NCBI GenBank assembly: GCA_965208905.1
Contig: OZ242365.1
Location: 1,920,001 to 1,984,000 of the forward strand
DNA from: Nitrosopumilaceae archaeon
Lineage (GTDB): Archaea; Thermoproteota; Nitrososphaeria; Nitrososphaerales; Nitrosopumilaceae
Direction of reading: 5' to 3'
Length of the DNA stretch: 64,000 nucleotides
In this document: positions 1 through 64,000 of the stretch, piece by piece
Numbering within the stretch: position 1 is the stretch's first letter
Layout: every line of letters begins with the position of its first letter
Position numbers and translations under genes: made by a program
The notes under the pieces: model-generated
Told to the model about the DNA's origin: nothing
Database searches by the model: none
What the model saw: the letters and a program-made list of their open reading frames with translations, nothing else

Positions 1-404
1 CCACCCTGCAAATCACGAAGGCCGATTTCATGATACCACCTGTCTACAAACGCGGTGCGTCTGTTGGCATCAAGCACCTCAAACGACTTGTATTCGGGAC
101 ATACCTGCTTGAGCATCTGGAGGCAGAACGAGTCGATCGTCCCCACATACATGTCGCCAAAGTCTGATTTTTTTGGATACTCCGCCTTCAGTATCCTGCG
201 GATTCTCAGCTTGAGCTCGCTGGCGGCCTTCTCGGTAAACGTAACGGCCACGATTTCAGATGGCTTTTCACCCTTCCCTACAAGCTCGGCCACCCTCCGG
301 CTTACGGTCTCGGTTTTGCCGGCACCGGGACAGGCAATTATCCTTAGGTGTCCGCAGTGATGCCCTATGATATCCTTCTGTGCCTTGGAAAGTTCCAGTT
401 TCAC
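1..404 (-). CDS. UvrD/Rep family SF1 helicase, N-terminal part (runs off window start; not in ORF track)
   Basis: Manual minus-strand translation from GTG at 404: MKLELSKAQKDII...IIACPGAGKTETV (Walker A)...VAVTFTEKAASEL (motif Ia)...VGTIDSFC (motif Ib). Confidence 0.9.
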   Translation of the reverse strand, partial: MKLELSKAQKDIIGHHCGHLRIIACPGAGKTETVSRRVAELVGKGEKPSEIVAVTFTEKAASELKLRIRRILKAEYPKKSDFGDMYVGTIDSFCLQMLKQVCPEYKSFEVLDANRRTAFVDRWYHEIGLRDLQG

Positions 405-456
405 AGTGTTAGTTTTTTGTATGTGGTAAAAAACAAAGCGATAACAGATAGACCTA

Positions 457-1559
457 TAGTTGGGAGCATAAATAATCCTACATTCTATTAAAGACATAAA
501 TGATCAAAACCATTAACTAATTATATGAATGACCAAACCGAAGCTCAAAAAATAAAAACGGCCCTAAAACAGACTAAGAGTGCAACACAGCACGCCCGTA
601 TCGTAGCCGTAAACATGGTGCGCATTAAAGGACATGCCGTCTCCTTGGCAGCGGATGTGCTTGGTGTCGATCGTAGTACCATATATGATTGGCTTGATGC
701 CTACGACCATAAAGGCCTAGATGGCCTCGCCGATGGTGCGAGGCATGGCTGTCCACCTTTCGTACCGCGCCACACATTAGAGAACATAATTAACGGTGCT
801 AAGCAATTCACCGCCTACGGATTTGTTAAATTGGTTGAAAAAAAGACCGGCATAAAATACAGCGAATCGCAAGCGCGCCGTATCCTTAAGTCTCTTGGCT
901 TTACGGAAGACTCCCCGAATATCCGACCGAATTCCACCAAGGAGAGATCTCGAAATCTGGCAGAAAGATACCACAAATGAGATAGAAATACTGAAAAAAG
1001 ACGGATTTACGCCTATAATGTATAATGAAAGCCACCAAAATTTGAGCATGTTTGGCAGCGGCGCAGTCTATACACGTGATGATGCCATACCGGTACAAAC
1101 GCCACTTGGCAACCAGCGCCAGATCATATACGGCGGCATCACGCTAGACGGGTAGACATGCTATATGGCCGCTAGCAAGGCCAACGACAGGTCCTTTATC
1201 AGGTATTTGAATAAGACGAAAAAACGGTTCGGCAAGGTTGCCATAATATTGGATAATGCCGCATATCACAACTCTAACCGCGTAAAGCGATACTTGAGAA
1301 AGAATAGTGATTTCGTCAAACTGATATTCTTGCCTCCGTACTCGCCGTTTTTGAATCCGGCCGAATGGTTGTGGCTCAACGGCAAGGCAAGGAGACGACG
1401 AACTTTCAAGCGGCCGACCAAAAGATATTTCCGAAGAAAAATCATGCTGATATACGAGTCACTGGAAATAAAGTTTGAGCCACACAACACTCTGATCAGA
1501 AATTTGGACAAAATCCTATCGGTGTAAAACTGGTGTCGGGTTATTTATGCACCTAACTA
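457..1559 (+). mobile_element. IS630 family element, degenerate copy 1
   Basis: Ends are TAGTTGGGAGCATAAATAA and TTATTTATGCACCTAACTA (19-bp imperfect TIR), with TA on the left flank. It is homologous to the intact copies at 50835 and 53363. Confidence 0.93.
525..1527 (+). pseudogene. IS630 transposase pseudogene
   Basis: Split into ORFs 525-980, 895-1155 and 1165-1527. Versus the intact copies there is a ~5-nt deletion near 900, CAG>TAG at 1153, and the first catalytic Asp motif VDES is changed to YNES. Confidence 0.92.
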
Positions 1560-1734
1560 AATTCTAATAAATATACCAAACGAATTAGATCGTTACCCCC
1601 AAAATGCCGATATTTGGGTTGACCTAGCGTCTATTTTATACTTAATACCCTAAAACTATGGACGAACATTGTAGATGCGAATTTCGTCTGTCAGTTATGA
1701 CAAACGCGCTATTTGGTGTGGTGGTGTGTAAACC

Positions 1735-1923
1735 CTAGGCGGGTGGCTCTTTTGTCGAGAGTGGTTTTTCTATGATACATATTACATTTCTTTTCAAAAC
1801 CACTCTGGTGCCACGATGACTTATGGTTTTACGAATAATCCGCGGCTTGCCAAGCTCCCGACATGTACAGACAATTCTTTCACCTCTCAGCGTATCGCCA
1901 AGTTCGGTATATACGTTCGGCAT
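1735..1923 (-). CDS. small basic hypothetical protein (62 aa)
   Basis: Start overlaps the stop of the upstream gene (TAATG at 1921-1925), suggesting translational coupling. No recognisable domain. Confidence 0.4.
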   Translation of the reverse strand: MPNVYTELGDTLRGERIVCTCRELGKPRIIRKTISHRGTRVVLKRNVICIIEKPLSTKEPPA

Positions 1924-2387
1924 TACTCTTCGTCTTTTATTCTCCCCTCGCTACGCAGAATGTCTATTGCTTTTACAACCGCATCGTAATCTAAACCATA
2001 TTTGTCTGCAATATCGCTGGGATAGAACACTTTTCCAGTTTCATAATTTTCGAGAATTAGGTCCCTAATATCTCTGGAGGACATGTCTTGGTTATCTAGG
2101 TCCGTCCCCTCAACCACAATATCCTTCAAAACTCTTTCTAAATTTCTTTGACTATGAATCAACCAATCAACCTTCTCGTGCAACATATCTACTTTTTTTC
2201 TAAGATCCTGCAAATTTTCAGATTCGGTATAGCGTCCCAGAACCCTTACAGACTTCATTTGCGAATATATGCGCCCTCCCTTGTCTATCGGTTCTAACCC
2301 CAATTCATATGATATAAAACCCACACTAGCCGCACTCCGAGTTAATTCGATATTTGGTGTACTAGATTGAGTTACATTAGCAGTCAT
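1923..2387 (-). CDS. hypothetical protein with coiled coil and C-terminal winged-helix-like segment
   Basis: C-terminus IRDLILENYETGKVFYPSDIADKYGLDYDAVVKAIDILRSEGRI has an HTH pattern. ATGA overlap with the upstream ORF. Confidence 0.7.
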   Translation of the reverse strand: MTANVTQSSTPNIELTRSAASVGFISYELGLEPIDKGGRIYSQMKSVRVLGRYTESENLQDLRKKVDMLHEKVDWLIHSQRNLERVLKDIVVEGTDLDNQDMSSRDIRDLILENYETGKVFYPSDIADKYGLDYDAVVKAIDILRSEGRIKDEE

Positions 2388-2779
2388 CTTCTCACACTAT
2401 CTACCTTTGAGCGTTGTGGGTATTTGAACTCTGCGTCAATCTGAAAGGCAGTTATTTCATATCTAATAGTCTGCAAAACGGTACAAACCGATTGTTGATT
2501 CTTATATGCGTCAACTAACTCAGCCACGTGCGTCCTTAACTTGTCAGTAAGTAAGTCTAAATCCTGTTCTGGTATGACAAGTAAGTGTTGGATTCGTCCA
2601 GTTTGTATGCAGGCCGCTTCTACTACCTCGCCAATAAACACCTCTTTGCTAGACTCAAGTTGATAGGCCAACCTGATGAGATCAGTTGATGCTCTAGCCG
2701 CCACATCGTATTTACCACTCTCCAAGGCGTTTGCTACCTTTATCACTCCTGCGCATAGCACATCGCTTGGTGATTTCAT
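2384..2779 (-). CDS. hypothetical helical protein (131 aa)
   Basis: First gene of a coupled three-ORF unit divergent from CBASS, with an AT-rich TATA-like upstream region. Confidence 0.65.
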   Translation of the reverse strand: MKSPSDVLCAGVIKVANALESGKYDVAARASTDLIRLAYQLESSKEVFIGEVVEAACIQTGRIQHLLVIPEQDLDLLTDKLRTHVAELVDAYKNQQSVCTVLQTIRYEITAFQIDAEFKYPQRSKVDSVRR

Positions 2780-3257
2780 ACTATTTGTTCAACAAGATTG
2801 CATATATTTATAACTGTTTTTTGGTTTGCAAGCAAACATTGGTGATTCAAAATGCTCAAAAATACACATATTCGGCCCCTGCTCTTGGTAGACGAAAATC
2901 AACAAAATATGGTCACATTTAATACTAGAAACTAACGTGATCAAGCGTGCGTACCGCAAATTCATATTAATCCGCTTTAATCTTGAACGGATCAGCATAT
3001 AATCGTGTAGTACGTCCATTTGTGCCCAAATTGTTCATGGTAGAACTAGGTAAGCACCACTTTTATACACATATATTTATCTTAATATACCAAATGATGG
3101 TGCTATTAGGAGAGTTATTTTGGCTATACAATTTAGGTTTACCTAAAAGCTTTTCTGGTATTGATACATATGAGATGCAGATTAAAAATTGGGTTTCGCA
3201 GTTATTAGGTATCAAAACATTGTCTGAATTACACAAGTACCTGTCGGTGAAGTTTAG

Positions 3258-4235
3258 TTGAAAGGGCCACTTGTAACTCATACGGACATACGTTACTTTG
3301 CTGAGTCACACATTAACCTTTCATCTAGTTTAGTCTACAAGTATAGAACACAGGTGAACAATCTTCGTGTTGAGCTTGAACGACATATTAAAAAAAATCC
3401 CGAGTTTGGATTGGTAAAAATGATACATGCTGGAAGCGTTGCTAAAGGAACTGCCCTGAAAACCATCAATGATCTTGATGTTGCCGTATACATGAGGAAG
3501 AGACATAACCTTGTCAATGAAAGCAAAGTGGTTCCATTGGTGGAGAATCTCCTTTGTGATGCATATCCGCAGAAAGAACGAGATGATTTTCAAAGCTCAC
3601 CCCGAAGTGTTAGAATTCATTTTAGAGGAAGCGGTCTGGATGTAGATGTTGTGCCGGTATTATATTATAATGACAAGTACGACTTTGGGTATTTGATAGA
3701 TAAGTATACTGGTGAGAAACTTCTTACCAACATCCCTTGTCATCTTCAGTTTATACGCCAACGAAAAAAATCTAATCCTGAACATTTTGCCCAGGTGATA
3801 AGACTAGTCAAGTGGTGGGCATACCAACGAAAAATGGAGAAATCTACATTCAAATGCAAGTCATTCCTGCTGGAACTACTCGTTGCTCATCTGGTAGATT
3901 CTGGTATGAGATTGGACGACTATCCACAGGCTCTTGAAGAGTTCTTTAGCTATATAGTAAAGACTGGACTTGAGAAGCGTGTAACATTCGTCAATGATCA
4001 TAACACTAACGCATTTCCAGAATATACGGGGGATGCCATTGAGGTATTTGATCCGGTCAACCCACAAAACAATGTTACCAAAAGTTACTCCATTTTTGAT
4101 CGTAACGCACTTGTCGAAACCGCAGAAGACGCAGCAGATGCCATACGGGAGGCACACTATGCCACCACCAAAGAACGAGCAGTAAAATCATGGCAAGTCG
4201 TCCTTGGACCAACTTTTAGAGGCAAACGACCATGA
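3258..4235 (+). CDS. CBASS cGAS/DncV-like nucleotidyltransferase (CD-NTase, CdnC/CdnD-like)
   Basis: Contains GSVAKGTALKTINDLDVAV (GS-x10-DxD), a third Asp in LDVDVVP, IRLVKWW and DPVNPQNNV. First gene of a HORMA/TRIP13/SAVED operon. Confidence 0.92.
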   Translation: MKGPLVTHTDIRYFAESHINLSSSLVYKYRTQVNNLRVELERHIKKNPEFGLVKMIHAGSVAKGTALKTINDLDVAVYMRKRHNLVNESKVVPLVENLLCDAYPQKERDDFQSSPRSVRIHFRGSGLDVDVVPVLYYNDKYDFGYLIDKYTGEKLLTNIPCHLQFIRQRKKSNPEHFAQVIRLVKWWAYQRKMEKSTFKCKSFLLELLVAHLVDSGMRLDDYPQALEEFFSYIVKTGLEKRVTFVNDHNTNAFPEYTGDAIEVFDPVNPQNNVTKSYSIFDRNALVETAEDAADAIREAHYATTKERAVKSWQVVLGPTFRGKRP

Positions 4236-4735
4236 CTTACTCTTTTACGACAAGTACCACATTTACCAGAACTAATGCAGAGTATATTGCTTCCAAAGTT
4301 ATGGCAGACCTTCGAGGCATGAAAGACTACTATGGGCAACCAAACGAATCATCTATACGGGCATACTATGAGGAGATGGTCGAGCTCTTGGTGGAAGGCT
4401 GTATGAAAAGTATGGAATATGGGTTTCGGAGAAATGGTCGGAGGGTAGTTACGCTATATTATGAGGTTCATCTAGATGGCTTATTTCCAGATGTAAAATC
4501 TGGCGGTGTCTATCCGCGGGCTGATATCTCTGGTGCAGAATGGTTCTCGTTTTTGACTTATAGCCACAAATGGTACTTGTTGACAGAGTCAGCTCAACAA
4601 CGTATTAAAGCGCGACTACCCTTCAAACGCACCTCAGGACCCAACGTGCAAAATGGGAATGGTTATTGGGTTGACGATAAAAGTTACTCTTCCAAAGATG
4701 TTGGTGTCAAACGGCGGACATTTCGTCCTGTATAG
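4232..4735 (+). CDS. cap7: bacterial-type HORMA domain protein (type III CBASS)
   Basis: N-terminus TYSFTTSTTFTRTNAEYIASKVMADL is typical of bacterial HORMA-1. It lies between the CD-NTase and the AAA ATPase with an ATGA overlap. Confidence 0.85.
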   Translation: MTYSFTTSTTFTRTNAEYIASKVMADLRGMKDYYGQPNESSIRAYYEEMVELLVEGCMKSMEYGFRRNGRRVVTLYYEVHLDGLFPDVKSGGVYPRADISGAEWFSFLTYSHKWYLLTESAQQRIKARLPFKRTSGPNVQNGNGYWVDDKSYSSKDVGVKRRTFRPV

Positions 4736-4745
4736 GTGTCGTTAC

Positions 4746-5684
4746 ATGGACTTGAACGATTTGTTTGATGTGGTCAAGCAAATGCCAGATCCGGATGCAT
4801 CTAGACAATTTGAGGATCTTGTTGGGTTAGATCATCTAAAGACAACCCTACTAAAAGAGGCCAGTCTTATTCTCATTCCGGATTTGTTAGAACAATGGAG
4901 CAAGGAAAAACACGATTTTGTTTTGCCGTGTGTGGAGCAATTTTATTGGCGTTCACCGTTGATGATATTCTCGGGGGATGTGGGTACCGGAAAGACGACA
5001 CTTGCCGACAGTTTGGGGGATGCTATAGCCCGACGGGAGCAAGTTGGAGTAACTCTTCTCCGTTTGAGTTTGATAACCCGCGGAAAAGGGGCCGTAGGCC
5101 AGATGACTCATCTGATATCACAAGCGTTTAAGGAAGTAGCCGACTTGGCTCGGACATATTCACAGCCAAACGGAAAGCCCACTTCAGTGGTTGTTTTTGT
5201 GATTGATGAAGCCGACGCGCTTGCCGAATCCAGGGACACTGAGCAGATGCACCATGAGGATCGTGCCGGAGTTAACTCACTTATTAGAGGTATTGACCAA
5301 CTGGCGCAAGAGCGCTTGCCAACTTTGGTGATAATGTGTACCAATCGCCAAGAGTCGCTTGATCCGGCAGTCATGCGCCGCGCAGCAATTCACCATAAAT
5401 TTAAACGGCCAAATATGACACAAAGAGAGATGTTGTTCCGCAGGGCTTTTGACAACATCTTCAAAGATGAGCAGTACCACAAACTAGCTCAACTAACAGG
5501 TTCTAAAGCGCAAGACCGCGACTACGGCTACTCTTTTTCTGATATTGCTCAGCGCCTCATACCGAATGTAATAATTGAAGCGTTTCCAGATAAAAAAGTT
5601 AGTTTTGATCTAGTGCTTGAGGTACTTGATCAGATGGAACCGACCCGCCCTTTTGGTTCTGTGTATGATGAACAAAAGATATGA
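4746..5684 (+). CDS. cap6: TRIP13/Pch2-like AAA+ ATPase (type III CBASS)
   Basis: Walker A GDVGTGKT, Walker B VIDEAD, SRH CTNRQESLDPAVMRRA. Likely start is the ATG at 4746 (MDLNDLF), not 4653. Confidence 0.9.
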   Translation: MDLNDLFDVVKQMPDPDASRQFEDLVGLDHLKTTLLKEASLILIPDLLEQWSKEKHDFVLPCVEQFYWRSPLMIFSGDVGTGKTTLADSLGDAIARREQVGVTLLRLSLITRGKGAVGQMTHLISQAFKEVADLARTYSQPNGKPTSVVVFVIDEADALAESRDTEQMHHEDRAGVNSLIRGIDQLAQERLPTLVIMCTNRQESLDPAVMRRAAIHHKFKRPNMTQREMLFRRAFDNIFKDEQYHKLAQLTGSKAQDRDYGYSFSDIAQRLIPNVIIEAFPDKKVSFDLVLEVLDQMEPTRPFGSVYDEQKI

Positions 5685-7132
5685 CCTCCAGACTGAGTCC
5701 TAGCAGTGCTCGAATCAGAGGAGACGACTATCAACACCTGTTAGCTTGGATTCAGGTGGTAAAAGCAATTTGTGGTGTGGATAAAATAACCAAAATAGGA
5801 ATTGAGGATCCCAAAGCAGCAAATGCTGATGATATTACCGTATACATGAAAAATGGAGAACGTCAATATTATCAGGTAAAGTATTCAGTCGATGCGCGTG
5901 AAACCATTGGAATACAATGGCTCATGACAACCAAGCCTGGTAGGCAGAGCATGCTACAACGATTCTATAGTTTGTGGTCAGGCGAGCCTGACGAGCGCAA
6001 GCCAAAGATAGTTTTGGTAACTAATAAACCTATTGTGGATAGTAGGGATTTGTTGGTGAGTCGAGACGGCTCTGACGGTACCATTGCGCGTGCATTACAA
6101 AATAAACATTCACAATCAGGGATTGATCGCATTCGTTGTAATATTGCTAAACATCTTAAAATTAGCGAAGAGGATGTAGTGTCGTTTTTTAAAGACATTA
6201 ATTTCCAGATTGGAATACCTGATGTTGACTGGAGAGGTATAGCAAAAGAGCATATGTGTGCGGCGGGCCTTTATTACGATGAGGATGCGGTAAATAAAGG
6301 CGTGGCAATTGTACGAGATTGGGTAAAGCAAGGCAAAAGGGAAATATTTTTGTCCGAGATGCAAAAAGTGGTTGAGTCGCTAAAACAATCTGATGAGTCA
6401 TATACGGCCTCAATTCTTATACAGATGATTGATCACACCCCAAGTCAGGAATCGGATGCAATTGTCTTTGACTGGGTTGATTTGTTCCCGGGCGATAAGC
6501 CGGGAGTTAGGCATTGGCCACAGGACTCTGCACTGTGGAATAACAAGTTTTTGCCTGATCTCTGGAAAGCTGCAGAGAAACTACGACAACAAGGACATAC
6601 GCACATTCGGGTACGGGGAGAGATGCGCTTGCCTACTTGGTTTGCCGTGGGCTCTCAAATGCGCAAGACGGCCAGATTTGTGGTTTCATCAAGCCAAAAC
6701 GGGGATGTGTGGTCTTCAATAGGACAAGTTACTCAACCTGCTTTCACGTGTGATACTACTATTCTGGGATCTGGTAAAGATTTTGCCGTGGGAATGTCCT
6801 TGTCCTTTGACCTGTCGATAGATGTGTTGGAATGCCTTCGCGACCAACAAATCAATGTTGGTAAGTACTTTCATATTAGTGCTACAAAAGGCATAAACAA
6901 TCAGTCGGTTGGTGATGCTACAGAGGCCCGAGGTTGGGCCTATCAAATACGTGACTCTATACGTCACTTGGTTCAGGAAAACAGGCCGGACAAAATACAC
7001 CTCTTCTTAGCAGCCCCTGCTGGCATGGTGCTTTTGTTGGGACACTTATGGGATCAAATGCCATATACGCAAGTATATGAGTATCTTGGTCCGTCTAAAA
7101 GATATGCTCCCTCATATGTAATTTCAGGATGA
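5681..7132 (+). CDS. CBASS effector: Cap4-like PD-(D/E)xK endonuclease fused to SAVED domain
   Basis: N-terminal GDDYQH...ADDITV...YYQVKYS nuclease motif and C-terminal SAVED-like IHLFLAAPAGMVLLLGH...VYEY. ATGA overlap with TRIP13. Confidence 0.85.
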   Translation: MTSRLSPSSARIRGDDYQHLLAWIQVVKAICGVDKITKIGIEDPKAANADDITVYMKNGERQYYQVKYSVDARETIGIQWLMTTKPGRQSMLQRFYSLWSGEPDERKPKIVLVTNKPIVDSRDLLVSRDGSDGTIARALQNKHSQSGIDRIRCNIAKHLKISEEDVVSFFKDINFQIGIPDVDWRGIAKEHMCAAGLYYDEDAVNKGVAIVRDWVKQGKREIFLSEMQKVVESLKQSDESYTASILIQMIDHTPSQESDAIVFDWVDLFPGDKPGVRHWPQDSALWNNKFLPDLWKAAEKLRQQGHTHIRVRGEMRLPTWFAVGSQMRKTARFVVSSSQNGDVWSSIGQVTQPAFTCDTTILGSGKDFAVGMSLSFDLSIDVLECLRDQQINVGKYFHISATKGINNQSVGDATEARGWAYQIRDSIRHLVQENRPDKIHLFLAAPAGMVLLLGHLWDQMPYTQVYEYLGPSKRYAPSYVISG

Positions 7133-7271
7133 ATTTAATATGAAGGGATAGTTCAATACTTCTCTTGTTGGCTATCCCGCAGGTGAAATTATGTAGTCAA
7201 TGTCTAGATTCCGGGAAAACCTTGTCCAAAAAGTCTATGTCTGATTATTCATATCTCTGTTTTGGAGACAC

Positions 7272-7523
7272 CTAAACCGGCAGGAACGCGCATACTTGGC
7301 GCCAGATTACACCCCTAATGCCTAGTTGTGCGGAATCGCAGTCTTTCATGTCAGTCAGGCTGAACGCCAATATGAGACGAGTATCTAAATCCACCAGAAT
7401 GTGTAGGTTGAAGAACCCTCTTGTAATTTTCCACTGTACGCGTATCCACTCGCTCCTATTGCCCAGCTTTATTTCAGTATAGTCGGGAACCAGTCTTATG
7501 ATGCCGTCTTTGGTAGGCTGCAA
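7272..7523 (-). pseudogene. IS5 family (IS903-like) transposase fragment
   Basis: LVPDYTEIKLGNRSEWIRVQWKITRGFFNLHILVDLDTRLILAFSLTDMKDCDSAQL matches the degenerate DSTG...EW...W...KLH.AVD...DS region. Confidence 0.75.
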
Positions 7524-7969
7524 GGTATTATCCTTTTCAAACTAGGACATTGTTCTGTCATCTATATCATATGGCAGAATAGATAGGGGCCTACTCGTCT
7601 CCACAGATTGTTTTCAGGTATATTGCTAGAGGAGACCTGACATGTGAAGGAAGAGAATAGGGACCTGCATGAACGAATCATCATACTATACTAGCGGACA
7701 ATAGGATCCGATAGTTTATCAGGCAAAGGGTAGCTCCCGTGTGGTATCTGTCAAGTCCTATGGTTTCAGTGCGGTCAGACGTACGGGAAGAACCGGTAGT
7801 GGTAAATGACATGTAAATGAACGCGTGATTGTTCATTGATATGGCTAGAGGCAAGCGTCGCGCCGTCGCGCACCAAATATCCCGGGCCTCACGCAGCGAT
7901 AACGCCGGTCATCCTGACGGGCCGCACCTCTCCGGTCTCGACCAGCCGGATGACGGCTTCCTCTATATA

Positions 7970-8311
7970 TAGTCAGGTGCATAAATAACCCGACACCAGT
8001 TTTACACCGGTAGGATTTTGTCTAAATTTCTGAACAGAATGTTGCGCGGCTCAAACTTTATTTCCAGTGACTCGTATATCAGCATAATTTTTCTTCGGAA
8101 ATATCTTTTGGCCGGCCGCCTGAAAGTTCGCCGTATCCTTGCCTTGCCGTTGAGCCACAACCATTCGGCCGGATTTAAAAACGGCGAGTACGGAGGCAGA
8201 AATATTAGTTTGATGAAATCACTGTTCTTTTTCAGATATCGCTTTACGCGGCTAGAGTTGTGATATGCAGCATTATCCAGTATTACGGCAACCTTGCCGA
8301 ACCGTTTTTTT
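7970..8311 (-). mobile_element. IS630 copy 2, 3' part only (truncated at the MITE)
   Basis: Begins TAGTCAGGTGCATAAATAA (right TIR) after a TA. Encodes KKRFGKVAVILDNAAYH...LDKILPV. Homology stops exactly at the MITE end at 8312. Confidence 0.92.
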
Positions 8312-8482
8312 GGTTCTGGGAAATCAACGGGACATGACATGTAGTGGGAAATTAGGGACATAAAAAATGAGGGATTAAGATGTTGATTCTGCGGCTGCTC
8401 GAATGAGGGTTAGGTACTTGCTATTGCCCTCGATAGTGATACCTGCGGCTTCCATGTCATGTCCCGTTGATTTCCCAGAACC
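8312..8482. mobile_element. 171-bp MITE with perfect 30-bp TIRs (IS6-like GGTTCTG ends)
   Basis: GGTTCTGGGAAATCAACGGGACATGACATG (8312-8341) and its exact reverse complement (8453-8482). The interior minus strand reads EAAGITIEGNSKYLTLIRAAAESTS*, a transposase C-terminus. Confidence 0.88.
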
Positions 8483-8692
8483 GTTGAGTAATAACCTCTT
8501 TAACAGATAAAATAGAAGTCAAGGAGATTTAGTGGGAGTCATGTATTAGTTCATAAAATCTTCATCATCTACGATAGACCGAGCGGGATGCTAAAACAAG
8601 ATCAGATGGAATTACGCAACAACTCCCACCTCTATGTATAGCCGCTTATTATAAGATCCGACTCGCGCCCTGCCAGAACCTACGCAATCGAT

Positions 8693-9430
8693 GTGATGGT
8701 GTACGCCATCTTCCTGCGTAAAGCACTTGTACGCCTTCGGCGGATGATACGCATGGTGATCATACATGGTTCCTCGGACAGCGAGCGAAGACTGCTTGAC
8801 AAGCTGCCAAACGAGGTGCGCAGCATAGACGACATGCACAAGGTCAAGGAGGATTTCAAGCACAAGCACGAGAATGCATCAGGGTGGTTTGCGGGGCTAA
8901 AACGCTGGAACTACCGGCGCCAGATTGACAAGATAGACCGCGGAATGAAGGATCCACTTCGGGCGGGAGCAGACGGAGAAAAGGACATGCTGGATATTCT
9001 GACTGTCTTGGATGACTCGTATCACGTATTCTGCGATTTGCACGTAATATTGCCTTATACTGTCCGGTACAATGGACAAAAGAATCTCAGATCCGCCCAG
9101 ATGGACCTTGTGGTAGCGTGCTTGAAGGGCATATTCCTCATCGAAGTAAAGAATTGGAGCGACAGGTATGCCATGAATCCGGGGTGGAGTCCGCATGAAC
9201 AGACGGAGAGGGCCGGCAGAGTTTTGTGGATAGCGCTTCAAAACTCCGTTGGCGAGGTACGCGTGACCAACATTCTGCTATCCATGCGAGGCAACATACG
9301 GTATGATTCCAACTATCGTTCCATTTGGGTGTCTGATCCGGACAGGATTGTAGGTTTTCTAGAGGGTAAACCTGACACGCTAACGCAGCCTGATTTGACA
9401 CGGATACTAACCAAGTTGGATAAATTATGA
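8693..9430 (+). CDS. NERD (nuclease-related domain) protein
   Basis: GADGEKDM...HVFCDL...QMDLVVACLKGIFLIEVKNWS NERD signature. Start uncertain (possibly ~8753). Confidence 0.85.
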   Translation: MMVYAIFLRKALVRLRRMIRMVIIHGSSDSERRLLDKLPNEVRSIDDMHKVKEDFKHKHENASGWFAGLKRWNYRRQIDKIDRGMKDPLRAGADGEKDMLDILTVLDDSYHVFCDLHVILPYTVRYNGQKNLRSAQMDLVVACLKGIFLIEVKNWSDRYAMNPGWSPHEQTERAGRVLWIALQNSVGEVRVTNILLSMRGNIRYDSNYRSIWVSDPDRIVGFLEGKPDTLTQPDLTRILTKLDKL

Positions 9431-9878
9431 TGCCCGTACGTACCCATAGTAATCACATTGCTACAAACACTGCTTTATCACCTGGCAGCCATTAGGAAGT
9501 AAACTAACTGATGCGTACAGCTAATCTCAGTTGGTTGACTCTACCACTTTCAAAATGCTCCACAGAATTGTCCAAAAATCCGGACTGGGACATATTTGGG
9601 AAGTCTGCCACTATTTCAAGTAATGTAACGGTAGCCGCCTAATGCAGAAATATTTCAGATGTGTGGATAAATGACATACCATTGGGCATAGGAAGGAAAG
9701 GACCTGAGCATATACAAAAACATCACACATATACACAAACACCAGTACATTTTGTGCACTATTCATAACTCTATATTCAATACTTGCACGTATAGACGTC
9801 TGAAACAAGAGTATACCTACTTAGTAAATATCAAAATAGTATATTATATATGTAGTACAATGGCTTGAAGCTCTTATC

Positions 9879-10868
9879 ATGGGACGCAGAAAACATAGCC
9901 AGCCTCGACGGGGAAGTTTGGCGTATCTGCCCCGAGGCAGGGCAAAGAGTATGGAGGCGCGTATTCGGGGATATACTCGAAGCCATGAGGGCGAACCCAA
10001 GATGTTGGTACACTGTGGATTCAAGGCAGGTTGCATACAGGTAGTCAGTATAGATGATCGTGAGAAGACTCCCAATGCTGGCAAACAGTTGGTGAGTCTA
10101 GGTACGGTCTTGGTCACACCACCAGTTACGGTCGTCGGATGGCGGGGATACAGCAAGGATGCCAACGGGCATCATGCAGACTTTGACATATATGCAGATA
10201 CGCTGCCAAAGAAGATAACAAAAAAGATCAGTTTTGCTACTGGTGAGGACAAACAGAAGAGGGCAGAGAACCTAAATCACATACAACGAATCAGCGCCAT
10301 CCTAGCTGTAGTCCCACAAGATATAGGTCTAGAGCAGAAGAGGCCCTACATATTTGAGGCTCCCATTGAAGGTGGCTCAATACCTGACAGGGCCAAATAT
10401 GTACAGAATCTTTTAGGCAAGACAGTAAAGGTGTCAGACTTGTTCAAGGTTGGCGGCACAGTAGATGTGGCAGCCATAACCAAGGGCAAGGGTTGGCAGG
10501 GCGTAATAAAGCGATATGGCGCAAAGCGCAAGCAACACAAATCCCGAAAGTCTGTTCGCGAATTGGGTAGCCTAGGTCCCATATCACCACAATATGTGAT
10601 GTATACAGTTCCCCGAGCAGGCCAGATGGGCTTTCATCAAAGGGTAGAGTACAACAAACGTATAATGATAATGGGTGAATCCAATGATGATACACGACAG
10701 ATAAATCCTCCAGGTGGATTCAAGCACTTTGGAGATGTACAAGGTGATTATATCATACTGCGTGGGTCGGTTCCAGGTGCATATAGACGCCTTGTAAAGA
10801 TTCGAGCTCCAATACGAAACGCACCCAAAAAGATTGTAGAGCCTCGCATACTAGAAGTGGTACTATGA
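9879..10868 (+). CDS. rpl3: 50S ribosomal protein L3
   Basis: MGRRKHSQPRRGSLAYLPR and TKGKGWQGVIKRYG motifs. Confidence 0.98.
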   Translation: MGRRKHSQPRRGSLAYLPRGRAKSMEARIRGYTRSHEGEPKMLVHCGFKAGCIQVVSIDDREKTPNAGKQLVSLGTVLVTPPVTVVGWRGYSKDANGHHADFDIYADTLPKKITKKISFATGEDKQKRAENLNHIQRISAILAVVPQDIGLEQKRPYIFEAPIEGGSIPDRAKYVQNLLGKTVKVSDLFKVGGTVDVAAITKGKGWQGVIKRYGAKRKQHKSRKSVRELGSLGPISPQYVMYTVPRAGQMGFHQRVEYNKRIMIMGESNDDTRQINPPGGFKHFGDVQGDYIILRGSVPGAYRRLVKIRAPIRNAPKKIVEPRILEVVL

Positions 10869-11668
10869 AAGCGCCCATGTATAGTTTAGATGGAAGTAAG
10901 CTGGGCGATGTTGAACTGCCCCGAGTCTTTGAGACGGATACGCGCTCAGATGTCATACACAAGGTGTATGTGAATTTAGATTCACACCGGTTCCAACCAC
11001 AGGGCAGGCATCCAACAGCAGGTATGGATGTGGTGGCGCGCTCAAACGATCCACCCACCGGACGCGGAGTCTCCCGTATAGCCAAGATGCTAGGGGGCGG
11101 AGGCGGCCGTCAGGGACAAGCTGGTGGCGTCGCTTCGGTCCGAGGTGGCCGACAAGCACACCCTCCCAGGTCTAACAAGGTAATCTGGAAACGCATCAAC
11201 AAAAAAGAGAAGTTATTAGCATTATGTTCGGCCATCGCCTATACCACCCGTACAGATGCCATACGCCAGCGTGGTCACAAGACTGGCTCGCAAGAGATAT
11301 TCCCCATCATACTAAACAACGACATAGAACATGTAGACACCACCAAAAGACTCGTCGACATAATAGAAAGATTGGGCTTGTTTGAGGATGTGGAGAGGTT
11401 GCGGCCTCGTCGTAGTCGTACAGGCAAGTCGGCACTGCGTGGTCGAGGCAAGAAGGTGGGAAAAAGCATACTCTTTGTTGTATCGGGAAATACGCCACTA
11501 AAGAATGCGGCCGGTTCACTGCCAGGCATAGATGTCGTACAAGCCAAAAATCTAAGCGTACTGGACTTGGCTCCCGGTTCCAATCCGGCCAGATTGACGA
11601 TATACTCTGAGGGGGCACTTGAAGAGCTCGCAAAACTAAGCTGCAAACAGTTGGAGGTTGCACAATGA
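10865..11668 (+). CDS. rpl4: 50S ribosomal protein L4
   Basis: TGRGVSRI, RGGRQAHPP and LDLAPG motifs, plus operon position. Confidence 0.98.
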   Translation: MKAPMYSLDGSKLGDVELPRVFETDTRSDVIHKVYVNLDSHRFQPQGRHPTAGMDVVARSNDPPTGRGVSRIAKMLGGGGGRQGQAGGVASVRGGRQAHPPRSNKVIWKRINKKEKLLALCSAIAYTTRTDAIRQRGHKTGSQEIFPIILNNDIEHVDTTKRLVDIIERLGLFEDVERLRPRRSRTGKSALRGRGKKVGKSILFVVSGNTPLKNAAGSLPGIDVVQAKNLSVLDLAPGSNPARLTIYSEGALEELAKLSCKQLEVAQ

Positions 11669-11979
11669 ACAAGACAAAGTATTACGACCATAACAAGGCG
11701 AAAAAGATCACAATGACGCCAAGTCAGGCCTCTAAAATAATAGTAAAGCCTCACATCACCGAAAGAACCTTTGATTTGGTAGAGAGCTTTGCGCGTATCT
11801 GCTTTATAGTCCACAAATCTGCTTCAAAGCCAGAGATTCGTGAAGCGGTATCTGTACTATATAACATAAAAGCAGTAAAGATAAACACCGCCCGTACCAT
11901 ATACGGTAAAAAGGCGTTTGTGGTATTAGAGAATACAGAAAAAGCCAGAGATCTGGCAACGGATATAGGAATGCTATAA
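11665..11979 (+). CDS. rpl23: 50S ribosomal protein L23
   Basis: KPHITE, SKPEIREAV and GKKAFV motifs. Start may be 11713. Confidence 0.96.
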   Translation: MNKTKYYDHNKAKKITMTPSQASKIIVKPHITERTFDLVESFARICFIVHKSASKPEIREAVSVLYNIKAVKINTARTIYGKKAFVVLENTEKARDLATDIGML

Positions 11980-12002
11980 TATGGACTACAAAGGTGTATT
12001 CT

Positions 12003-12410
12003 ATGGTTAAAAAATTTGATTATCGGGGCATTCCGCTGGAAGATTTAGAGAGGATGTCGTTGGATCAACAACTGAAACTATTCAACTCCCGGCAGCGTCG
12101 TACTCTGCGTCGCTATATGTCTCATGGCATATCTGATGATCGGCGTAAACTCATTGAGGATATCAAGGTGGTCAAGGCGAACAAAGAAGATACCTCAATA
12201 AGGACTCATCTTAGGGATTTGATCATACTGCCATACCATGTGGGAATTACATTGGAGGTATATTCAGGCAAGGAGTTTGTGCCTGTAAAGATAACAACCG
12301 AAATGATAGGTCATTATGTAGGCGAATATGTTATTACAAACAAGAGGGTTACTCATGGTTCACCAGGTGTAGGCGCGTCCCGTTCCAGCCTATACGTGCC
12401 ATTAAAGTGA
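12003..12410 (+). CDS. rps19: 30S ribosomal protein S19
   Basis: RTHLRDLIILP, EMIGHYVGEY and HGSPGVGASRSS motifs. Confidence 0.97.
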   Translation: MVKKFDYRGIPLEDLERMSLDQQLKLFNSRQRRTLRRYMSHGISDDRRKLIEDIKVVKANKEDTSIRTHLRDLIILPYHVGITLEVYSGKEFVPVKITTEMIGHYVGEYVITNKRVTHGSPGVGASRSSLYVPLK

Positions 12411-12416
12411 TGTGTT

Positions 12417-12881
12417 ATGGCTAGGTTCAAGTACGCATACCAGTATTACAACGCCATTACTGATGCGCGCGCCTCCATACGTCAGGTGGACATATCTCAC
12501 AAGCATGCCCGAGAGATAGGCGTGGCCATAAGTGGACTTTTGGTGGATAATGCAAGGGACTATCTGACGGATGTGGTAAACAAACAGAGAGCCATACCAT
12601 TTGGTCGATACAAAAATCAGGTAGGACATAGGTCAGACTCAGGTGTAATGGCAGGTCGTTACCCTCAAAAGGCCGCCAATGCCATACTCAAACTGTTGAA
12701 CAGTCTAGAGAATAATGCCGAGTTCCGTGGACTAGATGTTGACCGATTACAGATAGTGAATGTGACTGTTCACAAGGGTACAATAATGAAGAGATTCACA
12801 CCCAGAGCCATGGGGCGTGCAACCCCCAAGAATGATGCACTTGTCCACGTTGAAGTTGTTGCTCGGGAGGCAGGGGTATAA
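12417..12881 (+). CDS. rpl22: 50S ribosomal protein L22
   Basis: GRYPQKAA and [10 protein letters not shown] motifs. Confidence 0.97.
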
Positions 12882-13600
12882 TGTCTGCCACCAAAAAGAT
12901 GATTCAAGACAACTACAAGATGATGTTGCTGAGGGATCATCTCCAGGAAGAGATAAAAGAAGCTGGCTTTAGCCACTTTGACATTCAAAAACAGCCTACA
13001 GGGACTCGTGTGTCCCTGTATGTAGTGCGGCCCGGTGTAGTCATAGGGCGCAAGGGTGCGGTAATTCGTGCCCTGACCGAAGAGTTAGAGTCCAAATTTA
13101 ACTACAAAAATCCACAGATACGTGTTGAGGAGATAGTCAAGCCGGAACTCTCTCCGAGCGTCATGTGTAGTCGCATGGCCTCACTCATAGAGCGAGGCAC
13201 GGCATTCCGGCGAGCCACCATGTGGACTCTGCGTCAGGTGATGGAAGCTGGTGCCATGGGGATACAGATTACAGTTTCGGGCAAACTTCGCGGGGATCGC
13301 TCATCGTTTGAGAAACACTCTGAAGGCATACTGCCCCGGGCGGGACACCATGCCAAGGTGGTGGTAGATGAAGACATAGCCCATGTCAAGACCCCCATGG
13401 GCCTGATTGGAATTCGCATCCGAATAGCCCACAAAGACAAAGTCGTACCCGAGTTCTCACTGACCGGTCAAAGACCTAACACTGTACAAGATATAAAACC
13501 CAAAGATAGACCAAAAGCACGGACAGAATCTGAATTGATACAACAGGAAGTGATGAAGATAAAAGAGGAAGGAGATGATGTTGAGGTGGGAATAAAATGA
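12881..13600 (+). CDS. rps3: 30S ribosomal protein S3
   Basis: KH motif [10 protein letters not shown] and ITVSGKL. Confidence 0.97.
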
Positions 13601-13800
13601 GTCGCATTTCAATGAAGACCATTCGTGAGCTGAGCGCCGAAGATTTGGACGATAAGATACGGAGTTCACAGAGTGAGTTGTCCAAACTGCGGGTAGACCT
13701 AGCCAAGGGTACATTGCGCAAAGAGAGTGGTAAAGTAAAGCCCCTCCGACGAGATATCGCTCGCATGCTAACTAGACAGACGGAGTTGAGGCGCGCATGA
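13597..13800 (+). CDS. rpl29: 50S ribosomal protein L29
   Basis: IRELSAEDL...[10 protein letters not shown], plus operon position. Confidence 0.96.
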
Positions 13801-14015
13801 CAATAATAGGTTCTCACGCAGAGGTTGTGGACTCTACAAATCCATCAGCAATAGGATTAAACGGCACAATACTGTTGGAGAGTAAAAACATGCTTACCAT
13901 AAATACCAAGAGGGGTACACGTATGCTCCCCAAGCTTCATTGTATCTGGAGTATCAACGGAGATATAATATCTGGCGAAACAATACACGGACATCCGCAC
14001 CAGAGGTTGACATAG
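13797..14015 (+). CDS. rnp1: ribonuclease P protein component 1 (Rpp29/POP4)
   Basis: IIGSHAEVVDSTNPSAIGLNGTILLESKNML, in the canonical position between L29 and S17. Confidence 0.88.
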   Translation: MTIIGSHAEVVDSTNPSAIGLNGTILLESKNMLTINTKRGTRMLPKLHCIWSINGDIISGETIHGHPHQRLT

Positions 14016-14017
14016 GC

Positions 14018-14332
14018 ATGATTGGCATAAACACTACTCCCCCCACACGAGAATGCACAGATAGAAACTGTCCATATCATGGAGGTCTGCCGGTTCGAGG
14101 CAAGCTTTTAGAAGGCAAAGTGTCCAGTATTAAGGCAAAAAAGACTATAACACTGCAGCGCGAGTCCCCCGTATACATAAACAAGTTCAGGCGGTACGCC
14201 CGCAGTAAGAGTACAATACATGCACATGTTCCAGAGTGTATTGATGTGGAAGAGGGAGATCAAGTTCTGACCGCCGAGTGTCGTCCCCTCTCAAAGTCAA
14301 TATCGTTTGTAGTTGTGGAGGTTCGAAGATAG
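14018..14332 (+). CDS. rps17: 30S ribosomal protein S17
   Basis: CTDRNCPYHG and ECRPLSKS motifs. Start is the ATG at 14018. Confidence 0.97.
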   Translation: MIGINTTPPTRECTDRNCPYHGGLPVRGKLLEGKVSSIKAKKTITLQRESPVYINKFRRYARSKSTIHAHVPECIDVEEGDQVLTAECRPLSKSISFVVVEVRR

Positions 14333-14755
14333 TTGGCAAAGCAAGCAGGTATGGGTGTTGAAGAGTTTCGCCCATACGTTACACATGCCATACCGGTTGG
14401 TGCCAATATCACGTGTGCCGATAACTCGGGAGCAAAGATACTGCAGGTAGTCATGGTACACAAGACAAAGACACGTGTATCCAGACTGCCAGCTGCGGCC
14501 GTAGGCGACTATTGTAATGTGGTGGTTAAGAAAGGGCCTGCCGAGCTTCGCAAGCAAGTACACGGAGCCGTTATAATACGACAAAAATATCCTGTCCGTA
14601 GGTTGAATGGTATACGCGTATGCTTTGAGGATAATGCTGCAGTCATAGTATCTGCCGAGGGGGAGATGAAGGGTACAGGCATAAAAGGTCCTGTGGCAGC
14701 AGAGGCATCAGAGAAATGGCCACGTATAGCCAATGTGGCGTCCACGGTGATATAA
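14333..14755 (+). CDS. rpl14: 50S ribosomal protein L14
   Basis: CADNSGAK, FEDNAAVIV and IKGPVAAEA motifs. Confidence 0.98.
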   Translation: MAKQAGMGVEEFRPYVTHAIPVGANITCADNSGAKILQVVMVHKTKTRVSRLPAAAVGDYCNVVVKKGPAELRKQVHGAVIIRQKYPVRRLNGIRVCFEDNAAVIVSAEGEMKGTGIKGPVAAEASEKWPRIANVASTVI

Positions 14756-14756
14756 G

Positions 14757-15374
14757 ATGAAACCCTCCAAAATTAGAAATCGAACCATACATAACGCACC
14801 GCTATCTTTGCGCAGTAGGTCGATGTCATCTCATCTCAGCGGACAGTTGCGCAAAACATACGGACATCGTAGCATCCGTGTAATACCTGGCGACTCAGTC
14901 TCAATAAATCGGGGAGTCTACAAGAACATAGACGGTAAGGTTGAGAAAGTAAAGCCGCACCTGGGTGTCGTCATCAGCGGCGTGCAGAAACAAAAGGCGG
15001 AGGGTAAAAAGATTGACGTTTACATACATCCATCAAATCTGCTGGTCACATCCTTGAATCTGGATGATAAGTGGCGTGCTAAAAAATTAAAGGTGGACAC
15101 CAAAATCGATAAAGCACCTGTTGGGGACACTAGCAGTCTGTCATCCGGCAGTGTGCCGGCGAGCCCAAAGCACACCGACCTGCCATCTGGTGCTGATGTA
15201 CCTCTTGAGGATGTCGAAGTAAAGCCAAAAGATGCTGATGAGGATGTAAAACCAGAGAGTTCATCAGATGATAGCGATGTAAAACCAGAGGATGTCGAAG
15301 TAAAGCCAAAAGATGCTGATGAGGATGTAAAATCAGAGATTTCATCAGATGATACCAAGGAGGATAAATCATAA
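14757..15374 (+). CDS. rpl24: 50S ribosomal protein L24 with long acidic repetitive C-terminal tail
   Basis: KOW motif GDSVSINRG and IHPSNL, followed by a ~90-aa D/E/S/K/P-rich extension. Confidence 0.95.
   Translation: MKPSKIRNRTIHNAPLSLRSRSMSSHLSGQLRKTYGHRSIRVIPGDSVSINRGVYKNIDGKVEKVKPHLGVVISGVQKQKAEGKKIDVYIHPSNLLVTSLNLDDKWRAKKLKVDTKIDKAPVGDTSSLSSGSVPASPKHTDLPSGADVPLEDVEVKPKDADEDVKPESSSDDSDVKPEDVEVKPKDADEDVKSEISSDDTKEDKS
15207..15354 (+). repeat. tandem direct repeat with 81-bp period in the rpl24 tail
   Basis: GAGGATGTCGAAGTAAAGCCAAAAGATGCTGATGAGGATGTAAAA occurs at 15207 and 15288 (EDVEVKPKDADEDVK twice). Confidence 0.9.
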
Positions 15375-16096
15375 TGGTCAGCATATCTGGCAGTAAAAAA
15401 TTAAAACGACAGATGGCTCCGATCTTTTGGGGAATAACCCGCAAGGATAAGAGATTTATCATTGCGCCAAGACCAGGACCCCATCCTCATAACATGTCAA
15501 TACCATCAGCAGTATTTCTCCGGGATATGCTGGGTGTAGTGTATACACTACGGGAGGCCAAAGCGGCCATATACGATGGTAGCGTAAAGATTGATGGCGT
15601 GGTACGAAAGTCCATACATTATGGTATCGGCCTTATGGATATCGTACAGCTGAAAAACATGCCCAGTGCATACAAGATGATTCCTGTAAAAGGTAAACTG
15701 CTCCAGCCCGTACCGGTATCAGATGATGAAGTAGGTAAGAAACTAGCCAAGGTAACCAGCAAGACCATCATAAAGGGCGGTCGTACATCATTGGGCTTTC
15801 ATGATGGGCGTACCATGATAATAGATGACAAAGAGATACATGTAGGAGACAGTTGTATTCTGCAGGTGCCAAAGCAGAAGATACTAAACATCATACCCCT
15901 ACAGAAAGACTGTCGCATTCTTGTAATAAAAGGAGCAAATGCTGGCGAGTCGGGTACAGTCCAGAGTGTCGAAGAAGGCACATTCATACTACCACGACGC
16001 GTCGTGTTGTCCTTGGGCGAGCGCAGCATAGAACTACCCATAGACGCAGTCATTGCGATACCCAATAATATGGGAGAGATTGGAGAGGGACAGTAA
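15374..16096 (+). CDS. rps4e: 30S ribosomal protein S4e
   Basis: LKRQMAP, PRPGPH and FHDGRT motifs. Confidence 0.97.
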   Translation: MVSISGSKKLKRQMAPIFWGITRKDKRFIIAPRPGPHPHNMSIPSAVFLRDMLGVVYTLREAKAAIYDGSVKIDGVVRKSIHYGIGLMDIVQLKNMPSAYKMIPVKGKLLQPVPVSDDEVGKKLAKVTSKTIIKGGRTSLGFHDGRTMIIDDKEIHVGDSCILQVPKQKILNIIPLQKDCRILVIKGANAGESGTVQSVEEGTFILPRRVVLSLGERSIELPIDAVIAIPNNMGEIGEGQ

Positions 16097-16620
16097 TGAG
16101 TAACAGTTCAGAGTCAAACCCCATGAGGGTGATTCGGTTAGAGAAGGTGGTCTTAAACATGGGAGTAGGCAGGTCAGGTGCCGCCATTGAGACAGCACAG
16201 CGGGCACTAGAGCAGATATCCAGCAAGAAACCCACTACACGTAATGCCAAGTCTGCGCAGAGGGATTGGGGTGTGCGCAAGGGTGAACCCATTGGAGTAT
16301 CTGTAACACTGCGTCAGGACACGGCGGTCAGCGTACTCAAGCGCCTCTTTGAGGCCAAGGGAAACATCATCAAAAGCAAGTCATTTGATAATTTTGGAAA
16401 CTACTCGTTTGGAATTCGCGAGCACATAGACATACCCAATGTAAAATACGATCCAAAGATAGGTATTTTGGGTTTAGACGTATCGGTCACACTGACACGA
16501 CCAGGTTTTGGAATTAGGTTTCGTAGCCGTCGCAAGGCACGAATTGGCAAAGGACACACAATATCAAGTCAAGAAGCAAAGAACTTTTTAATGGAGAAGT
16601 TTGGAGTAGAGTTGGAATGA
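16096..16620 (+). CDS. rpl5: 50S ribosomal protein L5
   Basis: NPMRVIRLEKVVLNMGVG and FGIREHIDIP motifs. Confidence 0.98.
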   Translation: MSNSSESNPMRVIRLEKVVLNMGVGRSGAAIETAQRALEQISSKKPTTRNAKSAQRDWGVRKGEPIGVSVTLRQDTAVSVLKRLFEAKGNIIKSKSFDNFGNYSFGIREHIDIPNVKYDPKIGILGLDVSVTLTRPGFGIRFRSRRKARIGKGHTISSQEAKNFLMEKFGVELE

Positions 16621-16793
16621 AAGATCGTTCATATGAATTTACCAAGAGAAAGAAACACGAGTTTGGGAGAGGTTCACGATGGTGTAAGAGATGCGGAGAC
16701 TACACCGCTGTAATTCAAAAGTATGATTTAATGATTTGTAGGAGATGTTTCCGGGAAGTGGCCAACTCTTTGGGTTTCCACAAACACAGGTGA
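16617..16793 (+). CDS. rps14: 30S ribosomal protein S14 (Zn-binding; missed by ORF track)
   Basis: Manual translation MKDRSYEFTKRKKHEFGRGSRWCKRCGDYTAVIQKYDLMICRRCFREVANSLGFHKHR* has CxxC...CxxC. Confidence 0.96.
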   Translation: MKDRSYEFTKRKKHEFGRGSRWCKRCGDYTAVIQKYDLMICRRCFREVANSLGFHKHR

Positions 16794-16800
16794 TCATATA

Positions 16801-17193
16801 ATGCCATCTACCAATATTATTGCAAACTTGTTTGTCACAATATACAACAATGAGGTACGCCGAAAACGTGAATGCATAATATTGCCGACATCCCAACACG
16901 GCCTAGCAGTATTAAAGACGCTAAAAAAGTACGGCTACATAAACGACTACGAACACATACAGGATAAACGGGGTGGAAAGTTCGTCATCAAGCTCAGCTC
17001 AAAGATCACAAAGTGTGGTGCCATATCACCTCGATTCAAAGTAAAGAGAAACGAGTATACTCGCTGGGAGCAACAATATCTACCCTCATATAATAGGGGC
17101 ATACTATTGGTCACCACCAATCAGGGAGTTATGTCTCATCATGAAGCTGCTAATCTAGGAATAGGAGGTCTCTTGGTAGGATATGCCTATTAG
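16801..17193 (+). CDS. rps8: 30S ribosomal protein S8
   Basis: KCGAISPRF and TTNQGVMSHHEA motifs. Confidence 0.97.
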   Translation: MPSTNIIANLFVTIYNNEVRRKRECIILPTSQHGLAVLKTLKKYGYINDYEHIQDKRGGKFVIKLSSKITKCGAISPRFKVKRNEYTRWEQQYLPSYNRGILLVTTNQGVMSHHEAANLGIGGLLVGYAY

Positions 17194-17734
17194 TGCCGAG
17201 AAACTAAACACTGTAGTTCAGATTCCATCAGATGTAAATGTGGCACTGAACCGACACATGTTGATTGTTGATGGTCCACTTGGCCGGGCCATCAAAAACT
17301 TTCGCAAGATACCTGTTGCTTTAACAGTGCAAGATGACAAAGTTTTGCTAAAAGCTGCGGGTTCCCGTAAGAAGGACTTTGCAATATTGAATACGTCCCG
17401 TTCGCTCATTCGTAACTTATGTGAGGGCGTAGTGTCTGGCTACACCATAAAGATGAAGGTTGTCTTTGCGCACTTTCCCATCACGATAAATGTAAAAGAG
17501 AATAAGGTCTTTATAGAAAATTTTCAAGGTGAGCGGGCTCCCCGAATAGCAGACATAGTCGGCTCGACAAAGGTAGAACCCAAAGGTGAGGACGTCATTA
17601 TAACAGGCCACGTACTAACAGATGTAACGCAGACCGCCGCCAACATTCAGTTAAAGACCCGCATAAAGAACAAAGACCACAGGGTGTTCTTGGATGGCAT
17701 ATACAGATATGATATTATGCACAGTATGTCATAA
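17183..17734 (+). CDS. rpl6: 50S ribosomal protein L6
   Basis: VFAHFPI, ENFQGER and KDHRVFLDGIY motifs. Confidence 0.97.
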   Translation: MPISAEKLNTVVQIPSDVNVALNRHMLIVDGPLGRAIKNFRKIPVALTVQDDKVLLKAAGSRKKDFAILNTSRSLIRNLCEGVVSGYTIKMKVVFAHFPITINVKENKVFIENFQGERAPRIADIVGSTKVEPKGEDVIITGHVLTDVTQTAANIQLKTRIKNKDHRVFLDGIYRYDIMHSMS

Positions 17735-18245
17735 TTTCAACACCACAAAGATTCAGAACAAATGCGCATATGTAAGAGAACTACCATGTCCCGCCAACTT
17801 AACAGCACCAAATATAGGAACTGTAAAGAACTAGTGACCTAATATGTAGTGTAAAATTAGTGACCTAGATCGGATCTTCTTAAGAACAAAGAGTATTACC
17901 TTTGTATATGAGTCCATCAGTCCAAGGTATCACCCAGATCATAGTCTTTTGTGAGTGACACCCTTGATGGTTTTAGCCACACAGTTAGGGCATAGTATTA
18001 CTGCATTATTGTCTGTCAATACAGACATCTTAAAGCTATACTCTCTCTTTATATGGGTGCGAACTGTGGCCCATTTATCCCACACAGTATCAAAGAACAC
18101 TATACAGCAGAGTGGCATGTCAGACTCCACACCATTCCAAAAAAACCTGCATCTACCAGTCATGGAATACTGTTTCAGATACGCCTATATCGATCTTTTG
18201 TTTGCCGTAGATCCACTTATATCTAACTGGGTCTACTATAGAGCA

Positions 18246-18416
18246 ATGTCAGATTTGAACTATGCCGAATGTCCCCACTGTAATAAGGTAGCTATGGGGC
18301 GGGAGAAGGTTGAAGAGCAGTTTGGTATAAGGAATAATGGTGGCCATATCATGGTCCAGTCATGGTGTAGGGTATGCCGCCGACTGGGACTCCTTCCAGA
18401 GAAAGTCCCCATCTAG
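18246..18416 (+). CDS. small zinc-finger protein (56 aa)
   Basis: MSDLNYAECPHCNKVA...QSWCRVCRR has two CxxC pairs. The upstream extension in the ORF track (from 17955) looks spurious. Confidence 0.7.
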   Translation: MSDLNYAECPHCNKVAMGREKVEEQFGIRNNGGHIMVQSWCRVCRRLGLLPEKVPI

Positions 18417-18661
18417 ATCACCAACACACCATCACATCCCAGATTACCAAGATGCACCAGTTCCCAAATATAGAACATTATAGTATAGAGCAAGATTATA
18501 CAGTGTGGCATAATTTAGATCATTGCCCAATCTGGAAAGAGGGCATCAAAGGTAATAATTAACGATATAAGTAATATGCGCTGGTGAGATGGCGAGCTGT
18601 AAAGCACTGCTGCATGATATAAAAAATCATTAAATAAACCATCTTTGTATGGCTTGTATGG

Positions 18662-20011
18662 GTGGACATATTTGGAGAACCTAATATAATTTCCATAGAT
18701 ACCAATCTAGAACCATTTGAGATATACAGAAACATATCGTATAAACAAAGAGACTCATTTCTATTTGAGTCTCTAGACAGGCCAAGAAGGATGGCCGAGA
18801 TTACAGCGATGGGTTTCTCGCCGGTAGCAAAGATACGGGGGTACAAGGATCACATAACCATACAGAGGGGGAACGATACAAGGATACAGCACACCCAGGA
18901 CCCATTTGGTACGCTACAACACATGATGCGCACATCCAGATATAATAGATACAGGTACATGGGAGGTGCTGTGGGCATAGTAAATTATGATGCCATAATG
19001 TTGACTGAAGATATACCCCACTCACACGACATACCACAACCACTCTTTGAGTTTGGCATGTACGATGATGGCATACTAGTGGACAACCACACAGGGGAGA
19101 CATTCTACTTTTGGTATGATACAGATAGATCACAGATATTCGATGGTATGCATAGATGTCCGCGTGGGGAGTTTGAAACTACAACGCCAATATCCCAGAC
19201 AGATATCAAACAGTTTACTAAAATGATAGAGAAGGCACATCGCTACATATATGATGGCGACATATTTCAGGTGGTACTGTCCAGAAGGTTCTCATTTGAT
19301 ATATCCGGTGACCCTTTGGAGCTGTACGCCAAGCTACGTAAGTTGAACCCATCGCCATACATGTTCCACCTAAAGCAAGACAACAGAGTCACCATAGGGG
19401 CATCACCAGAGATGTTGATTCGCATAACAGGAGACAGTGTCGAGACGTTTCCCATAGCCGGTACACGCCCCATGGGAGATACAAAAGAGGAGACCGCCAG
19501 ACTGGCGCAGGAGCTTACGACCAACAAAAAGGAGTTGGCCGAACATACAATGTTGGTGGACTTGGGTCGAAATGATATAGGAAGGGTGTGCAGATATGGA
19601 ACAGTAAAGCCCCTCTCACTGATGGTTGTAAAGGAGTTCAGTCATGTGCAACATCTGGTAACTCATATTGTGGGCGAGCTGGATTCAAGATATAATATGT
19701 TTGATGCCTTCAAGGCAGTATTTCCGGCAGGAACAGTGACCGGAGCCCCCAAAGTCCGGGCCATGGAGATAATTGATGAGTTGGAGACTCAAAGTAGAGG
19801 ACCTTATGCAGGGGCGGTGGGGTACTTTTCGTATAATGGATGCTGTGACTTTGCCATTGCCATACGAAGTATATTCATACAGGATGGGAATGGAACAGTA
19901 CAGTCAGGTGCTGGCATAGTCTCGGACGCCACGCCCGCTCAAGAGTTTGCCGAAACAGAGAGAAAGGCAGGAGCAATGCTTCAGGCAATTATGGATGGTT
20001 CTAAAAGATGA
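18662..20011 (+). CDS. trpE: anthranilate synthase component I
   Basis: NPSPYMF, PIAGTR, EHTMLVDLGRND and FPAGTVTGAPK motifs. Confidence 0.96.
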   Translation: MDIFGEPNIISIDTNLEPFEIYRNISYKQRDSFLFESLDRPRRMAEITAMGFSPVAKIRGYKDHITIQRGNDTRIQHTQDPFGTLQHMMRTSRYNRYRYMGGAVGIVNYDAIMLTEDIPHSHDIPQPLFEFGMYDDGILVDNHTGETFYFWYDTDRSQIFDGMHRCPRGEFETTTPISQTDIKQFTKMIEKAHRYIYDGDIFQVVLSRRFSFDISGDPLELYAKLRKLNPSPYMFHLKQDNRVTIGASPEMLIRITGDSVETFPIAGTRPMGDTKEETARLAQELTTNKKELAEHTMLVDLGRNDIGRVCRYGTVKPLSLMVVKEFSHVQHLVTHIVGELDSRYNMFDAFKAVFPAGTVTGAPKVRAMEIIDELETQSRGPYAGAVGYFSYNGCCDFAIAIRSIFIQDGNGTVQSGAGIVSDATPAQEFAETERKAGAMLQAIMDGSKR

Positions 20012-20589
20012 AGATACTCATAATAGACAACTATGACTCTTTTGTGTATAATATAGCCCAATATGTTGGAAGTGTCGGCGTTGACTGCCAAGTTGTACGA
20101 AACGATGTAATAGACACACAGGCAGTCATAGATGGCAGATACGATGGCATAATAATATCGCCAGGTCCGGGGACACCCTCAGAACGCAGATACTTTGGTG
20201 CCTGCTCAGACATAATAAGGGATTTAAGCTCCACCACACCCATACTGGGAGTCTGCCTAGGACATCAGGGGATCATCGAAGCGTATGGTGGAAGAGTCAC
20301 CAATGCCGGGAACGTGATGCATGGCAAGACCAGCCTCATCAAACATGATGGTGTCGGCATATTCAAAGGTCTCCCCTCACCGCTGCGAGCCACACGATAC
20401 CACAGCCTAGTGGGAGAAAAGACAACAATACCTGCATCTCTGAAGGTGACCGCCGTGGCCGAGGATGATGGCGAGGTCATGGCCGTGCGTCACAAGAACC
20501 ACCCAGTCATAGGGGTACAGTTCCATCCCGAGTCCATAATGACCGAATATGGAATAGATATGATCAAGAATTTTTTGGAGGAGATATAG
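20008..20589 (+). CDS. trpG: anthranilate synthase component II (glutamine amidotransferase)
   Basis: IDNYDSF, SPGPG, GVCLGHQ and QFHPES motifs. Confidence 0.96.
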   Translation: MKILIIDNYDSFVYNIAQYVGSVGVDCQVVRNDVIDTQAVIDGRYDGIIISPGPGTPSERRYFGACSDIIRDLSSTTPILGVCLGHQGIIEAYGGRVTNAGNVMHGKTSLIKHDGVGIFKGLPSPLRATRYHSLVGEKTTIPASLKVTAVAEDDGEVMAVRHKNHPVIGVQFHPESIMTEYGIDMIKNFLEEI

Positions 20590-20590
20590 T

Positions 20591-21565
20591 GTGGATGCAG
20601 ATTCGGCGATGATGACTTTACTCTCTGGTGATAATACTGATCAATACAACGCCAAAATAATAGAGTCTTTAGATGATGCCAATGATTCAGATGTCATATC
20701 AATGATAATGGTGATGAAGAGATGCATGATTCCCGTGCAACTATACAACGATGATGTAATTGATATGTGTGGTACCGGCGGGGATCAGTTGGGCACATTC
20801 AACATATCAACGGCAGCAACCTTTGTGGCAGCAGCAGCCGGAGCCCGCATAGCCAAGCACGGAAACCGTTCCAGCTCTGGCGGCATAGGGAGTGCAGACA
20901 TATTTGAGATGCTGGGTGTGCAGATAAATAACATAAACCCTCATGCAATGCTCAAAGGGCATAATCTCTGTTTTCTGTTTGCGCAGAGATATCATCCGGC
21001 CGTCCGGCATGTGGCGGGAGCCAGACGCATACTAAGTAGGCGAACCATATTCAACATGCTAGGGCCCTTGTGCAATCCTGCCAACGTCAGATATCAGCTT
21101 GTAGGCGTATCAGATTATACAATGTTAGAGAGGATACCCCGCATAATGAGCAGATGTGGCTCTATACGCGTAATGAGTGTAATATCAAAAAATGGTCTTG
21201 ATGAGCTATCATCCACATCATCAAGTATGATATGTCTGTACAAGGATGGCCACAGTACCGTATTTAATATGAGTGTAGATGATTTAGGTATATCAGAGTC
21301 GCCCCTAAGCGATATAATACCAGATACAAAACATGAGTCATTGCAGTACTTTGTGGGCGGCATAAGCGGCAATGCCACAGATGGCATAGTACATACAACG
21401 GCGCTAAATGCTGCAGCTGGCATGGTAGTGGCAGGCATGGCAGACACAATACCGGAAGGGTTTGATATTGCCATGGACACCATAAAGTCTGGGCGAGCGC
21501 TACATACACTATGTGAGTTTGTGAGGGAGTTTGGAGATATTGCAGTCTTGGAGGGTATGACTTGA
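20591..21565 (+). CDS. trpD: anthranilate phosphoribosyltransferase
   Basis: DMCGTGGD, NIST, KHGNRS and GLDE motifs. Confidence 0.95.
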   Translation: MDADSAMMTLLSGDNTDQYNAKIIESLDDANDSDVISMIMVMKRCMIPVQLYNDDVIDMCGTGGDQLGTFNISTAATFVAAAAGARIAKHGNRSSSGGIGSADIFEMLGVQINNINPHAMLKGHNLCFLFAQRYHPAVRHVAGARRILSRRTIFNMLGPLCNPANVRYQLVGVSDYTMLERIPRIMSRCGSIRVMSVISKNGLDELSSTSSSMICLYKDGHSTVFNMSVDDLGISESPLSDIIPDTKHESLQYFVGGISGNATDGIVHTTALNAAAGMVVAGMADTIPEGFDIAMDTIKSGRALHTLCEFVREFGDIAVLEGMT

Positions 21566-22338
21566 GTGGCACACTACAGAGACTAGCAGAGAACTCACGC
21601 AGAGCCATAGATGATGGCATATACAATGTACAAAATACACACCATCATATCAGGCATGATATGGTAGGAGTAATCAAGGCCAAAAGAGAGGGGGCATGTA
21701 TAATATCCGAAGTCAAGTTTGCATCACCATCATTGGGTACCATTACGACGTATACGGACCATACTACAATATCTCAAAAGATGGTATCTGGGGGGGCGGC
21801 AGCAATATCTGTACTGACACAGCCGTACCTGTTTGGAGGCTCACCAGAATACTTTACAGAGATAAGGGAGTCCGTATCAGTACCCATGCTGATGAAGGAC
21901 ATAATATTAGATCATACACAGATTGATGCAGCATTTAATATCGGTGCGGACTGTATCTTGTTGATACAGGCCATATTTGATGCCGGCCACGCCTCGAACA
22001 TTGATGAGTACATATCAAAGGCTCATGATTACAATATGCAGGTACTGTTGGAGGTGCACAGTGATGGAGAGCTAGAGTCCGCCTTGAAGACAGACTGTGA
22101 TATAATAGGAGTGAACAATCGCAATCTGGACACTCTAAAGATATCGCTGAACACAACAGAGCATGTGCTGCGTGATTATGCAGATGAGCGGCCTGCCATA
22201 TCCGAGAGTGGCATAGAGTCGCCTGATGACATAGTATATTTAAACGGGTGCGGCGCCTCGGCATTTTTGGTGGGAACCAGTATAATGAAGGGTGGTAATA
22301 TTAAGAGAGGCGTAGAAAGGTTAGTGAAGGCACTATGA
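21562..22338 (+). CDS. trpC: indole-3-glycerol phosphate synthase
   Basis: [20 protein letters not shown] and SESGI motifs. Confidence 0.96.
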
Positions 22339-23486
22339 GTAAATTTGGAGATTTTGGGGGGGCATACATACCAGAGACTCTGGTACCTGCAGTGGAGGAG
22401 CTACAGCAAGAGTATGCTAGATTCTCGCAAGAGTCTTCATTTAGGTCAGAGTTGGAGTCTTATTTGAAGGACTATGCTGGTAGATATACGCCCATATATC
22501 ACGCCAAGAATCTATCCAAACGTATAGGCGGAGCCCAGATACATCTAAAGCGAGAGGATCTCTGCCATGGTGGCGCCCACAAGATAAATAATACATTGGG
22601 CCAGGCATTGCTGGCCAAACGAATGGGAAAGAGGCGCATAATAGCCGAGACCGGAGCTGGCCAACACGGTGTAGCCACTGCCATGGCCTGCGCAGCTTTA
22701 GGTATGAAGGCCGAAGTATACATGGGAAGCAAGGATGTAGAGAGGCAACGACTGAACGTATACAGAATGAAGTTGTTGGGCGCAGATGTCATACCTGTCA
22801 AGGCAGGTTCGCGCACACTCAAAGATGCCATCAATGATGCCATTCGAGACTGGATAACCAATGTAAATGACACGTATTATCTTTTAGGATCTGCGGTGGG
22901 ACCCCACCCATATCCCACAATGGTACGGGACTTTCAGAGTGTTATAGGGGAGGAGATTTTAGAGCAGATGGGAGTGCCGGATGTTGCCATTGCTTGTGTG
23001 GGGGGCGGATCCAATGCAATTGGCACATTTCATCCCTTGTATAATAAATCAACAAAACTGATAGGTGTTGAGGCTGGAGGTAGTGGTCTTGATAGTGGGT
23101 TGCATTCGGCTACACTGTCGGCGGGGCGGCCAGGAATACTACATGGTATGTTGTCATATCTGCTACAAGACGATACAGGGCAGGTACTTGAGACACACTC
23201 CATATCTGCTGGATTGGACTATCCGGGTGTAGGGCCCGAGCACTCGTACTACAAGGATAGTGGGCGTGTCACGTATAGTGTGGCCACAGATTCAGAGGTG
23301 GCAGACGCATTTACCACATTGTGTAAAACCGAGGGTATAATACCTGCCTTGGAGTCGGCGCATGCACTGGCAGAGGCCATAAAGGTTGCGCCTACTATGA
23401 AAGCATCCGAGGATATCATAGTCACACTGTCTGGACGCGGCGATAAGGATATGGACATCATAAGGAGATATTATGAGCAGAATTGA
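22335..23486 (+). CDS. trpB: tryptophan synthase beta chain
   Basis: [18 protein letters not shown] and [11 protein letters not shown] motifs. Confidence 0.98.
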
Positions 23487-24276
23487 TGATACGTTTGCAG
23501 ACTTGCGCCAGCAAAACCATCGGGCGCTGATACCATATGCGATGGCCGGATATCCGGATTATGATAGTACCTTAAAGATAGTACGGGGCATGGTAAAGGG
23601 AGGTGCAGATATCATAGAGTTGGGGTTTCCATTCTCAGACCCGTTGGCCGATGGGCCAACCATACAGAATGCCGCGACCACCTCACTGAATATTGGCATG
23701 ACACTATCCAAATATTACAGTATGTTAGATGAGATAAGAGACATCACAGATATACCGATTATCTGTATGACATACTCCAATGTAGCGTATAGTGTCGGAT
23801 ATGACAGATTCATATACGATATGCAAAAGCACGGCATAGATGGCATAATACTGCCAGACATGTCAATAGATGAGTCAAAAGAGTACAGAGACATATCAGC
23901 AAAGTATGGCATGGACACCATATTTTTAGCATCCCCGAATAGTACAGATGCAAGGTGTTCTCGTATAATAGAGGCCAGTGATGGCTTTCTGTATCTGGTG
24001 GCGATATATGGAACCACTGGTGCACAGATGGGTGTTCAAAGATATGCAATAGATGCCCTGCTTAGAATAAAGGGTATGAGTAGAGATCTTCCTGTAGGGG
24101 TTGGTTTTGGCATAAGGACCGGTGAGGACATTAAACTGTACGTAAAGAATGGTGCAGACGCCCTAATAGTTGGTAGTGCCATACTGAATGTAGTACGGGA
24201 CGCGCCGCACGACATTGAGACATCTGTATCCAGATATGTCGATACACTAAAGAGAGAGACTACAGAAGGCGCCTGA
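23473..24276 (+). CDS. trpA: tryptophan synthase alpha chain
   Basis: [17 protein letters not shown] and VGFGI motifs. Confidence 0.98.
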
Positions 24277-24664
24277 TCTTGTCTGCTAGTTTGCAGAACT
24301 TTTCATCTGATATGACAAGGCGCGAATTCCATTGTATTGGTCTGTCCGGATGTCGTGGTATTATATGAACATGTACGTGAGGTACCAATTGTTTGGCTGC
24401 AGATCCGTTATTCTGCGCAACATTAAATGCTGTTGTGTCAGTGGACTTGAGTACTGCTGGTGCAATTACAGAGACCAGTGAGAATAGACTGCCAATTGAT
24501 TCAGCATCCATATCAGGTAGTGTTGTGTAGTGCGTCTTTGGTATTATCAGTGTATGGCCCCACGACAGTGGATACCTATCCAAAAATGCCATGTGATGGT
24601 CGTCATCATATAGTGGATAGGCCTTTCTTGTGCCATTCACTATACTACAAAATACGCAATCCAT
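24260..24664 (-). CDS. HIT family hydrolase
   Basis: CVFC, GHTLIIPK and the HVHVH histidine triad. Confidence 0.95.
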   Translation of the reverse strand: MDCVFCSIVNGTRKAYPLYDDDHHMAFLDRYPLSWGHTLIIPKTHYTTLPDMDAESIGSLFSLVSVIAPAVLKSTDTTAFNVAQNNGSAAKQLVPHVHVHIIPRHPDRPIQWNSRLVISDEKFCKLADKIRRLL

Positions 24665-24692
24665 TCTATTGTGGTATAGAATATCAATATAT

Positions 24693-25364
24693 CTAGTCTT
24701 CCAGTTGGAATGTCTTTATTATACGCTCAGCTTCTGCAAGATGAGTGTCATAATCGGCGATATCACTCTCATACTTTACTTCGTATATCATACCCTCGTG
24801 TTCAAAGCTGTATGATATTCCCTGAATGCCAAAGTTGAATATAACCACAGTGTACTCATCAACGTAGCCAGAGTTACCATCTATAATGGCTGTGGATACG
24901 CTTGTGTGATTGAATGCATCTCCAAGGTACTCTTGTATGAGTTCCATCCCCCACTCCCGGTGCTCATCTATATTCTCACCCATTATTCTTGACATGGTTA
25001 CAGATATGGTGGCAGGTATGTCATTCTCTATTGTGTCTGTGTGTACCATGGAGTCACGAATACTTTCGCCCATCTCATCTATGTTGGGAATCTGTCGCTC
25101 CCATGCAGATGGCTGCTCTATACGGTATAGTGATTCGCGCACAACAAAAGTCGAGTCCTCAGATGCCCCCAATGTAATGTATCCCTCATCTACCAGCCAC
25201 TGTACATTTGCCAGATAGTCTGCATCGCCGATGGCGCCCTCAGACCACCATCCTGCAGCGGTCTTTATCCAGTCAGGTATTGCATCAGACTGTGATGATG
25301 CTACAGATATGGTCAATCCAGAACCAAGCACTGCTACAATTGTCAGAATCACCCAAGTATTCAT
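24693..25364 (-). CDS. secreted protein with thaumarchaeal WIKxxAGWW motif and PsbP-like C-terminal domain
   Basis: Signal peptide from the ATG at 25364 (MNTWVILTIVAVLG), then IPDWIKTAAGWWSEG. Ends ERIIKTFQ. Confidence 0.8.
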   Translation of the reverse strand: MNTWVILTIVAVLGSGLTISVASSQSDAIPDWIKTAAGWWSEGAIGDADYLANVQWLVDEGYITLGASEDSTFVVRESLYRIEQPSAWERQIPNIDEMGESIRDSMVHTDTIENDIPATISVTMSRIMGENIDEHREWGMELIQEYLGDAFNHTSVSTAIIDGNSGYVDEYTVVIFNFGIQGISYSFEHEGMIYEVKYESDIADYDTHLAEAERIIKTFQLED

Positions 25365-25679
25365 GACTGTACTTTTAGATATGCAAGTATTATAGTATTT
25401 TGTTTCCCCGGTTCTGTTAACTTGTCGGGATCTGCTTTCCCGTGTTAACTGTCGGGAGTTGACATTGAACTGTTCCACATATGGCGCCTGTTTCAAACGG
25501 AGCCTCATTGTTTAACAGACCTCAATTTCCACTCTGACCTATGTTTCTGCCCCACTATTTTGACCCCATTTCCAGTCAGCGCATGGGAGACCGCATACCT
25601 TGGCCGTCCATACAGAGGTCTGATCCACTATCCCTGACCTCTATTATGCACCCCGGCCGGGCGGCCGCGGCGCTCCGGC

Positions 25680-26483
25680 TCACTGCGTGTTCGTCGACAG
25701 GGAGTCCCATACCAGGTTGGCCGCGATCGTCGAGAGGAACACGGCCGCGATCGTCCGGAGGTGGCCCTCCTTCATCAGTAGGGAGATGCGGGCCCCGACC
25801 AAGCCGCCGGCCAGCCCTCCCGCCGCGAACAACAGACTCATGACCGCGTCTGTGTGGCCCAGCAGCGCGTGCATGATTATGGCGGCGGTCGACGTCATCA
25901 ATATGGCCAGCATGGAGGTGGGCGCGGCGCGCATCATTCCCATTCCCACCACTGCCACCAGGAGCGGCACGAACACCACACCGCCCCCTATACCGAAGAA
26001 CGAGGATATTATGCCCGCCATAAAGCTGGCCGAGGCGGAGAGCACCATGACGAGGCGCGCGTTGGATATGCCGTTACCGCCCAGCTTGGAACGGAGGAAT
26101 ATGTATGCGGCCGAGGCGGCAAGCACCGCGGCGAACAGTATTCCGAACATCCCCGAATCCGCGTCCGCTAGCACGATGGCCCCCAGTACGGTGCCCGGGG
26201 TGGCCAGCACTCCCAGCCTGATCGCCATGGGATAATCTATGCGCTTTTGGCGCGCGTAGGCCGCCGCCGAGCTGGCTGAGCTGGAAAGGGTGGCCGCCAG
26301 GCCGGCCGAGGCCGCCACCGGTGGGGGTATCCCCATGAGCATCAGTACGGGTGTTATGATCAGGCCGCCCGCAAGGCCTACCATGGAGGCCACGGCGCAT
26401 GCGCCCGCCGACAGGGCCACCATCCCCGCATGCGCCCACAAGTCCGGCGCGGCGGCCGACTCTATTACCAAGCCTGACTCCAC
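25680..26483 (-). CDS. TauE/SafE family (sulfite exporter-like) membrane protein
   Basis: Two repeats of G(L/I)xGGxxxxP with multiple TM helices. Lies in a visibly GC-rich segment. Confidence 0.9.
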   Translation of the reverse strand: MESGLVIESAAAPDLWAHAGMVALSAGACAVASMVGLAGGLIITPVLMLMGIPPPVAASAGLAATLSSSASSAAAYARQKRIDYPMAIRLGVLATPGTVLGAIVLADADSGMFGILFAAVLAASAAYIFLRSKLGGNGISNARLVMVLSASASFMAGIISSFFGIGGGVVFVPLLVAVVGMGMMRAAPTSMLAILMTSTAAIIMHALLGHTDAVMSLLFAAGGLAGGLVGARISLLMKEGHLRTIAAVFLSTIAANLVWDSLSTNTQ

Positions 26484-26887
26484 GGCCTATACGGCCGCCA
26501 CAATGCACACAATAACATCACATACCAAAGCGCCCCCGTATACGCAGATCCCACACCCCCCGGCGCGTATGGCGGCATGCCATCCCCGTGGCTGGCGGGC
26601 GGCTCGCCGGCCCGGATCGTTCCGGCCTCCCGCAGCAGGATGATCTCGACGGCTGCCGTGTGCCTGCAGGCGGCGCCCTTTCGCTGGACATGGTACGGGT
26701 AGTCGCAGACGATACCACCCTCGGTGATGGCCACCATGTGCCAGAATACCGGCGAGGACTCGCTGGCCACCTCCCACCGGCTCCTGTCGATGCTGCGGAT
26801 CATCTCGTCGGAGTCGGCCATCCGGACGGCCACCCTCCTTATCGCTTGGGAAGATGCCCCGTTCTTCAGGCGCTTCTTTCCGGCCAT
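26465..26887 (-). pseudogene. N-terminal SWIM zinc-finger fragment of an archaeal DDE (IS6-like) transposase
   Basis: WEVASES...CDYPYH...ACRHTAAVE is a SWIM CxC...CxH motif with one Cys>Tyr change. No DDE domain follows. Confidence 0.6.
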
Positions 26888-26946
26888 GGTACGTGTATAT
26901 CACTCGTGACATATAGATCTTGCGCCGTCAAATACGGGATCGGCAT

Positions 26947-27134
26947 ATGTCGCACATGACCAAAGGGTCCGGGCGACCGACTCTACCGTGGCGGTGACGA
27001 CCAACGTGCAGGCCGGCACCAGATACAGCAACATACCCAAGTCGGTTCTGGTAAAACTGGGCAACCCTGACCGCATCAGGTTCTCAATAAGGGGGGACGC
27101 GGTCATTGCAAAGGCGCCGACGGCTAGACAGTGA
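26947..27134 (+). pseudogene. small AbrB-like DNA-binding protein, frameshifted near its start
   Basis: One frame reads TVAVTTNVQAGTRYSNIPKSVLVKLGNPDRIRFSIRGDAVIAKA (IPK..L.KLG..D.I.F pattern), but the nearby ATGs are out of frame. Confidence 0.5.
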
Positions 27135-27275
27135 ATACCAGAAGTTGGAAATAGCACCCACGTTTGCAGCAGAATCATGCGCGTGGGACTGTAACGTTAT
27201 TGGGTGGGTCGTCCCGACTGTAACAAACGGAGGGTCGTGTAACATCAGGGGGCGGGTACAATACTGCGCAATTTG

Positions 27276-27500
27276 TGAGCTAGTAACTAAACGTCGCGTT
27301 TAGAACCAGATGCCGCTGAGCGACAGATGTTGGTCATATGACCATCCAGAGGAGTTTCCAAGAGACGTTCATTGTCGGCCGGGTTTTGACGCCTAGCCTG
27401 GTGACAGCCTGTACCGGCCATCACGTCACCAACTACACTGGGAGGCGTAAGTGTCGCGAGATGTATCTTTCCTCTCAAGACCATTCCAGCCTTGTTTTGC
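27276..27500 (-). ncRNA. putative omegaRNA scaffold overlapping the tnpB 3' end (element A)
   Basis: Nested stems on the minus strand: ACGCCT/AGGCGT enclosing TGGTGAC/GTCACCA, the palindrome TGGTCATATGACCA, and the hairpin TGTCGC-TCA-GCGGCA just before the TIR. Boundaries are approximate. Confidence 0.55.
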
Positions 27501-28594
27501 AGTTCGTAAACGCCTTGAACGCGCTTACTCCACTGCACTATATAAAAAGCGAAAAGTATGTTGAATGCTGCATTTACGTCCGCATGACACGATACACCGC
27601 AGTTATGGCACCTAAACTTACTACCCTTGCGCCACGTGTTTGTACTACCACACATACAGCACTGTTTTGAGGTGTTCTTTGGGTTTACCTCGATATATTC
27701 TACATTATGTTGTAGGGATTGTTGCGCAATATGGTTACGCGCCTTGCCGCACTGACTTTGTCGCATCAATCTATTCTTGTTTTTCTGACCTTCACCTTTA
27801 CTTGTCATGGTTTTGAGATTCATACCCTCCATGATGATTTTATCACACTGTCTCATTAGTTTCTTGGAGAACTTGCGCATCTTGTCCATCTGTCGATTTC
27901 CCAACTTACGGTATATGCTGTTTAGTGTATCATGCAGTCCGCGCCACTTGTGGGAGTGAAGTTTGCAACGCGACATCTTTTTCTGTATACGCGCTATGTT
28001 GCGCAGTGTGTCTTTCTCGCGTAGTGTAAGCATAGCAATTGTACCATCGGACTTTCCCACAATAAGCGTGTGCTTGCCGCCCATGTCTATACCAGCATGT
28101 ACACCGGTACAGACGCGGTCCGGGACATGCTCGCGTATCGTTACATGTAGTTCAAACTGCCGTTCCTTATCAGCATGGTTCGTAACGTCTACAATCTTGT
28201 ATGATTGTGAGTCTGATGGTAGCCTACCTTTCTGTAATTTGAATGGAATACTACACTTTGGGAAGTATACTACATCACCTTTGGACTTTTTACCCAACGG
28301 CACACTACTATACAGGGGATAAACCTCCCTGCCATACCTCACATAACTACAGTCTTCCATCTTGTGACCTTCCCGTATGGCGCCGCGAGCCCAGGCCTGG
28401 GGGATTGTTCGGCATTTGGTGGCCATCTTATTGGTGTCAAATTCCGACATACCAGCACGACGAGCCTCAATTCCCGCATTGAGCCACATATGGGATTCAG
28501 AATACATTGAGTCAAAATATCGAGTGAGTTTGGTTGATGTCTTGAGACGGTACAGTAGAGTCCTAACAACGTACTTTTCGCCTTTATACTTCAT
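27287..28594 (-). CDS. tnpB: TnpB family RNA-guided endonuclease, catalytic triad intact
   Basis: RuvC-I GIDMGG, RuvC-II IIMEGM, Zn finger CCMC/CHNC, RuvC-III HADVNAAFNI. The TAG stop lies inside the TIR. Confidence 0.93.
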   Translation of the reverse strand: MKYKGEKYVVRTLLYRLKTSTKLTRYFDSMYSESHMWLNAGIEARRAGMSEFDTNKMATKCRTIPQAWARGAIREGHKMEDCSYVRYGREVYPLYSSVPLGKKSKGDVVYFPKCSIPFKLQKGRLPSDSQSYKIVDVTNHADKERQFELHVTIREHVPDRVCTGVHAGIDMGGKHTLIVGKSDGTIAMLTLREKDTLRNIARIQKKMSRCKLHSHKWRGLHDTLNSIYRKLGNRQMDKMRKFSKKLMRQCDKIIMEGMNLKTMTSKGEGQKNKNRLMRQSQCGKARNHIAQQSLQHNVEYIEVNPKNTSKQCCMCGSTNTWRKGSKFRCHNCGVSCHADVNAAFNILFAFYIVQWSKRVQGVYELQNKAGMVLRGKIHLATLTPPSVVGDVMAGTGCHQARRQNPADNERLLETPLDGHMTNICRSAASGSKRDV

Positions 28595-28615
28595 GTGGTA
28601 TAATGAGTTCGGTGG

Positions 28616-28623
28616 TATTTAAG
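28616..28623 (-). promoter_or_regulatory. TATA box of tnpB (leaderless-type spacing)
   Basis: CTTAAATA lies 22-29 nt upstream of the ATG. The same CTTAAATACC...ATTATA-NNN-CATG layout precedes the second tnpB. Confidence 0.6.
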
Positions 28624-28700
28624 CGGTGTATTTGGTAGGTTTGTTTGCTCAACTAACTACAGTAGGCTATGATTGAACGCGACGTTTAGTTACCAACTCA

Positions 28701-28920
28701 GCAATTTACCAAAATAGGGAGGAACGAGCACAAAAAGCACCAGAAGAAAAGGATCTGGTACAACAGCAGATGGATGGTTGAAATAATAATATCCTCGTTC
28801 AAGAGGCTACTGGGCGAGGTTCTCCGGGTGGTAAAACCTGAGTATATGATTATAGGGATTGCTACAAAGATAGCCGCGTATAACAAAACTCAAGACATTA
28901 TGCGCAAGGCCACGGCGTGA
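28701..28920 (+). pseudogene. IS5 family (IS903-like) transposase C-terminal fragment, interrupted by element A
   Basis: Reads QFTKIGRNEHKKHQKKRIWYNSRWMVEIIISSFKRLLGE...KIAAYN. The frame joins GGGYNTAQF (27248-27274) across the TSD. Confidence 0.75.
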
Positions 28921-28944
28921 GGCGGACAGAACTCCGTCTCACGC
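28915..28944 (+). terminator. 12-bp stem-loop at the end of the IS5 fragment
   Basis: GCGTGAGGCGGA-CAGAAC-TCCGTCTCACGC with one G.T pair. Function not established. Confidence 0.4.
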
Positions 28945-28947
28945 GGT

Positions 28948-29373
28948 TTGGTATTCGCATGGCGACTGGACCGTCCAGATCGCGTCAGGTCACGAATTAT
29001 GAAACGCTGTCAGCCCACCGTAAATGACAAGCATAAGGGAGAGGGAGGCGCAAAGCCCGTATATGTAAAGTTTCCCGATCAGCCAGTCATGGAAGTGAAA
29101 TCCTGGACTGCCGTTCACACCAAAGCGATTGAGTGGTTGATTGATACCGGCAAAATCAGCACAGACGAGCAGATAACCATCAAGAGAGGATGGGTGTTGT
29201 ACACGTCAGATGAAGAATATGCAAAGAAGTTCTCCGCACATAAAAAGACTGGGCATGGGTGGTTTGAGTGCAATCGTAGTAGTGAAAACCATATCGATGA
29301 CATTACCAAAATATTTGAACATGCAGGTGTGGACATGGATTTCAAAATCACTATCCGACTAAATGAGGCTTAG
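28948..29373 (+). CDS. hypothetical protein
   Basis: Open frame with protein-like composition. Start uncertain (possibly 28999). Confidence 0.6.
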   Translation: MVFAWRLDRPDRVRSRIMKRCQPTVNDKHKGEGGAKPVYVKFPDQPVMEVKSWTAVHTKAIEWLIDTGKISTDEQITIKRGWVLYTSDEEYAKKFSAHKKTGHGWFECNRSSENHIDDITKIFEHAGVDMDFKITIRLNEA

Positions 29374-29687
29374 ATCTCTGCTTTCACTCTAGGCGCCTAT
29401 TACACAACAGGTATGATATTTGAAACCGCCCCCGGTATTCATATTCCATACCGGTCATGGCTAAGTCACAACTCTAATCAATAGATTTAAGCGGCGCGTA
29501 TTCAAAACAAAGAACCACATACAGTTAAGGCACATGTATTATCGGTAGAATCGCTTCAGAATTATACACGTTGTTTTCGTCAACGGTCGATATAAAAGCG
29601 TCCTGTTGTAATACAACGGCAGCGTCCGTATATGACAAGTTATGAGACGTTGCATTAAGTCGCAGGACCTGGCCAGAACAAGACAGG

Positions 29688-29993
29688 TCAGTCGGCACAC
29701 TCATCTAGCTCGCCAAGATTGTCTTCTTTTGTTTCATTACCCTCAGTTGTGATATAGGTTATGCCATTTAGATTGAAGTGTTTCACTTGGGCGCCGTCTT
29801 CCCATGGACCGCCTTCCTTGTTTCTTGTCCGAAAATCACTTCTGTTTTTAATATCCTCGAGAATCTCGTCTCGAGTTTTCGTCTCTATGAATGCTGACTC
29901 AGAGCCACCAGCATATATGATGCGGCACTTAACACGGATTATTTGGTGATGTTTGTTATACGTGACACATTCAATCAGATAATCGTTTGCCAT
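29688..29993 (-). CDS. DUF3892 family protein
   Basis: TRDEILEDI...GAQVKH...YITTEGNETKEDNLGELDEC C-terminal signature. Confidence 0.8.
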   Translation of the reverse strand: MANDYLIECVTYNKHHQIIRVKCRIIYAGGSESAFIETKTRDEILEDIKNRSDFRTRNKEGGPWEDGAQVKHFNLNGITYITTEGNETKEDNLGELDECAD

Positions 29994-30325
29994 TACCAAA
30001 AATATGGTAAACTGTCCTTTTTAACGGTTACCTGATATGGGGGTTGTAACATCTTGGAGGGATGAGGCAGTTTGGTGGGGTTGTAACAAGAGTGGGATGG
30101 GATTGGATCTCAAGATTCATAACCAAATCAGTGACAGAAAGGCGGAACTATACAAAACTAGGATGACGGCCAGACGAAGTATATGCCGCGCATGAATTTG
30201 TATATATAATACGACACCATGATTCCGAGAAATGTCCCGGATTTTATATCATATATAGATGTCTTCAGTTGATGCGCGCATTATCTTAATCCGCGCCACC
30301 AAAAACAAAAACGGTCACTGGCCCG

Positions 30326-31030
30326 TTATCCGTCCATGATCTTCAGGGAGACCGTTCTACCCACCACTACGCCCTCTTTGTTAGTTTCATCAACGGAGGT
30401 AAGGTGTGCGGGAAACTCGCTCCCGTCTCTCCTCTTCATCCATATTTTTGCCGGGTTGTGTATTCCAATTCTCCAGTTGTTCATGTTTGCGTGCAGGTTG
30501 CCCTTGCTCCTGGATGCTGTGTGCTCATACAGGCTGATTCCCACAACTTCGTCTTTCGTGTATCCCATGTTGTCCAGATAGGATTGGTTGCAGTCAATTA
30601 CTGTGCCAATGTAATCGACGGATCTGCGCAGGATGTTGGGATCCTCGTAGCCGTCTCTGGCGCCGACGTTGTACATATCCTGCAGTCTCTTGATATGGGA
30701 AAACTCCATTATGGAAGAATCTATTCCGACTATGTCGTCACCGTCGTATCTGTTTCTAAAGGTCCGCACGACGTCGATGGCATCCCCATTCCTTGCCTCT
30801 AGTTTGATCCTTATGGGGATGTTCGTCTTTTGCGATACCGTCCAGTCGACAAATGCCTTCCTGAGAGCTTCGCGGGTATCTTTTGTAGAATGCTCAAAGA
30901 GGGACTTGCCAACGATCTCTTCCACGGTATATCCAAGCCTGTCCGCATAGGCTTGGTTACAGTCTACAATCACGCCGTTCATATCCACAGAACGGTACAG
31001 TATCGGTATGGTTGCTTGTATGACTCTCAC
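30326..31030 (-). CDS. stand-alone tandem PAS domain protein
   Basis: Two copies of RSVD..G.(I/V).DCNQ.Y...(L/M)GYT..E(I/V)VG.SL.EH with no output domain. Likely GTG start at 31030. Confidence 0.88.
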   Translation of the reverse strand: MRVIQATIPILYRSVDMNGVIVDCNQAYADRLGYTVEEIVGKSLFEHSTKDTREALRKAFVDWTVSQKTNIPIRIKLEARNGDAIDVVRTFRNRYDGDDIVGIDSSIMEFSHIKRLQDMYNVGARDGYEDPNILRRSVDYIGTVIDCNQSYLDNMGYTKDEVVGISLYEHTASRSKGNLHANMNNWRIGIHNPAKIWMKRRDGSEFPAHLTSVDETNKEGVVVGRTVSLKIMDG

Positions 31031-31322
31031 TATGAATAACGCGGTAGCATATGATATAAAAAGTCTTGATGCTGGGAGGATGTGTCCCACAGGAAAATAC
31101 TTTATAAAAATAGGCTTCACACCGCATCTGCAAGACACCTGCTACATCCAACATGCAACGTAGGAGAGATATTGATGTGATGGTACGCCGCGGGATGCCT
31201 TCCGTTTGGGTGTGGTCAAATCATCCGTCCTTGCAAGAGACACCAATAACAACAAAATACACCATTCCACATTTGTAAAATATGCAATGTTGTTTAAATA
31301 ACCAACACTATAATTTATAATT

Positions 31323-31661
31323 ATGACTAGATCTATCTCCCTTTTGCAGTTATTAAAGTATGACACAACACAAAAGATTCTTGTGGAGTTGGCCGATGCC
31401 GAATCAAGGTCTTTACTACTCTCAACAGTAAAGGAGGAGAAGAGTGCCGCCGAGCTCTCTGAAGAGTTACACATACCCCTCAGTTCAGTATACAAGAAAC
31501 TCTCTACATTAGTTGATCTGGCGCTCATGGAGGTGACTAGAATAGATGTAGAGCCTCGGGGAAGAAAAAAGTTCAAGTTGTACAAGAGTCGTATAGCAAA
31601 GGCAGAGATTCGTATTGAAGGATCAACGCCAGAGACCATACTAGAATTAGATCCGAATTAA
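31323..31661 (+). CDS. winged-helix (ArsR-like) transcription regulator
   Basis: KSAAELSEELHIPLSSVYKKLSTL HTH. Confidence 0.88.
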   Translation: MTRSISLLQLLKYDTTQKILVELADAESRSLLLSTVKEEKSAAELSEELHIPLSSVYKKLSTLVDLALMEVTRIDVEPRGRKKFKLYKSRIAKAEIRIEGSTPETILELDPN

Positions 31662-31662
31662 A

Positions 31663-32007
31663 ATGCCAGAGAAGCCACCAATACTAAAGCTAAAAGAGTT
31701 CGATGTAACTCAAAAGATAATTGAGGCGCTTAGTAATGTATACACTCGAACCATACTCTTTTCAATAAAGGATAATGCCAAAGGAGTAAATCAGATCTCT
31801 GCAGAACTTCAAGTTTCAATATCCTCTGTATACAAGATACTAGCGCATCTAGAAGATTTGGCGCTTGTTACTGTGGAGCAGTTCTACATTGAAGATAGAA
31901 AGAAGATAAAGATGTATCGAAGTCGCATCGGTAGGGTAGAAATCTCCATATCAGGAGCAGAGCCGGAATTAAGGCTATATCCAAACTCATACAGTGATGA
32001 CTCATAG
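31663..32007 (+). CDS. winged-helix (ArsR-like) transcription regulator, paralogue of the upstream gene
   Basis: [27 protein letters not shown]. Shares LK.(Y/F)D.TQKI and Y(K/R)SRI motifs with the upstream gene. Confidence 0.88.
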
Positions 32008-33669
32008 AGGTCGTGTGACCGCACCGCGTGAGGCAGACCCTGCCATGGATGCGTACTTTGCAAGAGCCCCATGAGTATAGTTTGGTTTTGGAGGTTGCCA
32101 CAAACTCCTTCTGTTTTGTAATGTTTCATTTGAGACCTCCAAGTCTATACGATTATGGGACACATCTATAGATATTACATCGCCATCCTCCACCAGACTT
32201 ATGGGCCCACCAACAAAGGCTTCGGGCGCCACATGACCCACCATAAATCCTCTGGTCCCTCCAGAGAACCTCCCATCGGTGACCATCGCCACATGTTTAC
32301 CCAGTCCCTGACCCACCAATGCTGCAGTAGTAGATAACATCTCACGCATACCCGGACCCCCTTTTGGTCCCTCATATCGTATGACGACTACATCACCTTC
32401 AGATATATCTCCCTTGGATGCACTCTCGAATGCAGTCTCTTCACGATCAAATACTTTGGCTTTACCTGTAAAGTTAGTCATCTGCACACCAGCGGTCTTT
32501 ATGACGGCGCCTTCAGGTGCTAGGCTACCCCAGAGTATGTTTGCCGTGCCTTGAGGGTGCAGTGGTGCATTTGGCATACGGATTATCCTCTGTTGCGGGC
32601 TCACACTACCCATATCTTTGAGGTTGTCAGATATGGTACCTGTTGTAGCAGTAAGACAGTCTCCGTGCAGTAGGCCATGATTAAGTAGACTCTTCATCAC
32701 TAAAGGTATGCCTCCAATCTTGTCCAATGAGTTCATTACATAGTTACCGCCAGGCTTCATGTCTGCTATGTGGGGTGTCTTTTTGCGTATACGCTCAAAA
32801 TCACCATAGTCCAGTTTTATGTTGGCCTCGCCGGCCAGTGCCAACAGATGCAGTATGCCATTTGTAGATCCGCCCAATGCATTTAGTATTGTAATGGCAT
32901 TCTCAAATGCCTCAAATGTAAGTATGTCTGAAGGCCGTATGCCACTATTCAATAGTTTCACACATGCTACACCACTCTCATATACAATCTTCTCGCGGCG
33001 AGGATCTTCGGCTGGCGGACTAGCGCTGCCCGGCAGAGCCAGCCCTATGGCTTCGGATATGGAGGCCATCGTATTTGCGGTAAACATGCCACCGCAGGAT
33101 CCTGCAGAGGGGCAAGCCGTATCTTCGATATTCTTTAGTGACTCCAGGCTCAGATTGCCTGCATTATATGCACCTACCGCCTCGTATACATCCACCACAG
33201 TGAGTTCACGGCCATCTAGTATGCCGGGCATAATAGTACCGCCATACACAAAGACCGATGGTACATTCAGGCGAGCCATGGCCATCATTGTACCTGGTAG
33301 GCTCTTGTCACATCCGGCCAATCCCACTACCGCATCATATTGGTGGGCGCGCACCATAAGTTCTATAGAGTCAGCTATAATCTCTCTGGATATCAGTGAT
33401 GACTTCATTCCTTCATGTCCCATGGCTATTCCGTCACTGACGGCTATTGTGCCAAACTCTCGGGGTGTGGCACCCGCATCAGATACTCCACGCTTGGCCT
33501 CTTTTGCCAGAGACGGTAGGTGTATGTTGCAGGGTGTTGCTTCGTTGCCTGCATGCGATACACCAATCATGTGTTTTGCCAAATCCTCATCGTTCAGCCC
33601 CATGGCTTTATACATGGCGCGATGCGGAGCTCGAGATACACCCTCTACAACATTACGACTCGATATCAT
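32002..33669 (-). CDS. ilvD: dihydroxy-acid dehydratase
   Basis: [31 protein letters not shown] and TDGRFSG motifs. Confidence 0.98.
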
Positions 33670-34265
33670 CTAACCAGTTCCATACTGTTCAGCTCGGCCA
33701 GATAAGCAGCGACCTCCTCTTCGGACTCATTGCCGTATATAATCAATACGCGGTCATTCTCCATGGGTTCATAGTCCCGAATGTCATCCACCTCCATGTT
33801 GTTGATAAAGAAGCGCAGTGTGTAGTCATCATTGGTGCAGAACTGTTGACCGCTGGGGAATTGGTAGCATTGGTCTGTGAGTTCGATGTCTAGAGAGTCA
33901 AACAGGAATCCCAAGTCTACGCCAGTGGCGTGCTTGTGAATTGTAGAGCCATCATGATTCTCAAAGTGTATCCAATTTGATTGTATCTGATATCCTGTTT
34001 CATGGAATGGGAATGTATCTCCAAATATCTTTACAAGTATTCCTGTATGTGTGTGCGCACTGTTTAGTGCTCCCGCACCCATGGGTGCACCGCCTATGTC
34101 TGCAGGATCCAAAGTTACAAACACAAATGCCGACCATCCAACTATGGCTCCTACACCGCCTAACACACCGATGGCTATCAGCATATGTTTACGCTTTTCA
34201 GATGCGTGCTTTGATGCATAGCTTGCCCTCTTTTGTTCACGCTCCCGCCTCTCTTTTCTGCCCAT
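33666..34265 (-). CDS. conserved membrane-anchored His-motif protein
   Basis: Basic N-terminus, one TM helix, then HTH...WIHFE...TIHKHATG. Confidence 0.8.
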
Positions 34266-34768
34266 GTACTGTATGGTGTCTTTTTTTTGGCTTTAATTAA
34301 TTAATCGAAAAAGACTGACATTAACAGCATATCAACTAGAGACATGTACACCATACGTTACAGCTCCGCTGAAGTTAGTTGCTTGACATCTCAGGGAATT
34401 GTACATATGAGTAAACATTACTCATGCCTTTTCTTGGCGCCTTGTATAGCGGTCTACACAGCGTTGGTTTGTTGCCGCCGTACCACAAGCGCCTCTAGAC
34501 GACTTTCCCCGCCGCGGGGCAGGCTCTGCGCATAATTTTTTTGAAATGAGTACTACATCTGTTGAGTCTGTGTCATACATCTAACTGTAAAAAATTCACA
34601 GTCTAGCCGATACCATACAGAATGAACTGGTAACTAAACGTCGCGTAAAAACTCCGTTTAAGAATTACAAGATTTTCCAAAAAAGCTGTGGATTTTACAC
34701 TTTGCCTAACTAAAACATAAACTTCACATAAGATATACATGGATATACCAGTACCGCAAACTCACCAC

Positions 34769-35038
34769 ATGAAGATTCTACTAGATGAGATGTGTGATAT
34801 GGGATATGACATGCTCGAGATCAAGGGGTATGATGTGCATAGTGTGGTACGACTACGTAAATCCATGAAGGATATCGATGTGATTACATATGCACGCGAC
34901 AACCACATGATAGTAGTTACCAAAGACAACAAGTGTGGAAGGAAGTGTGAGCAGGCAGGGGTACAGCATATACTACTGGAAGATAATATACTGTACAACT
35001 TTCTCGCAAGTAGGCTTGAAGAGATGAAGGCGGACTAA
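34769..35038 (+). CDS. DUF5615/Mut7-C-like PIN-fold protein (putative toxin RNase)
   Basis: MKILLDEM...GYDV...KDIDVITYARDNHMIVVTKD pattern. Confidence 0.8.
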   Translation: MKILLDEMCDMGYDMLEIKGYDVHSVVRLRKSMKDIDVITYARDNHMIVVTKDNKCGRKCEQAGVQHILLEDNILYNFLASRLEEMKAD

Positions 35039-35099
35039 ACACTAATTCCAAGAATGACGCGTATATCTAGTCATCATACTCAAGTCGGAATAATTTCAT

Positions 35100-35254
35100 T
35101 ACACATAATAACTCACAACTTCCCTTACGATATATACACAATACACGAGAGTGAGCCGCGCGACAAAAAAACCCCTGTCGAACGTGCCGGGTTGTGTGTT
35201 GAGGGTGTGGGTAAACTAAAGGTATTGATACAAAATGCCGCGCTCTACATGTAG
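35100..35254 (+). pseudogene. C-terminal remnant of an archaeal DDE (IS6-like) transposase
   Basis: KTPVERAGLCVEGVGKLKVLIQNAALYM* resembles the TPAEAAGI..EG....TLIQNA tail also seen in the MITE at 8312. Confidence 0.65.
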
Positions 35255-35410
35255 AATTTACAGAGTTTTGGGAGAATACTGTAAAAATTTCAGTGTATTT
35301 TGGCATATATTGACGCGACGTTTAGTTACTAGCTCAATACAAAACGACTATTTTGTATATACTATATTATACGGTACATGGACATATACCATACAGTGTA
35401 AACATGTTAA

Positions 35411-36475
35411 TCATCTGAAGAGTAGATTGAATATGCGTACTATACCCTTGCTTTTGGTCCTTCTTCCCAATGTATGAGTGGGTTTCTCTACAATCACGCC
35501 CTGTGGCCTGAACAAGAGCACGACAAGCAGTATGGAGCCCAGAAGCAGCATATCCAGCCACACAACATCAAAGGGTACAATCCATTCAAACGAGTCCTTG
35601 AAGAATATAATCACCTTGCGCAGTGTTACAAACAACAAGGTGCCAACCAGTACACCCTTGTTGTTGGCCAGACCGCCAATGAGAATCATCAAGAATGGCC
35701 AAAATGTCCAGCTGCCTCGATCATAAGCTATGGCAATAGTGCTTCCAGTATATATTGCGTATAAGGCTCCAGCAATGGCAGCCAAGGCAGATGCCACTAT
35801 TATGGTCTTTATGCGTACGCGACCAGTATCCTTTCCCAAAGACTCGGATGCCATCTCATTATCCCGAACGGCTCGTAAGGACCGGCCCAGTGGGGAGCGA
35901 ATGGTCATCTCACAGTATATGTATGCAACCACGGCCATCACTATCAGAATCAGGCTGGCCGTTGGGAATCGAAGCTCATCAGGTACAAACGACAATGGAT
36001 CAGGAACCTGCACGCCCAAAGTACCACCCACAAGTGGCGGAAAGTTGTTACCAATGATACGTATACTCTCACCAAACGCCAATAGCGTTATGGCCAGATA
36101 GTCCCCCCGTAGACGAAGCGCAGGGTATGATGTAAGGGCGCCCAATCCACCACCCACAAGGGCGGCAATCACAAATGTAAACGCGAATATAACCATCGTT
36201 AACCCCAAATTATCTACAATCCAGATATCCGCCGCAGCCACCACAGATAGATTGTTCTGTATGTAGTCACCCTCAATATTGGCAATGGCTGCTATTATAC
36301 GACCAGGTACTGATGCTGCAACAAAGGCGCCAGCACCCACTGCCAGAACCTTGCCAAAGTTTGGAATACCGCCATAACCAAACTCCAAATTCAAGCTGAG
36401 ATTTATTATAGCATATATTGAAAAGATAGCAATCAGGTCCGTCAAAAATATAAACGCGGGATCTATCGACGCCAT
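35411..36475 (-). CDS. livM: branched-chain amino acid ABC transporter permease
   Basis: LNLEFGYGGIPNFG, LRLRGDYLAITLLAFGE and RAVRDNE motifs. Confidence 0.93.
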   Translation of the reverse strand: MASIDPAFIFLTDLIAIFSIYAIINLSLNLEFGYGGIPNFGKVLAVGAGAFVAASVPGRIIAAIANIEGDYIQNNLSVVAAADIWIVDNLGLTMVIFAFTFVIAALVGGGLGALTSYPALRLRGDYLAITLLAFGESIRIIGNNFPPLVGGTLGVQVPDPLSFVPDELRFPTASLILIVMAVVAYIYCEMTIRSPLGRSLRAVRDNEMASESLGKDTGRVRIKTIIVASALAAIAGALYAIYTGSTIAIAYDRGSWTFWPFLMILIGGLANNKGVLVGTLLFVTLRKVIIFFKDSFEWIVPFDVVWLDMLLLGSILLVVLLFRPQGVIVEKPTHTLGRRTKSKGIVRIFNLLFR

Positions 36476-37386
36476 ACTTTACTCCTCACCTTAGACCAGT
36501 TTATTCCTGCCAGACCATTTGGCACAAACAGGAGTGTAACTGCGATTATAATAAGCGGTATCAACGGCCGGTACGCTATAAGCCAAGAGCCAATCTCACC
36601 GGCCAAAAACCTAGTACCCAATACCTCGGCTAACCCTACTAAAAGGCCTCCAGCCACGGCGCCAAATATACTCGTCAAGCCCCCGGCAATGCTGGCCGCA
36701 AATACACTGGGTATCAAGAGCGGCCCTAGATTTGGATCTCCTAAAAACCACAACGCCATCAGGGCACCAGCAATTCCTGCCAGACCACCAGCAATCATCC
36801 AAGCCACTCCATAAACAGCATTTACGTTTATTCCCACAGTCCCAGACAAGTCAGGATTCTCGGTGGATGCGCGTACCGCAATGCCAAACTTTGTCTTCTT
36901 TAGTACAAGATATAGAACAATGCCTATTATTGCAACTGCCAGGGGGGCAATCATTACAATCATGGGTAAATCCATAAACTCCAAATCATAGCTGCGCAAA
37001 GTAAACTCACGAGATTTAATGCGGAACCCATCAGTTAGGTAGTCGGCCAGTATGTTCAAGCCTGCAATCAGTATCATATCAAATGCCAGAGTAGCGATCA
37101 TCTGTATCGAACCGGTTGCGCCCCGACGTGCCAGGGGTTTTAGTATAAAGATATACAAGGCAATGGCAACAAGCCCGGACATCACAAACGCTATTGGTAC
37201 GGCGATGTATGGATTTGTCTCCCATACTCGTACGGCGATTAGTGTCATGTATACACCCAGCGTGGCAAAAGATGCATGAGCAAAATTTGGTACTTTGGTC
37301 GTCAGATACGTCAGTGTTAGACCCAAGCTCAACAAGACCAAAAGACTAGCAAAGACTGCCGCGTCAAAGAATACCGGATTTATCAC
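36463..37386 (-). CDS. livH: branched-chain amino acid ABC transporter permease
   Basis: LGLTL...PNFAHA and TKFGIAVRA motifs. Confidence 0.93.
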   Translation of the reverse strand: MINPVFFDAAVFASLLVLLSLGLTLTYLTTKVPNFAHASFATLGVYMTLIAVRVWETNPYIAVPIAFVMSGLVAIALYIFILKPLARRGATGSIQMIATLAFDMILIAGLNILADYLTDGFRIKSREFTLRSYDLEFMDLPMIVMIAPLAVAIIGIVLYLVLKKTKFGIAVRASTENPDLSGTVGINVNAVYGVAWMIAGGLAGIAGALMALWFLGDPNLGPLLIPSVFAASIAGGLTSIFGAVAGGLLVGLAEVLGTRFLAGEIGSWLIAYRPLIPLIIIAVTLLFVPNGLAGINWSKVRSKVWRR

Positions 37387-37434
37387 AGCAAATATAACGA
37401 AAAGTCCTATATTACACTATTGGTTATATACAAC

Positions 37435-38190
37435 ATGGCATTACTGAGTGTAAAGAATGTTGGAAAGCATTTTGATGGAAATTATGTTCTGACAAGTATA
37501 GATTTGGAGTTAGAGGGCGGAGAGGTACATCAGTTAATAGGGCCTAATGGTAGTGGCAAGACCACACTTGTGAATGTAATTGCAGGAGTGCTAAAGCCAG
37601 ATACCGGCACGGTACACTTTGATGGGCATGATATAACAGGCAAGGAGCCACATGAGATATACAAGTATGGTTTAGTGCGCTCTTTTCAAATACCACAACC
37701 GTTTGTGAACCTGAATGTAAATGAGAATCTCATGACAGCCACTACAGAGAATCCCGGAGATTTATACAGGAATGCGCCCATAAGGCGCAGGTGGTTGGAT
37801 GACGAAAAAAAGCTACAAAAGAAGGCCGATGAACTTTTAGAGATGGTAAATCTAGCCGGTGTCGTGGACAACCTAAGTAGTAATCTGAGTGGAGGTCAGA
37901 TGAAACTACTTGAACTAGGAAGGATAATGATGTCTGGCGCAAAAATGATATTCATGGATGAGCCCATTGCAGGGGTCAACCCAACCTTGGCTCATGAGAT
38001 ATTTAAAAAGATAAACCATATATGCAGAGAACACAAAATTACCTTTCTTATAATAGAGCATCGATTAGACATATCATTTCAGTATGTGGACAGGGTCTAC
38101 GCGACTGATCAGGGTAAGATTATAGCTGAAGGGACGCCCGACGAGATACTAAAGAATAAGGCTGTCATAGAGTCGTATCTGGGGGTGTGA
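37435..38190 (+). CDS. livG: branched-chain amino acid ABC transporter ATP-binding protein
   Basis: GPNGSGKT, RSFQIPQPF, LSGGQ, MDEPIAG and ESYLG motifs. Confidence 0.93.
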   Translation: MALLSVKNVGKHFDGNYVLTSIDLELEGGEVHQLIGPNGSGKTTLVNVIAGVLKPDTGTVHFDGHDITGKEPHEIYKYGLVRSFQIPQPFVNLNVNENLMTATTENPGDLYRNAPIRRRWLDDEKKLQKKADELLEMVNLAGVVDNLSSNLSGGQMKLLELGRIMMSGAKMIFMDEPIAGVNPTLAHEIFKKINHICREHKITFLIIEHRLDISFQYVDRVYATDQGKIIAEGTPDEILKNKAVIESYLGV

Positions 38191-38194
38191 TGTT

Positions 38195-38914
38195 ACGTCA
38201 GATGTAGTTATAGAGTCCAAAGAACTTGAAGCAGGTTTTGGCAAGAGTCACATATTGTTTGGTATCAACTTTATAGCAAAAGAGCACGATATTACAGTAA
38301 TTGTTGGTCCCAACGGGTGTGGTAAGAGTACACTACTCAAGAGCATATTTGGACTCACCACAATATACTCAGGAAGCATAATGTATCATGGTGATGACAT
38401 TACAAAACTGGCACCCCACCAGGTTACACGTAAAAAGATAGCTTACCTGCCTCAGGTCAACAACATCTTTGTCAATCTGACAATCCGGGAGAATCTATAC
38501 ATGGCAAGCTATACACTCAGCAAGAAAGAGTTCAACGACAGACTGCCAGCCATATACTCAACATTTCCCATTTTAGAAGAGTACAAAAACAAAAAGTCCA
38601 GTGTTCTAAGTGGCGGCCAACGCCAGATGCTAGGTATGGGAATGGCCATGATGAGGCAACCAAAGTTGATGCTCTTTGATGAGCCCACTGCAGGGTTATC
38701 TCCCAGACTGGCCGATGAAGTATTAGACAAGATCCGCCATATGCGCGACGAATTTGGTGTTACAATAATACTTGTAGAGCAGGATGTCCGGCGGGCTTTA
38801 CGTCTGGGCGATATCGTATACCTGTTTGCCAGTGGACGAAATGTCTTTGATGGGCCTCCTTCAGAGTTATCTGCGCACCCAGAGCTGGGTAGAATGTATC
38901 TGGGAATGCACTAA
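38195..38914 (+). CDS. livF: branched-chain amino acid ABC transporter ATP-binding protein
   Basis: GPNGCGKS, LSGGQRQML, DEPTAGL and LVEQ motifs. The protein-like frame extends upstream of TTG 38255 to an ACG at 38195. Confidence 0.9.
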   Translation, partial: TSDVVIESKELEAGFGKSHILFGINFIAKEHDITVIVGPNGCGKSTLLKSIFGLTTIYSGSIMYHGDDITKLAPHQVTRKKIAYLPQVNNIFVNLTIRENLYMASYTLSKKEFNDRLPAIYSTFPILEEYKNKKSSVLSGGQRQMLGMGMAMMRQPKLMLFDEPTAGLSPRLADEVLDKIRHMRDEFGVTIILVEQDVRRALRLGDIVYLFASGRNVFDGPPSELSAHPELGRMYLGMH

Positions 38915-39176
38915 ATGTTATTGGGTCTACATAGCTCGTAGAACTACCATACACCTGTTAGCGAACTAGCCGTTCAGAGATACTTCTGGTGTGAGATCGC
39001 AGAGGGTCACCAGTCTAGTCGCCTACACGATAAACAAATGTTCGAAACGGAATACCTTTCACATGCAGCGGTGCTTGCTTGGCACTTGTTTTTGCAGCAA
39101 ATTCATTTTTCGGCATATCGGGCAAAGCCTCACTCCCCACAATCCACAAATATGTGACAATACCATATCGTATAAC

Positions 39177-39647
39177 ATGAAAAAATCCATACCAATACTG
39201 GCCGGTGTCCTTATTGTGGCCGGTATTGCCTCATACGCACTAAGCCCTTACCTGTTGGAGTCGGAAATTCACGAGGATTTACCTGATAGTATTATGTCCG
39301 ATGATACCGGTGATGTACTTCAAACGTATGGGGGGACTTTTGTGGGCGTAAATGACGGAATACATAATGCTGAAGGGGTTGCTCGTGTATTGCCGCAAAA
39401 CGACGGCAGTCAGATACTGCGCCTAGAGGATTTTTACTCCACCAATGGTCCTGACCTGTACGTGTATCTGTCCGTTGACAAGGCAGCTACAGATATTGTC
39501 AGTTTGGGTCAACTAAAGGCCAATAGAGGAGACCAAAACTATGACATACCACACGGTACTGACTTGACAAAATACGACCATGTCCTTGTGTGGTGCAAGC
39601 CTTTTAGCGTGCTGTTTGGCAGTGCCCAGATCACTCCACAAGAATAA
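39177..39647 (+). CDS. DM13 domain secreted protein
   Basis: Signal peptide from ATG 39177, then GPDLYVYLS and VLVWCKPFSVLFG. Confidence 0.9.
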   Translation: MKKSIPILAGVLIVAGIASYALSPYLLESEIHEDLPDSIMSDDTGDVLQTYGGTFVGVNDGIHNAEGVARVLPQNDGSQILRLEDFYSTNGPDLYVYLSVDKAATDIVSLGQLKANRGDQNYDIPHGTDLTKYDHVLVWCKPFSVLFGSAQITPQE

Positions 39648-39764
39648 GCGCTTTAATTTATGATATGTCATGTATCTGTATGTGGTATAATGATACTGTT
39701 TGGTGATCTACAAAAGAAGAATGTCCAAAAGATTAAAGAAATTAAAAAACTAATCAAAAAGAAA

Positions 39765-39900
39765 GATTACGATGCGGGTCATACGTGGTCTCAAGCGCGA
39801 AGATTCTGCTATACTCACTGGGCTACAACTATATCATAACTTTGTACGACCCACATGGGGTTGCCTAGACAACCAGCACCAGCCGGGGCCGCTGGCATCC
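39765..39900 (+). pseudogene. DDE (IS6-like) transposase remnant
   Basis: RVIRGLKREDSAILTGLQLYHNFVRP, followed by decay. Confidence 0.65.
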
Positions 39901-40056
39901 AGATTATTTATAAAGACATACATGGTGGGCGTTATGGTTTTTTATATTCACAGTAACAAAGTGCAGCTCCGTAGGTTCCGCGCGTAGAGTGGCATGTGTG
40001 TAATCATCAAACTGTGGGAGAGAGTCAGATGTCAGTCTGATTTACAACAGTGTCAA

Positions 40057-41781
40057 TTACCAGTATTTGGTCTTTATCTTCTCAATTACCAGTTCATGTT
40101 CCCGGCTCTTTTTGCTGGCATAACGCTCCATGGCGCCTAGAGGCACACCACCCAAACTTCGGGCTATTGCGTTGAACAGATAACGTTGAGGGCCTTTGCC
40201 ACCGGTCTTGGTCATGAACTTTTGTATTCCATACTTAAAGTTGTGCTGCCATGTCTTGTACATTACACCCAATTGAGCTGGATCCATCTCGTTTCCAATA
40301 TTGAAGAATTCAGACTTCTCCAAGAGTCCAATGGGGACAAACGTCAACGGGGTAACTGTAAACATAGATTCTGGTTGCTCCTGTTCAAGTTCATTTATCA
40401 GTTGTATAGTCTCCCAAGAGTCCTCGGGAGTTTCATCGTTGTCCAGTCCCATTATCAGTGTAAAGGCGGGGATCCAATAATCTTCGTTGAGTGTCTTGAC
40501 ACCCTCTTTTACCACCCAGTGCCACTCTTCTGGAGCATAGGGGGCCAATTTCCTATCAGCATATTTATCGATAAGACGTAAGCTTCCCGTCTCAAAGCCA
40601 CACTGAATGCCAATTACATTGTCTGGACCAGATCCTATGATTTTAGAGAGGTTGGGAATGAGTTTCTCATCGGCGATGGCCCCTGCCAATGTACCATGTG
40701 TGGGATTTGTGTGGGTTACTCCGGCAGACATTATGGCTGTGAACAACTCCTCTAATGCCTCCCTATTGGGCTCCATGCCTTTGCTGGTTCGTGGGTCCAT
40801 ACCGTATACAAATATGTCATCACTGTGAACCCATGCGGATCTGGTGCCGCCCTTTTTGATGTTCACCTCTATCTCATTCTTTACTTTTTCTGGTGAGTAG
40901 TATCGTAGTGAACGTAATGTGACATCACAGAACTTGCATCCTCGACCACATCCGCGCATCACCTCAATCATACCATGCATGCTGGGCTCTACAATATTTG
41001 GAATTTCATCGAGATCAGGCCTATCCCAAAAGTTTACAAATCTACCATAATACGTATGATCTTGCCTCTTGAACTCTTTGATGTTTACCTTAAAGTCTGC
41101 TTTTTTGCGGAAGGGATCCATATTTTCAAACTGGCCATCCATCAGATATCTAAAGAACTTGCCAGCATGTCCGTCTATCTCAGGTGCTATTCCACCCAGC
41201 TCGCCTTCCAGTATCGCATATATGCCAAACTCCTCTATCTTTTCGGGAGCATAATTATACTGCCAGGTTCCCGAAGCTCCAGATATCACCTTTGCCTTGC
41301 TACCCGTCCTCTTCTTTGCCGCATTGATACGATTGTGTAGTTCGGTGTTATAGTATTCATCGTATGACGTCTGTTTTCGACCATAGGTAAACGTCATTGT
41401 AACCGGTCCCATTCCCAGTGGATCCATCTCGTACGTGCCAATAACCTGAGTCTCTGGGCCGATGAACTTTTCAATGTAGTTGGGGTGGGCCACCACCACT
41501 TCATCACGACGGAAGCCGTCCCGGAGTAAGCCTGCCTCCACCTTGCGTAGTCCATAGGGGGCAAACTTGGCTACACCGTTATCATGAGGTATATAGTTAC
41601 AGATAAAGTCAAAGAGTATCTTTGGCGTAACCTGATTTTTTAATATCTTGTACCAAAAGCTCTTTTTGTCTCGGTTGGGATCAATTGCAGGTGCACAGCC
41701 AAAGAATGTAGCCAGAGATATATGCCTATATGGAGACATTAGTGTTCGGTCTGCAGTCAGTACGATTTTTGGCATCACCAT
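40057..41781 (-). CDS. radical SAM protein (B12-binding-like N-terminal domain)
   Basis: RGCGRGCKFC (CxxxCxxC) and APYGLRKVEA. Likely start is ATG 41781. Confidence 0.92.
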   Translation of the reverse strand: MVMPKIVLTADRTLMSPYRHISLATFFGCAPAIDPNRDKKSFWYKILKNQVTPKILFDFICNYIPHDNGVAKFAPYGLRKVEAGLLRDGFRRDEVVVAHPNYIEKFIGPETQVIGTYEMDPLGMGPVTMTFTYGRKQTSYDEYYNTELHNRINAAKKRTGSKAKVISGASGTWQYNYAPEKIEEFGIYAILEGELGGIAPEIDGHAGKFFRYLMDGQFENMDPFRKKADFKVNIKEFKRQDHTYYGRFVNFWDRPDLDEIPNIVEPSMHGMIEVMRGCGRGCKFCDVTLRSLRYYSPEKVKNEIEVNIKKGGTRSAWVHSDDIFVYGMDPRTSKGMEPNREALEELFTAIMSAGVTHTNPTHGTLAGAIADEKLIPNLSKIIGSGPDNVIGIQCGFETGSLRLIDKYADRKLAPYAPEEWHWVVKEGVKTLNEDYWIPAFTLIMGLDNDETPEDSWETIQLINELEQEQPESMFTVTPLTFVPIGLLEKSEFFNIGNEMDPAQLGVMYKTWQHNFKYGIQKFMTKTGGKGPQRYLFNAIARSLGGVPLGAMERYASKKSREHELVIEKIKTKYW

Positions 41782-41986
41782 GCTAATCCGAAAGTCTTTA
41801 TAATTTGTTTTAAATCTTACGCATTTTGATGGGTTGTTTTCAGGCTTGATGAGGAGCAAAAATGGCAACACCTACAATAATCGCCTCCAGAAAATGGGCC
41901 GCCAAAGGTCGCTTATGCCTGTATTAATTAGGCTCTACAATTTACCCGAAAATATATTTGTATAATAAGTAGCCCACACTTGTATT

Positions 41987-42850
41987 ATGTGTAGTGAGAT
42001 TCCTCCTTCATGGTCAGGTAGCATAATACAATGCAATAAAGAATTAGGTATACTGCTGCTGGGAACGCAGGAGGATCAGTTCCAAAAAATATGCGTCATG
42101 TTGTATGATGAGGGATTAGATGTGCAGCGCTCACCCCTGCCCGATATTGAAACGTGGGATGAACTACTCGACAAGTGTTCTGTCGATATTGTGGTGGCCG
42201 GCGACCACCCGGCAGGGAGTAAAGAATGTGTAAAGTTTGCCCGATATCTAATACGGCGAAATCCCCTGATTGATGTACTTTTGTATGATGTGGATAGAAT
42301 AGACGAGACTACCAAATATGACAAGTCACTATACACCAAGATATGGACTCATGATGGTGCAGAGTTTGCGCAGCGTGCCTTATCAATGATAAACATGGGC
42401 AGAAGTAAGTGGAATGACATTATATTCCTGCGTGGAATGGTCATATCCCAGGTGGTCGAACTAGAATCATATATCAACGAGGTTCTGGCTGCCTACTTTG
42501 GGAGCAATATGTCAGATAAACTTGGTAAGCAGTTTATCGAATTCATATTGGAGAATCCCACGTTCTTGCTGGAAGGAAAAAAGAAGGTACTGCAAAGGAT
42601 ACTTGTGTCAGCGGGACGGGGCGACCAATGGAAGAGGATAGGTAGTAAACTGTCAAATCTGCAGAGCTTGCGCAACAAAGTGGCACATTGTGGTGTGGAA
42701 CCAGACGAGCCGAATTTAATCATCTCCATGGACAAAGAATACAAGTACGACAGAGTCAAGATGAGAAAGATAATACAAGATGCACGGCAGGCACGGTTGC
42801 ATTTGATAGATTTGGCCAAAGATATGCGCAACACACAAAATTCAATGTAA
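41987..42850 (+). CDS. hypothetical protein: degenerate receiver-like N-terminus plus HEPN-like C-terminus
   Basis: ILLLG...VDIVVAGD...VLLYD flavodoxin-like pattern, then ELESYI...LRNKVAH (Rx4H). Confidence 0.6.
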   Translation: MCSEIPPSWSGSIIQCNKELGILLLGTQEDQFQKICVMLYDEGLDVQRSPLPDIETWDELLDKCSVDIVVAGDHPAGSKECVKFARYLIRRNPLIDVLLYDVDRIDETTKYDKSLYTKIWTHDGAEFAQRALSMINMGRSKWNDIIFLRGMVISQVVELESYINEVLAAYFGSNMSDKLGKQFIEFILENPTFLLEGKKKVLQRILVSAGRGDQWKRIGSKLSNLQSLRNKVAHCGVEPDEPNLIISMDKEYKYDRVKMRKIIQDARQARLHLIDLAKDMRNTQNSM

Positions 42851-43091
42851 AGAGCTCAGTTGCTTGGTTTACGCCACATGTACATCCAGGACACACATAG
42901 ACATGCAGTACACATTTGCAGTACTAGGATTGGGTTCTGTTGCAAACGTGGTTGATGCGAGGTCGGGGGTGTCGATTTGACCTGTGGCGCATAATGCTAA
43001 CTTGGCATCATGCGTAAAATCACCATCAACCGTATTTTCTAGAGAACCGTATAATGCATAATTTTTAAGGGAAACACGTACTGCACATGAT

Positions 43092-44327
43092 ATGTACTCG
43101 GTAATACTCACAGAGATGGGAATTTTGGTAAGAGATAATGGTCAATACGTACGTTCCTTCCCATTCACTAACAGGGCACAAGAGTATCTAGATGTAAAGG
43201 AGGGGAAGGGGAATAGGGCGCCTCTAGTAATATTTCTATCATCATCAGAGGTAGAGACCAATGATTTGGGTCTGCTATCCATACTAAACAGAAATGACAT
43301 AGATGCCAGAATGATGTCGGACTCAGATATAGATATCATACAGGATACAAAGCCAGCCATTTTAGTAGAAGGGGGCTTTACCTCCAACGAACACGACTCT
43401 CGGGGCAAGTTGCGAGAGTTTGCCTTGGAGTTGTCATCCTCAAGGGTGGCCCAGATATCAGAGACGCCAGACTTGCACATAATACAAGCAATCAACTCGT
43501 TGGATGAGACTGATCGGATAGCCAACTCACTATTTGGTAGGCTGCGGGAGTGGTACGGACTACACTTTCCAGAACTAGAGAATCTGGTTGACGGAATATC
43601 TGGATACTGTAAGATTGTTTTGGTGGGCCGGCGGGAGTCTCTAAATACTCAAGTATTCATCGATGCAGGCTTCTCAGAGTCCAAGACCGATATGCTAAAT
43701 TTGGTGGCCAAGACCAGTCGGGGCGGCAATATATCAGATGAAAATTTAGAACGTATACAGACGATGGCAGGGCAAGTTCTTGAGTTGTACGAGACCCGCA
43801 GAGACTTGGAGGGGCATGTAGAGGTACAGATGAGACAGGCCGCACCAAATCTATCTGCAATAATGGGGACCGGAGTGGGAGCCAGATTGATGGCAAGGGC
43901 AGGTAGTCTTCAACGGTTGGCAACCATGGCTGCCAGTACCATACAGATACTAGGGGCGGAGAAGGCACTATTTCGTGCCATAAAGACTGGAGCCCAGCCG
44001 CCCAAACACGGTCTCATATTCCAACACAGCATGGTACACAAGGCCCCCCGCTGGCAGAGGGGCAAGATAGCCAGAGCCGTGGCATCAAAGGCTGCAATAG
44101 CGGCCCGTATGGATGTGCACGAGCCAGTCCTAAATGAGACACTACTAGAGAAGTTAAATGTTCGAGTCGAAGAGATTGGAGAAAAGTACACTTCGCCTCC
44201 AGAGAGACCAGAGAGACCAGAGATGCACCATAAAGGCGGCAAACAGAAAGATAGTAAACAGAAGGGAAAGAAGTCCAAAACAAAACATTCCAAGAGAAAA
44301 GGCAAGAGAAAGATTGCCCGAAGATAG
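43092..44327 (+). CDS. nop5: C/D box sRNP protein Nop5 (Nop56/58)
   Basis: REWYGLHFPEL, QILGAEKALF, PKHGLIF and a K-rich tail. Confidence 0.96.
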   Translation: MYSVILTEMGILVRDNGQYVRSFPFTNRAQEYLDVKEGKGNRAPLVIFLSSSEVETNDLGLLSILNRNDIDARMMSDSDIDIIQDTKPAILVEGGFTSNEHDSRGKLREFALELSSSRVAQISETPDLHIIQAINSLDETDRIANSLFGRLREWYGLHFPELENLVDGISGYCKIVLVGRRESLNTQVFIDAGFSESKTDMLNLVAKTSRGGNISDENLERIQTMAGQVLELYETRRDLEGHVEVQMRQAAPNLSAIMGTGVGARLMARAGSLQRLATMAASTIQILGAEKALFRAIKTGAQPPKHGLIFQHSMVHKAPRWQRGKIARAVASKAAIAARMDVHEPVLNETLLEKLNVRVEEIGEKYTSPPERPERPEMHHKGGKQKDSKQKGKKSKTKHSKRKGKRKIARR

Positions 44328-44997
44328 TAGTTACTTTTGGATAAAGTTTGAAGGAGAGACTCGCCTAGCTACTGAAAATTTGGCAGTAGGCATACAAGCA
44401 TACAAAGAGAAGTTAGTCACATACAAAAAGACAGAGTATCGTATATGGGATCCATATAGGAGTAAGCTGGCATCAGCCATACTAAACGGAGTGCCCACGC
44501 ATTCGATACGCTATGGCGCATCCATACTATATTTGGGAGCATCCACCGGTACCACCGTAAGCCACGTATCAGATATGATAGGCAGCAGTGGTGTGGTCTT
44601 TGCAGTGGAGCACACCAGCCGCGTGGCCAGAGAGTTGATGGAGAGGGTGGCACGCCACCGTTCAAACGTTACACCCATACTGCAAGATGCCCGCAGGCCT
44701 TCAGAATACTTTTCAGTCTTTGGTAAGATGGATGTCATATACTGCGATATTGCGCAACCGGACCAAACCGACATATCCATTGATAACTGCAAAAAGTATC
44801 TAAAACCCGGAGGTCATCTGTTTTTGGTGATAAAGGCACGTAGCATAAATGTGGCAAAGAGTCCAGCCGACATATTCAAATCAGAGATATCAAAACTAAA
44901 AGACTTTGATGTGCTGTATAATGTAGACCTCAGACCATATCACAAGGACCATGCCATGGTATTAAGTAGATACAATGGTCAAGCAACAAATCTTTGA
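44314..44997 (+). CDS. flpA: fibrillarin-like rRNA/tRNA 2'-O-methyltransferase
   Basis: WDPYRSKLA, LYLGASTGTTVSHVSD and DIAQPDQ motifs. Likely TTG start at 44314. Confidence 0.96.
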   Translation: MPEDSSYFWIKFEGETRLATENLAVGIQAYKEKLVTYKKTEYRIWDPYRSKLASAILNGVPTHSIRYGASILYLGASTGTTVSHVSDMIGSSGVVFAVEHTSRVARELMERVARHRSNVTPILQDARRPSEYFSVFGKMDVIYCDIAQPDQTDISIDNCKKYLKPGGHLFLVIKARSINVAKSPADIFKSEISKLKDFDVLYNVDLRPYHKDHAMVLSRYNGQATNL

Positions 44998-45611
44998 TCA
45001 CCGAGTACGCGACGCATAGTAGACCAGCTCTGCCGTACGAAGGGAGGCATGACACCTGTTGCAAAGTATACTTTACGAAGATACCGTATGGTGTCTGAAT
45101 CGGTGGGGTAACCGCTCCCTACAGGATGACTCTTTTGTATATTCTGTATAGATTTATCCCTTAATACTTTGGCGACTATGGATGCGGCAGCGACCACTAC
45201 AAATTTAGAGTCGGCACATACGTGTGAATGTATCTGCGTCTGTTGTGTGACATCTTTTAGTCTTTTACCAAACTGCGCAGCATCAGAGTAACATGAATCC
45301 ACATAGTATGCATCAGCAGGTGTATGGGATATTATATCTGCCATCTTTATAATCTCCAAATCAGTCAAGCCATGAAACAGTACACTGTTATCTATTGTGT
45401 GAGGACGACAGCGTCGCACCACACATGATGCAGACTTTTTCAGTATCATACGATATAGGCGTAATCGCGTATCAGGTGTCAATACTTTGGAGTCTGCAAC
45501 GCCGGCCTGCTGTAATGTATCTAGATGAGACTCATCGATTGCAACGCCGGCAATCACCAGTGGGCCTATAAAAGAGCCCCGTCCGGCCTCGTCAATACCG
45601 CATACAATCAC
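44979..45611 (-). CDS. rnhB: ribonuclease HII
   Basis: GIDEAGRG, DSKVL, AASIVAKV and GSGYPTD motifs. Confidence 0.96.
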   Translation of the reverse strand: MIVCGIDEAGRGSFIGPLVIAGVAIDESHLDTLQQAGVADSKVLTPDTRLRLYRMILKKSASCVVRRCRPHTIDNSVLFHGLTDLEIIKMADIISHTPADAYYVDSCYSDAAQFGKRLKDVTQQTQIHSHVCADSKFVVVAAASIVAKVLRDKSIQNIQKSHPVGSGYPTDSDTIRYLRKVYFATGVMPPFVRQSWSTMRRVLGDQRFVA

Positions 45612-45664
45612 AGTATCAAACAGTATCGCGCAGGTATTAAACCATCAGGCATATCACCTAAAGT

Positions 45665-46777
45665 ATGATAAACATCACAGAGGGTAAGACGCAGATTTTA
45701 GTTCCCGAATCATCGTTACATGATGTTGTGCCCTCCAAATATCCTGTATTCTTTAATCCCAAAGCAAAGCGAACACGAGACATTGCAGTGTTAGCCTGCA
45801 AGGCCCATGCTCAATGCGAAAAATCTGGCGTATATCTAGATGCCATGGCCGGTATGGGGGTACGGGGAATTCGTGCAGCCGTGGAATCAGGCTATGATAC
45901 AATATACGTAAATGATTCAAACTCCCAAGCCATACAGGTGGCACAGAGATGCGCAGCCCTTAATGACATATCCAATGTACAGTTCTCCACGCAAGAGGCA
46001 TGCAGGTTTTTAGCAGAACACTCCAGTCGAGGAGTGCGAGGAGATATAGTTGATGTGGACCCGTTTGGTTCTCCAGCACCATACATGGACTGCGCCATAC
46101 GGGCCACAAAATATAATGGAATGCTGGCAATGACCGCAACTGACCTGCAGGTGTTGGGCGGATTACACAACGAGGCATGCCAAAGGATATACGGTGGCAT
46201 ACCACTCAAGACAGTGTATGGTGCAGAGATTGCCATACGATTGATTTTAGGTTGTTTAGCACAGGTTGCTGGTCGGTTAGGGGTAGGAGTCTCTCCATTA
46301 TACGTGGAGAGTCATATGCACTATTATCGTGTATATGTCAAAGTGCATTCGACATCCACACCAAACAGTATAGGATATTTAGCACAATGTATGTCGTGTG
46401 GGAGTCGTAATGACTCAAAACACCATGGTGACTGTTCTGCAACAAAGAGTAAGGCAGGTCCATTGTGGGTTGATAAATTATTCGATTCAGAGTTTGTAGG
46501 CGCCATGATAGAACACAGTAATGATATGTACAAAGAGCACCTGCAGATATGTTATGATGAGGCAGGTATGCCGCCCACATTTTATACATCAGATGAAATA
46601 GCATCAAAGATTAAGAGTGGTCCGCCCCCTCTAAAGACAATGATACCTGCGTTGAGAGATGCAGGTTTTATTGCGTCACGCACGTCATTCTCGCCCACAG
46701 GATTCAGAACCAATGCTAGTATTACTGATGTATGTGATATAATGAGTGATGTAAAACGTGCCTGTTTTGCTTTTTGA
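45665..46777 (+). CDS. trm1: tRNA (guanine26-N2)-dimethyltransferase
   Basis: VFFNP...RD, DVDPFGSP, TATD and GPLW motifs. Confidence 0.94.
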   Translation: MINITEGKTQILVPESSLHDVVPSKYPVFFNPKAKRTRDIAVLACKAHAQCEKSGVYLDAMAGMGVRGIRAAVESGYDTIYVNDSNSQAIQVAQRCAALNDISNVQFSTQEACRFLAEHSSRGVRGDIVDVDPFGSPAPYMDCAIRATKYNGMLAMTATDLQVLGGLHNEACQRIYGGIPLKTVYGAEIAIRLILGCLAQVAGRLGVGVSPLYVESHMHYYRVYVKVHSTSTPNSIGYLAQCMSCGSRNDSKHHGDCSATKSKAGPLWVDKLFDSEFVGAMIEHSNDMYKEHLQICYDEAGMPPTFYTSDEIASKIKSGPPPLKTMIPALRDAGFIASRTSFSPTGFRTNASITDVCDIMSDVKRACFAF

Positions 46778-47000
46778 GTGATGTAAATTGCCAAAATACA
46801 TAACATAAGGGGTATAATAGTTCCAAAATACCCATAATTTACTTGATGTGTAACTTTTCTGTTTTGTTATCCATACCACTAGCAGCGCTGAGGATATCAT
46901 TAAAAAGGTATAAAAAATTAGTAGTCTGCCATGAAAAACCTGTAAAAACACATTATCAAAATCAAGCTCGAATACAAGGGCCCACTCTTGCCGCAGCTAT

Positions 47001-47591
47001 TTATTTAAATCCCACACATATCATGTATAGTTCACTACTAGGTTTTCGACTGGCTTTTGGTTTTGTGGTCTTGACCCGTACAAATTTTTTTGTCATATAT
47101 TGGCGAAATTCTTGAGAATATTCACCATCAAATACTTTGAATACCGCATTACCTTTAGAGGACAAGACTGCATCCATTATTCTGGCACAAGAGTAGTTTA
47201 ACGCTATCTGACGAGCATGATCCACTGACCAATTACCCGTTACGGATGGAGACATATCACAGATTACAGAGTTTATCTTGCGGCCAAAGTACTCTAGTAT
47301 ATCATCGATTACAAAATCATCATCAATGTCAGCCTGCAGTATATAAGCACCCATAATATCCTCCACAAATGACGTATCGACTCCCATTACGCGACCTCTA
47401 TTTCCTGCTAATTTCACGGCCATCTGCGTCCAGCCACCCGGTGCGCATCCCAAGTCCAATACATAAAAGCCGGGGCCTATGATACGATATGATTTATTGA
47501 TCTCTTTTAGTTTGTATGCTGCCCTACTGCGATACCCCTGCTCTCTGGCCAGACGACGATAGTGATCCTTTCTGGCATCTAAAAGTTTCAT
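47001..47591 (-). CDS. rlmE: 23S rRNA Um2552 methyltransferase (FtsJ/RrmJ)
   Basis: YRSRAAYKL, DLGCAPGGW and KPKASRKPSSE motifs. Confidence 0.96.
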   Translation of the reverse strand: MKLLDARKDHYRRLAREQGYRSRAAYKLKEINKSYRIIGPGFYVLDLGCAPGGWTQMAVKLAGNRGRVMGVDTSFVEDIMGAYILQADIDDDFVIDDILEYFGRKINSVICDMSPSVTGNWSVDHARQIALNYSCARIMDAVLSSKGNAVFKVFDGEYSQEFRQYMTKKFVRVKTTKPKASRKPSSELYMICVGFK

Positions 47592-48583
47592 TTGGAACGG
47601 GTTCTTTTCAGGTCAATTAAAACCCAGTCTTCAATATATGGACAAGTCATTGGACTTATTTCACCATCCATGGAACATCGCTGTTCAACCGCGCAGGTCA
47701 AACATGGTGCTCCATTAAGCGAGTCTGTACTTACAGGAGTCTTTTTGAGTATCAGCTTGTATGTCCACCTCTCATTTTCAAGAATCTTTACTCTGCTAAC
47801 CGTACCCATACGTTCTAGTTTGAGTGAGAGGCGGGCTCCATTTCGAGCGCTAAGTTTCAGTTTTTTGTATAAATCGGCCTGAAGCATTCCCTCAGATTCA
47901 CGTTCAATCAATAGATCGCACACCTTGTGGGTGAGTTTATCCATATCTACTCGTTCTATCTGAAAGTTTTCAATCTCTTCAGGTGTTAAAGTTTCAGCTA
48001 GTTCATCCTCAAGTATATTTTGGGTTTTTGTGGGGGATTTGGCCTTTCTGGTGCCTTTTTTTGTAGACGCAGTCTTCTTTGTAGTGGAGGCGGCGCTCTT
48101 TGGTTTTGATTTAGAACTTGGAGCGGTTTTAGGTTTTTTTGTGGTTGTGGATTTTTTAGTGGTGGATTTTTTTGTTGATGTGGACTTTTTTGTAGTGGAT
48201 TTTGTGGTTGTGGATTTTTTAGTAGGTTTTTTAGTGGTGGATTTTTTTGTTGATGTGGACTTTTTTGTAGTGGATTTTGTAGGCGGTGCGGCGCTAGCAT
48301 CATCGGTCTGAGCGGCCTTTGTATCAGTGCTGGATTTTGTAGTTGTTTTATTTAGTGCTACATTATTTCTTGATGCTAATTTTGTGGCCTTTTTTCCTTT
48401 TAATTGGTCAGAATTATCATCTACAGTGGGAGTCATCTTTGAGTTGACTTCAATAGGCTCTTTGGTTGTAAATACATTCAGCCATTTTTTGAGTTTAGTA
48501 ATATCATTTACAATATCGGTCAAGTTGGATTCAAGGTCTGTCTTTGAAAGATTACTATCACTCATTGCTATACACAAAGCCAT
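47588..48583 (-). CDS. RPC34-like protein / transcription factor E beta with long Lys/Thr/Ser-rich N-terminal extension
   Basis: C-terminal wHTH (GMLQADLYKKLKL) and four-Cys cluster PCLTC...RC...TC typical of TFE-beta/C34 Fe-S domains. Confidence 0.75.
   Translation of the reverse strand: MALCIAMSDSNLSKTDLESNLTDIVNDITKLKKWLNVFTTKEPIEVNSKMTPTVDDNSDQLKGKKATKLASRNNVALNKTTTKSSTDTKAAQTDDASAAPPTKSTTKKSTSTKKSTTKKPTKKSTTTKSTTKKSTSTKKSTTKKSTTTKKPKTAPSSKSKPKSAASTTKKTASTKKGTRKAKSPTKTQNILEDELAETLTPEEIENFQIERVDMDKLTHKVCDLLIERESEGMLQADLYKKLKLSARNGARLSLKLERMGTVSRVKILENERWTYKLILKKTPVSTDSLNGAPCLTCAVEQRCSMDGEISPMTCPYIEDWVLIDLKRTRSK
48130..48282 (-). repeat. low-complexity tandem repeats encoding KKSTT/KKSTST units
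   Basis: GGATTTTTTTGTTGATGTGGACTTTTTTGTAGTGGATTTTGT occurs twice, plus shorter related units. Confidence 0.88.
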
Positions 48584-49026
48584 TATCTAATATAAAATAC
48601 AGTACTTCCTATAAGTTGGTTACCATGAATATCAATTATTGTTGTAATAGTATAGCTGCCAGGCTCCAGATCATCAGTCAAGAGACCATCCAACACGAGT
48701 AGTTGAGAGTCGGCCAAAACACATTGTGATGGATACAGAGTTTCAAATATAACATCCCCTGCTGAATTATACACTATTACATTAACATCTCCACAATCAA
48801 AGGAGGTATTTCCCATGTACATTTGAAGTTCAACTATATCACCCTGCATATACTCTTCCTGCAATCCCAACATCTCAACTGATGGCGTAGAGTCATGTGA
48901 TGCGGTAGGCCACATGTTCAGTTCCCGGTCCAGACTATCCAAGGCGCTAGCCAGTACAGCAGAGCCAAATACTACAGTAAATATCGCAGGCAATACAAAT
49001 ACAACATATGCAACTCCACGCGCCAT
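48583..49026 (-). CDS. membrane-anchored hypothetical protein
   Basis: N-terminal hydrophobic segment and beta-rich C-terminus. Coupled (TAATG) to the downstream gene. Confidence 0.75.
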   Translation of the reverse strand: MARGVAYVVFVLPAIFTVVFGSAVLASALDSLDRELNMWPTASHDSTPSVEMLGLQEEYMQGDIVELQMYMGNTSFDCGDVNVIVYNSAGDVIFETLYPSQCVLADSQLLVLDGLLTDDLEPGSYTITTIIDIHGNQLIGSTVFYIR

Positions 49027-49181
49027 GAGATGACAAAATCATAAAGTAATATATCAGTTTACAAAATTGGATAATAATAGTTACTACCAGTCTACACATG
49101 GTCGCCAAGTTACAGATGCCGTCCGTATGGTGACATAATTGATACACTTGGATTTTTATAGCCACAACAACTGGTCACACT

Positions 49182-50015
49182 ATGAAGATAACTGTAGGCC
49201 ACACTCCAGATGCAGATGATGCCTTTATGTTTTATGGAATGCTCTCAGGCAAAATACCATCCACACACTTTGATGTCATAGAGGTGATCGATGATATAGA
49301 AAGTCTAAATCGACGTGCAAGAATAGGGGATTTGGATGTTACAGCAGTATCAGTGCACGCTTGCGCCAGTATTTCTGGATATACCATACTGAGAAGTGGG
49401 GGCAGTTTTGGTCTGGGATACGGGCCCATAGTAGTGGCACAAGATAATTTTGATATAAATGATCTACCAGACTCTAAGATAGCCATACCCGGAAGAATGA
49501 CATCTGCCTATCTACTACTCCAACTGATGATTGGTAGGTTCGACTATGTTGAGATGGACTTTACCAAGATACCAGCAGCCGTGAAAGATGGCATAGTAGA
49601 TGCAGGACTAGTCATACATGAGGGACAGATATCATATGCGCAACATGATATAATCAAAGTGCTAGATACCGGCGAATGGTGGAGTAAGGAGACCGGCGGG
49701 CTTCCGGTACCTTTGGGCATAAATGTGATAAAGACATCATTAGGTTATGACACAATACGTAGATTTGACAGATACTTTCAGGAATCCATAAAGTGTGGAT
49801 TGGCCAACTCGCAAGAGGCAGTAAAGTTTGCTATGAAGTATGGGAGAGGTAACACCAGTGAACTTATAGATAAATTTGTCAAGATGTATGTCAACCCCGT
49901 AACGGTGGATATGGGAGATGATGGTGAGAAAGCCATACGAAGAATGTTTCAGATGGCAAAGGATGCAGATCTGGTTTCAGAGTTTGACTTAGAAATTGCA
50001 CCACACATCGATTAA
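49182..50015 (+). CDS. mqnD: MqnA/MqnD family futalosine-pathway enzyme (1,4-dihydroxy-6-naphthoate synthase-like)
   Basis: HTPDADDAFMFY, GYGP, LVIHEGQ and LPVPLG motifs. Confidence 0.85.
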   Translation: MKITVGHTPDADDAFMFYGMLSGKIPSTHFDVIEVIDDIESLNRRARIGDLDVTAVSVHACASISGYTILRSGGSFGLGYGPIVVAQDNFDINDLPDSKIAIPGRMTSAYLLLQLMIGRFDYVEMDFTKIPAAVKDGIVDAGLVIHEGQISYAQHDIIKVLDTGEWWSKETGGLPVPLGINVIKTSLGYDTIRRFDRYFQESIKCGLANSQEAVKFAMKYGRGNTSELIDKFVKMYVNPVTVDMGDDGEKAIRRMFQMAKDADLVSEFDLEIAPHID

Positions 50016-50153
50016 TTTTGCCTCTCAGCATACGTGTAGCGCTGCAGTCATCATTTAATCAGTCTGGCCATGATATGCAGTCATAAGATTATGCGCTATA
50101 CTGATAATTAATACAATGATAAGATATTTTTAGAGACGATTTTACATGTATTT

Positions 50154-50540
50154 ATGAACAAATGTTGGGTAGGTGCCGAATATATCATATCTGGAGACGG
50201 TCATCTTGTGGTTTTAGAGACTCTAAAACATTACATGGCCAAGCTTGAGAGTATTCAGAGTCCCGAATATGGGGCCACAAACATGTTCATTGGACTAGTA
50301 AAACAAGAGGCTGCCAAAAGAATGCCGCAGGTAGAGATGACATTAGACAAGGTGCACCGTTTTTTAATTGGTGAGACTACTGCGCAGTCTTTGATAGATG
50401 ACATACCGATTATAAATAGTGCCATTGACTCTTATAGATTTGATCTTGTACAGTCCCAGTCCAAGACAGATGACGCAGTTGTTACAGCTACTATTGCTCG
50501 CTTAGATGAGGCAAAGCAGGCCATAAATAAATTCGAATAA
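50154..50540 (+). CDS. hypothetical protein
   Basis: 128-aa helical ORF with AT-rich upstream region. Confidence 0.7.
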   Translation: MNKCWVGAEYIISGDGHLVVLETLKHYMAKLESIQSPEYGATNMFIGLVKQEAAKRMPQVEMTLDKVHRFLIGETTAQSLIDDIPIINSAIDSYRFDLVQSQSKTDDAVVTATIARLDEAKQAINKFE

Positions 50541-50545
50541 AAATT

Positions 50546-50779
50546 CTAGTTGTGTACACCAGATAGATACCAGTCAAAATATGGCAATAATTTCTTGCAT
50601 AGTTTTTGACGCTCGTCAGACTCGGCAGAACGGGTGGCAGTTATCTTTGTGTCAAGATACGTACGGGTGCTAGTTGTGCGCAGGCTCTGCTGTATACGAG
50701 ATAGTACGTTTAAAAATTCATCTGTATCAGTAGAGTCAAAGTTTCTGCGAACTCGCTCAGCATCTTCAGCTAATGTCAT
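50546..50779 (-). CDS. small hypothetical protein
   Basis: 77-aa ORF ending CKKLLPYFDWYL with a TATA-like upstream region. Confidence 0.7.
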   Translation of the reverse strand: MTLAEDAERVRRNFDSTDTDEFLNVLSRIQQSLRTTSTRTYLDTKITATRSAESDERQKLCKKLLPYFDWYLSGVHN

Positions 50780-50834
50780 GTTGATATTTTACAGTACGTA
50801 TTTTTAATTCTAGTGATGTTGTGTGTAATAGATA

Positions 50835-51944
50835 TAGTTAGGTGCATAAATAACCCGACACCAGTTTTACACCGGTAGGATTTTGTCTAAATTTCTGAAC
50901 AGAATGCTGCGCGGATCAAACTTTATTTCCAGCGACTCGTATATCCGCATGATTTTCCTCCGGAAATATCTCTTGGCAGGTCGCTTGAAAGTCCGCCGTA
51001 TCCTTGCCTTGCCGTTGAGCCACAGCCATTCGGCCGGATTCAGAAATGGTGAGTACGGCGGCAGAAATATTAGTTTGATGAAATCACTATTCTTTTTCAA
51101 GTATCGCTTTACGCGGCTAGAGTTGTGATATGCAGCATTATCCAGTATTACGGCAACCTTGCCGAACCGTTTTTTCGTCTTGTTCAAATATCTGATAAAG
51201 GACCTGTCGTTGGCCTTGCTAGCGGCCATATAGCATGTCTGCCCATCTAGCGTGATGCCACCGTATATGGTCTGGCGCTGGTTGCCGAGTGGCGTTTGTA
51301 CCGGTATGGCATCACCGCGTGTATAGACTGCGCCGCTGCCAAACATACTTAAATTTTGGTGGCTTTCGTCTACCATCACGAGTGTAAAACCGTCCTTTTC
51401 AAACATTTCTGCCTCCTTTTTGGTGTCTTTCTGCCAGATTTCGAGATCTTTCCTTGGTGGAATTCGGTCGGATATCCGGGGAGTCTTCCGTATAGTGAAG
51501 CCAAGAGACCTAAGGATACGGCGCGCTTGTGATTCGCTGTATTTTATGCCGGTCTTTTTCTCAGCCAGTTTAACAAATCCGTAGGCGGTAAATCGCTTGA
51601 CACCGTTAATTATGTTCTCTAATGTGTGGCGCGGTACGAAAGATGGACGGCCAGGCCTCGCACCATCGGCGAGGCCATCCAGGCCTTTGTGGTCGTAGGC
51701 ATTAAGCCAATCATATATGGTGCTACGATCGACACCAAGCACATCCGCTGCCGCAGAGATGGTATATCCTTTAATGCGCACCATGTTTACGGCTACGATA
51801 CGGGCGTGCTGTGTCGCACTCTTAGTCTGTTTTAGGGCAGCCTTTATTTTTTGGGCATTAGTTTGGTTATTCATATAATTAGTTAGTAATTTTGATCATT
51901 TATGTATTTCTAATAGAGTGTAGGATTATTTATGCTCCCAACTA
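50835..51944 (-). mobile_element. IS630 family element, intact copy 3 (1110 bp)
   Basis: 19-bp imperfect TIRs with TA duplication at 50833-34 and 51945-46. Confidence 0.96.
50867..51874 (-). CDS. IS630 family transposase
   Basis: N-terminal HTH and DDE triad VDES / LDNAAYH / LNPAE. Confidence 0.96.
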   Translation of the reverse strand: MNNQTNAQKIKAALKQTKSATQHARIVAVNMVRIKGYTISAAADVLGVDRSTIYDWLNAYDHKGLDGLADGARPGRPSFVPRHTLENIINGVKRFTAYGFVKLAEKKTGIKYSESQARRILRSLGFTIRKTPRISDRIPPRKDLEIWQKDTKKEAEMFEKDGFTLVMVDESHQNLSMFGSGAVYTRGDAIPVQTPLGNQRQTIYGGITLDGQTCYMAASKANDRSFIRYLNKTKKRFGKVAVILDNAAYHNSSRVKRYLKKNSDFIKLIFLPPYSPFLNPAEWLWLNGKARIRRTFKRPAKRYFRRKIMRIYESLEIKFDPRSILFRNLDKILPV

Positions 51945-51997
51945 TACACCCACCAGCAGAAAAACATCTATTAAACAATCATCTCTTTGTGTATGGA

Positions 51998-52606
51998 GTG
52001 GACAGAGAGATAGAGAGGGTATTACAGAGTCTTGATGAGACATCTCGTCTTGAGAACTCTCGCGCAGTAACCGTACCGGCAGGAGAGCTGATGTCTGCCA
52101 TAACATGGGATACTGGAGTGTTCTTTAACATATTGTTAAGAGGCATGAGGGCAAAGAACGTCTTGGAGATAGGAACATCAACTGGCTTCTCCACCATATG
52201 GCTAGCAGAGGCCATACATGATGGTAGTGTTATAACCATCGAGGCCAACTCAAAGAAGAGGAGTCGAGCCCAGGCAAACTTCAAGAAGGCAGGACTTGAA
52301 GGGCGTATAAAGATACAGTCAGGTGATGCGCAGGATGTATTAAACAGCATGTCATCGTCTGGCGAGTATAATCTCTTCTTTGACTTTGTACTGATAGATG
52401 CGGATAAAGAGAACATACCCCTCTACTTTGATATGGTACTGCCTATGATCAGGGTTGGTGGCATAATTGCCACTGACAATATGACGTACCCAAAAAAGTT
52501 TACTCACATGATGGAGAGATTCGCAAAGTCTGTGCGCCAAAACCCCAGAGTTAGAACTGTAACCATACCGATAGGAAACGGGGAAGAGTTGACCATTAAG
52601 ATATAG
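51998..52606 (+). CDS. class I SAM-dependent O-methyltransferase (YrrM/COMT-like)
   Basis: LEIGTSTGFS, FDFVLIDADK and ATDN motifs. Likely GTG start at 51998. Confidence 0.9.
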   Translation: MDREIERVLQSLDETSRLENSRAVTVPAGELMSAITWDTGVFFNILLRGMRAKNVLEIGTSTGFSTIWLAEAIHDGSVITIEANSKKRSRAQANFKKAGLEGRIKIQSGDAQDVLNSMSSSGEYNLFFDFVLIDADKENIPLYFDMVLPMIRVGGIIATDNMTYPKKFTHMMERFAKSVRQNPRVRTVTIPIGNGEELTIKI

Positions 52607-52620
52607 TCATACAAAAGATA

Positions 52621-52765
52621 TGGAATTATATACAAAAGTACACAGCCTCGGCTGTACACTCATGCCTTTTCTGACGGCTTTTTTGTATACAGTGGAGCAT
52701 AGAAGGTGTTGGCTTGTAGCCCTCCTTATGCCCCGGCCGTCTTAGGACGACGTTCCCCGCCGCCC
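52621..52765 (-). ncRNA. putative omegaRNA scaffold overlapping the tnpB 3' end (element C)
   Basis: Minus-strand stems: GACGGC/GCCGTC enclosing GGGCATAAGGAGG/CCTTCTATGCTC and GGCT/AGCC, then hairpin GTGTACAGCC-GA-GGCTGTGTAC running into the TIR. Confidence 0.55.
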
Positions 52766-53362
52766 TATACAGAATATTCCAGGCGGCATTAACATCCGCG
52801 TGGAATACCCTGGTACAATTTGTGCAAATGAATTTGTCGCGTGATATACGCGACTCTGAATCTACGTGACCACACACATGGCACGTCTGGCTCGTATATT
52901 TGGCCGATGCCCCCAACAGCGGCATGTTGTGCATCTCACACCACTGCGCAAGCTTGCGCAGGAACTCCCCAACATGGTTCTCCCGCATTGAACGGTTCAT
53001 AGCGCGTTTGTAATTCCCACCATGTGTGGTCATATCCTTTACGGAGAGCGACTCGACCACGACTGCGTCCACGCCATTAGTTATCTGCGCAATCGTCTGA
53101 TTTATGGTGTTCGCAGCTATGTTGTTGGCCTTCCTGTATAGCCGCTTAATCTGATCATTCAATATATGCCACTTCCGGCCATGCCGTGTCTTGCGGTCGC
53201 GCAAACTCTTTAGCGCGTCAATCTCCCGCAGGATTGCTCTATGGCGGGTGTTGTGTATTGTAACGTTGCCGTCCGTATCTACCGTGACGGCGAGATGCTT
53301 GCCGCCCACATCAACGCCACGCATTACACCCGTAGTATGGTGCGACTCTACCGGTTCATGTA

Positions 53363-54472
53363 TAGTTAGGTGCATAAATAACCCGACACCAGTTTTACAC
53401 CGGTAGGATTTTGTCTAAATTTCTGAACAGAATGCTGCGCGGATCAAACTTTATTTCCAGCGACTCGTATATCCGCATGATTTTCCTCCGGAAATATCTC
53501 TTGGCAGGTCGCTTGAAAGTCCGCCGTATCCTTGCCTTGCCGTTGAGCCACAGCCATTCGGCCGGATTCAGAAATGGTGAGTACGGCGGCAGAAATATTA
53601 GTTTGATGAAATCACTATTCTTTTTCAAGTATCGCTTTACGCGGCTAGAGTTGTGATATGCAGCATTATCCAGTATTACGGCAACCTTGCCGAACCGTTT
53701 TTTCGTCTTGTTCAAATATCTGATAAAGGACCTGTCGTTGGCCTTGCTAGCGGCCATATAGCATGTCTGCCCATCTAGCGTGATGCCACCGTATATGGTC
53801 TGGCGCTGGTTGCCGAGTGGCGTTTGTACCGGTATGGCATCACCGCGTGTATAGACTGCGCCGCTGCCAAACATACTTAAATTTTGGTGGCTTTCGTCTA
53901 CCATCACGAGTGTAAAACCGTCCTTTTCAAACATTTCTGCCTCCTTTTTGGTGTCTTTCTGCCAGATTTCGAGATCTTTCCTTGGTGGAATTCGGTCGGA
54001 TATCCGGGGAGTCTTCCGTATAGTGAAGCCAAGAGACCTAAGGATACGGCGCGCTTGTGATTCGCTGTATTTTATGCCGGTCTTTTTCTCAGCCAGTTTA
54101 ACAAATCCGTAGGCGGTAAATCGCTTGACACCGTTAATTATGTTCTCTAATGTGTGGCGCGGTACGAAAGATGGACGGCCAGGCCTCGCACCATCGGCGA
54201 GGCCATCCAGGCCTTTGTGGTCGTAGGCATTAAGCCAATCATATATGGTGCTACGATCGACACCAAGCACATCCGCTGCCGCAGAGATGGTATATCCTTT
54301 AATGCGCACCATGTTTACGGCTACGATACGGGCGTGCTGTGTCGCACTCTTAGTCTGTTTTAGGGCAGCCTTTATTTTTTGGGCATTAGTTTGGTTATTC
54401 ATATAATTAGTTAGTAATTTTGATCATTTATGTATTTCTAATAGAGTGTAGGATTATTTATGCTCCCAACTA
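53363..54472 (-). mobile_element. IS630 family element, intact copy 4 (1110 bp), inserted in tnpB
   Basis: Same TIRs, TA duplication at 53361-62 and 54473-74. Protein identical to copy 3. Confidence 0.96.
53395..54402 (-). CDS. IS630 family transposase
   Basis: Same 335-aa translation as 50867-51874. Confidence 0.96.
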   Translation of the reverse strand: MNNQTNAQKIKAALKQTKSATQHARIVAVNMVRIKGYTISAAADVLGVDRSTIYDWLNAYDHKGLDGLADGARPGRPSFVPRHTLENIINGVKRFTAYGFVKLAEKKTGIKYSESQARRILRSLGFTIRKTPRISDRIPPRKDLEIWQKDTKKEAEMFEKDGFTLVMVDESHQNLSMFGSGAVYTRGDAIPVQTPLGNQRQTIYGGITLDGQTCYMAASKANDRSFIRYLNKTKKRFGKVAVILDNAAYHNSSRVKRYLKKNSDFIKLIFLPPYSPFLNPAEWLWLNGKARIRRTFKRPAKRYFRRKIMRIYESLEIKFDPRSILFRNLDKILPV

Positions 54473-55112
54473 TATGGCAATATGCAGCTCAAACATGTGG
54501 TCTGATGGTTTGGTATGCTTGTCCACCCGTTTGGTGACATCAACTATCTTGAATGAGCGCATGTCCCATGATGTATTGATGGGCTTGGCGGTCTCCACCG
54601 TACCATATCCGGGGATATGTACTGTATGGCTATCTTTCCGTACAGGCGGTGTAACGGAACTAAGTATGATGCGGCCGTCTTTGCGGCGGTATGGCGCATG
54701 GCCGGAGTTGTCATCCATGACTCTCCTACACGCGACGGAGGCATCCTGTATGGCGCCCCTGCCAAACACCATAGGCAAGTCAGATACCCATGCATGTTCA
54801 GCGCGCCACTCCGTAAGCTACTTGAACATGCCGTACTTTAATGCCATCTTTGACGGCCCAAAATCATATGTATGGTAGTCATCGTCCAGCATACCTGATG
54901 TAAAATCCAGCTTGCCCGGCAGTTTGAAGGGCTGCAGGATGTCCACTACCACCCTCTCCATATATTCGCCACCAAACAAATACTCTGATACGGCGCGGTT
55001 GTACACATATCTTGACGCATGATTCGTGCGGTGCACCCACTCCGCGAACCGCACATCCCTCCGTAGCGGCACCTTAACTATTTGTATCATGATATATAAT
55101 ACGGTATACTGG

Positions 55113-55120
55113 TATTTAAG
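55113..55120 (-). promoter_or_regulatory. TATA box of the second tnpB
   Basis: CTTAAATA lies 23-30 nt upstream of ATG 55090. Confidence 0.6.
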
Positions 55121-55263
55121 GGGAGTTGTATGGACGCGATCCGTGGTTCAGGCATTAACTCTCAGAATCGGGGTTGTGTACTTTTGTATATAATTCCCAA
55201 AAGATACTACAAAACGCAGGTGGATTAAGCTTTTAGGATGTAATTTGTACAATATGTAACATA

Positions 55264-55638
55264 ATGGTCACCCGAACAGAGTACCTTCAAAGCATGCTCG
55301 AAAAGATACAGGGATCGTACAATGTCATAAATGGGCTAAGCGACAAACCTGGTGACATCACCATCATCCGACTAGAGTTACTCCGGGCAAAGGGCATAAT
55401 GCAGGTGGTAGTCAACAAGATAAATCCACGAGATTATCCAAATGTCGATATTCCAGGCCTTGTATCACGATTGTCCATATTTTTGGATGGCTATTACTTT
55501 GAGAGGGAGTTAGATATAATGGAGCCATTATACGGCGATGATCCTGGAAGAATTCGGCATCTACGCCTAAAAATACTAGATTCAATGCGAAGTAAAGATT
55601 TAACAGTGAAGATAGAGGAGATCCTCTCGGAGCTATAG
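55264..55638 (+). CDS. hypothetical protein
   Basis: 124-aa helical ORF. Confidence 0.75.
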   Translation: MVTRTEYLQSMLEKIQGSYNVINGLSDKPGDITIIRLELLRAKGIMQVVVNKINPRDYPNVDIPGLVSRLSIFLDGYYFERELDIMEPLYGDDPGRIRHLRLKILDSMRSKDLTVKIEEILSEL

Positions 55639-55641
55639 ATT

Positions 55642-55749
55642 ATGAAGTGTGTCATATGTGGGTGTAAAGATCATAGACTCATCGGTTGTGCTCGACATTT
55701 TGCAAAAAAGTGTAGCTGTTATGCCGACGGGAACCATACCGACAAGTAG
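55642..55749 (+). CDS. 35-aa Cys/His-rich small protein (not in ORF track)
   Basis: MKCVICGCKDHRLIGCARHFAKKCSCYADGNHTDK*, starting 3 nt after the upstream stop. Confidence 0.5.
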   Translation: MKCVICGCKDHRLIGCARHFAKKCSCYADGNHTDK

Positions 55750-56200
55750 GCGACATCCAATGCTTGGAGGTCTGGCCATACGTTTTTTGGTGTGGCAACA
55801 TAATATCATGCCGTCTTGAAGACATCACAGTGAAAGTGATCTATTAAGACACACCATCATACAACAGTAATTCTAGCTCGACCTCCAGCGTTTATTTACA
55901 GCATCATAAACTACAGCATATTCAGATGATTCTCTTGTGGTAATCTCTTTTTTTGTACATCTTGGTCCACTTAGAAGGGTTAGGGTCCTCAAATGAGCTA
56001 TGTTTGCCATCTAGAAATTTTTCTCTCCGTCCATACACTGTTTGTGGGACCAAGATGTGCTCACAATACATCTTGACCATACTAGGTTGAAGGTTGAGTT
56101 GTACTATATGGACTGTTCCATACGTACCATGTGATTTTTTGTTTATTATATTGTGTATTGATGTTCGGTCTTATTTTAGTACAACCTACTCTACCAACTC

Positions 56201-56359
56201 TCACAAGTCTCGCCGACCAGGTCCAGACCGTATATGAAAGTTAAAACAGCAAGGACACTCTTTGCGTATACATTCTTCGGCATCACGATGACCACAAATT
56301 CCACATTGACAACTTTGCATGGATTTACTCTTCATTCCAGAACTTTTAATCGCTACCAT
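56201..56359 (-). CDS. 52-aa Cys-rich small protein (not in ORF track)
   Basis: MVAIKSSGMKSKSMQSCQCGICGHRDAEECIRKECPCCFNFHIRSGPGRRDL*, with a TTTAAA box ~25-30 nt upstream. Confidence 0.6.
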   Translation of the reverse strand: MVAIKSSGMKSKSMQSCQCGICGHRDAEECIRKECPCCFNFHIRSGPGRRDL

Positions 56360-56447
56360 ATATTTAATATGCAAACAAGTGATTTAAACTTCACCTATTT
56401 AATGTGTAAATGACACTATTATAATAGCGTGGTTTTGTGCCGTATGC

Positions 56448-56759
56448 CTAACGCTTCCGTCTACGTTTACGGGTCACCTGTTTATTCATCTCAGCTTTTC
56501 GGTTATCAACGGTGGTGATTATCTCTTGAATCACGCCATCCAAATCGTTGTCAGAAGCAGGAGGCTCGATTGCGGCCGCAATATTGGATATGGTACCTGC
56601 AATATCGGAGCTGATCTGCTCAAATGCTTCAGGATCATCGTATGCCTGACTATACAGGTTTTTGAGTCTGTCAACTTGACTCAAAACTTGGCCTGTCAGC
56701 GTAAATTTGTAAAGGCTACCATTCACTTCTACTTCTTTTACTATCATAATGATATTCAT
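56448..56759 (-). CDS. hypothetical protein
   Basis: 103-aa ORF with a basic C-terminus. Confidence 0.7.
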   Translation of the reverse strand: MNIIMIVKEVEVNGSLYKFTLTGQVLSQVDRLKNLYSQAYDDPEAFEQISSDIAGTISNIAAAIEPPASDNDLDGVIQEIITTVDNRKAEMNKQVTRKRRRKR

Positions 56760-56859
56760 TTAGTGTATGCAATATAGGTTTTAAGATGATGCAGATGGCG
56801 TAACTCCTCGACTGGCCAGTATATGTCTATTTCATAGGGTTGACCCATTACGACACCAT

Positions 56860-57468
56860 CTAGAACACTATATAATCAAGCGCTACAGCATCGCTAATCA
56901 GCGATGTATGTCTACTTCCAACAACATATCCGTTCTTGATATCACTGGTTGGAACCCAGCGATTGGTAGATGTATAGTGGCGCTTCTCTGCCAACTCTCG
57001 TTCTATGGCCTCTATATCAAACTCACCTTCTTCCACCTCTTGAGTGGAGAGGTGTTTTATGGTGACTAGTATCTTTGTTATCTTTATACGGTCACCAAAC
57101 CTCCATTGTACTGGTGGGTGTTCATCAGATACATCCAAAACCTTGATCTTCATCTGTTTGTTACCCAAGGCATCCATGCTCACCAGTAATCGTTCATCCA
57201 CAAACTCCTCAAATTTGGTGCGGCGCTGTGAGGGCTCGGATTCAGAGACTGTAGACAGTATACTCTTGACACCACTACTGATATTGTCCTCTTGTATCAC
57301 TTTTGGTGACTCCTCGGTTGGCTCGTCGTACTCGGTTGGCTCTTCATCCTCTACTGGTTCAGAATCCTCGGGTATGTCATTATCATCGAGTTCAGGCTCT
57401 TCATCCTGTGGTATGTCGTCGGGCATGTTACTTTTATTATCTTCTGCATCCTTGCTGAATATACTCAA
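56860..57468 (-). CDS. hypothetical protein with acidic disordered N-terminus
   Basis: D/E/P-rich first ~60 aa followed by a globular domain. Confidence 0.75.
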   Translation of the reverse strand: MSIFSKDAEDNKSNMPDDIPQDEEPELDDNDIPEDSEPVEDEEPTEYDEPTEESPKVIQEDNISSGVKSILSTVSESEPSQRRTKFEEFVDERLLVSMDALGNKQMKIKVLDVSDEHPPVQWRFGDRIKITKILVTIKHLSTQEVEEGEFDIEAIERELAEKRHYTSTNRWVPTSDIKNGYVVGSRHTSLISDAVALDYIVF

Positions 57469-57499
57469 TAAGTATGCCTAATGCACATCTCTTAAAAAT

Positions 57500-57991
57500 T
57501 TAATTGAAAGCGTAGTCTTTGAGTGGCATATCAATCCTTACTTTGTTGGTCAGTGTATATGTGTGGCCATCATATAAGCACACACAGTCTTTGGGCTCAA
57601 CAGCAGGATCCCATATCTTGTAGTATTCATGTAAGGTACGAGATTGGTACTTGTCTGTTCCTATACGTTTCTTTGATAAAAATTTGAACGCTAATATCAC
57701 CTGCCGATTCTCGTACACTCCAAGAATATCACACCAATCCCGACATCGAGTTATTTGAGTTGCCGGTACCATGAGGCTAGTATTTGCACCAGACTTGGCC
57801 TCAATAACAAGAACAGAGCGTTGATCATTGTTTACTGCCAATACATCAGGCAATGCAACGCTAGGGGAGCCCAGTCTAAATGCACGCCATCCATCCATAC
57901 AGTTGAATCGCTTTACCAGTAAGTCTTCCCAATTGTAGCCACGTCGCCGCCGCAATCTGGCGCTCTTGACTTTTTGCTCAGAAGACATCAT
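57500..57991 (-). CDS. Holliday junction resolvase-like (Hjc family) nuclease
   Basis: RRGYNWE...LPDVLAV...IEAKS PD-(D/E)xK motif. Confidence 0.85.
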   Translation of the reverse strand: MMSSEQKVKSARLRRRRGYNWEDLLVKRFNCMDGWRAFRLGSPSVALPDVLAVNNDQRSVLVIEAKSGANTSLMVPATQITRCRDWCDILGVYENRQVILAFKFLSKKRIGTDKYQSRTLHEYYKIWDPAVEPKDCVCLYDGHTYTLTNKVRIDMPLKDYAFN

Positions 57992-58088
57992 ACCATATTG
58001 TATATAGTGTTAATTTATCAATATTTGTGTAGTAATGTTGCATTTGTGATTAATATCCATACTATTGCAAGTGTTGCATGTATTATGT

Positions 58089-58406
58089 TCAGGTTTGTTC
58101 TGGGGCAAACTCAAAGAATGGAGCATTATCACGCATGCCACATCTAGACAAGTATACAGGTGAGCCTTCGGCGCATTGTGAGAGTAGCCGTCCCATGACA
58201 TCCATATCCCCCATGCGACAGACACAAAATATCACACCGTTCTGAGAAGAGTACTCCAAGAGTGTACCGTGTTTGGTAGATGGTATCAGTCGAGTCTTTA
58301 AGAAACATTTACTGCAGAGGGAAGAGTGTGGCCACATAACAGTGTCGCAGTTGTTACAGTATGCGACACAAAATTCACCCTGTTTTAGACGCTCTTCAAA
58401 ACTCAT
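58089..58406 (-). CDS. DUF35 zinc-ribbon/OB-fold protein (thiolase partner)
   Basis: CNNC...WP...CSKC, overlapping the thiolase stop. Confidence 0.85.
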   Translation of the reverse strand: MSFEERLKQGEFCVAYCNNCDTVMWPHSSLCSKCFLKTRLIPSTKHGTLLEYSSQNGVIFCVCRMGDMDVMGRLLSQCAEGSPVYLSRCGMRDNAPFFEFAPEQT

Positions 58407-59503
58407 CTTTGCATCACCGCCACCAGAGATGATGTACCTGCTGCGGACATTCCCTGGGTAACTCCTGTATATGCGTCTGGAACTTGGCGGTCTTTGGCCT
58501 CGCCCCGCAGTTGTCTAAATATCTCCACCATCTGTGATATTCCCGTGGCGCCCAATGGATGGCCCGAGCCCAAGATGCCACCACGGGGATTTACTTTGCG
58601 ACTCTCTGTAACGTACAGGTCATGTGCGTATGCAGCGCCCTGTCCATACTCGACCATTTGAAGTGACTCTGTTGCCATAATCTCACATATAGAGAATGCG
58701 TCGTGTACTTCCACCACATCTATCATGTCAGGTGTGATATCAGCCATTTTGTAGGCATCACGAGCAGCCCTCCCGGTAGACTCTATTCTGTCATATGTGG
58801 AATATCTTCCAAATGTTGCCGATAGTACACACTGAGAGATGCTCCGAATCCAGACTGCGTCATCTGTCACTGTACGACATGTGTCAGCATCAGATATCAG
58901 TATGGCAGATGCACCTGCGCATGCCCTAGAGCAGTCCAAAAGATGTAGATCAGCAGTTATCTCTTTGGACTGCATAATATCTCCGGGTGTGCACCTATAC
59001 CCATATAGGGCATCAGGGTTGTCTGCTGCAAGAGAGTGATTCTTTGCTGCAACTGTCGACACAGATTCATCAGATATATCATATCTGCGCTTGTAAGACT
59101 TTGTGAGTATCGAACCCCAGTATATGGGGCTTTGAAATTGTCCTCTGGACATATCCCATTTTAGTATGCCGCCGGGACTGTTTGGTAGTTCGGCGCCCAC
59201 CACTAGAATTGATCTGGCCAGGCCGGATTTTATGTGAGAGTATGCAGACATTATGGCGTTGCCTCCAGACCCGCACATACTCTCAACTGTATGAGATATG
59301 CGGGGTTGTATTCCACACATCTCAGAGAGAATGACTCCCAAATAGCGATGTGTATCATTTGTAGAGACCAAGATGCCATCAATGACTGTGCTATCCAAGT
59401 CAGTCAGAATGGTTCTGGCCGCATCAAATAATATATCGTGAATAGGACGAGATTCCATTGTAAATTTGATCTGTCCTGCTGCAGCTATTCCCACGTCAGT
59501 CAT
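58403..59503 (-). CDS. thiolase family protein (acetyl-CoA C-acyltransferase, archaeal type)
   Basis: ESMCGSG, EVHDAF and NPRGGILGSGHPLGATG motifs. Confidence 0.93.
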   Translation of the reverse strand: MTDVGIAAAGQIKFTMESRPIHDILFDAARTILTDLDSTVIDGILVSTNDTHRYLGVILSEMCGIQPRISHTVESMCGSGGNAIMSAYSHIKSGLARSILVVGAELPNSPGGILKWDMSRGQFQSPIYWGSILTKSYKRRYDISDESVSTVAAKNHSLAADNPDALYGYRCTPGDIMQSKEITADLHLLDCSRACAGASAILISDADTCRTVTDDAVWIRSISQCVLSATFGRYSTYDRIESTGRAARDAYKMADITPDMIDVVEVHDAFSICEIMATESLQMVEYGQGAAYAHDLYVTESRKVNPRGGILGSGHPLGATGISQMVEIFRQLRGEAKDRQVPDAYTGVTQGMSAAGTSSLVAVMQR

Positions 59504-60447
59504 TGTATAGTCGCCAACAGTTTAAACGACTCACGCACATCACCCACGGGATTAAACTGCATTATGACCTCGGTTAGCCCGGCTCGTTGCGCAGACTGTA
59601 TGGTAGATTTACATTCTCTGGGAGTTCCGCATGCCGTAAGGGCATGTAGCATATCATCTGGTACAAGTTGTGCTACGCGCTTTAGGCCACTGGTTCTGTA
59701 TTCGTTGTATATGCGATCAGTGATGTCACGATATCCGTGCTGGGCCAAGAACTCTCTGTACACATCCCCCACAGATATGTAAAAGGCCAAGGTCTGCCGG
59801 GCACGCCCGTATGCAGCCTCGGCATCATCAGAGACTGCGGTAATAATCTGATAGGCAGTCTGAATGCGACGTCTCTGTTGCATTGTATTTATTGTATGGT
59901 GCAGTTCATCCAGAGGTCTCAGATAAAAGAGTACACCATCTGCAACCTCCCAGGCTAGATTTATCATCTTTTTATTTACAGCCGCCAGATATAGTGGTAT
60001 ATGTTTGCTATACTTGTAGACTAACAGCGAAAAGCCTTCAGTGTCATATATGCTGCCGGTATGATTAATCTTCTTGCCATCCAGTGCATATCGTATAATT
60101 TGTATTGATTCACGTATTCTATGCAGTGGCGTATCGTACGACTGGCCATGTAAACCTTGGACAATCTTTGGGCTACTGACCCCCAGACCCAGGACAAATC
60201 GACCTTTTGATATAACATCCATGGTTACAGCTCCCATTGCAAGCACGGCGGGGCTGCGCGAATATACATTCAGTATGGATGAGCCAATCCGTTTACAGTT
60301 ACTAGTATGTGCTATGGCAGACATCACACTAAAACACTCCATGCCCCAAGTTTCAGGTATCCAGATTGAGTCATCTCTGCTTACGTTGGATGCGCACCAC
60401 AACAAATCATCTATAGAAAGTAGAGATCCCAGTCCGTATGATGCCAT
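59500..60447 (-). CDS. LLM-class (luciferase-like) flavin/F420-dependent oxidoreductase
   Basis: WIPETWG, GRFVLGLG and PLYLAA motifs. Confidence 0.9.
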   Translation of the reverse strand: MASYGLGSLLSIDDLLWCASNVSRDDSIWIPETWGMECFSVMSAIAHTSNCKRIGSSILNVYSRSPAVLAMGAVTMDVISKGRFVLGLGVSSPKIVQGLHGQSYDTPLHRIRESIQIIRYALDGKKINHTGSIYDTEGFSLLVYKYSKHIPLYLAAVNKKMINLAWEVADGVLFYLRPLDELHHTINTMQQRRRIQTAYQIITAVSDDAEAAYGRARQTLAFYISVGDVYREFLAQHGYRDITDRIYNEYRTSGLKRVAQLVPDDMLHALTACGTPRECKSTIQSAQRAGLTEVIMQFNPVGDVRESFKLLATIQ

Positions 60448-60495
60448 GTCATATATGACATGTACCGTTTATTCTAGTGTTGTGTTTGGATTCTG

Positions 60496-61770
60496 CTAGT
60501 GACCGGGATTATATCGCAGCATGGCGGCAACTCTGCCCAAGCTAGACAGCATGGCGCCATGTTCGCTCTTACCAGATATCACCTCAACGGTTGCACCTAT
60601 CTTACTACATACTAGTGACAGATAATCTATAATATCCTGCTCTGTGACCTGTATATCTTCGGACTTACATGAAGGACATGGGCTGGACACAAATCCATTC
60701 TTTGTGGAGATTACCTTGACTCTCTCCACCATGGCTACCTGTTCAGCGTTGCACCGCCGGCATGTAGCAACAATCCTGTGTAGGTCTATATCATCAGCTA
60801 CCAATACTGTCTGTGCCACGTTGTTTGATATGTGATTTAAAATATCCTTCATGCCATACGCGGCCAAACCTGATCGTCGATTTATGTCCCGAAATAGATT
60901 CTCGACGAACTTCTTCTCCTCCATGAGCCTAAAGTCAGATAGTACATCAGAAGATTTTGCAAACGCTTCGCGGACACCTTCTGCGCCAGAGTACGACGAA
61001 TCGATTGTGGAGAGTATCATATCCTTGAGCCTATACTCCAAATGGTTTCCCTTGATGAACTCTTCTTTGGTAGGGCCGGGACCAGACACAATTATACCCT
61101 TTACTTTGTGTATATCTAAAAACAGCTCCTGTGTAGTCTTGGCCACACGGTTAAAGTAGTATGTCAGCTCCATCTCACGAAGTTTTTGAAATCTTTTTGC
61201 CGACTGGCCGCCCTGCCTATGCTTGCCGGCCACGCCCGAACCAGTTTGGGATAGCACCTCTAGTCTATCACCGCGTAAAAGGCCCCATCCGCAGTCCTTG
61301 GCATCAATAGCTAGAAACCCTATGGCATTATCATCGCGAAGCATGTCCTTTAGTATGTCAGTATGAAAGTGATCATCGCATCGATACAGGTACTGCCTAA
61401 GGTCCTTTATTGGATCTATCTCGTATATTTCAAGAACCTCACTGCCTATAGGTGCACCCTCATCAGGAGGTAGTGCACCACAAAATACTACAAGTCCACG
61501 CTCGGGTGTCTTTTTGTATAATTTTAAGCGTTGTACCACCTTTGCCAGTGAATCTACAACATGAGTCCGAGTCAAGTCAGACTTTATGTTAGAAGCAGTA
61601 CCCTGCTCAGACTGAAGCGTGCTAATAACCTCATGCAGTTGTCTATTTTTTGGTATATAGACAGATATGAGTTCGGTACCGCGTCCGCGCTTTCTGGACA
61701 GCTCCGCGAGGAGTTTGCGTATACGATACATCTTGACCGAATCGCGTTTGTCTACTTTTATTGCGCCCAT
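60496..61770 (-). CDS. prf1: peptide chain release factor aRF1
   Basis: GTELIS, NIKS, YRCD and GGQS motifs. Confidence 0.97.
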   Translation of the reverse strand: MGAIKVDKRDSVKMYRIRKLLAELSRKRGRGTELISVYIPKNRQLHEVISTLQSEQGTASNIKSDLTRTHVVDSLAKVVQRLKLYKKTPERGLVVFCGALPPDEGAPIGSEVLEIYEIDPIKDLRQYLYRCDDHFHTDILKDMLRDDNAIGFLAIDAKDCGWGLLRGDRLEVLSQTGSGVAGKHRQGGQSAKRFQKLREMELTYYFNRVAKTTQELFLDIHKVKGIIVSGPGPTKEEFIKGNHLEYRLKDMILSTIDSSYSGAEGVREAFAKSSDVLSDFRLMEEKKFVENLFRDINRRSGLAAYGMKDILNHISNNVAQTVLVADDIDLHRIVATCRRCNAEQVAMVERVKVISTKNGFVSSPCPSCKSEDIQVTEQDIIDYLSLVCSKIGATVEVISGKSEHGAMLSSLGRVAAMLRYNPGH

Positions 61771-61802
61771 GAAATACAAGTCTCAATACACTCAATATGT
61801 GG

Positions 61803-62435
61803 CTATCTAACGATACTCTGTATTGTATTGACAAATGTCTCATATGGTTGATTGCCTACTATTTTGACATGATAAGTACCATTTGTAATAATAAACGATG
61901 GTGTGGCATCTATGCCTATATTTTGTGACTCAGTATATGATTTTTGGACATATTCCAGATGTTGTTCAGAGTTAATGCAGTCATTATACAAAGATATGTC
62001 AAGACCCGCATCGAGCGCAAAACCATACAGAGATAGTGGAGTTATCCATCCGGTCCTCTCACCAGCCCAATTGTCATACAACACATCATGGTATTTCCAG
62101 TATAATCCCTGATCTGCTGCGCAGTGGGATGCCTGAGCAGCCAAGGCAGAATCCTCGCCATTTAAAGGAAAATCGTAGAATATTATACGTAGTGTGCCAG
62201 TATCCACATACTGCTCTTTTAGTGTGTTCAGTGTACTTTGGTGAAATCTATAGCAGTACGTACATTGGTAGTCGCCCCACTCCAATAGGGTTAGTGGCGC
62301 ATCTGCATCTCCCAAAGGGATTGAACCCTGCAAATCAATGATATCACTTGTGGGCGGGTTATCTTGTGTAGTTAAATTTAGTACATATATTACAGGTATG
62401 ATGGCAGCAATCGCCACTATGATGTATAATCGCAT
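61803..62435 (-). CDS. DsbA-like thioredoxin-fold protein
   Basis: N-terminal TM helix, DYQCTYC and ATPSF motifs. Confidence 0.92.
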   Translation of the reverse strand: MRLYIIVAIAAIIPVIYVLNLTTQDNPPTSDIIDLQGSIPLGDADAPLTLLEWGDYQCTYCYRFHQSTLNTLKEQYVDTGTLRIIFYDFPLNGEDSALAAQASHCAADQGLYWKYHDVLYDNWAGERTGWITPLSLYGFALDAGLDISLYNDCINSEQHLEYVQKSYTESQNIGIDATPSFIITNGTYHVKIVGNQPYETFVNTIQSIVR

Positions 62436-62513
62436 GTATAATTGATAGAAAAAAGAGAATAAATTCCCTTGTATTTAATTAAGAATATAACTATGATTAG
62501 ATAATGAAAAAAC

Positions 62514-63188
62514 ATGACGCAGGCTTTGATTTTAGCTGGAGGTAGGGGGGAGAGGCTTCGCCCAATTACAGATTATGTGCCAAAGCCTCTGGTACCATTA
62601 GACAACATACCATTACTGGAGTGGCAGTTGCGATACCTACAACAATTTGACATATACGATGTTGTAATATGTGCCGGATACAAAACAGAACTAATTCAAA
62701 ACTTTTTGAATTGGGGCAGATATAGTCAAGTCAACATATCAGTAGAGAGTGAACCGTTGGGGACGGGCGGCGCCATAAAAAATGCAGCCAATTACATACA
62801 TGATGAATTTTATGTATTAAATGGCGATATTATAACAGATATTGATATTAATTTAATAAAACATAATCATGTTGCATCAGTTCCTTTGCGCACGCAATTT
62901 GGCACATTAAATATCAAAGGTGACAGCATAGTCGAATTTAATGAGAAACAGATAATTAAAGACAGATGGATAAATGCAGGAATATATCATTTTGGAACTG
63001 ATGTCTTAAAAGATCTTCCCATTAAAGGAGATATAGAAAGGACACTCTTTCCTGTATGGGCTCAAAAAGGCAAATTAAAAGTAGCTAAATTTCCCAATGC
63101 CAAATGGTATTCAATAGACTCCTTCAAGGACCTGCACAAGTGCTCAAGTCATGTAAGAGATATAATAACGCCTAAAAGTCCATATTAA
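62514..63188 (+). CDS. NDP-sugar nucleotidyltransferase family protein
   Basis: ILAGGRGERLRP...PKPL, EPLGTGG and NGDI motifs. Confidence 0.93.
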   Translation: MTQALILAGGRGERLRPITDYVPKPLVPLDNIPLLEWQLRYLQQFDIYDVVICAGYKTELIQNFLNWGRYSQVNISVESEPLGTGGAIKNAANYIHDEFYVLNGDIITDIDINLIKHNHVASVPLRTQFGTLNIKGDSIVEFNEKQIIKDRWINAGIYHFGTDVLKDLPIKGDIERTLFPVWAQKGKLKVAKFPNAKWYSIDSFKDLHKCSSHVRDIITPKSPY

Positions 63189-63801
63189 GATCTCTCTTAA
63201 TTTGAGATATTATGGATTTGCCGTTACGCTTCCATTTGCGAATTTTATAGAGTGCCAGACCTATAGGCAGACCAAAAAATACCGTCATAAAGATTGTATG
63301 CAGCTGCCAAATCTCCACCATACGTATGGTTAGAGTATTTTCATTAAAAAGATTGCTGATTTAGATGTGTGACCTTATGGTGTGTCGTGTAGTTACAGTC
63401 CCAGACCGATAACATTTTTAAACATTGGCATATGTAATTATTTTTTTAGAGCACTGTAGATATACAGGAATTATAAACATCAAACAATAAAACGCCAAAA
63501 GTATTTAGGTAGATCTTGGAGCAATGTTAAGTGATTTTTTCTGCACATCTACCTAGATGTTAATCTTTACAGGTTGCAGAGTTTGGCATCTGTTACCAAT
63601 GTACCTGCAGTATACAGTATGTCTTTTGTTTGTATTAAAGAGTAAATTGCGCATAGTATTTTTAGTTCTGATCTTGCTGGTCGATATATGTGTAGATTTA
63701 TTTTTTGGGAGGGTGTAAATTAAAGATTAAATGTGTGATGTATTTTAAGCTGGTTTTAATTTGCAATATAATATTTTAAGGTGAACAGTTTTAAAATATA
63801 C

Positions 63802-64000
63802 ATGGCACAGGATAATATCATAGATTGGTCTGCAGACACCACACTACATTGGGACGACTTTGAGGCAGAGCCTCATCCGGGAGCATACCAAGACGCCATG
63901 GCCACCATCAGATACGGTTGCACATGGAATGTAGAGTCACATGATATCGATGATACATTATCGTTTAGTATACGCAACATACGACTGAATACTGTCTTTG
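63802..64000 (+). CDS. DUF922-like protein, N-terminal part (runs off window end)
   Basis: MAQDNIIDWSADTTLHWDDFEAEP: the W...L.W.DF pattern typical of this family. Confidence 0.65.
   Translation, partial: MAQDNIIDWSADTTLHWDDFEAEPHPGAYQDAMATIRYGCTWNVESHDIDDTLSFSIRNIRLNTVF

Follow-up and report, generated by a model that had tools for sequence, protein, structure and literature searches.

The window, by which we mean the whole stretch of 64,000 nucleotides analysed here, contains at 27276..28700 a 1425-bp element in which a tnpB gene and its probable promoter lie between terminal inverted repeats (TIRs). The downstream (right) TIR is IS6-like (27276..27300, plus strand) and would form the 3' strand of the final hairpin in the predicted omegaRNA; repeat comparison places the upstream (left) TIR at 28676..28700 (minus strand), and 23 of the 25 bases are identical between the two. 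The target site duplication (TSD) consists of a downstream copy, GCAATTTG (27268..27275), which would supply nucleotides 1-8 of the predicted guide, and an upstream copy, GCAATTTA (28701..28708), which is the version retained in the empty allele. The empty site is seen as a joint 27267-28701 in contigs of three DNA runs from three studies (X5, X6 and X7), that is in all DNA runs among the four compared at the site, the fourth being RNA. The empty allele lacks 1433 bases, equal to the 1425-bp element plus one 8-bp copy of the TSD, and because of this joint both boundaries and the 8-bp duplication are fixed without any repeat search. The 25-bp TIRs and the 8-bp TSD of the initial annotation are therefore real, except that the TSD copies are imperfect today, with seven of eight positions identical. 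A 16-nt TIR core, searched with at most two mismatches, occurs 10 times in 2.2 Mb; nine of these occurrences extend into a full TIR and the remaining one is a chance match.

The tnpB gene (27287..28594, minus strand) encodes a protein of 435 amino acids with the RuvC residues D170/E256/D339 and a C4 zinc finger (C312/C315/C329/C332). It passes the NCBIfam model guided_TnpB (NF040570) with 121 bits at a cut-off of 100, and the intact tnpB first described between these ends is indeed there; ISDra2 TnpB (PDB 8bf8) is among the nearest solved structures (E 4e-12). In 45 pairwise comparisons of 10 IS6-ended copies, codons 31-350 give dN 0.16, dS 1.70 and a median dN/dS of 0.09, by which the core of TnpB is evidently kept by purifying selection. 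An AlphaFold model from a 27-row alignment was set aside due to its mean pLDDT of 48.7 and pTM of 0.31. The TATA-like 8-mer CTTAAATA (28616..28623, minus strand) begins 29 nt ahead of the ATG and is found at the identical distance in 10 of the 11 full-length copies; we take it to be an archaeal TATA box, presumably of a leaderless promoter. A scan for sigma-70 promoters gave 4 sites against 3.2 expected, with a consensus that is uninformative for an archaeon. The TAG stop codon (27287-27289) falls within the downstream TIR, as had been noted, which is incidental since both protein tail and stop position differ among the tnpB copies.

The same TIRs recur at 34623..35336 (plus strand) around a non-autonomous element without tnpB. 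It has its own 8-bp TSD (34615-34622 / 35337-35344; ATACAGAA/ATACAAAA, 7/8 identical), and the earlier argument that this recurrence makes the ends real holds. Within it lies an ORF for a DUF5615 PIN-like protein of 99 aa (34739..35038, plus strand; PF18480, E 6e-8), and to judge from its sequence the element is probably a deletion derivative of the cargo transposon that carries the candidate partner transposase described below.

Further mobile sequences are present in the window. A 171-bp MITE with perfect 30-bp IS6-like TIRs (8312-8482) has identical-length copies at at least eight other sites. A tnpB of another clade at 52621-55198 has IS1595-type ends and a perfect TSD and is split by a second repeated element. 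Directly beside the tnpB element, 28709-29030 retains the 3' part of an IS5-type transposase gene (DDE_Tnp_1, E 0.0014) together with its right end; the tnpB element was inserted within about 8 bp of the truncation point of this remnant, from which the predicted TAM of the window copy derives.

Sister copies and a candidate transposase

The host, an ammonia-oxidising archaeon, has a genome (G000) that is a single contig of 2.21 Mb and 99.6% complete. Named homologues and records belong to Cenarchaeum or Nitrosopumilaceae, and many of the runs containing part of the stretch are sponge metagenomes. The close clade of the window TnpB comprises 41 proteins at E <= 1e-20. With at most four candidates scored per genome, it was found in two of nine other genomes of the genus and in none of 391 other family genomes sampled. 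Two metagenome scans revealed no relative, a genome scan six loci.

The host genome contains 68 tnpB-like loci, among them 11 full-length members of the clade including the window copy, to which the others are 72-83% identical. All 11 have the IS6-like upstream end and 10 the downstream end, with several TIR variants and at 11 different sites; the TSD shows at most one mismatch in seven of the 10 two-ended copies and is perfect in four of these. Further tnpB copies thus carry IS6-like ends with new 8-bp TSDs, as expected by the initial annotation, which had also considered that copies without TIRs and with internal IS605/IS607-type ends would point to a chance insertion into a MITE; the copies of the host genome do not bear this out. 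Matches to the omegaRNA core number 25 in the host genome, of which 16 end in an IS6-like TIR (one of them an inverted duplicate inside a copy), three in an IS1595-type TIR and two in an end that we take to be IS5-like, while four are decayed. In a second genome of the genus (G005) one copy of the close clade has IS6-like ends and a perfect TSD, and four others have a right end of the IS1595 type. Since the clade occurs in both kinds of ends, the tnpB cassette switches shells; the base support of the protein tree (36-55) is too weak to tell which end type is ancestral.

Similar arrangements are seen elsewhere. In the genomes G006 and G009 tnpB lies in IS1595-type TIRs with 8-bp TSDs at 13 of about 18-20 loci fetched (L096-L113), and this arrangement is widespread across the genus. 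Two identical frameshifted tnpB relatives of 60% identity with IS5-like ends are located in inverted orientation at 1561.2-1562.6 kb and 1570.2-1571.6 kb of the host contig (G000:C1).

No Y1_Tnp (PF01797) and no serine recombinase (Resolvase, PF00239) matches were found in the 99.6% complete host genome by searches that were positive in control genomes. The genome does contain 13 IS6-like DDE domains above cut-off. Five transposase-bearing IS6-like elements have the same class of ends and perfect 8-bp TSDs; they are 3-35 kb long, and a TIR search within 1.8 kb of the transposases found none. The window TIR agrees at 17-18 of 24 positions with the ends of a 17.4-kb element (L016, G000:C1:140415-157841), compared with 10-15 of 24 for the nine other transposase ends. 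The intact transposase of this element (G000:C1:156690-157754) is 355 aa long, has a SWIM-like finger at its N-terminus and passes PF13610 with 48 bits (cut-off 27). Its cargo, probably a defence cassette, includes genes for a DUF499 ATPase, a DUF1156 methylase, an SNF2 helicase and a SIR2-like protein. A second copy of the left part of L016 at C1:1116873 carries the matching TSD.

In the genome G008 the exact window TIR opens an element with a DUF499-type gene, as in the L016 cargo, which also shares the subterminal sequence of 34623-35336 and contains a similar PIN-like remnant; the window TIR is therefore tied to the DUF499-cargo transposon family. An autonomous element with the exact window TIR was found neither in the host genome (best 18/24, or 20/24 for a sister copy) nor among 10 genomes of the genus, so the transposase at G000:C1:156690-157754 is put forward as the best candidate partner. 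Of the autonomous element that had been sought, a candidate with the closest ends was thus obtained, an exact match not. The earlier proposal of a DDE transposase acting in trans is nevertheless favoured by the lack of Y1 or serine TnpA matches in the host genome and by the IS6-like candidate, whose ends agree at up to 18 of 24 positions. The 8-bp flanks are swapped between copies of two transposase-bearing elements in the host genome, which would fit replicative transposition, an effect of the assembly being possible.

One such pair are identical 3602-bp IS6-like transposons that carry genes for a DNA methylase and, possibly, for restriction (G000:C1:1337692-1341293 and 1851328-1854929); their 8-bp flanks have changed places in the way expected after a fusion of replicons or a rearrangement. 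A short ORF in the window (26465-26887, minus strand) contains CxYxxH...CxH, a pattern resembling the finger at the N-terminus of the IS6-like transposases; further copies of this ORF occur in other genomes of the genus, and it has no Pfam match.

Predicted omegaRNA and a one-sided flank motif

A scaffold of about 220 nt that overlaps the tnpB tail (27276..27495, minus strand) is predicted from a fall in dS, third-position identity and paired changes. The same 45 pairs of copies as above give dN 0.21 and dS 0.38 for codons 366-418, so that dS drops from 1.70 over the last approximately 220 nt as an overlapping omegaRNA predicts, and third-position identity among the copies climbs from about 27510. 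The last 225 nt of the window copy fold with -74.7 kcal/mol (z = -2.1); this value is modest taken alone, and the folded 3' region of the initial annotation is backed by its conservation across copies. An alignment of 15 copies folds as a series of hairpins with two-sided changes in seven of 43 consensus pairs.

The last hairpin is formed by the TIR and an inner strand, and the inner strand varies with the TIR variant, IS1595-type ends included. For 18 ends the duplex energy is -6.8 kcal/mol for cognate and -4.0 kcal/mol for non-cognate combinations, a comparison in which the inner strand is mis-assigned in three retained ends and the permutation p is too small as the copies are related. A TIR fold-back does not distinguish the downstream end, since upstream ends fold to about the same extent and both do so more than most control ends. 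This is probably due to upstream ends often being long inverted copies of the downstream end, and a part of the hairpin covariation may come from end homogenisation. Inspection by eye revealed no 3'-end pseudoknot in the omegaRNA region. For the predicted omegaRNA Rfam gave no meaningful match; the sole hit, to a microRNA and located beyond the element (E 0.52), is attributable to chance. The RNA run X15 contains a 249-nt contig within tnpB and none listed over the omegaRNA, where contigs cannot show absence. Taken from the hairpins, the collapse of dS and the flank motif described below, the omegaRNA very probably reaches the tip of the TIR, in agreement with the end that had been proposed for it.

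Some copies show rearrangements in this region. Two alternative alleles of an omegaRNA segment (alignment A3, columns 46-75) are shuffled across copies irrespective of TIR type, which suggests recombination among copies. The upstream end of the sister copy L001 (G000:C1:376972-378456) repeats the 3' half of the omegaRNA in inverted orientation over 113 bp (94% identity) and could encode a second, outward-reading partial RNA. The IS1595-ended clade B tnpB copies L047 (G000:C1:1455295-1456704) and L039 likewise have their 3' region duplicated in inverted orientation upstream of the gene.

We compared the bases directly outside the TSDs on the tnpB strand. At 12 of 12 upstream ends, those of the 11 full-length copies of the host genome and of the IS6-ended copy from G005, these two bases are GG (5), GT (4) or AT (3). 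The motif is present in all eight copies with an intact TSD, and on the downstream side at only one of 11 ends. Twelve tnpB-free IS6-like control elements with intact TSDs show it at four of their 24 ends, at a background of 0.26 (Fisher p 5e-5 against controls); random flanks would share any such two-column motif with a probability of 0.004 (n=8) or 2.5e-5 (n=12). In a second tnpB clade, which has IS1595-type ends, a G is found at 13/13 upstream, 3/13 downstream and 5/12 control ends; within the genome G006 four of five TSD-intact copies of this clade show it. A counter-case is given by three close IS1595-ended tnpB relatives, which read TA, TA and CA in the motif register and also have a different N-terminal segment. 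A one-base shift of the TAM fits only two of these three and was rejected. In the tnpB clade E/F no one-sided motif could be identified among 12 copies (four in G000, eight in G009).

The dinucleotide GG/GT/AT outside the TSD is a probable TAM on the strength of this positional bias, and the TSD would accordingly act as guide seed. The window copy has GG as its predicted TAM (28709..28710, minus strand) just outside the upstream TSD, and the position of the one-sided motif predicts a guide of 16-20 nt (27256..27275, minus strand) composed of the TSD and host flank. No perfect 16-nt second site exists in the genome for any of 14 guides tested. The first guide base of the window copy is apparently mismatched to the empty allele.

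Proposed mechanism and comparison with known systems

We are highly confident, as far as sequence can tell, of the ends, the TSD, the empty site, the absence of TnpA matches and the selection on protein and RNA. The reading that we prefer, with a probability of roughly 0.6, is that of a non-autonomous transposon mobilised in trans, in which the TAM motif is fixed by selection after insertion, either homing or retention. The tnpB gene with its own promoter and overlapping omegaRNA would lie inside IS6-like ends that are moved by a SWIM-finger IS6-like DDE transposase. The scaffold would end at the TIR tip and the RNA 16-20 nt past the TIR, with the 8-bp TSD as the seed and the host flank as the remainder of the guide, and the TAM would be a short purine-keto dinucleotide outside the TSD, seen as GG, GT or AT. 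The empty allele, which reads TAM-TSD-flank, would then be cut by TnpB, and repair from the filled allele would copy the element. In the filled allele the place of the TAM is taken at one junction by the TIR tip (CA or CC), and at the other no more than eight guide bases match, so that this allele would be spared.

The transposase would ignore the TAM, and all surviving copies would carry the motif because only insertions adjoining a TAM are driven or retained. Selection after insertion best explains the motif since the control elements show no bias. By an arithmetic estimate, however, a single round of sister-chromosome conversion takes the motif frequency from 0.26 to no more than about 0.41. 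The model therefore needs either homing in repeated rounds, which could be possible through DNA exchange between cells, or retention over a long time. A stronger version of this reading, which we put somewhat below even odds, is a homing drive on a transposon that is replicative and at no time excised. TnpB would convert the empty alleles that come in from sister cells, the two-letter TAM would be present at about a quarter of all sites, and the 3' hairpin of the omegaRNA would be rebuilt at each cassette swap between IS6-like and IS1595-type shells.

The motif could also be made at insertion, if the TnpB-omegaRNA complex, cleaving or not, samples TAMs while tethered to the transpososome and the element is inserted in fixed orientation 8 bp from the TAM. 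The complete series of 12/12 and 13/13 are more than is expected of weak selection, and the motif tracks the TnpB clade and not the transposase; we nevertheless regard such steering as rather unlikely. Slightly less credit is given to the view that the IS6-like transposase itself weakly prefers such targets in one orientation; tnpB would then be mere cargo and the nuclease irrelevant to siting. The controls number only 12 elements from several TIR variants, and two of the five that bear a transposase show the motif on the upstream side of the transposase gene. However, control ends as a whole are at background (4/24), both ends of the tnpB-free element that shares the TIR are without the motif, and the IS1595-ended tnpB clade shows a different motif which other IS1595-ended elements lack.

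We consider it improbable that homing is only restorative, as in IS605 and IS607 elements, with precise excision at some rate and restoration by TnpB from the sister chromosome. This mode is established for IS605 and IS607 according to the available part of PMC13565253, it predicts the same TAM-TSD-flank geometry, and the empty alleles of other runs could be its excision products. In the accessible text of PMC7986276, however, IS6 members transpose replicatively via cointegrates, with which the swapped TSDs of two transposase-bearing elements agree, and ancestry is the simpler account of an empty allele shared by three studies. That an IS1341-type tnpB element with its own IS605/IS607 ends inserted by chance into a MITE is very improbable: the genome is crowded with IS remnants and 34623-35336 shows that these ends accept other cargo, but the IS6-like upstream end in 11/11 and downstream end in 10/11 copies at 11 different sites, the missing TnpA match in the host genome and the continuation of the RNA fold into the TIR all speak against it.

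The preferred reading, selection of TAM-adjacent insertions, has consequences beyond this locus. According to section 6.2 of PMC13565253, TnpB benefits only excising transposons, and the TAM co-evolves with the target preference of the transposase. Ends of an IS6-like, presumably replicative type combined with a TAM-like motif apparently not chosen by the transposase offer a natural multi-copy test of non-restorative homing. The one-sided motif suggests that the nuclease and not the transposase decides which insertions persist; if the homing-drive reading is true, TAM and transposase target need not co-evolve. A nuclease of roughly 350-435 aa with a permissive two-letter TAM would, if true, also be of interest as a tool.

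IS1341-type solo tnpB elements (IS200/IS605, IS607) resemble the window element in their TnpB and, by the predictions made here, in an omegaRNA overlapping the ORF tail and in a guide taken from the flank with the TAM on the upstream flank. IS200/IS605 and IS607 elements, however, have neither TIR nor TSD and their transposase inserts beside the TAM, whereas the TAM candidate of the window element lies outside a variable 8-bp TSD. Membership in either family was rejected, as TIR and TSD are present and the host genome has no match to PF01797 or PF00239; the IS607_TnpB model gives 67 bits for the window protein at a cut-off of 350.

The IS6/IS26 family as described in the available text of Varani 2021 (PMC7986276) shares with the window element the 8-bp TSD and a short TIR with CTG at positions 5-7, and with the candidate partner the DDE_Tnp_IS240 domain; swapped TSDs are expected there of replicative transposition. 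The TIRs of that family have a GG tip and cTGTt, those of the window element a TG tip, no TGT and a core of CTAG/TTGG/CTGG, although sister copies with GG tips and CTGT exist in the host genome. Typical members are, in the same text, about 800 bp long, whereas the candidate partner sits in a 17-kb cargo transposon and the window element has no transposase. By its sequence the window element is IS6-like and not canonical IS6.

Eukaryotic Fanzors in DDE transposons, as far as the available literature describes them, likewise have a nuclease guided by RNA and packaged between TIRs and TSDs, and their guide RNA includes the TIR; the overlap of Fanzor RNA and TIR is given in the accessible parts of PMC10711439 and PMC10530073. 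In Fanzors the 5' TSD is part of the TAM and the 3' TSD part of the scaffold (PMC13565253), whereas the TSD of the window element apparently serves as guide seed. They also represent a different protein lineage: the DPG motif and the alternative RuvC-II glutamate, named as Fanzor signatures in the available text of PMC10711439, are absent from the window TnpB, which has GIDMGG in place of DPG and the canonical glutamate in IIMEG. The Fanzor-like system of the initial annotation is therefore sound as an analogy of packaging, not as an identity of the protein.

Its view of TIR/DDE capture as characteristic of eukaryotic Fanzors has to be given up, as six prokaryotic DDE-associated TnpB branches (DDE-1 to DDE-6) with inverted repeats are already described in the accessible text of Altae-Tran 2023 (PMC10691335), together with solo TnpBs that have the same ends and are mobilised in trans. 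As in the window element, tnpB lies there inside inverted repeats with the ORF end less than 250 bp from the element end; no TAM analysis was found in the part of that paper available. The partners named in the available texts are IS630 (PMC10691335) or ISL2, IS630 and IS1031 (PMC13565253), the candidate partner of the window element is IS6-like, and close relatives of its tnpB have IS1595-type ends, unlike the partners named. IS6 may be among the six branches of PMC10691335, for which the accessible text is again the basis. In the part of the literature covered, no report was found of TnpB in IS6 ends, in Cenarchaeum or in Nitrosopumilaceae. DDE-packaged TnpB is thus known; the present element appears to add a partner of IS6-like type and, beyond a variable TSD, a candidate TAM.

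Follow-up and report, generated by a model that had tools for sequence, protein, structure and literature searches.

The window, the whole stretch of 64,000 nucleotides that was analysed, contains at positions 52621–55198 an element whose edges are defined by inverted repeats and by an 8-bp duplication. The two repeat arms (52622–52650 and 55169–55197) are 29 nt in length and complementary at 27 of 29 positions (93%). They include an inner 23-mer that is perfect at both element ends and has exactly two occurrences in the window, where 100 shuffles gave an expectation of 0. One extra terminal base at each end also belongs to the element, i.e. a t at 52621 and a c at 55198; since other copies of the family read g...c at these positions, the true element end is GGGAATTAT. 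The flanking target duplication, AAAAGATA, is perfect in its two copies (8/8).

The single native gene of the element is tnpB, which is encoded on the minus strand. Its stop codon, TAA at positions 52626–52628, lies inside the repeat, at a distance of only 5 nt from the end of the element; all 14 intact copies of the family show this too. A hairpin at the same end merges into the repeat. The first-pass annotation had described an element bounded by terminal inverted repeats (TIRs), with a perfect 8-bp duplication, tnpB as sole native gene, a stop codon within the TIR and a hairpin running into it, and each part of that description is borne out. Table 1 lists the positions of the features.

Table 1. 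Features of the tnpB element and its flanks (positions in the window).
Feature	Position	Strand	Basis or remark
Right-end terminal inverted repeat, includes the tnpB stop codon	52621..52650	-	repeat comparison
Left-end terminal inverted repeat, upstream of tnpB	55169..55198	+	
8-bp target-site duplication AAAAGATA, copy on the tnpB 3' side	52613..52620		
8-bp target-site duplication AAAAGATA, copy on the tnpB 5' side	55199..55206		
Sense-strand (tnpB) G immediately 5' to the upstream duplication	55207	-	putative TAM position of the empty site
tnpB 3' part, codons 206–450 and stop	52626..53363	-	RuvC and zinc-ribbon motifs
tnpB 5' part, codons 1–205	54476..55090	-	premature in-frame TAG at 54818–54820 (codon 91)
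Secondary insertion, IS630-family, 1112 bp, after codon 205	53364..54475	-	TA duplication
TTAAATA, TATA-box-like	55113..55119	-	~22 nt upstream of the tnpB ATG (55088–55090)
Right-end-specific hairpin, 3' arm formed by the inner part of the inverted repeat	52632..52665	-	alignment columns 206–239
Predicted omegaRNA scaffold, overlaps the tnpB 3' end	52621..52850	-	extent approximate
Predicted guide segment, right-end-side duplication copy and 12 nt of flank	52601..52620	-	from position, immediately 3' to the element end next to tnpB

The C-terminal part of the gene product (nt positions 52626–53375) matches the OrfB_IS605 profile (PF01385) with 36.6 bits and the Cas12f1-like_TNB profile (PF07282) with 62 bits, i.e. 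both the RuvC domain and the zinc-ribbon domain of a TnpB are present. An intact copy of the family gives 35.7 and 57.6 bits with these two profiles, respectively, and 123.3 bits with the NCBIfam guided_TnpB model (cut-off 100). In an alignment to PDB entries 9yyg and 8iaz, the RuvC D/E/D residues and the zinc ribbon of the intact copy are seen as gvDvG, vvvEsl, hADvNAA and ChvC..CtnC. Because the triad and the zinc ribbon are kept, the TnpB of this family is probably an active RNA-guided nuclease. The window copy retains the RuvC and CxxC motifs, but its gene is truncated.

The window copy is dead, having sustained a nonsense codon and later an insertion of an IS630-family element. The inserted element has a 335 aa transposase (open reading frame at 53395–54402) that matches DDE_3 and scores 162 bits against NCBIfam IS630 (cut-off 100). 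It is identical to the copy at 50833–51946, and 12 full copies are present in the genome, 5 of them identical. Among the reads and contigs compared with this locus, no empty-site allele was seen. X12 carries the same insertion, since its flank contigs stop within both repeats; in X8, the shorter side of a junction without the IS630-family insertion spans just 22 nt, and other copies are a possible source of this junction.

Upstream of tnpB, a block at the TATA-box-like motif, CCTTAAATACC, is conserved among diverged copies. The motif, read against the archaeal promoter consensus, suggests that tnpB may have its own near-leaderless promoter.

The family has 17 copies in the genome, and the full-length copies display 78%–97% identity to the reference copy. 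Because none exceeds 97%, the last movement of the family in this genome was not very recent. An intact open reading frame of 450–451 aa is found in 14 of the 17 copies. The 8-bp duplication is perfect in 12 copies, with 12 different duplications at 12 loci, and has a single mismatch in one other copy; the target duplications are AT-rich. There are also short derivatives of 372–641 bp that lack tnpB and show the same ends and duplications, and remnants consisting of the right end only (164–200 bp) are present elsewhere in the genome.

Two related genomes, G005 and G015, have family copies with the same ends. In G015, which represents another genus, the same repeat surrounds a divergent TnpB of 543–550 aa. 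Homologous tnpB copies with ends other than TIRs would, according to the first-pass annotation, refute its reading; this objection does not apply, as the family copies, including those of G005 and G015, do have these ends.

The genome, which is 99.57% complete, yields 75 TnpB matches, and a search of it shows no match to Y1 TnpA (PF01797) or to serine recombinases (PF00239). None of the 41 genomes searched has a Y1 TnpA above the cut-off. Four IS1595-family transposase genes are present in the genome (PF12762, 140–142 bits), one of which scores 176.7 bits with NCBIfam IS1595 (cut-off 75). The four elements that carry them have GGGAATTATA ends, 8-bp duplications (8/8) and passenger genes; the passengers are N6/N4 DNA methyltransferases, some of which also have an HNH domain. 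These elements share with the repeat of the tnpB family only the first 10–13 nt. In the congener G005, the repeat of an IS1595 element (L048, duplication AAATAAAG) matches at 21 of 24 nt. The duplication length and the terminal GGG are the same in both kinds of element. The other refuting condition of the first-pass annotation, that no DDE transposase shares these TIRs, does not apply either: transposase-bearing elements share the outermost nucleotides in this genome and 21/24 nt in the congener.

Elements of the ISNwi1 group of IS1595 have ends of the type ggnnatTAT and produce 8-bp duplications, and passenger genes are common in them. The GGGAATTAT end of the tnpB element fits this ggnnatTAT pattern, and the sibling elements carry passengers.

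An IS1595 transposase is present in 12 of the 41 genomes searched, and all 11 genomes with at least 8 TnpB matches also have one, counts that overstate the support for an association as the related genomes are not independent. G004 has IS1595 transposases and 0 TnpB matches. No element with both an IS1595 transposase and tnpB was found. The single IS1595 transposase gene of G015 shows no GGGAATTATATAC end in the surrounding 4-kb locus (1.5 kb on each side), and convincing inverted repeats were not found around the weaker IS1595-like genes L013–L015, L018 and L019. In G017 and G032, two genomes that have no IS1595 transposase, a simple scan around TnpB-size open reading frames in the loci gave 10–11-nt repeats at chance level or none. 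No transposase partner for the tnpB families with GGTTCC ends is present among the end pairs found.

Two segments bounded by GGGAATTATA-like ends, L059 (4178 bp) and L060 (6771 bp), were rejected as elements because host genes lie inside them, i.e. a formate/nitrite transporter in L059, and DNA ligase and others in L060.

With respect to classification, the element has the 8-bp duplication and shared ends of IS1595 and no transposase of its own. Because only tnpB lies inside, it is classed as a non-autonomous derivative rather than a genuine IS1595 insertion sequence. It does not belong to IS200/IS605 (IS1341 group), whose elements are moved by Y1 TnpA, as repeats and duplications are present, Y1 TnpA is absent, and the score with the IS200_TnpB model is 70.5 bits (cut-off 425). 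Nor does it belong to IS607, a family that has a serine recombinase as TnpA and lacks both repeats and duplications: the genome has no serine recombinase, and the IS607_TnpB score is 87.1 against a cut-off of 350. The feature is likely a dead copy of a non-autonomous, ISNwi1-like element of the IS1595 family, with tnpB and a presumed omegaRNA as its cargo, that would have been moved in trans.

In the TnpB tree, the types of repeat come out as polyphyletic. TnpBs with GGGAATTATA ends form three separate clades, and a tree that forces them together is rejected (p-AU 0.0033). The earlier proposal that DDE transposons captured TnpB recurrently gains support from this, although end swapping between existing elements is expected to give the same pattern.

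A right-end hairpin that uses the inner repeat is present in every lineage examined, and in most lineages the left end has none. In other lineages the right-end hairpin is arranged in the same way, with sequences that are lineage-specific. The last 250 nt and the flank of the family copies have a mean column identity of 90%, and synonymous differences are roughly halved over the last 75 codons of tnpB. Double changes are seen in 4 of 68 predicted base pairs, the family sequences being too alike, and the alignment becomes poor (62% column identity) after addition of the G015 and G005 copies. An Rfam scan of positions 52000–56000 at E ≤ 1 yielded no match.

One metatranscriptome contig, which is unstranded, covers positions 52284–52716 across the right-end junction with 1 mismatch. 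It could equally result from transcriptional read-through out of the adjacent methyltransferase gene, or from DNA carry-over, and paralogues may be the source of the RNA contig cover over the body of tnpB. The guide sequence quoted in the first-pass annotation is the exact reverse complement of positions 52601–52620, and its role as a putative guide is assigned by position.

The flank on the tnpB 5' side displays a strictly conserved base. The G next to the upstream duplication is present in 13/13 copies in this genome that have a duplication of at least 7/8, and in 6/6 copies from G005 and G015, i.e. in 19 of 19 independent insertions; elsewhere in the flank the family shows no strict conservation. 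Of the three copies that lack a duplication but can be oriented, only one has the G. At the same position, cluster C2 has TA in 7/7 and cluster C4 has TT in 6/6 (TT[G/A/T]), so that two clusters which both have GGTTCC ends have different flank motifs. There is no mirror motif, a C following the right-end duplication in 3 of 13 copies. When the five transposase-bearing IS1595 elements are oriented by their gene, the G is seen inconsistently, in 2 of 5.

These features can be placed in a proposed sequence of events. An IS1595-family DDE transposase encoded by sibling elements with the same GGGAATTATA termini would bind the ~24-bp terminal inverted repeats of the tnpB element and, acting in trans, insert it with formation of an 8-bp target duplication. 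The omegaRNA would comprise the last ~150–230 nt of the element and close in the hairpin, whose 3' arm is the inner repeat, with ~13 single-stranded nt (GUAUAUAAUUCCC) after it. If the transcript runs on into the flank, the guide would consist of the duplicated 8 bp and the downstream flank, and the target that it matches would be the unoccupied allele. On the tnpB 5' side, the base or bases that immediately precede the duplication would then be at the required TAM position, and their conservation is specific to orientation and to clade. TnpB-dependent homing may follow, or retention of those insertions that by chance landed beside a TAM.

A tentative generalization, in which we have rather less than even confidence, is that in this archaeal lineage TnpB and its omegaRNA may serve as a homing or retention device of IS1595-type DDE transposons. 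The fresh duplication together with the flank would act as guide, and only insertions beside a clade-specific TAM (..NG for the present family, TTA or TTG for two further clades) would convert empty alleles and persist, which would leave the oriented flank signature. In a bolder variant, TnpB might steer the orientation or the site of DDE integration.

The flank signature has another possible source, namely the preference of the transposase for certain target sites, or that of a transposase–TnpB complex at integration, in place of a TAM used for homing after integration. The motif directly adjoins the 8-bp staggered-cut site, and the AT-rich duplications do show some target preference. A DDE transposase that acts on two near-identical ends should however prefer palindromic sites, and the mirror C is infrequent (3/13). 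In addition the motif differs between TnpB clades that have one repeat type (C2 and C4), and the G is present in only two of the five elements that carry the transposase itself. This explanation is conceivable but appears doubtful. It is unlikely that the mobilizing enzyme is a DDE transposase outside IS1595, in which case the common GGGAATTATA tips would be convergent or ancient. Several IS families make 8-bp duplications, the identity to IS1595 elements of the same genome is limited to the 10–13 terminal nt, and the clusters with GGTTCC ends have no transposase-bearing partner among those found. Against this stand the 21/24 match between the repeat and that of a true IS1595 element of the congener, the duplication length and terminal GGG common to both kinds of element, and the co-occurrence of TnpB expansions with IS1595 transposases among the 41 genomes.

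TnpB itself has a RuvC/RNase H fold, and it could be asked whether it is the transposase behind the repeat-bounded insertions and their 8-bp duplications. Most copies (14/17) have kept the open reading frame intact, no transposase gene is present in cis, and G015 yielded no IS1595 gene flanked by ends that match. However, TnpB is dispensable for transposition in the IS200/IS605 elements whose study is described in a review (PMC13565253), the 372–641 bp derivatives have the same ends and duplications without tnpB, and a genuine DDE transposase is encoded by sibling elements whose tips are the same; such a role for TnpB is highly improbable. The element also resembles an ordinary IS1341-type tnpB element of IS200/IS605 in having tnpB as sole gene with the open reading frame near one end, and its repeats and duplication would then be accidental. 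This is refuted by the copy family and can practically be dismissed: the 23-mer had no chance match in 100 shuffles, the perfect duplications differ at all 12 loci, Y1 TnpA is absent, and the IS200_TnpB score is far below its cut-off.

Associations between TnpB and DDE transposases are described as rare in prokaryotes, and of unclear benefit, in the 2026 review (PMC13565253). What cut-and-paste DDE transposons gain from TnpB or Fanzor is an unsettled question. The genome analysed here is a compact natural system, with its many TnpB matches, many diverged intact copies and no Y1 or serine transposase. Its tnpB clusters with resolved ends show inverted repeats and 8-bp duplications. The genome also has sibling IS1595 transposase elements with matching tips, and a flank motif is seen at the putative TAM position. 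The role of TnpB in DDE transposons is therefore directly testable in it. With trans-mobilization as proposed, IS1595 would join the DDE families found with TnpB. The homing or retention reading, if true, would provide a prokaryotic model for Fanzor-type nucleases in cut-and-paste transposons. It should also be noted that the label “IS200/IS605 family” on an element with tnpB only can misstate its mode of movement.

The element resembles the ISNwi1 group in the 8-bp duplications, the ggnnatTAT-type ends (GGGAATTAT) and the presence of passenger genes. It differs in that the tnpB element has no transposase and in that the passenger is an RNA-guided nuclease, whose open reading frame and predicted RNA run into the repeat. 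Like IS1341-group elements, it is multicopy, has tnpB as its single gene and has a presumed omegaRNA over the 3' end of that gene. Unlike IS200/IS605 elements, which are described as having neither inverted repeats nor duplications (PMC13565253), the element has both, in a genome without Y1 TnpA.

Among eukaryotic elements, Fanzor1 and some Fanzor2 are likewise described as TnpB-family nucleases within DDE transposons bounded by repeats and duplications (PMC3627910, PMC10711439), and a guide RNA that reaches the transposon end or the duplication is described for Fanzor (PMC10711439). The differences here are the archaeal host, the compact TnpB of 450 aa and the IS1595-type partner.

TnpB branches associated with DDE transposases, DDE-1 to DDE-6, are described by Altae-Tran et al. 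(2023, PNAS; PMC10691335), who also report solo TnpBs whose flanking ends are almost the same as those of elements with a transposase, a similarity that suggested trans-mobilization. These branches are similar to the present family in having TnpB within inverted-repeat transposons and the 3' end of TnpB near the transposon end. In the present case no element with both genes was found, several TnpB clades have one end type in common, and an oriented motif is seen at the putative TAM position. The partner family here is IS1595, a name that occurs 0 times in the main text of PMC10691335, the supplements of which may hold such a branch; PMC13565253 names ISL2, IS630 and IS1031 as DDE families with TnpB. 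DDE-linked TnpBs with inverted ends have thus already been published, and the IS1595-type partner is the variant found here.

The tnpB element in the window is bounded by inverted repeats (29-nt arms, 93% complementary by repeat search) and is flanked on either side by the perfect 8-bp target-site duplication AAAAGATA. The inner 23-mer is identical at both ends, is found in no other place in the window, and gave 0 matches in 100 shuffles. One extra terminal base per side is part of the element (t and c in the window copy, g and c in other copies); the element end is therefore GGGAATTAT. The sole native gene is tnpB. Its C-terminal open reading frame (249 aa) scores 62 bits against Cas12f1-like_TNB and 36.6 bits against OrfB_IS605, and its stop codon, TAA, is within the repeat, 5 nt short of the element end. 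RNAalifold predicts a terminal hairpin (alignment columns 206-239), the 3′ arm of which is the inner repeat. The repeats, the duplication, the single native gene, the stop codon inside the repeat and the hairpin joining it had been described in a first-pass annotation, and these observations are confirmed.

The window copy is dead, being doubly inactivated: codon 91 is changed from CAG to an in-frame TAG, and a 1112-bp IS630-family element (NCBIfam 162 bits, cut-off 100) with a TA duplication is inserted after codon 205. The inserted element is 100% identical to a second copy in the window; the genome has 12 full-length copies, five of them identical. The end of the second copy overlaps the called start (51932) of an O-methyltransferase open reading frame, and may disrupt or supply its 5′ end or promoter.

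Positions of features, in the window or, where marked G000:C1, on the contig of the same genome
Feature	Position	Strand
tnpB element	52621-55198	minus (tnpB)
Inverted repeat arms	52622-52650; 55169-55197	
8-bp duplication	52613-52620; 55199-55206	
C-terminal tnpB open reading frame	52626-53375	
In-frame TAG	54818-54820	
IS630 element in tnpB	53364-54475	
Second IS630 copy	50833-51946	
O-methyltransferase open reading frame	51932-52606	
Terminal hairpin	52632-52665	
Metatranscriptome contig	52284-52716	
Element A	~27275-28701	
tnpB of element A	27287-28594	minus
IS1595 elements with methyltransferase passenger (examples)	G000:C1:1043578-1046414; 1770047-1772736	
tnpB elements with GGTTCCTCCCGCAA ends (examples)	G000:C1:239554-241169; 28035-29550	
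Identical C7 tnpB elements	G000:C1:1455264-1456902; 2049469-2051107	
MITE-like elements (372 bp; 430 bp)	G000:C1:341419-341790; 759618-760047	
Right-end-only remnants	G000:C1:1493807-1494006; 1694379-1694542; 2197133-2197325	

In the genome (one contig of 2.21 Mb, 99.57% complete) the end motif occurs at ≤3 mismatches 22 times in forward and 19 times in reverse orientation, and the reversed pattern, used as a control, 0 times. When the ends are paired, the family (cluster C1) numbers 17 elements, among them one 641-bp internal-deletion derivative and two of a variant sublineage; the 16 full-length copies display 77.8-97.0% identity to the reference copy. The proposed genome-wide search for intact tnpB copies with the same ends was positive: an open reading frame of 450-451 aa is intact in 14 of the 17, with the stop always 5 nt from the end. 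Perfect 8-bp duplications, each distinct and AT-rich, flank 12 copies; one other copy shows 1 mismatch and four show 2-6. Alignment with solved TnpB-like structures shows the RuvC D, E, D residues and a CxxC..CxxC motif in the intact protein. This protein passes the NCBIfam model guided_TnpB (123.3, cut-off 100) and is below the cut-offs of IS200_TnpB (70.5 vs. 425) and IS607_TnpB (87.1 vs. 350). Two MITE-like elements with GGGAATTATA-type ends and no long open reading frame have perfect 8-bp duplications (TAAATTTA and AATAATTT).

A scan of the genome with the TnpB zinc-ribbon model yields 75 matches, and scans for Y1 TnpA (PF01797) and the serine recombinase (PF00239) yield none; the latter two models do match control genomes. 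Four full genes for IS1595-family transposases are present in the genome (PF12762, 140-142 bits; the one scanned with NCBIfam gave 176.7, cut-off 75). The four elements that enclose them measure 2131-2837 bp, all with GGGAATTATA ends and flanked by perfect 8-bp duplications; their repeats agree with those of the tnpB family over the first 10-13 nt. A 3869-bp element (L048) in G005, a genome of the same genus, has the duplication AAATAAAG, an IS1595 transposase (PF12762 124.4 bits; NCBIfam 163.2), a methylase-HNH passenger and an IS630 insertion. The L048 and tnpB repeats agree at 21 of 24 positions. Thus a search for IS1595 transposases sharing the ends, as the first-pass annotation had advised, was positive in both genomes, and the interpretation given there is supported. 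The element is best read as a non-autonomous IS1595-type carrier of tnpB. Two results count against this reading: no element with both an IS1595 transposase and tnpB was found, and the single IS1595 gene of G015, from another genus, is without matching ends in the 4-kb locus around it.

Elements of the ISNwi1 group of IS1595 have ends of the ggnnatTAT type and carry passenger genes. Three of the four IS1595 elements have an open reading frame whose start resembles an N6/N4 DNA methylase, the Pfam match (PF01555 and HNH) being taken from the homologous passenger of L048. The G005 passenger is a fusion of a methyltransferase with an HNH nuclease domain, and such passengers may be mobile orphan methylases or restriction-like modules.

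Of 40 related genomes, four contain the 24-mer repeat (≤3 mismatches): three congeneric ones and G015, where it bounds a divergent TnpB of 543-550 aa whose end (...VYFCI) is likewise within the repeat. The IS1595 transposase is above cut-off in 12 of 41 genomes and Y1 TnpA in none of the 41; the 11 genomes with at least 8 TnpB matches are all within those 12, although kinship makes such counts non-independent, with approximately three lineages bearing the signal. G004, of the same genus, has 7 IS1595-transposase matches and 0 TnpB matches; its nine congeners have 8-75 TnpB matches. One locus in G028, from another family of the order and with an IS1595 transposase, displays this design too, with a 26-nt GGTTC.. 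repeat, the duplication AAAGAGAG and a 372-aa open reading frame that may, by its size, encode a TnpB.

The 69 TnpB open reading frames of the genome form ten groups by DNA similarity. GGGAATTATA ends are present in clusters C1, C5 and C7, and GGTTCCTCCCGCAA ends with 8-bp duplications in C2 and C4 (at least 7 of 8 duplication positions agree in 17 of 26 end pairs). C3, which includes element A, the other repeat-bounded tnpB of the window, has other ends, with 8-bp duplications in at least three members. A maximum-likelihood tree of the 58 open reading frames of at least 400 aa (11 shorter ones left out) has the topology ((C6,(C8,C2)),((C5,C4),((C7,C3),C1))). With groups set by end type before the tree, the AU test rejects C1, C5 and C7 as one clade (lnL difference 42.9, p-AU 0.0033), with the caveat that long branches meet in the tree. 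The combination of end type with TnpB clade has therefore changed several times. Such a pattern is in keeping with the recurrent TnpB capture proposed earlier, which gains from the rejection of one clade for GGGAATTATA-ended TnpBs, but exchange of ends fits as well.

About 25 tnpB elements of the two unrelated clades C2 and C4 have GGTTCCTCCCGCAA ends, and no transposase-bearing partner with such ends was found among the end pairs. Element A has a perfect 18-nt repeat, GTAACTAAACGTCGCGTT, continuing outward with mismatches, and a 7/8 duplication (AAATTGC core) adjoining it; the stretch around it is GC-rich (0.565). The ends of the other C3 members differ from those of element A. Two identical C7 elements in the same orientation are separated by 594 kb. 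One of them (1455264) has on its left flank the 8-mer TAATTTCC, which flanks the other on the right, and the inner flanks differ; this suggests rearrangement between the copies.

The last 250 nt of the tnpB element, which take in the predicted omegaRNA region, are the best conserved (90% mean column identity). Synonymous differences fall from ~0.2-0.37 in mid-gene to 0.12-0.14 over the last 75 codons, and the last 25 codons show much non-synonymous change. One pair of the terminal hairpin is compensated in the variant sublineage. C1, C1b, C5, C7, G015 and G005, with differing inner repeats, each form a hairpin of their own sequence at the right end (the tnpB 3′ side), stopping ~6-13 nt before the element end; the left end is mostly without one across lineages. 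Three right-end-only remnants (164-200 bp, 89-90% identity) contain only the predicted omegaRNA region and repeat, with no left end nearby, and have either arisen by decay or serve as guide-RNA modules on their own. A 433-nt unstranded metatranscriptome contig spans the right end with 1 mismatch; read-through transcription of the methyltransferase gene, or carried-over DNA, may account for it. The guide predicted in the first-pass annotation is just the 20 nt past the right end.

The most interesting lead is an oriented motif at the position that a target-adjacent motif (TAM) would take. With each copy oriented by tnpB, the base immediately 5′ of the upstream duplication is G in 13/13 genome copies whose duplication agrees at ≥7/8 positions, and in 6/6 copies from G005 and G015, all at distinct sites (background G frequency 0.229). 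It is G in 1/3 oriented copies without a duplication, and the mirror position past the downstream duplication is C in 3/13. The same flank position reads [T/A]TA in 7/7 C2 copies and TT[G/A/T] in 6/6 C4 copies (TTA- or TTG-like). Should the duplication and flank serve as guide and the empty allele as target, a TAM would be required at exactly this place. The right end (..TTCCC, ..GAACC) is without the motif, and the occupied site would thus be safe. Our reading is that the motif reflects TnpB-dependent filtering, through homing or retention; the main rival is oriented target choice at integration.

A literature search by title and abstract yielded no paper on TnpB together with IS1595 and none on TnpB in Cenarchaeum, and ISNwi1 appeared only in unrelated papers. 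A 2026 review names ISL2, IS630 and IS1031 as partners of TnpB and calls its associations with DDE transposons rare (PMC13565253). Altae-Tran et al. (2023), in the main text, make no mention of "IS1595" (PMC10691335), in which respect the present elements differ. That text describes six branches of TnpB that are associated with DDE transposases and have inverted terminal repeats throughout, together with solo TnpBs whose ends are almost the same as those of elements bearing a transposase. The general phenomenon is therefore already known.
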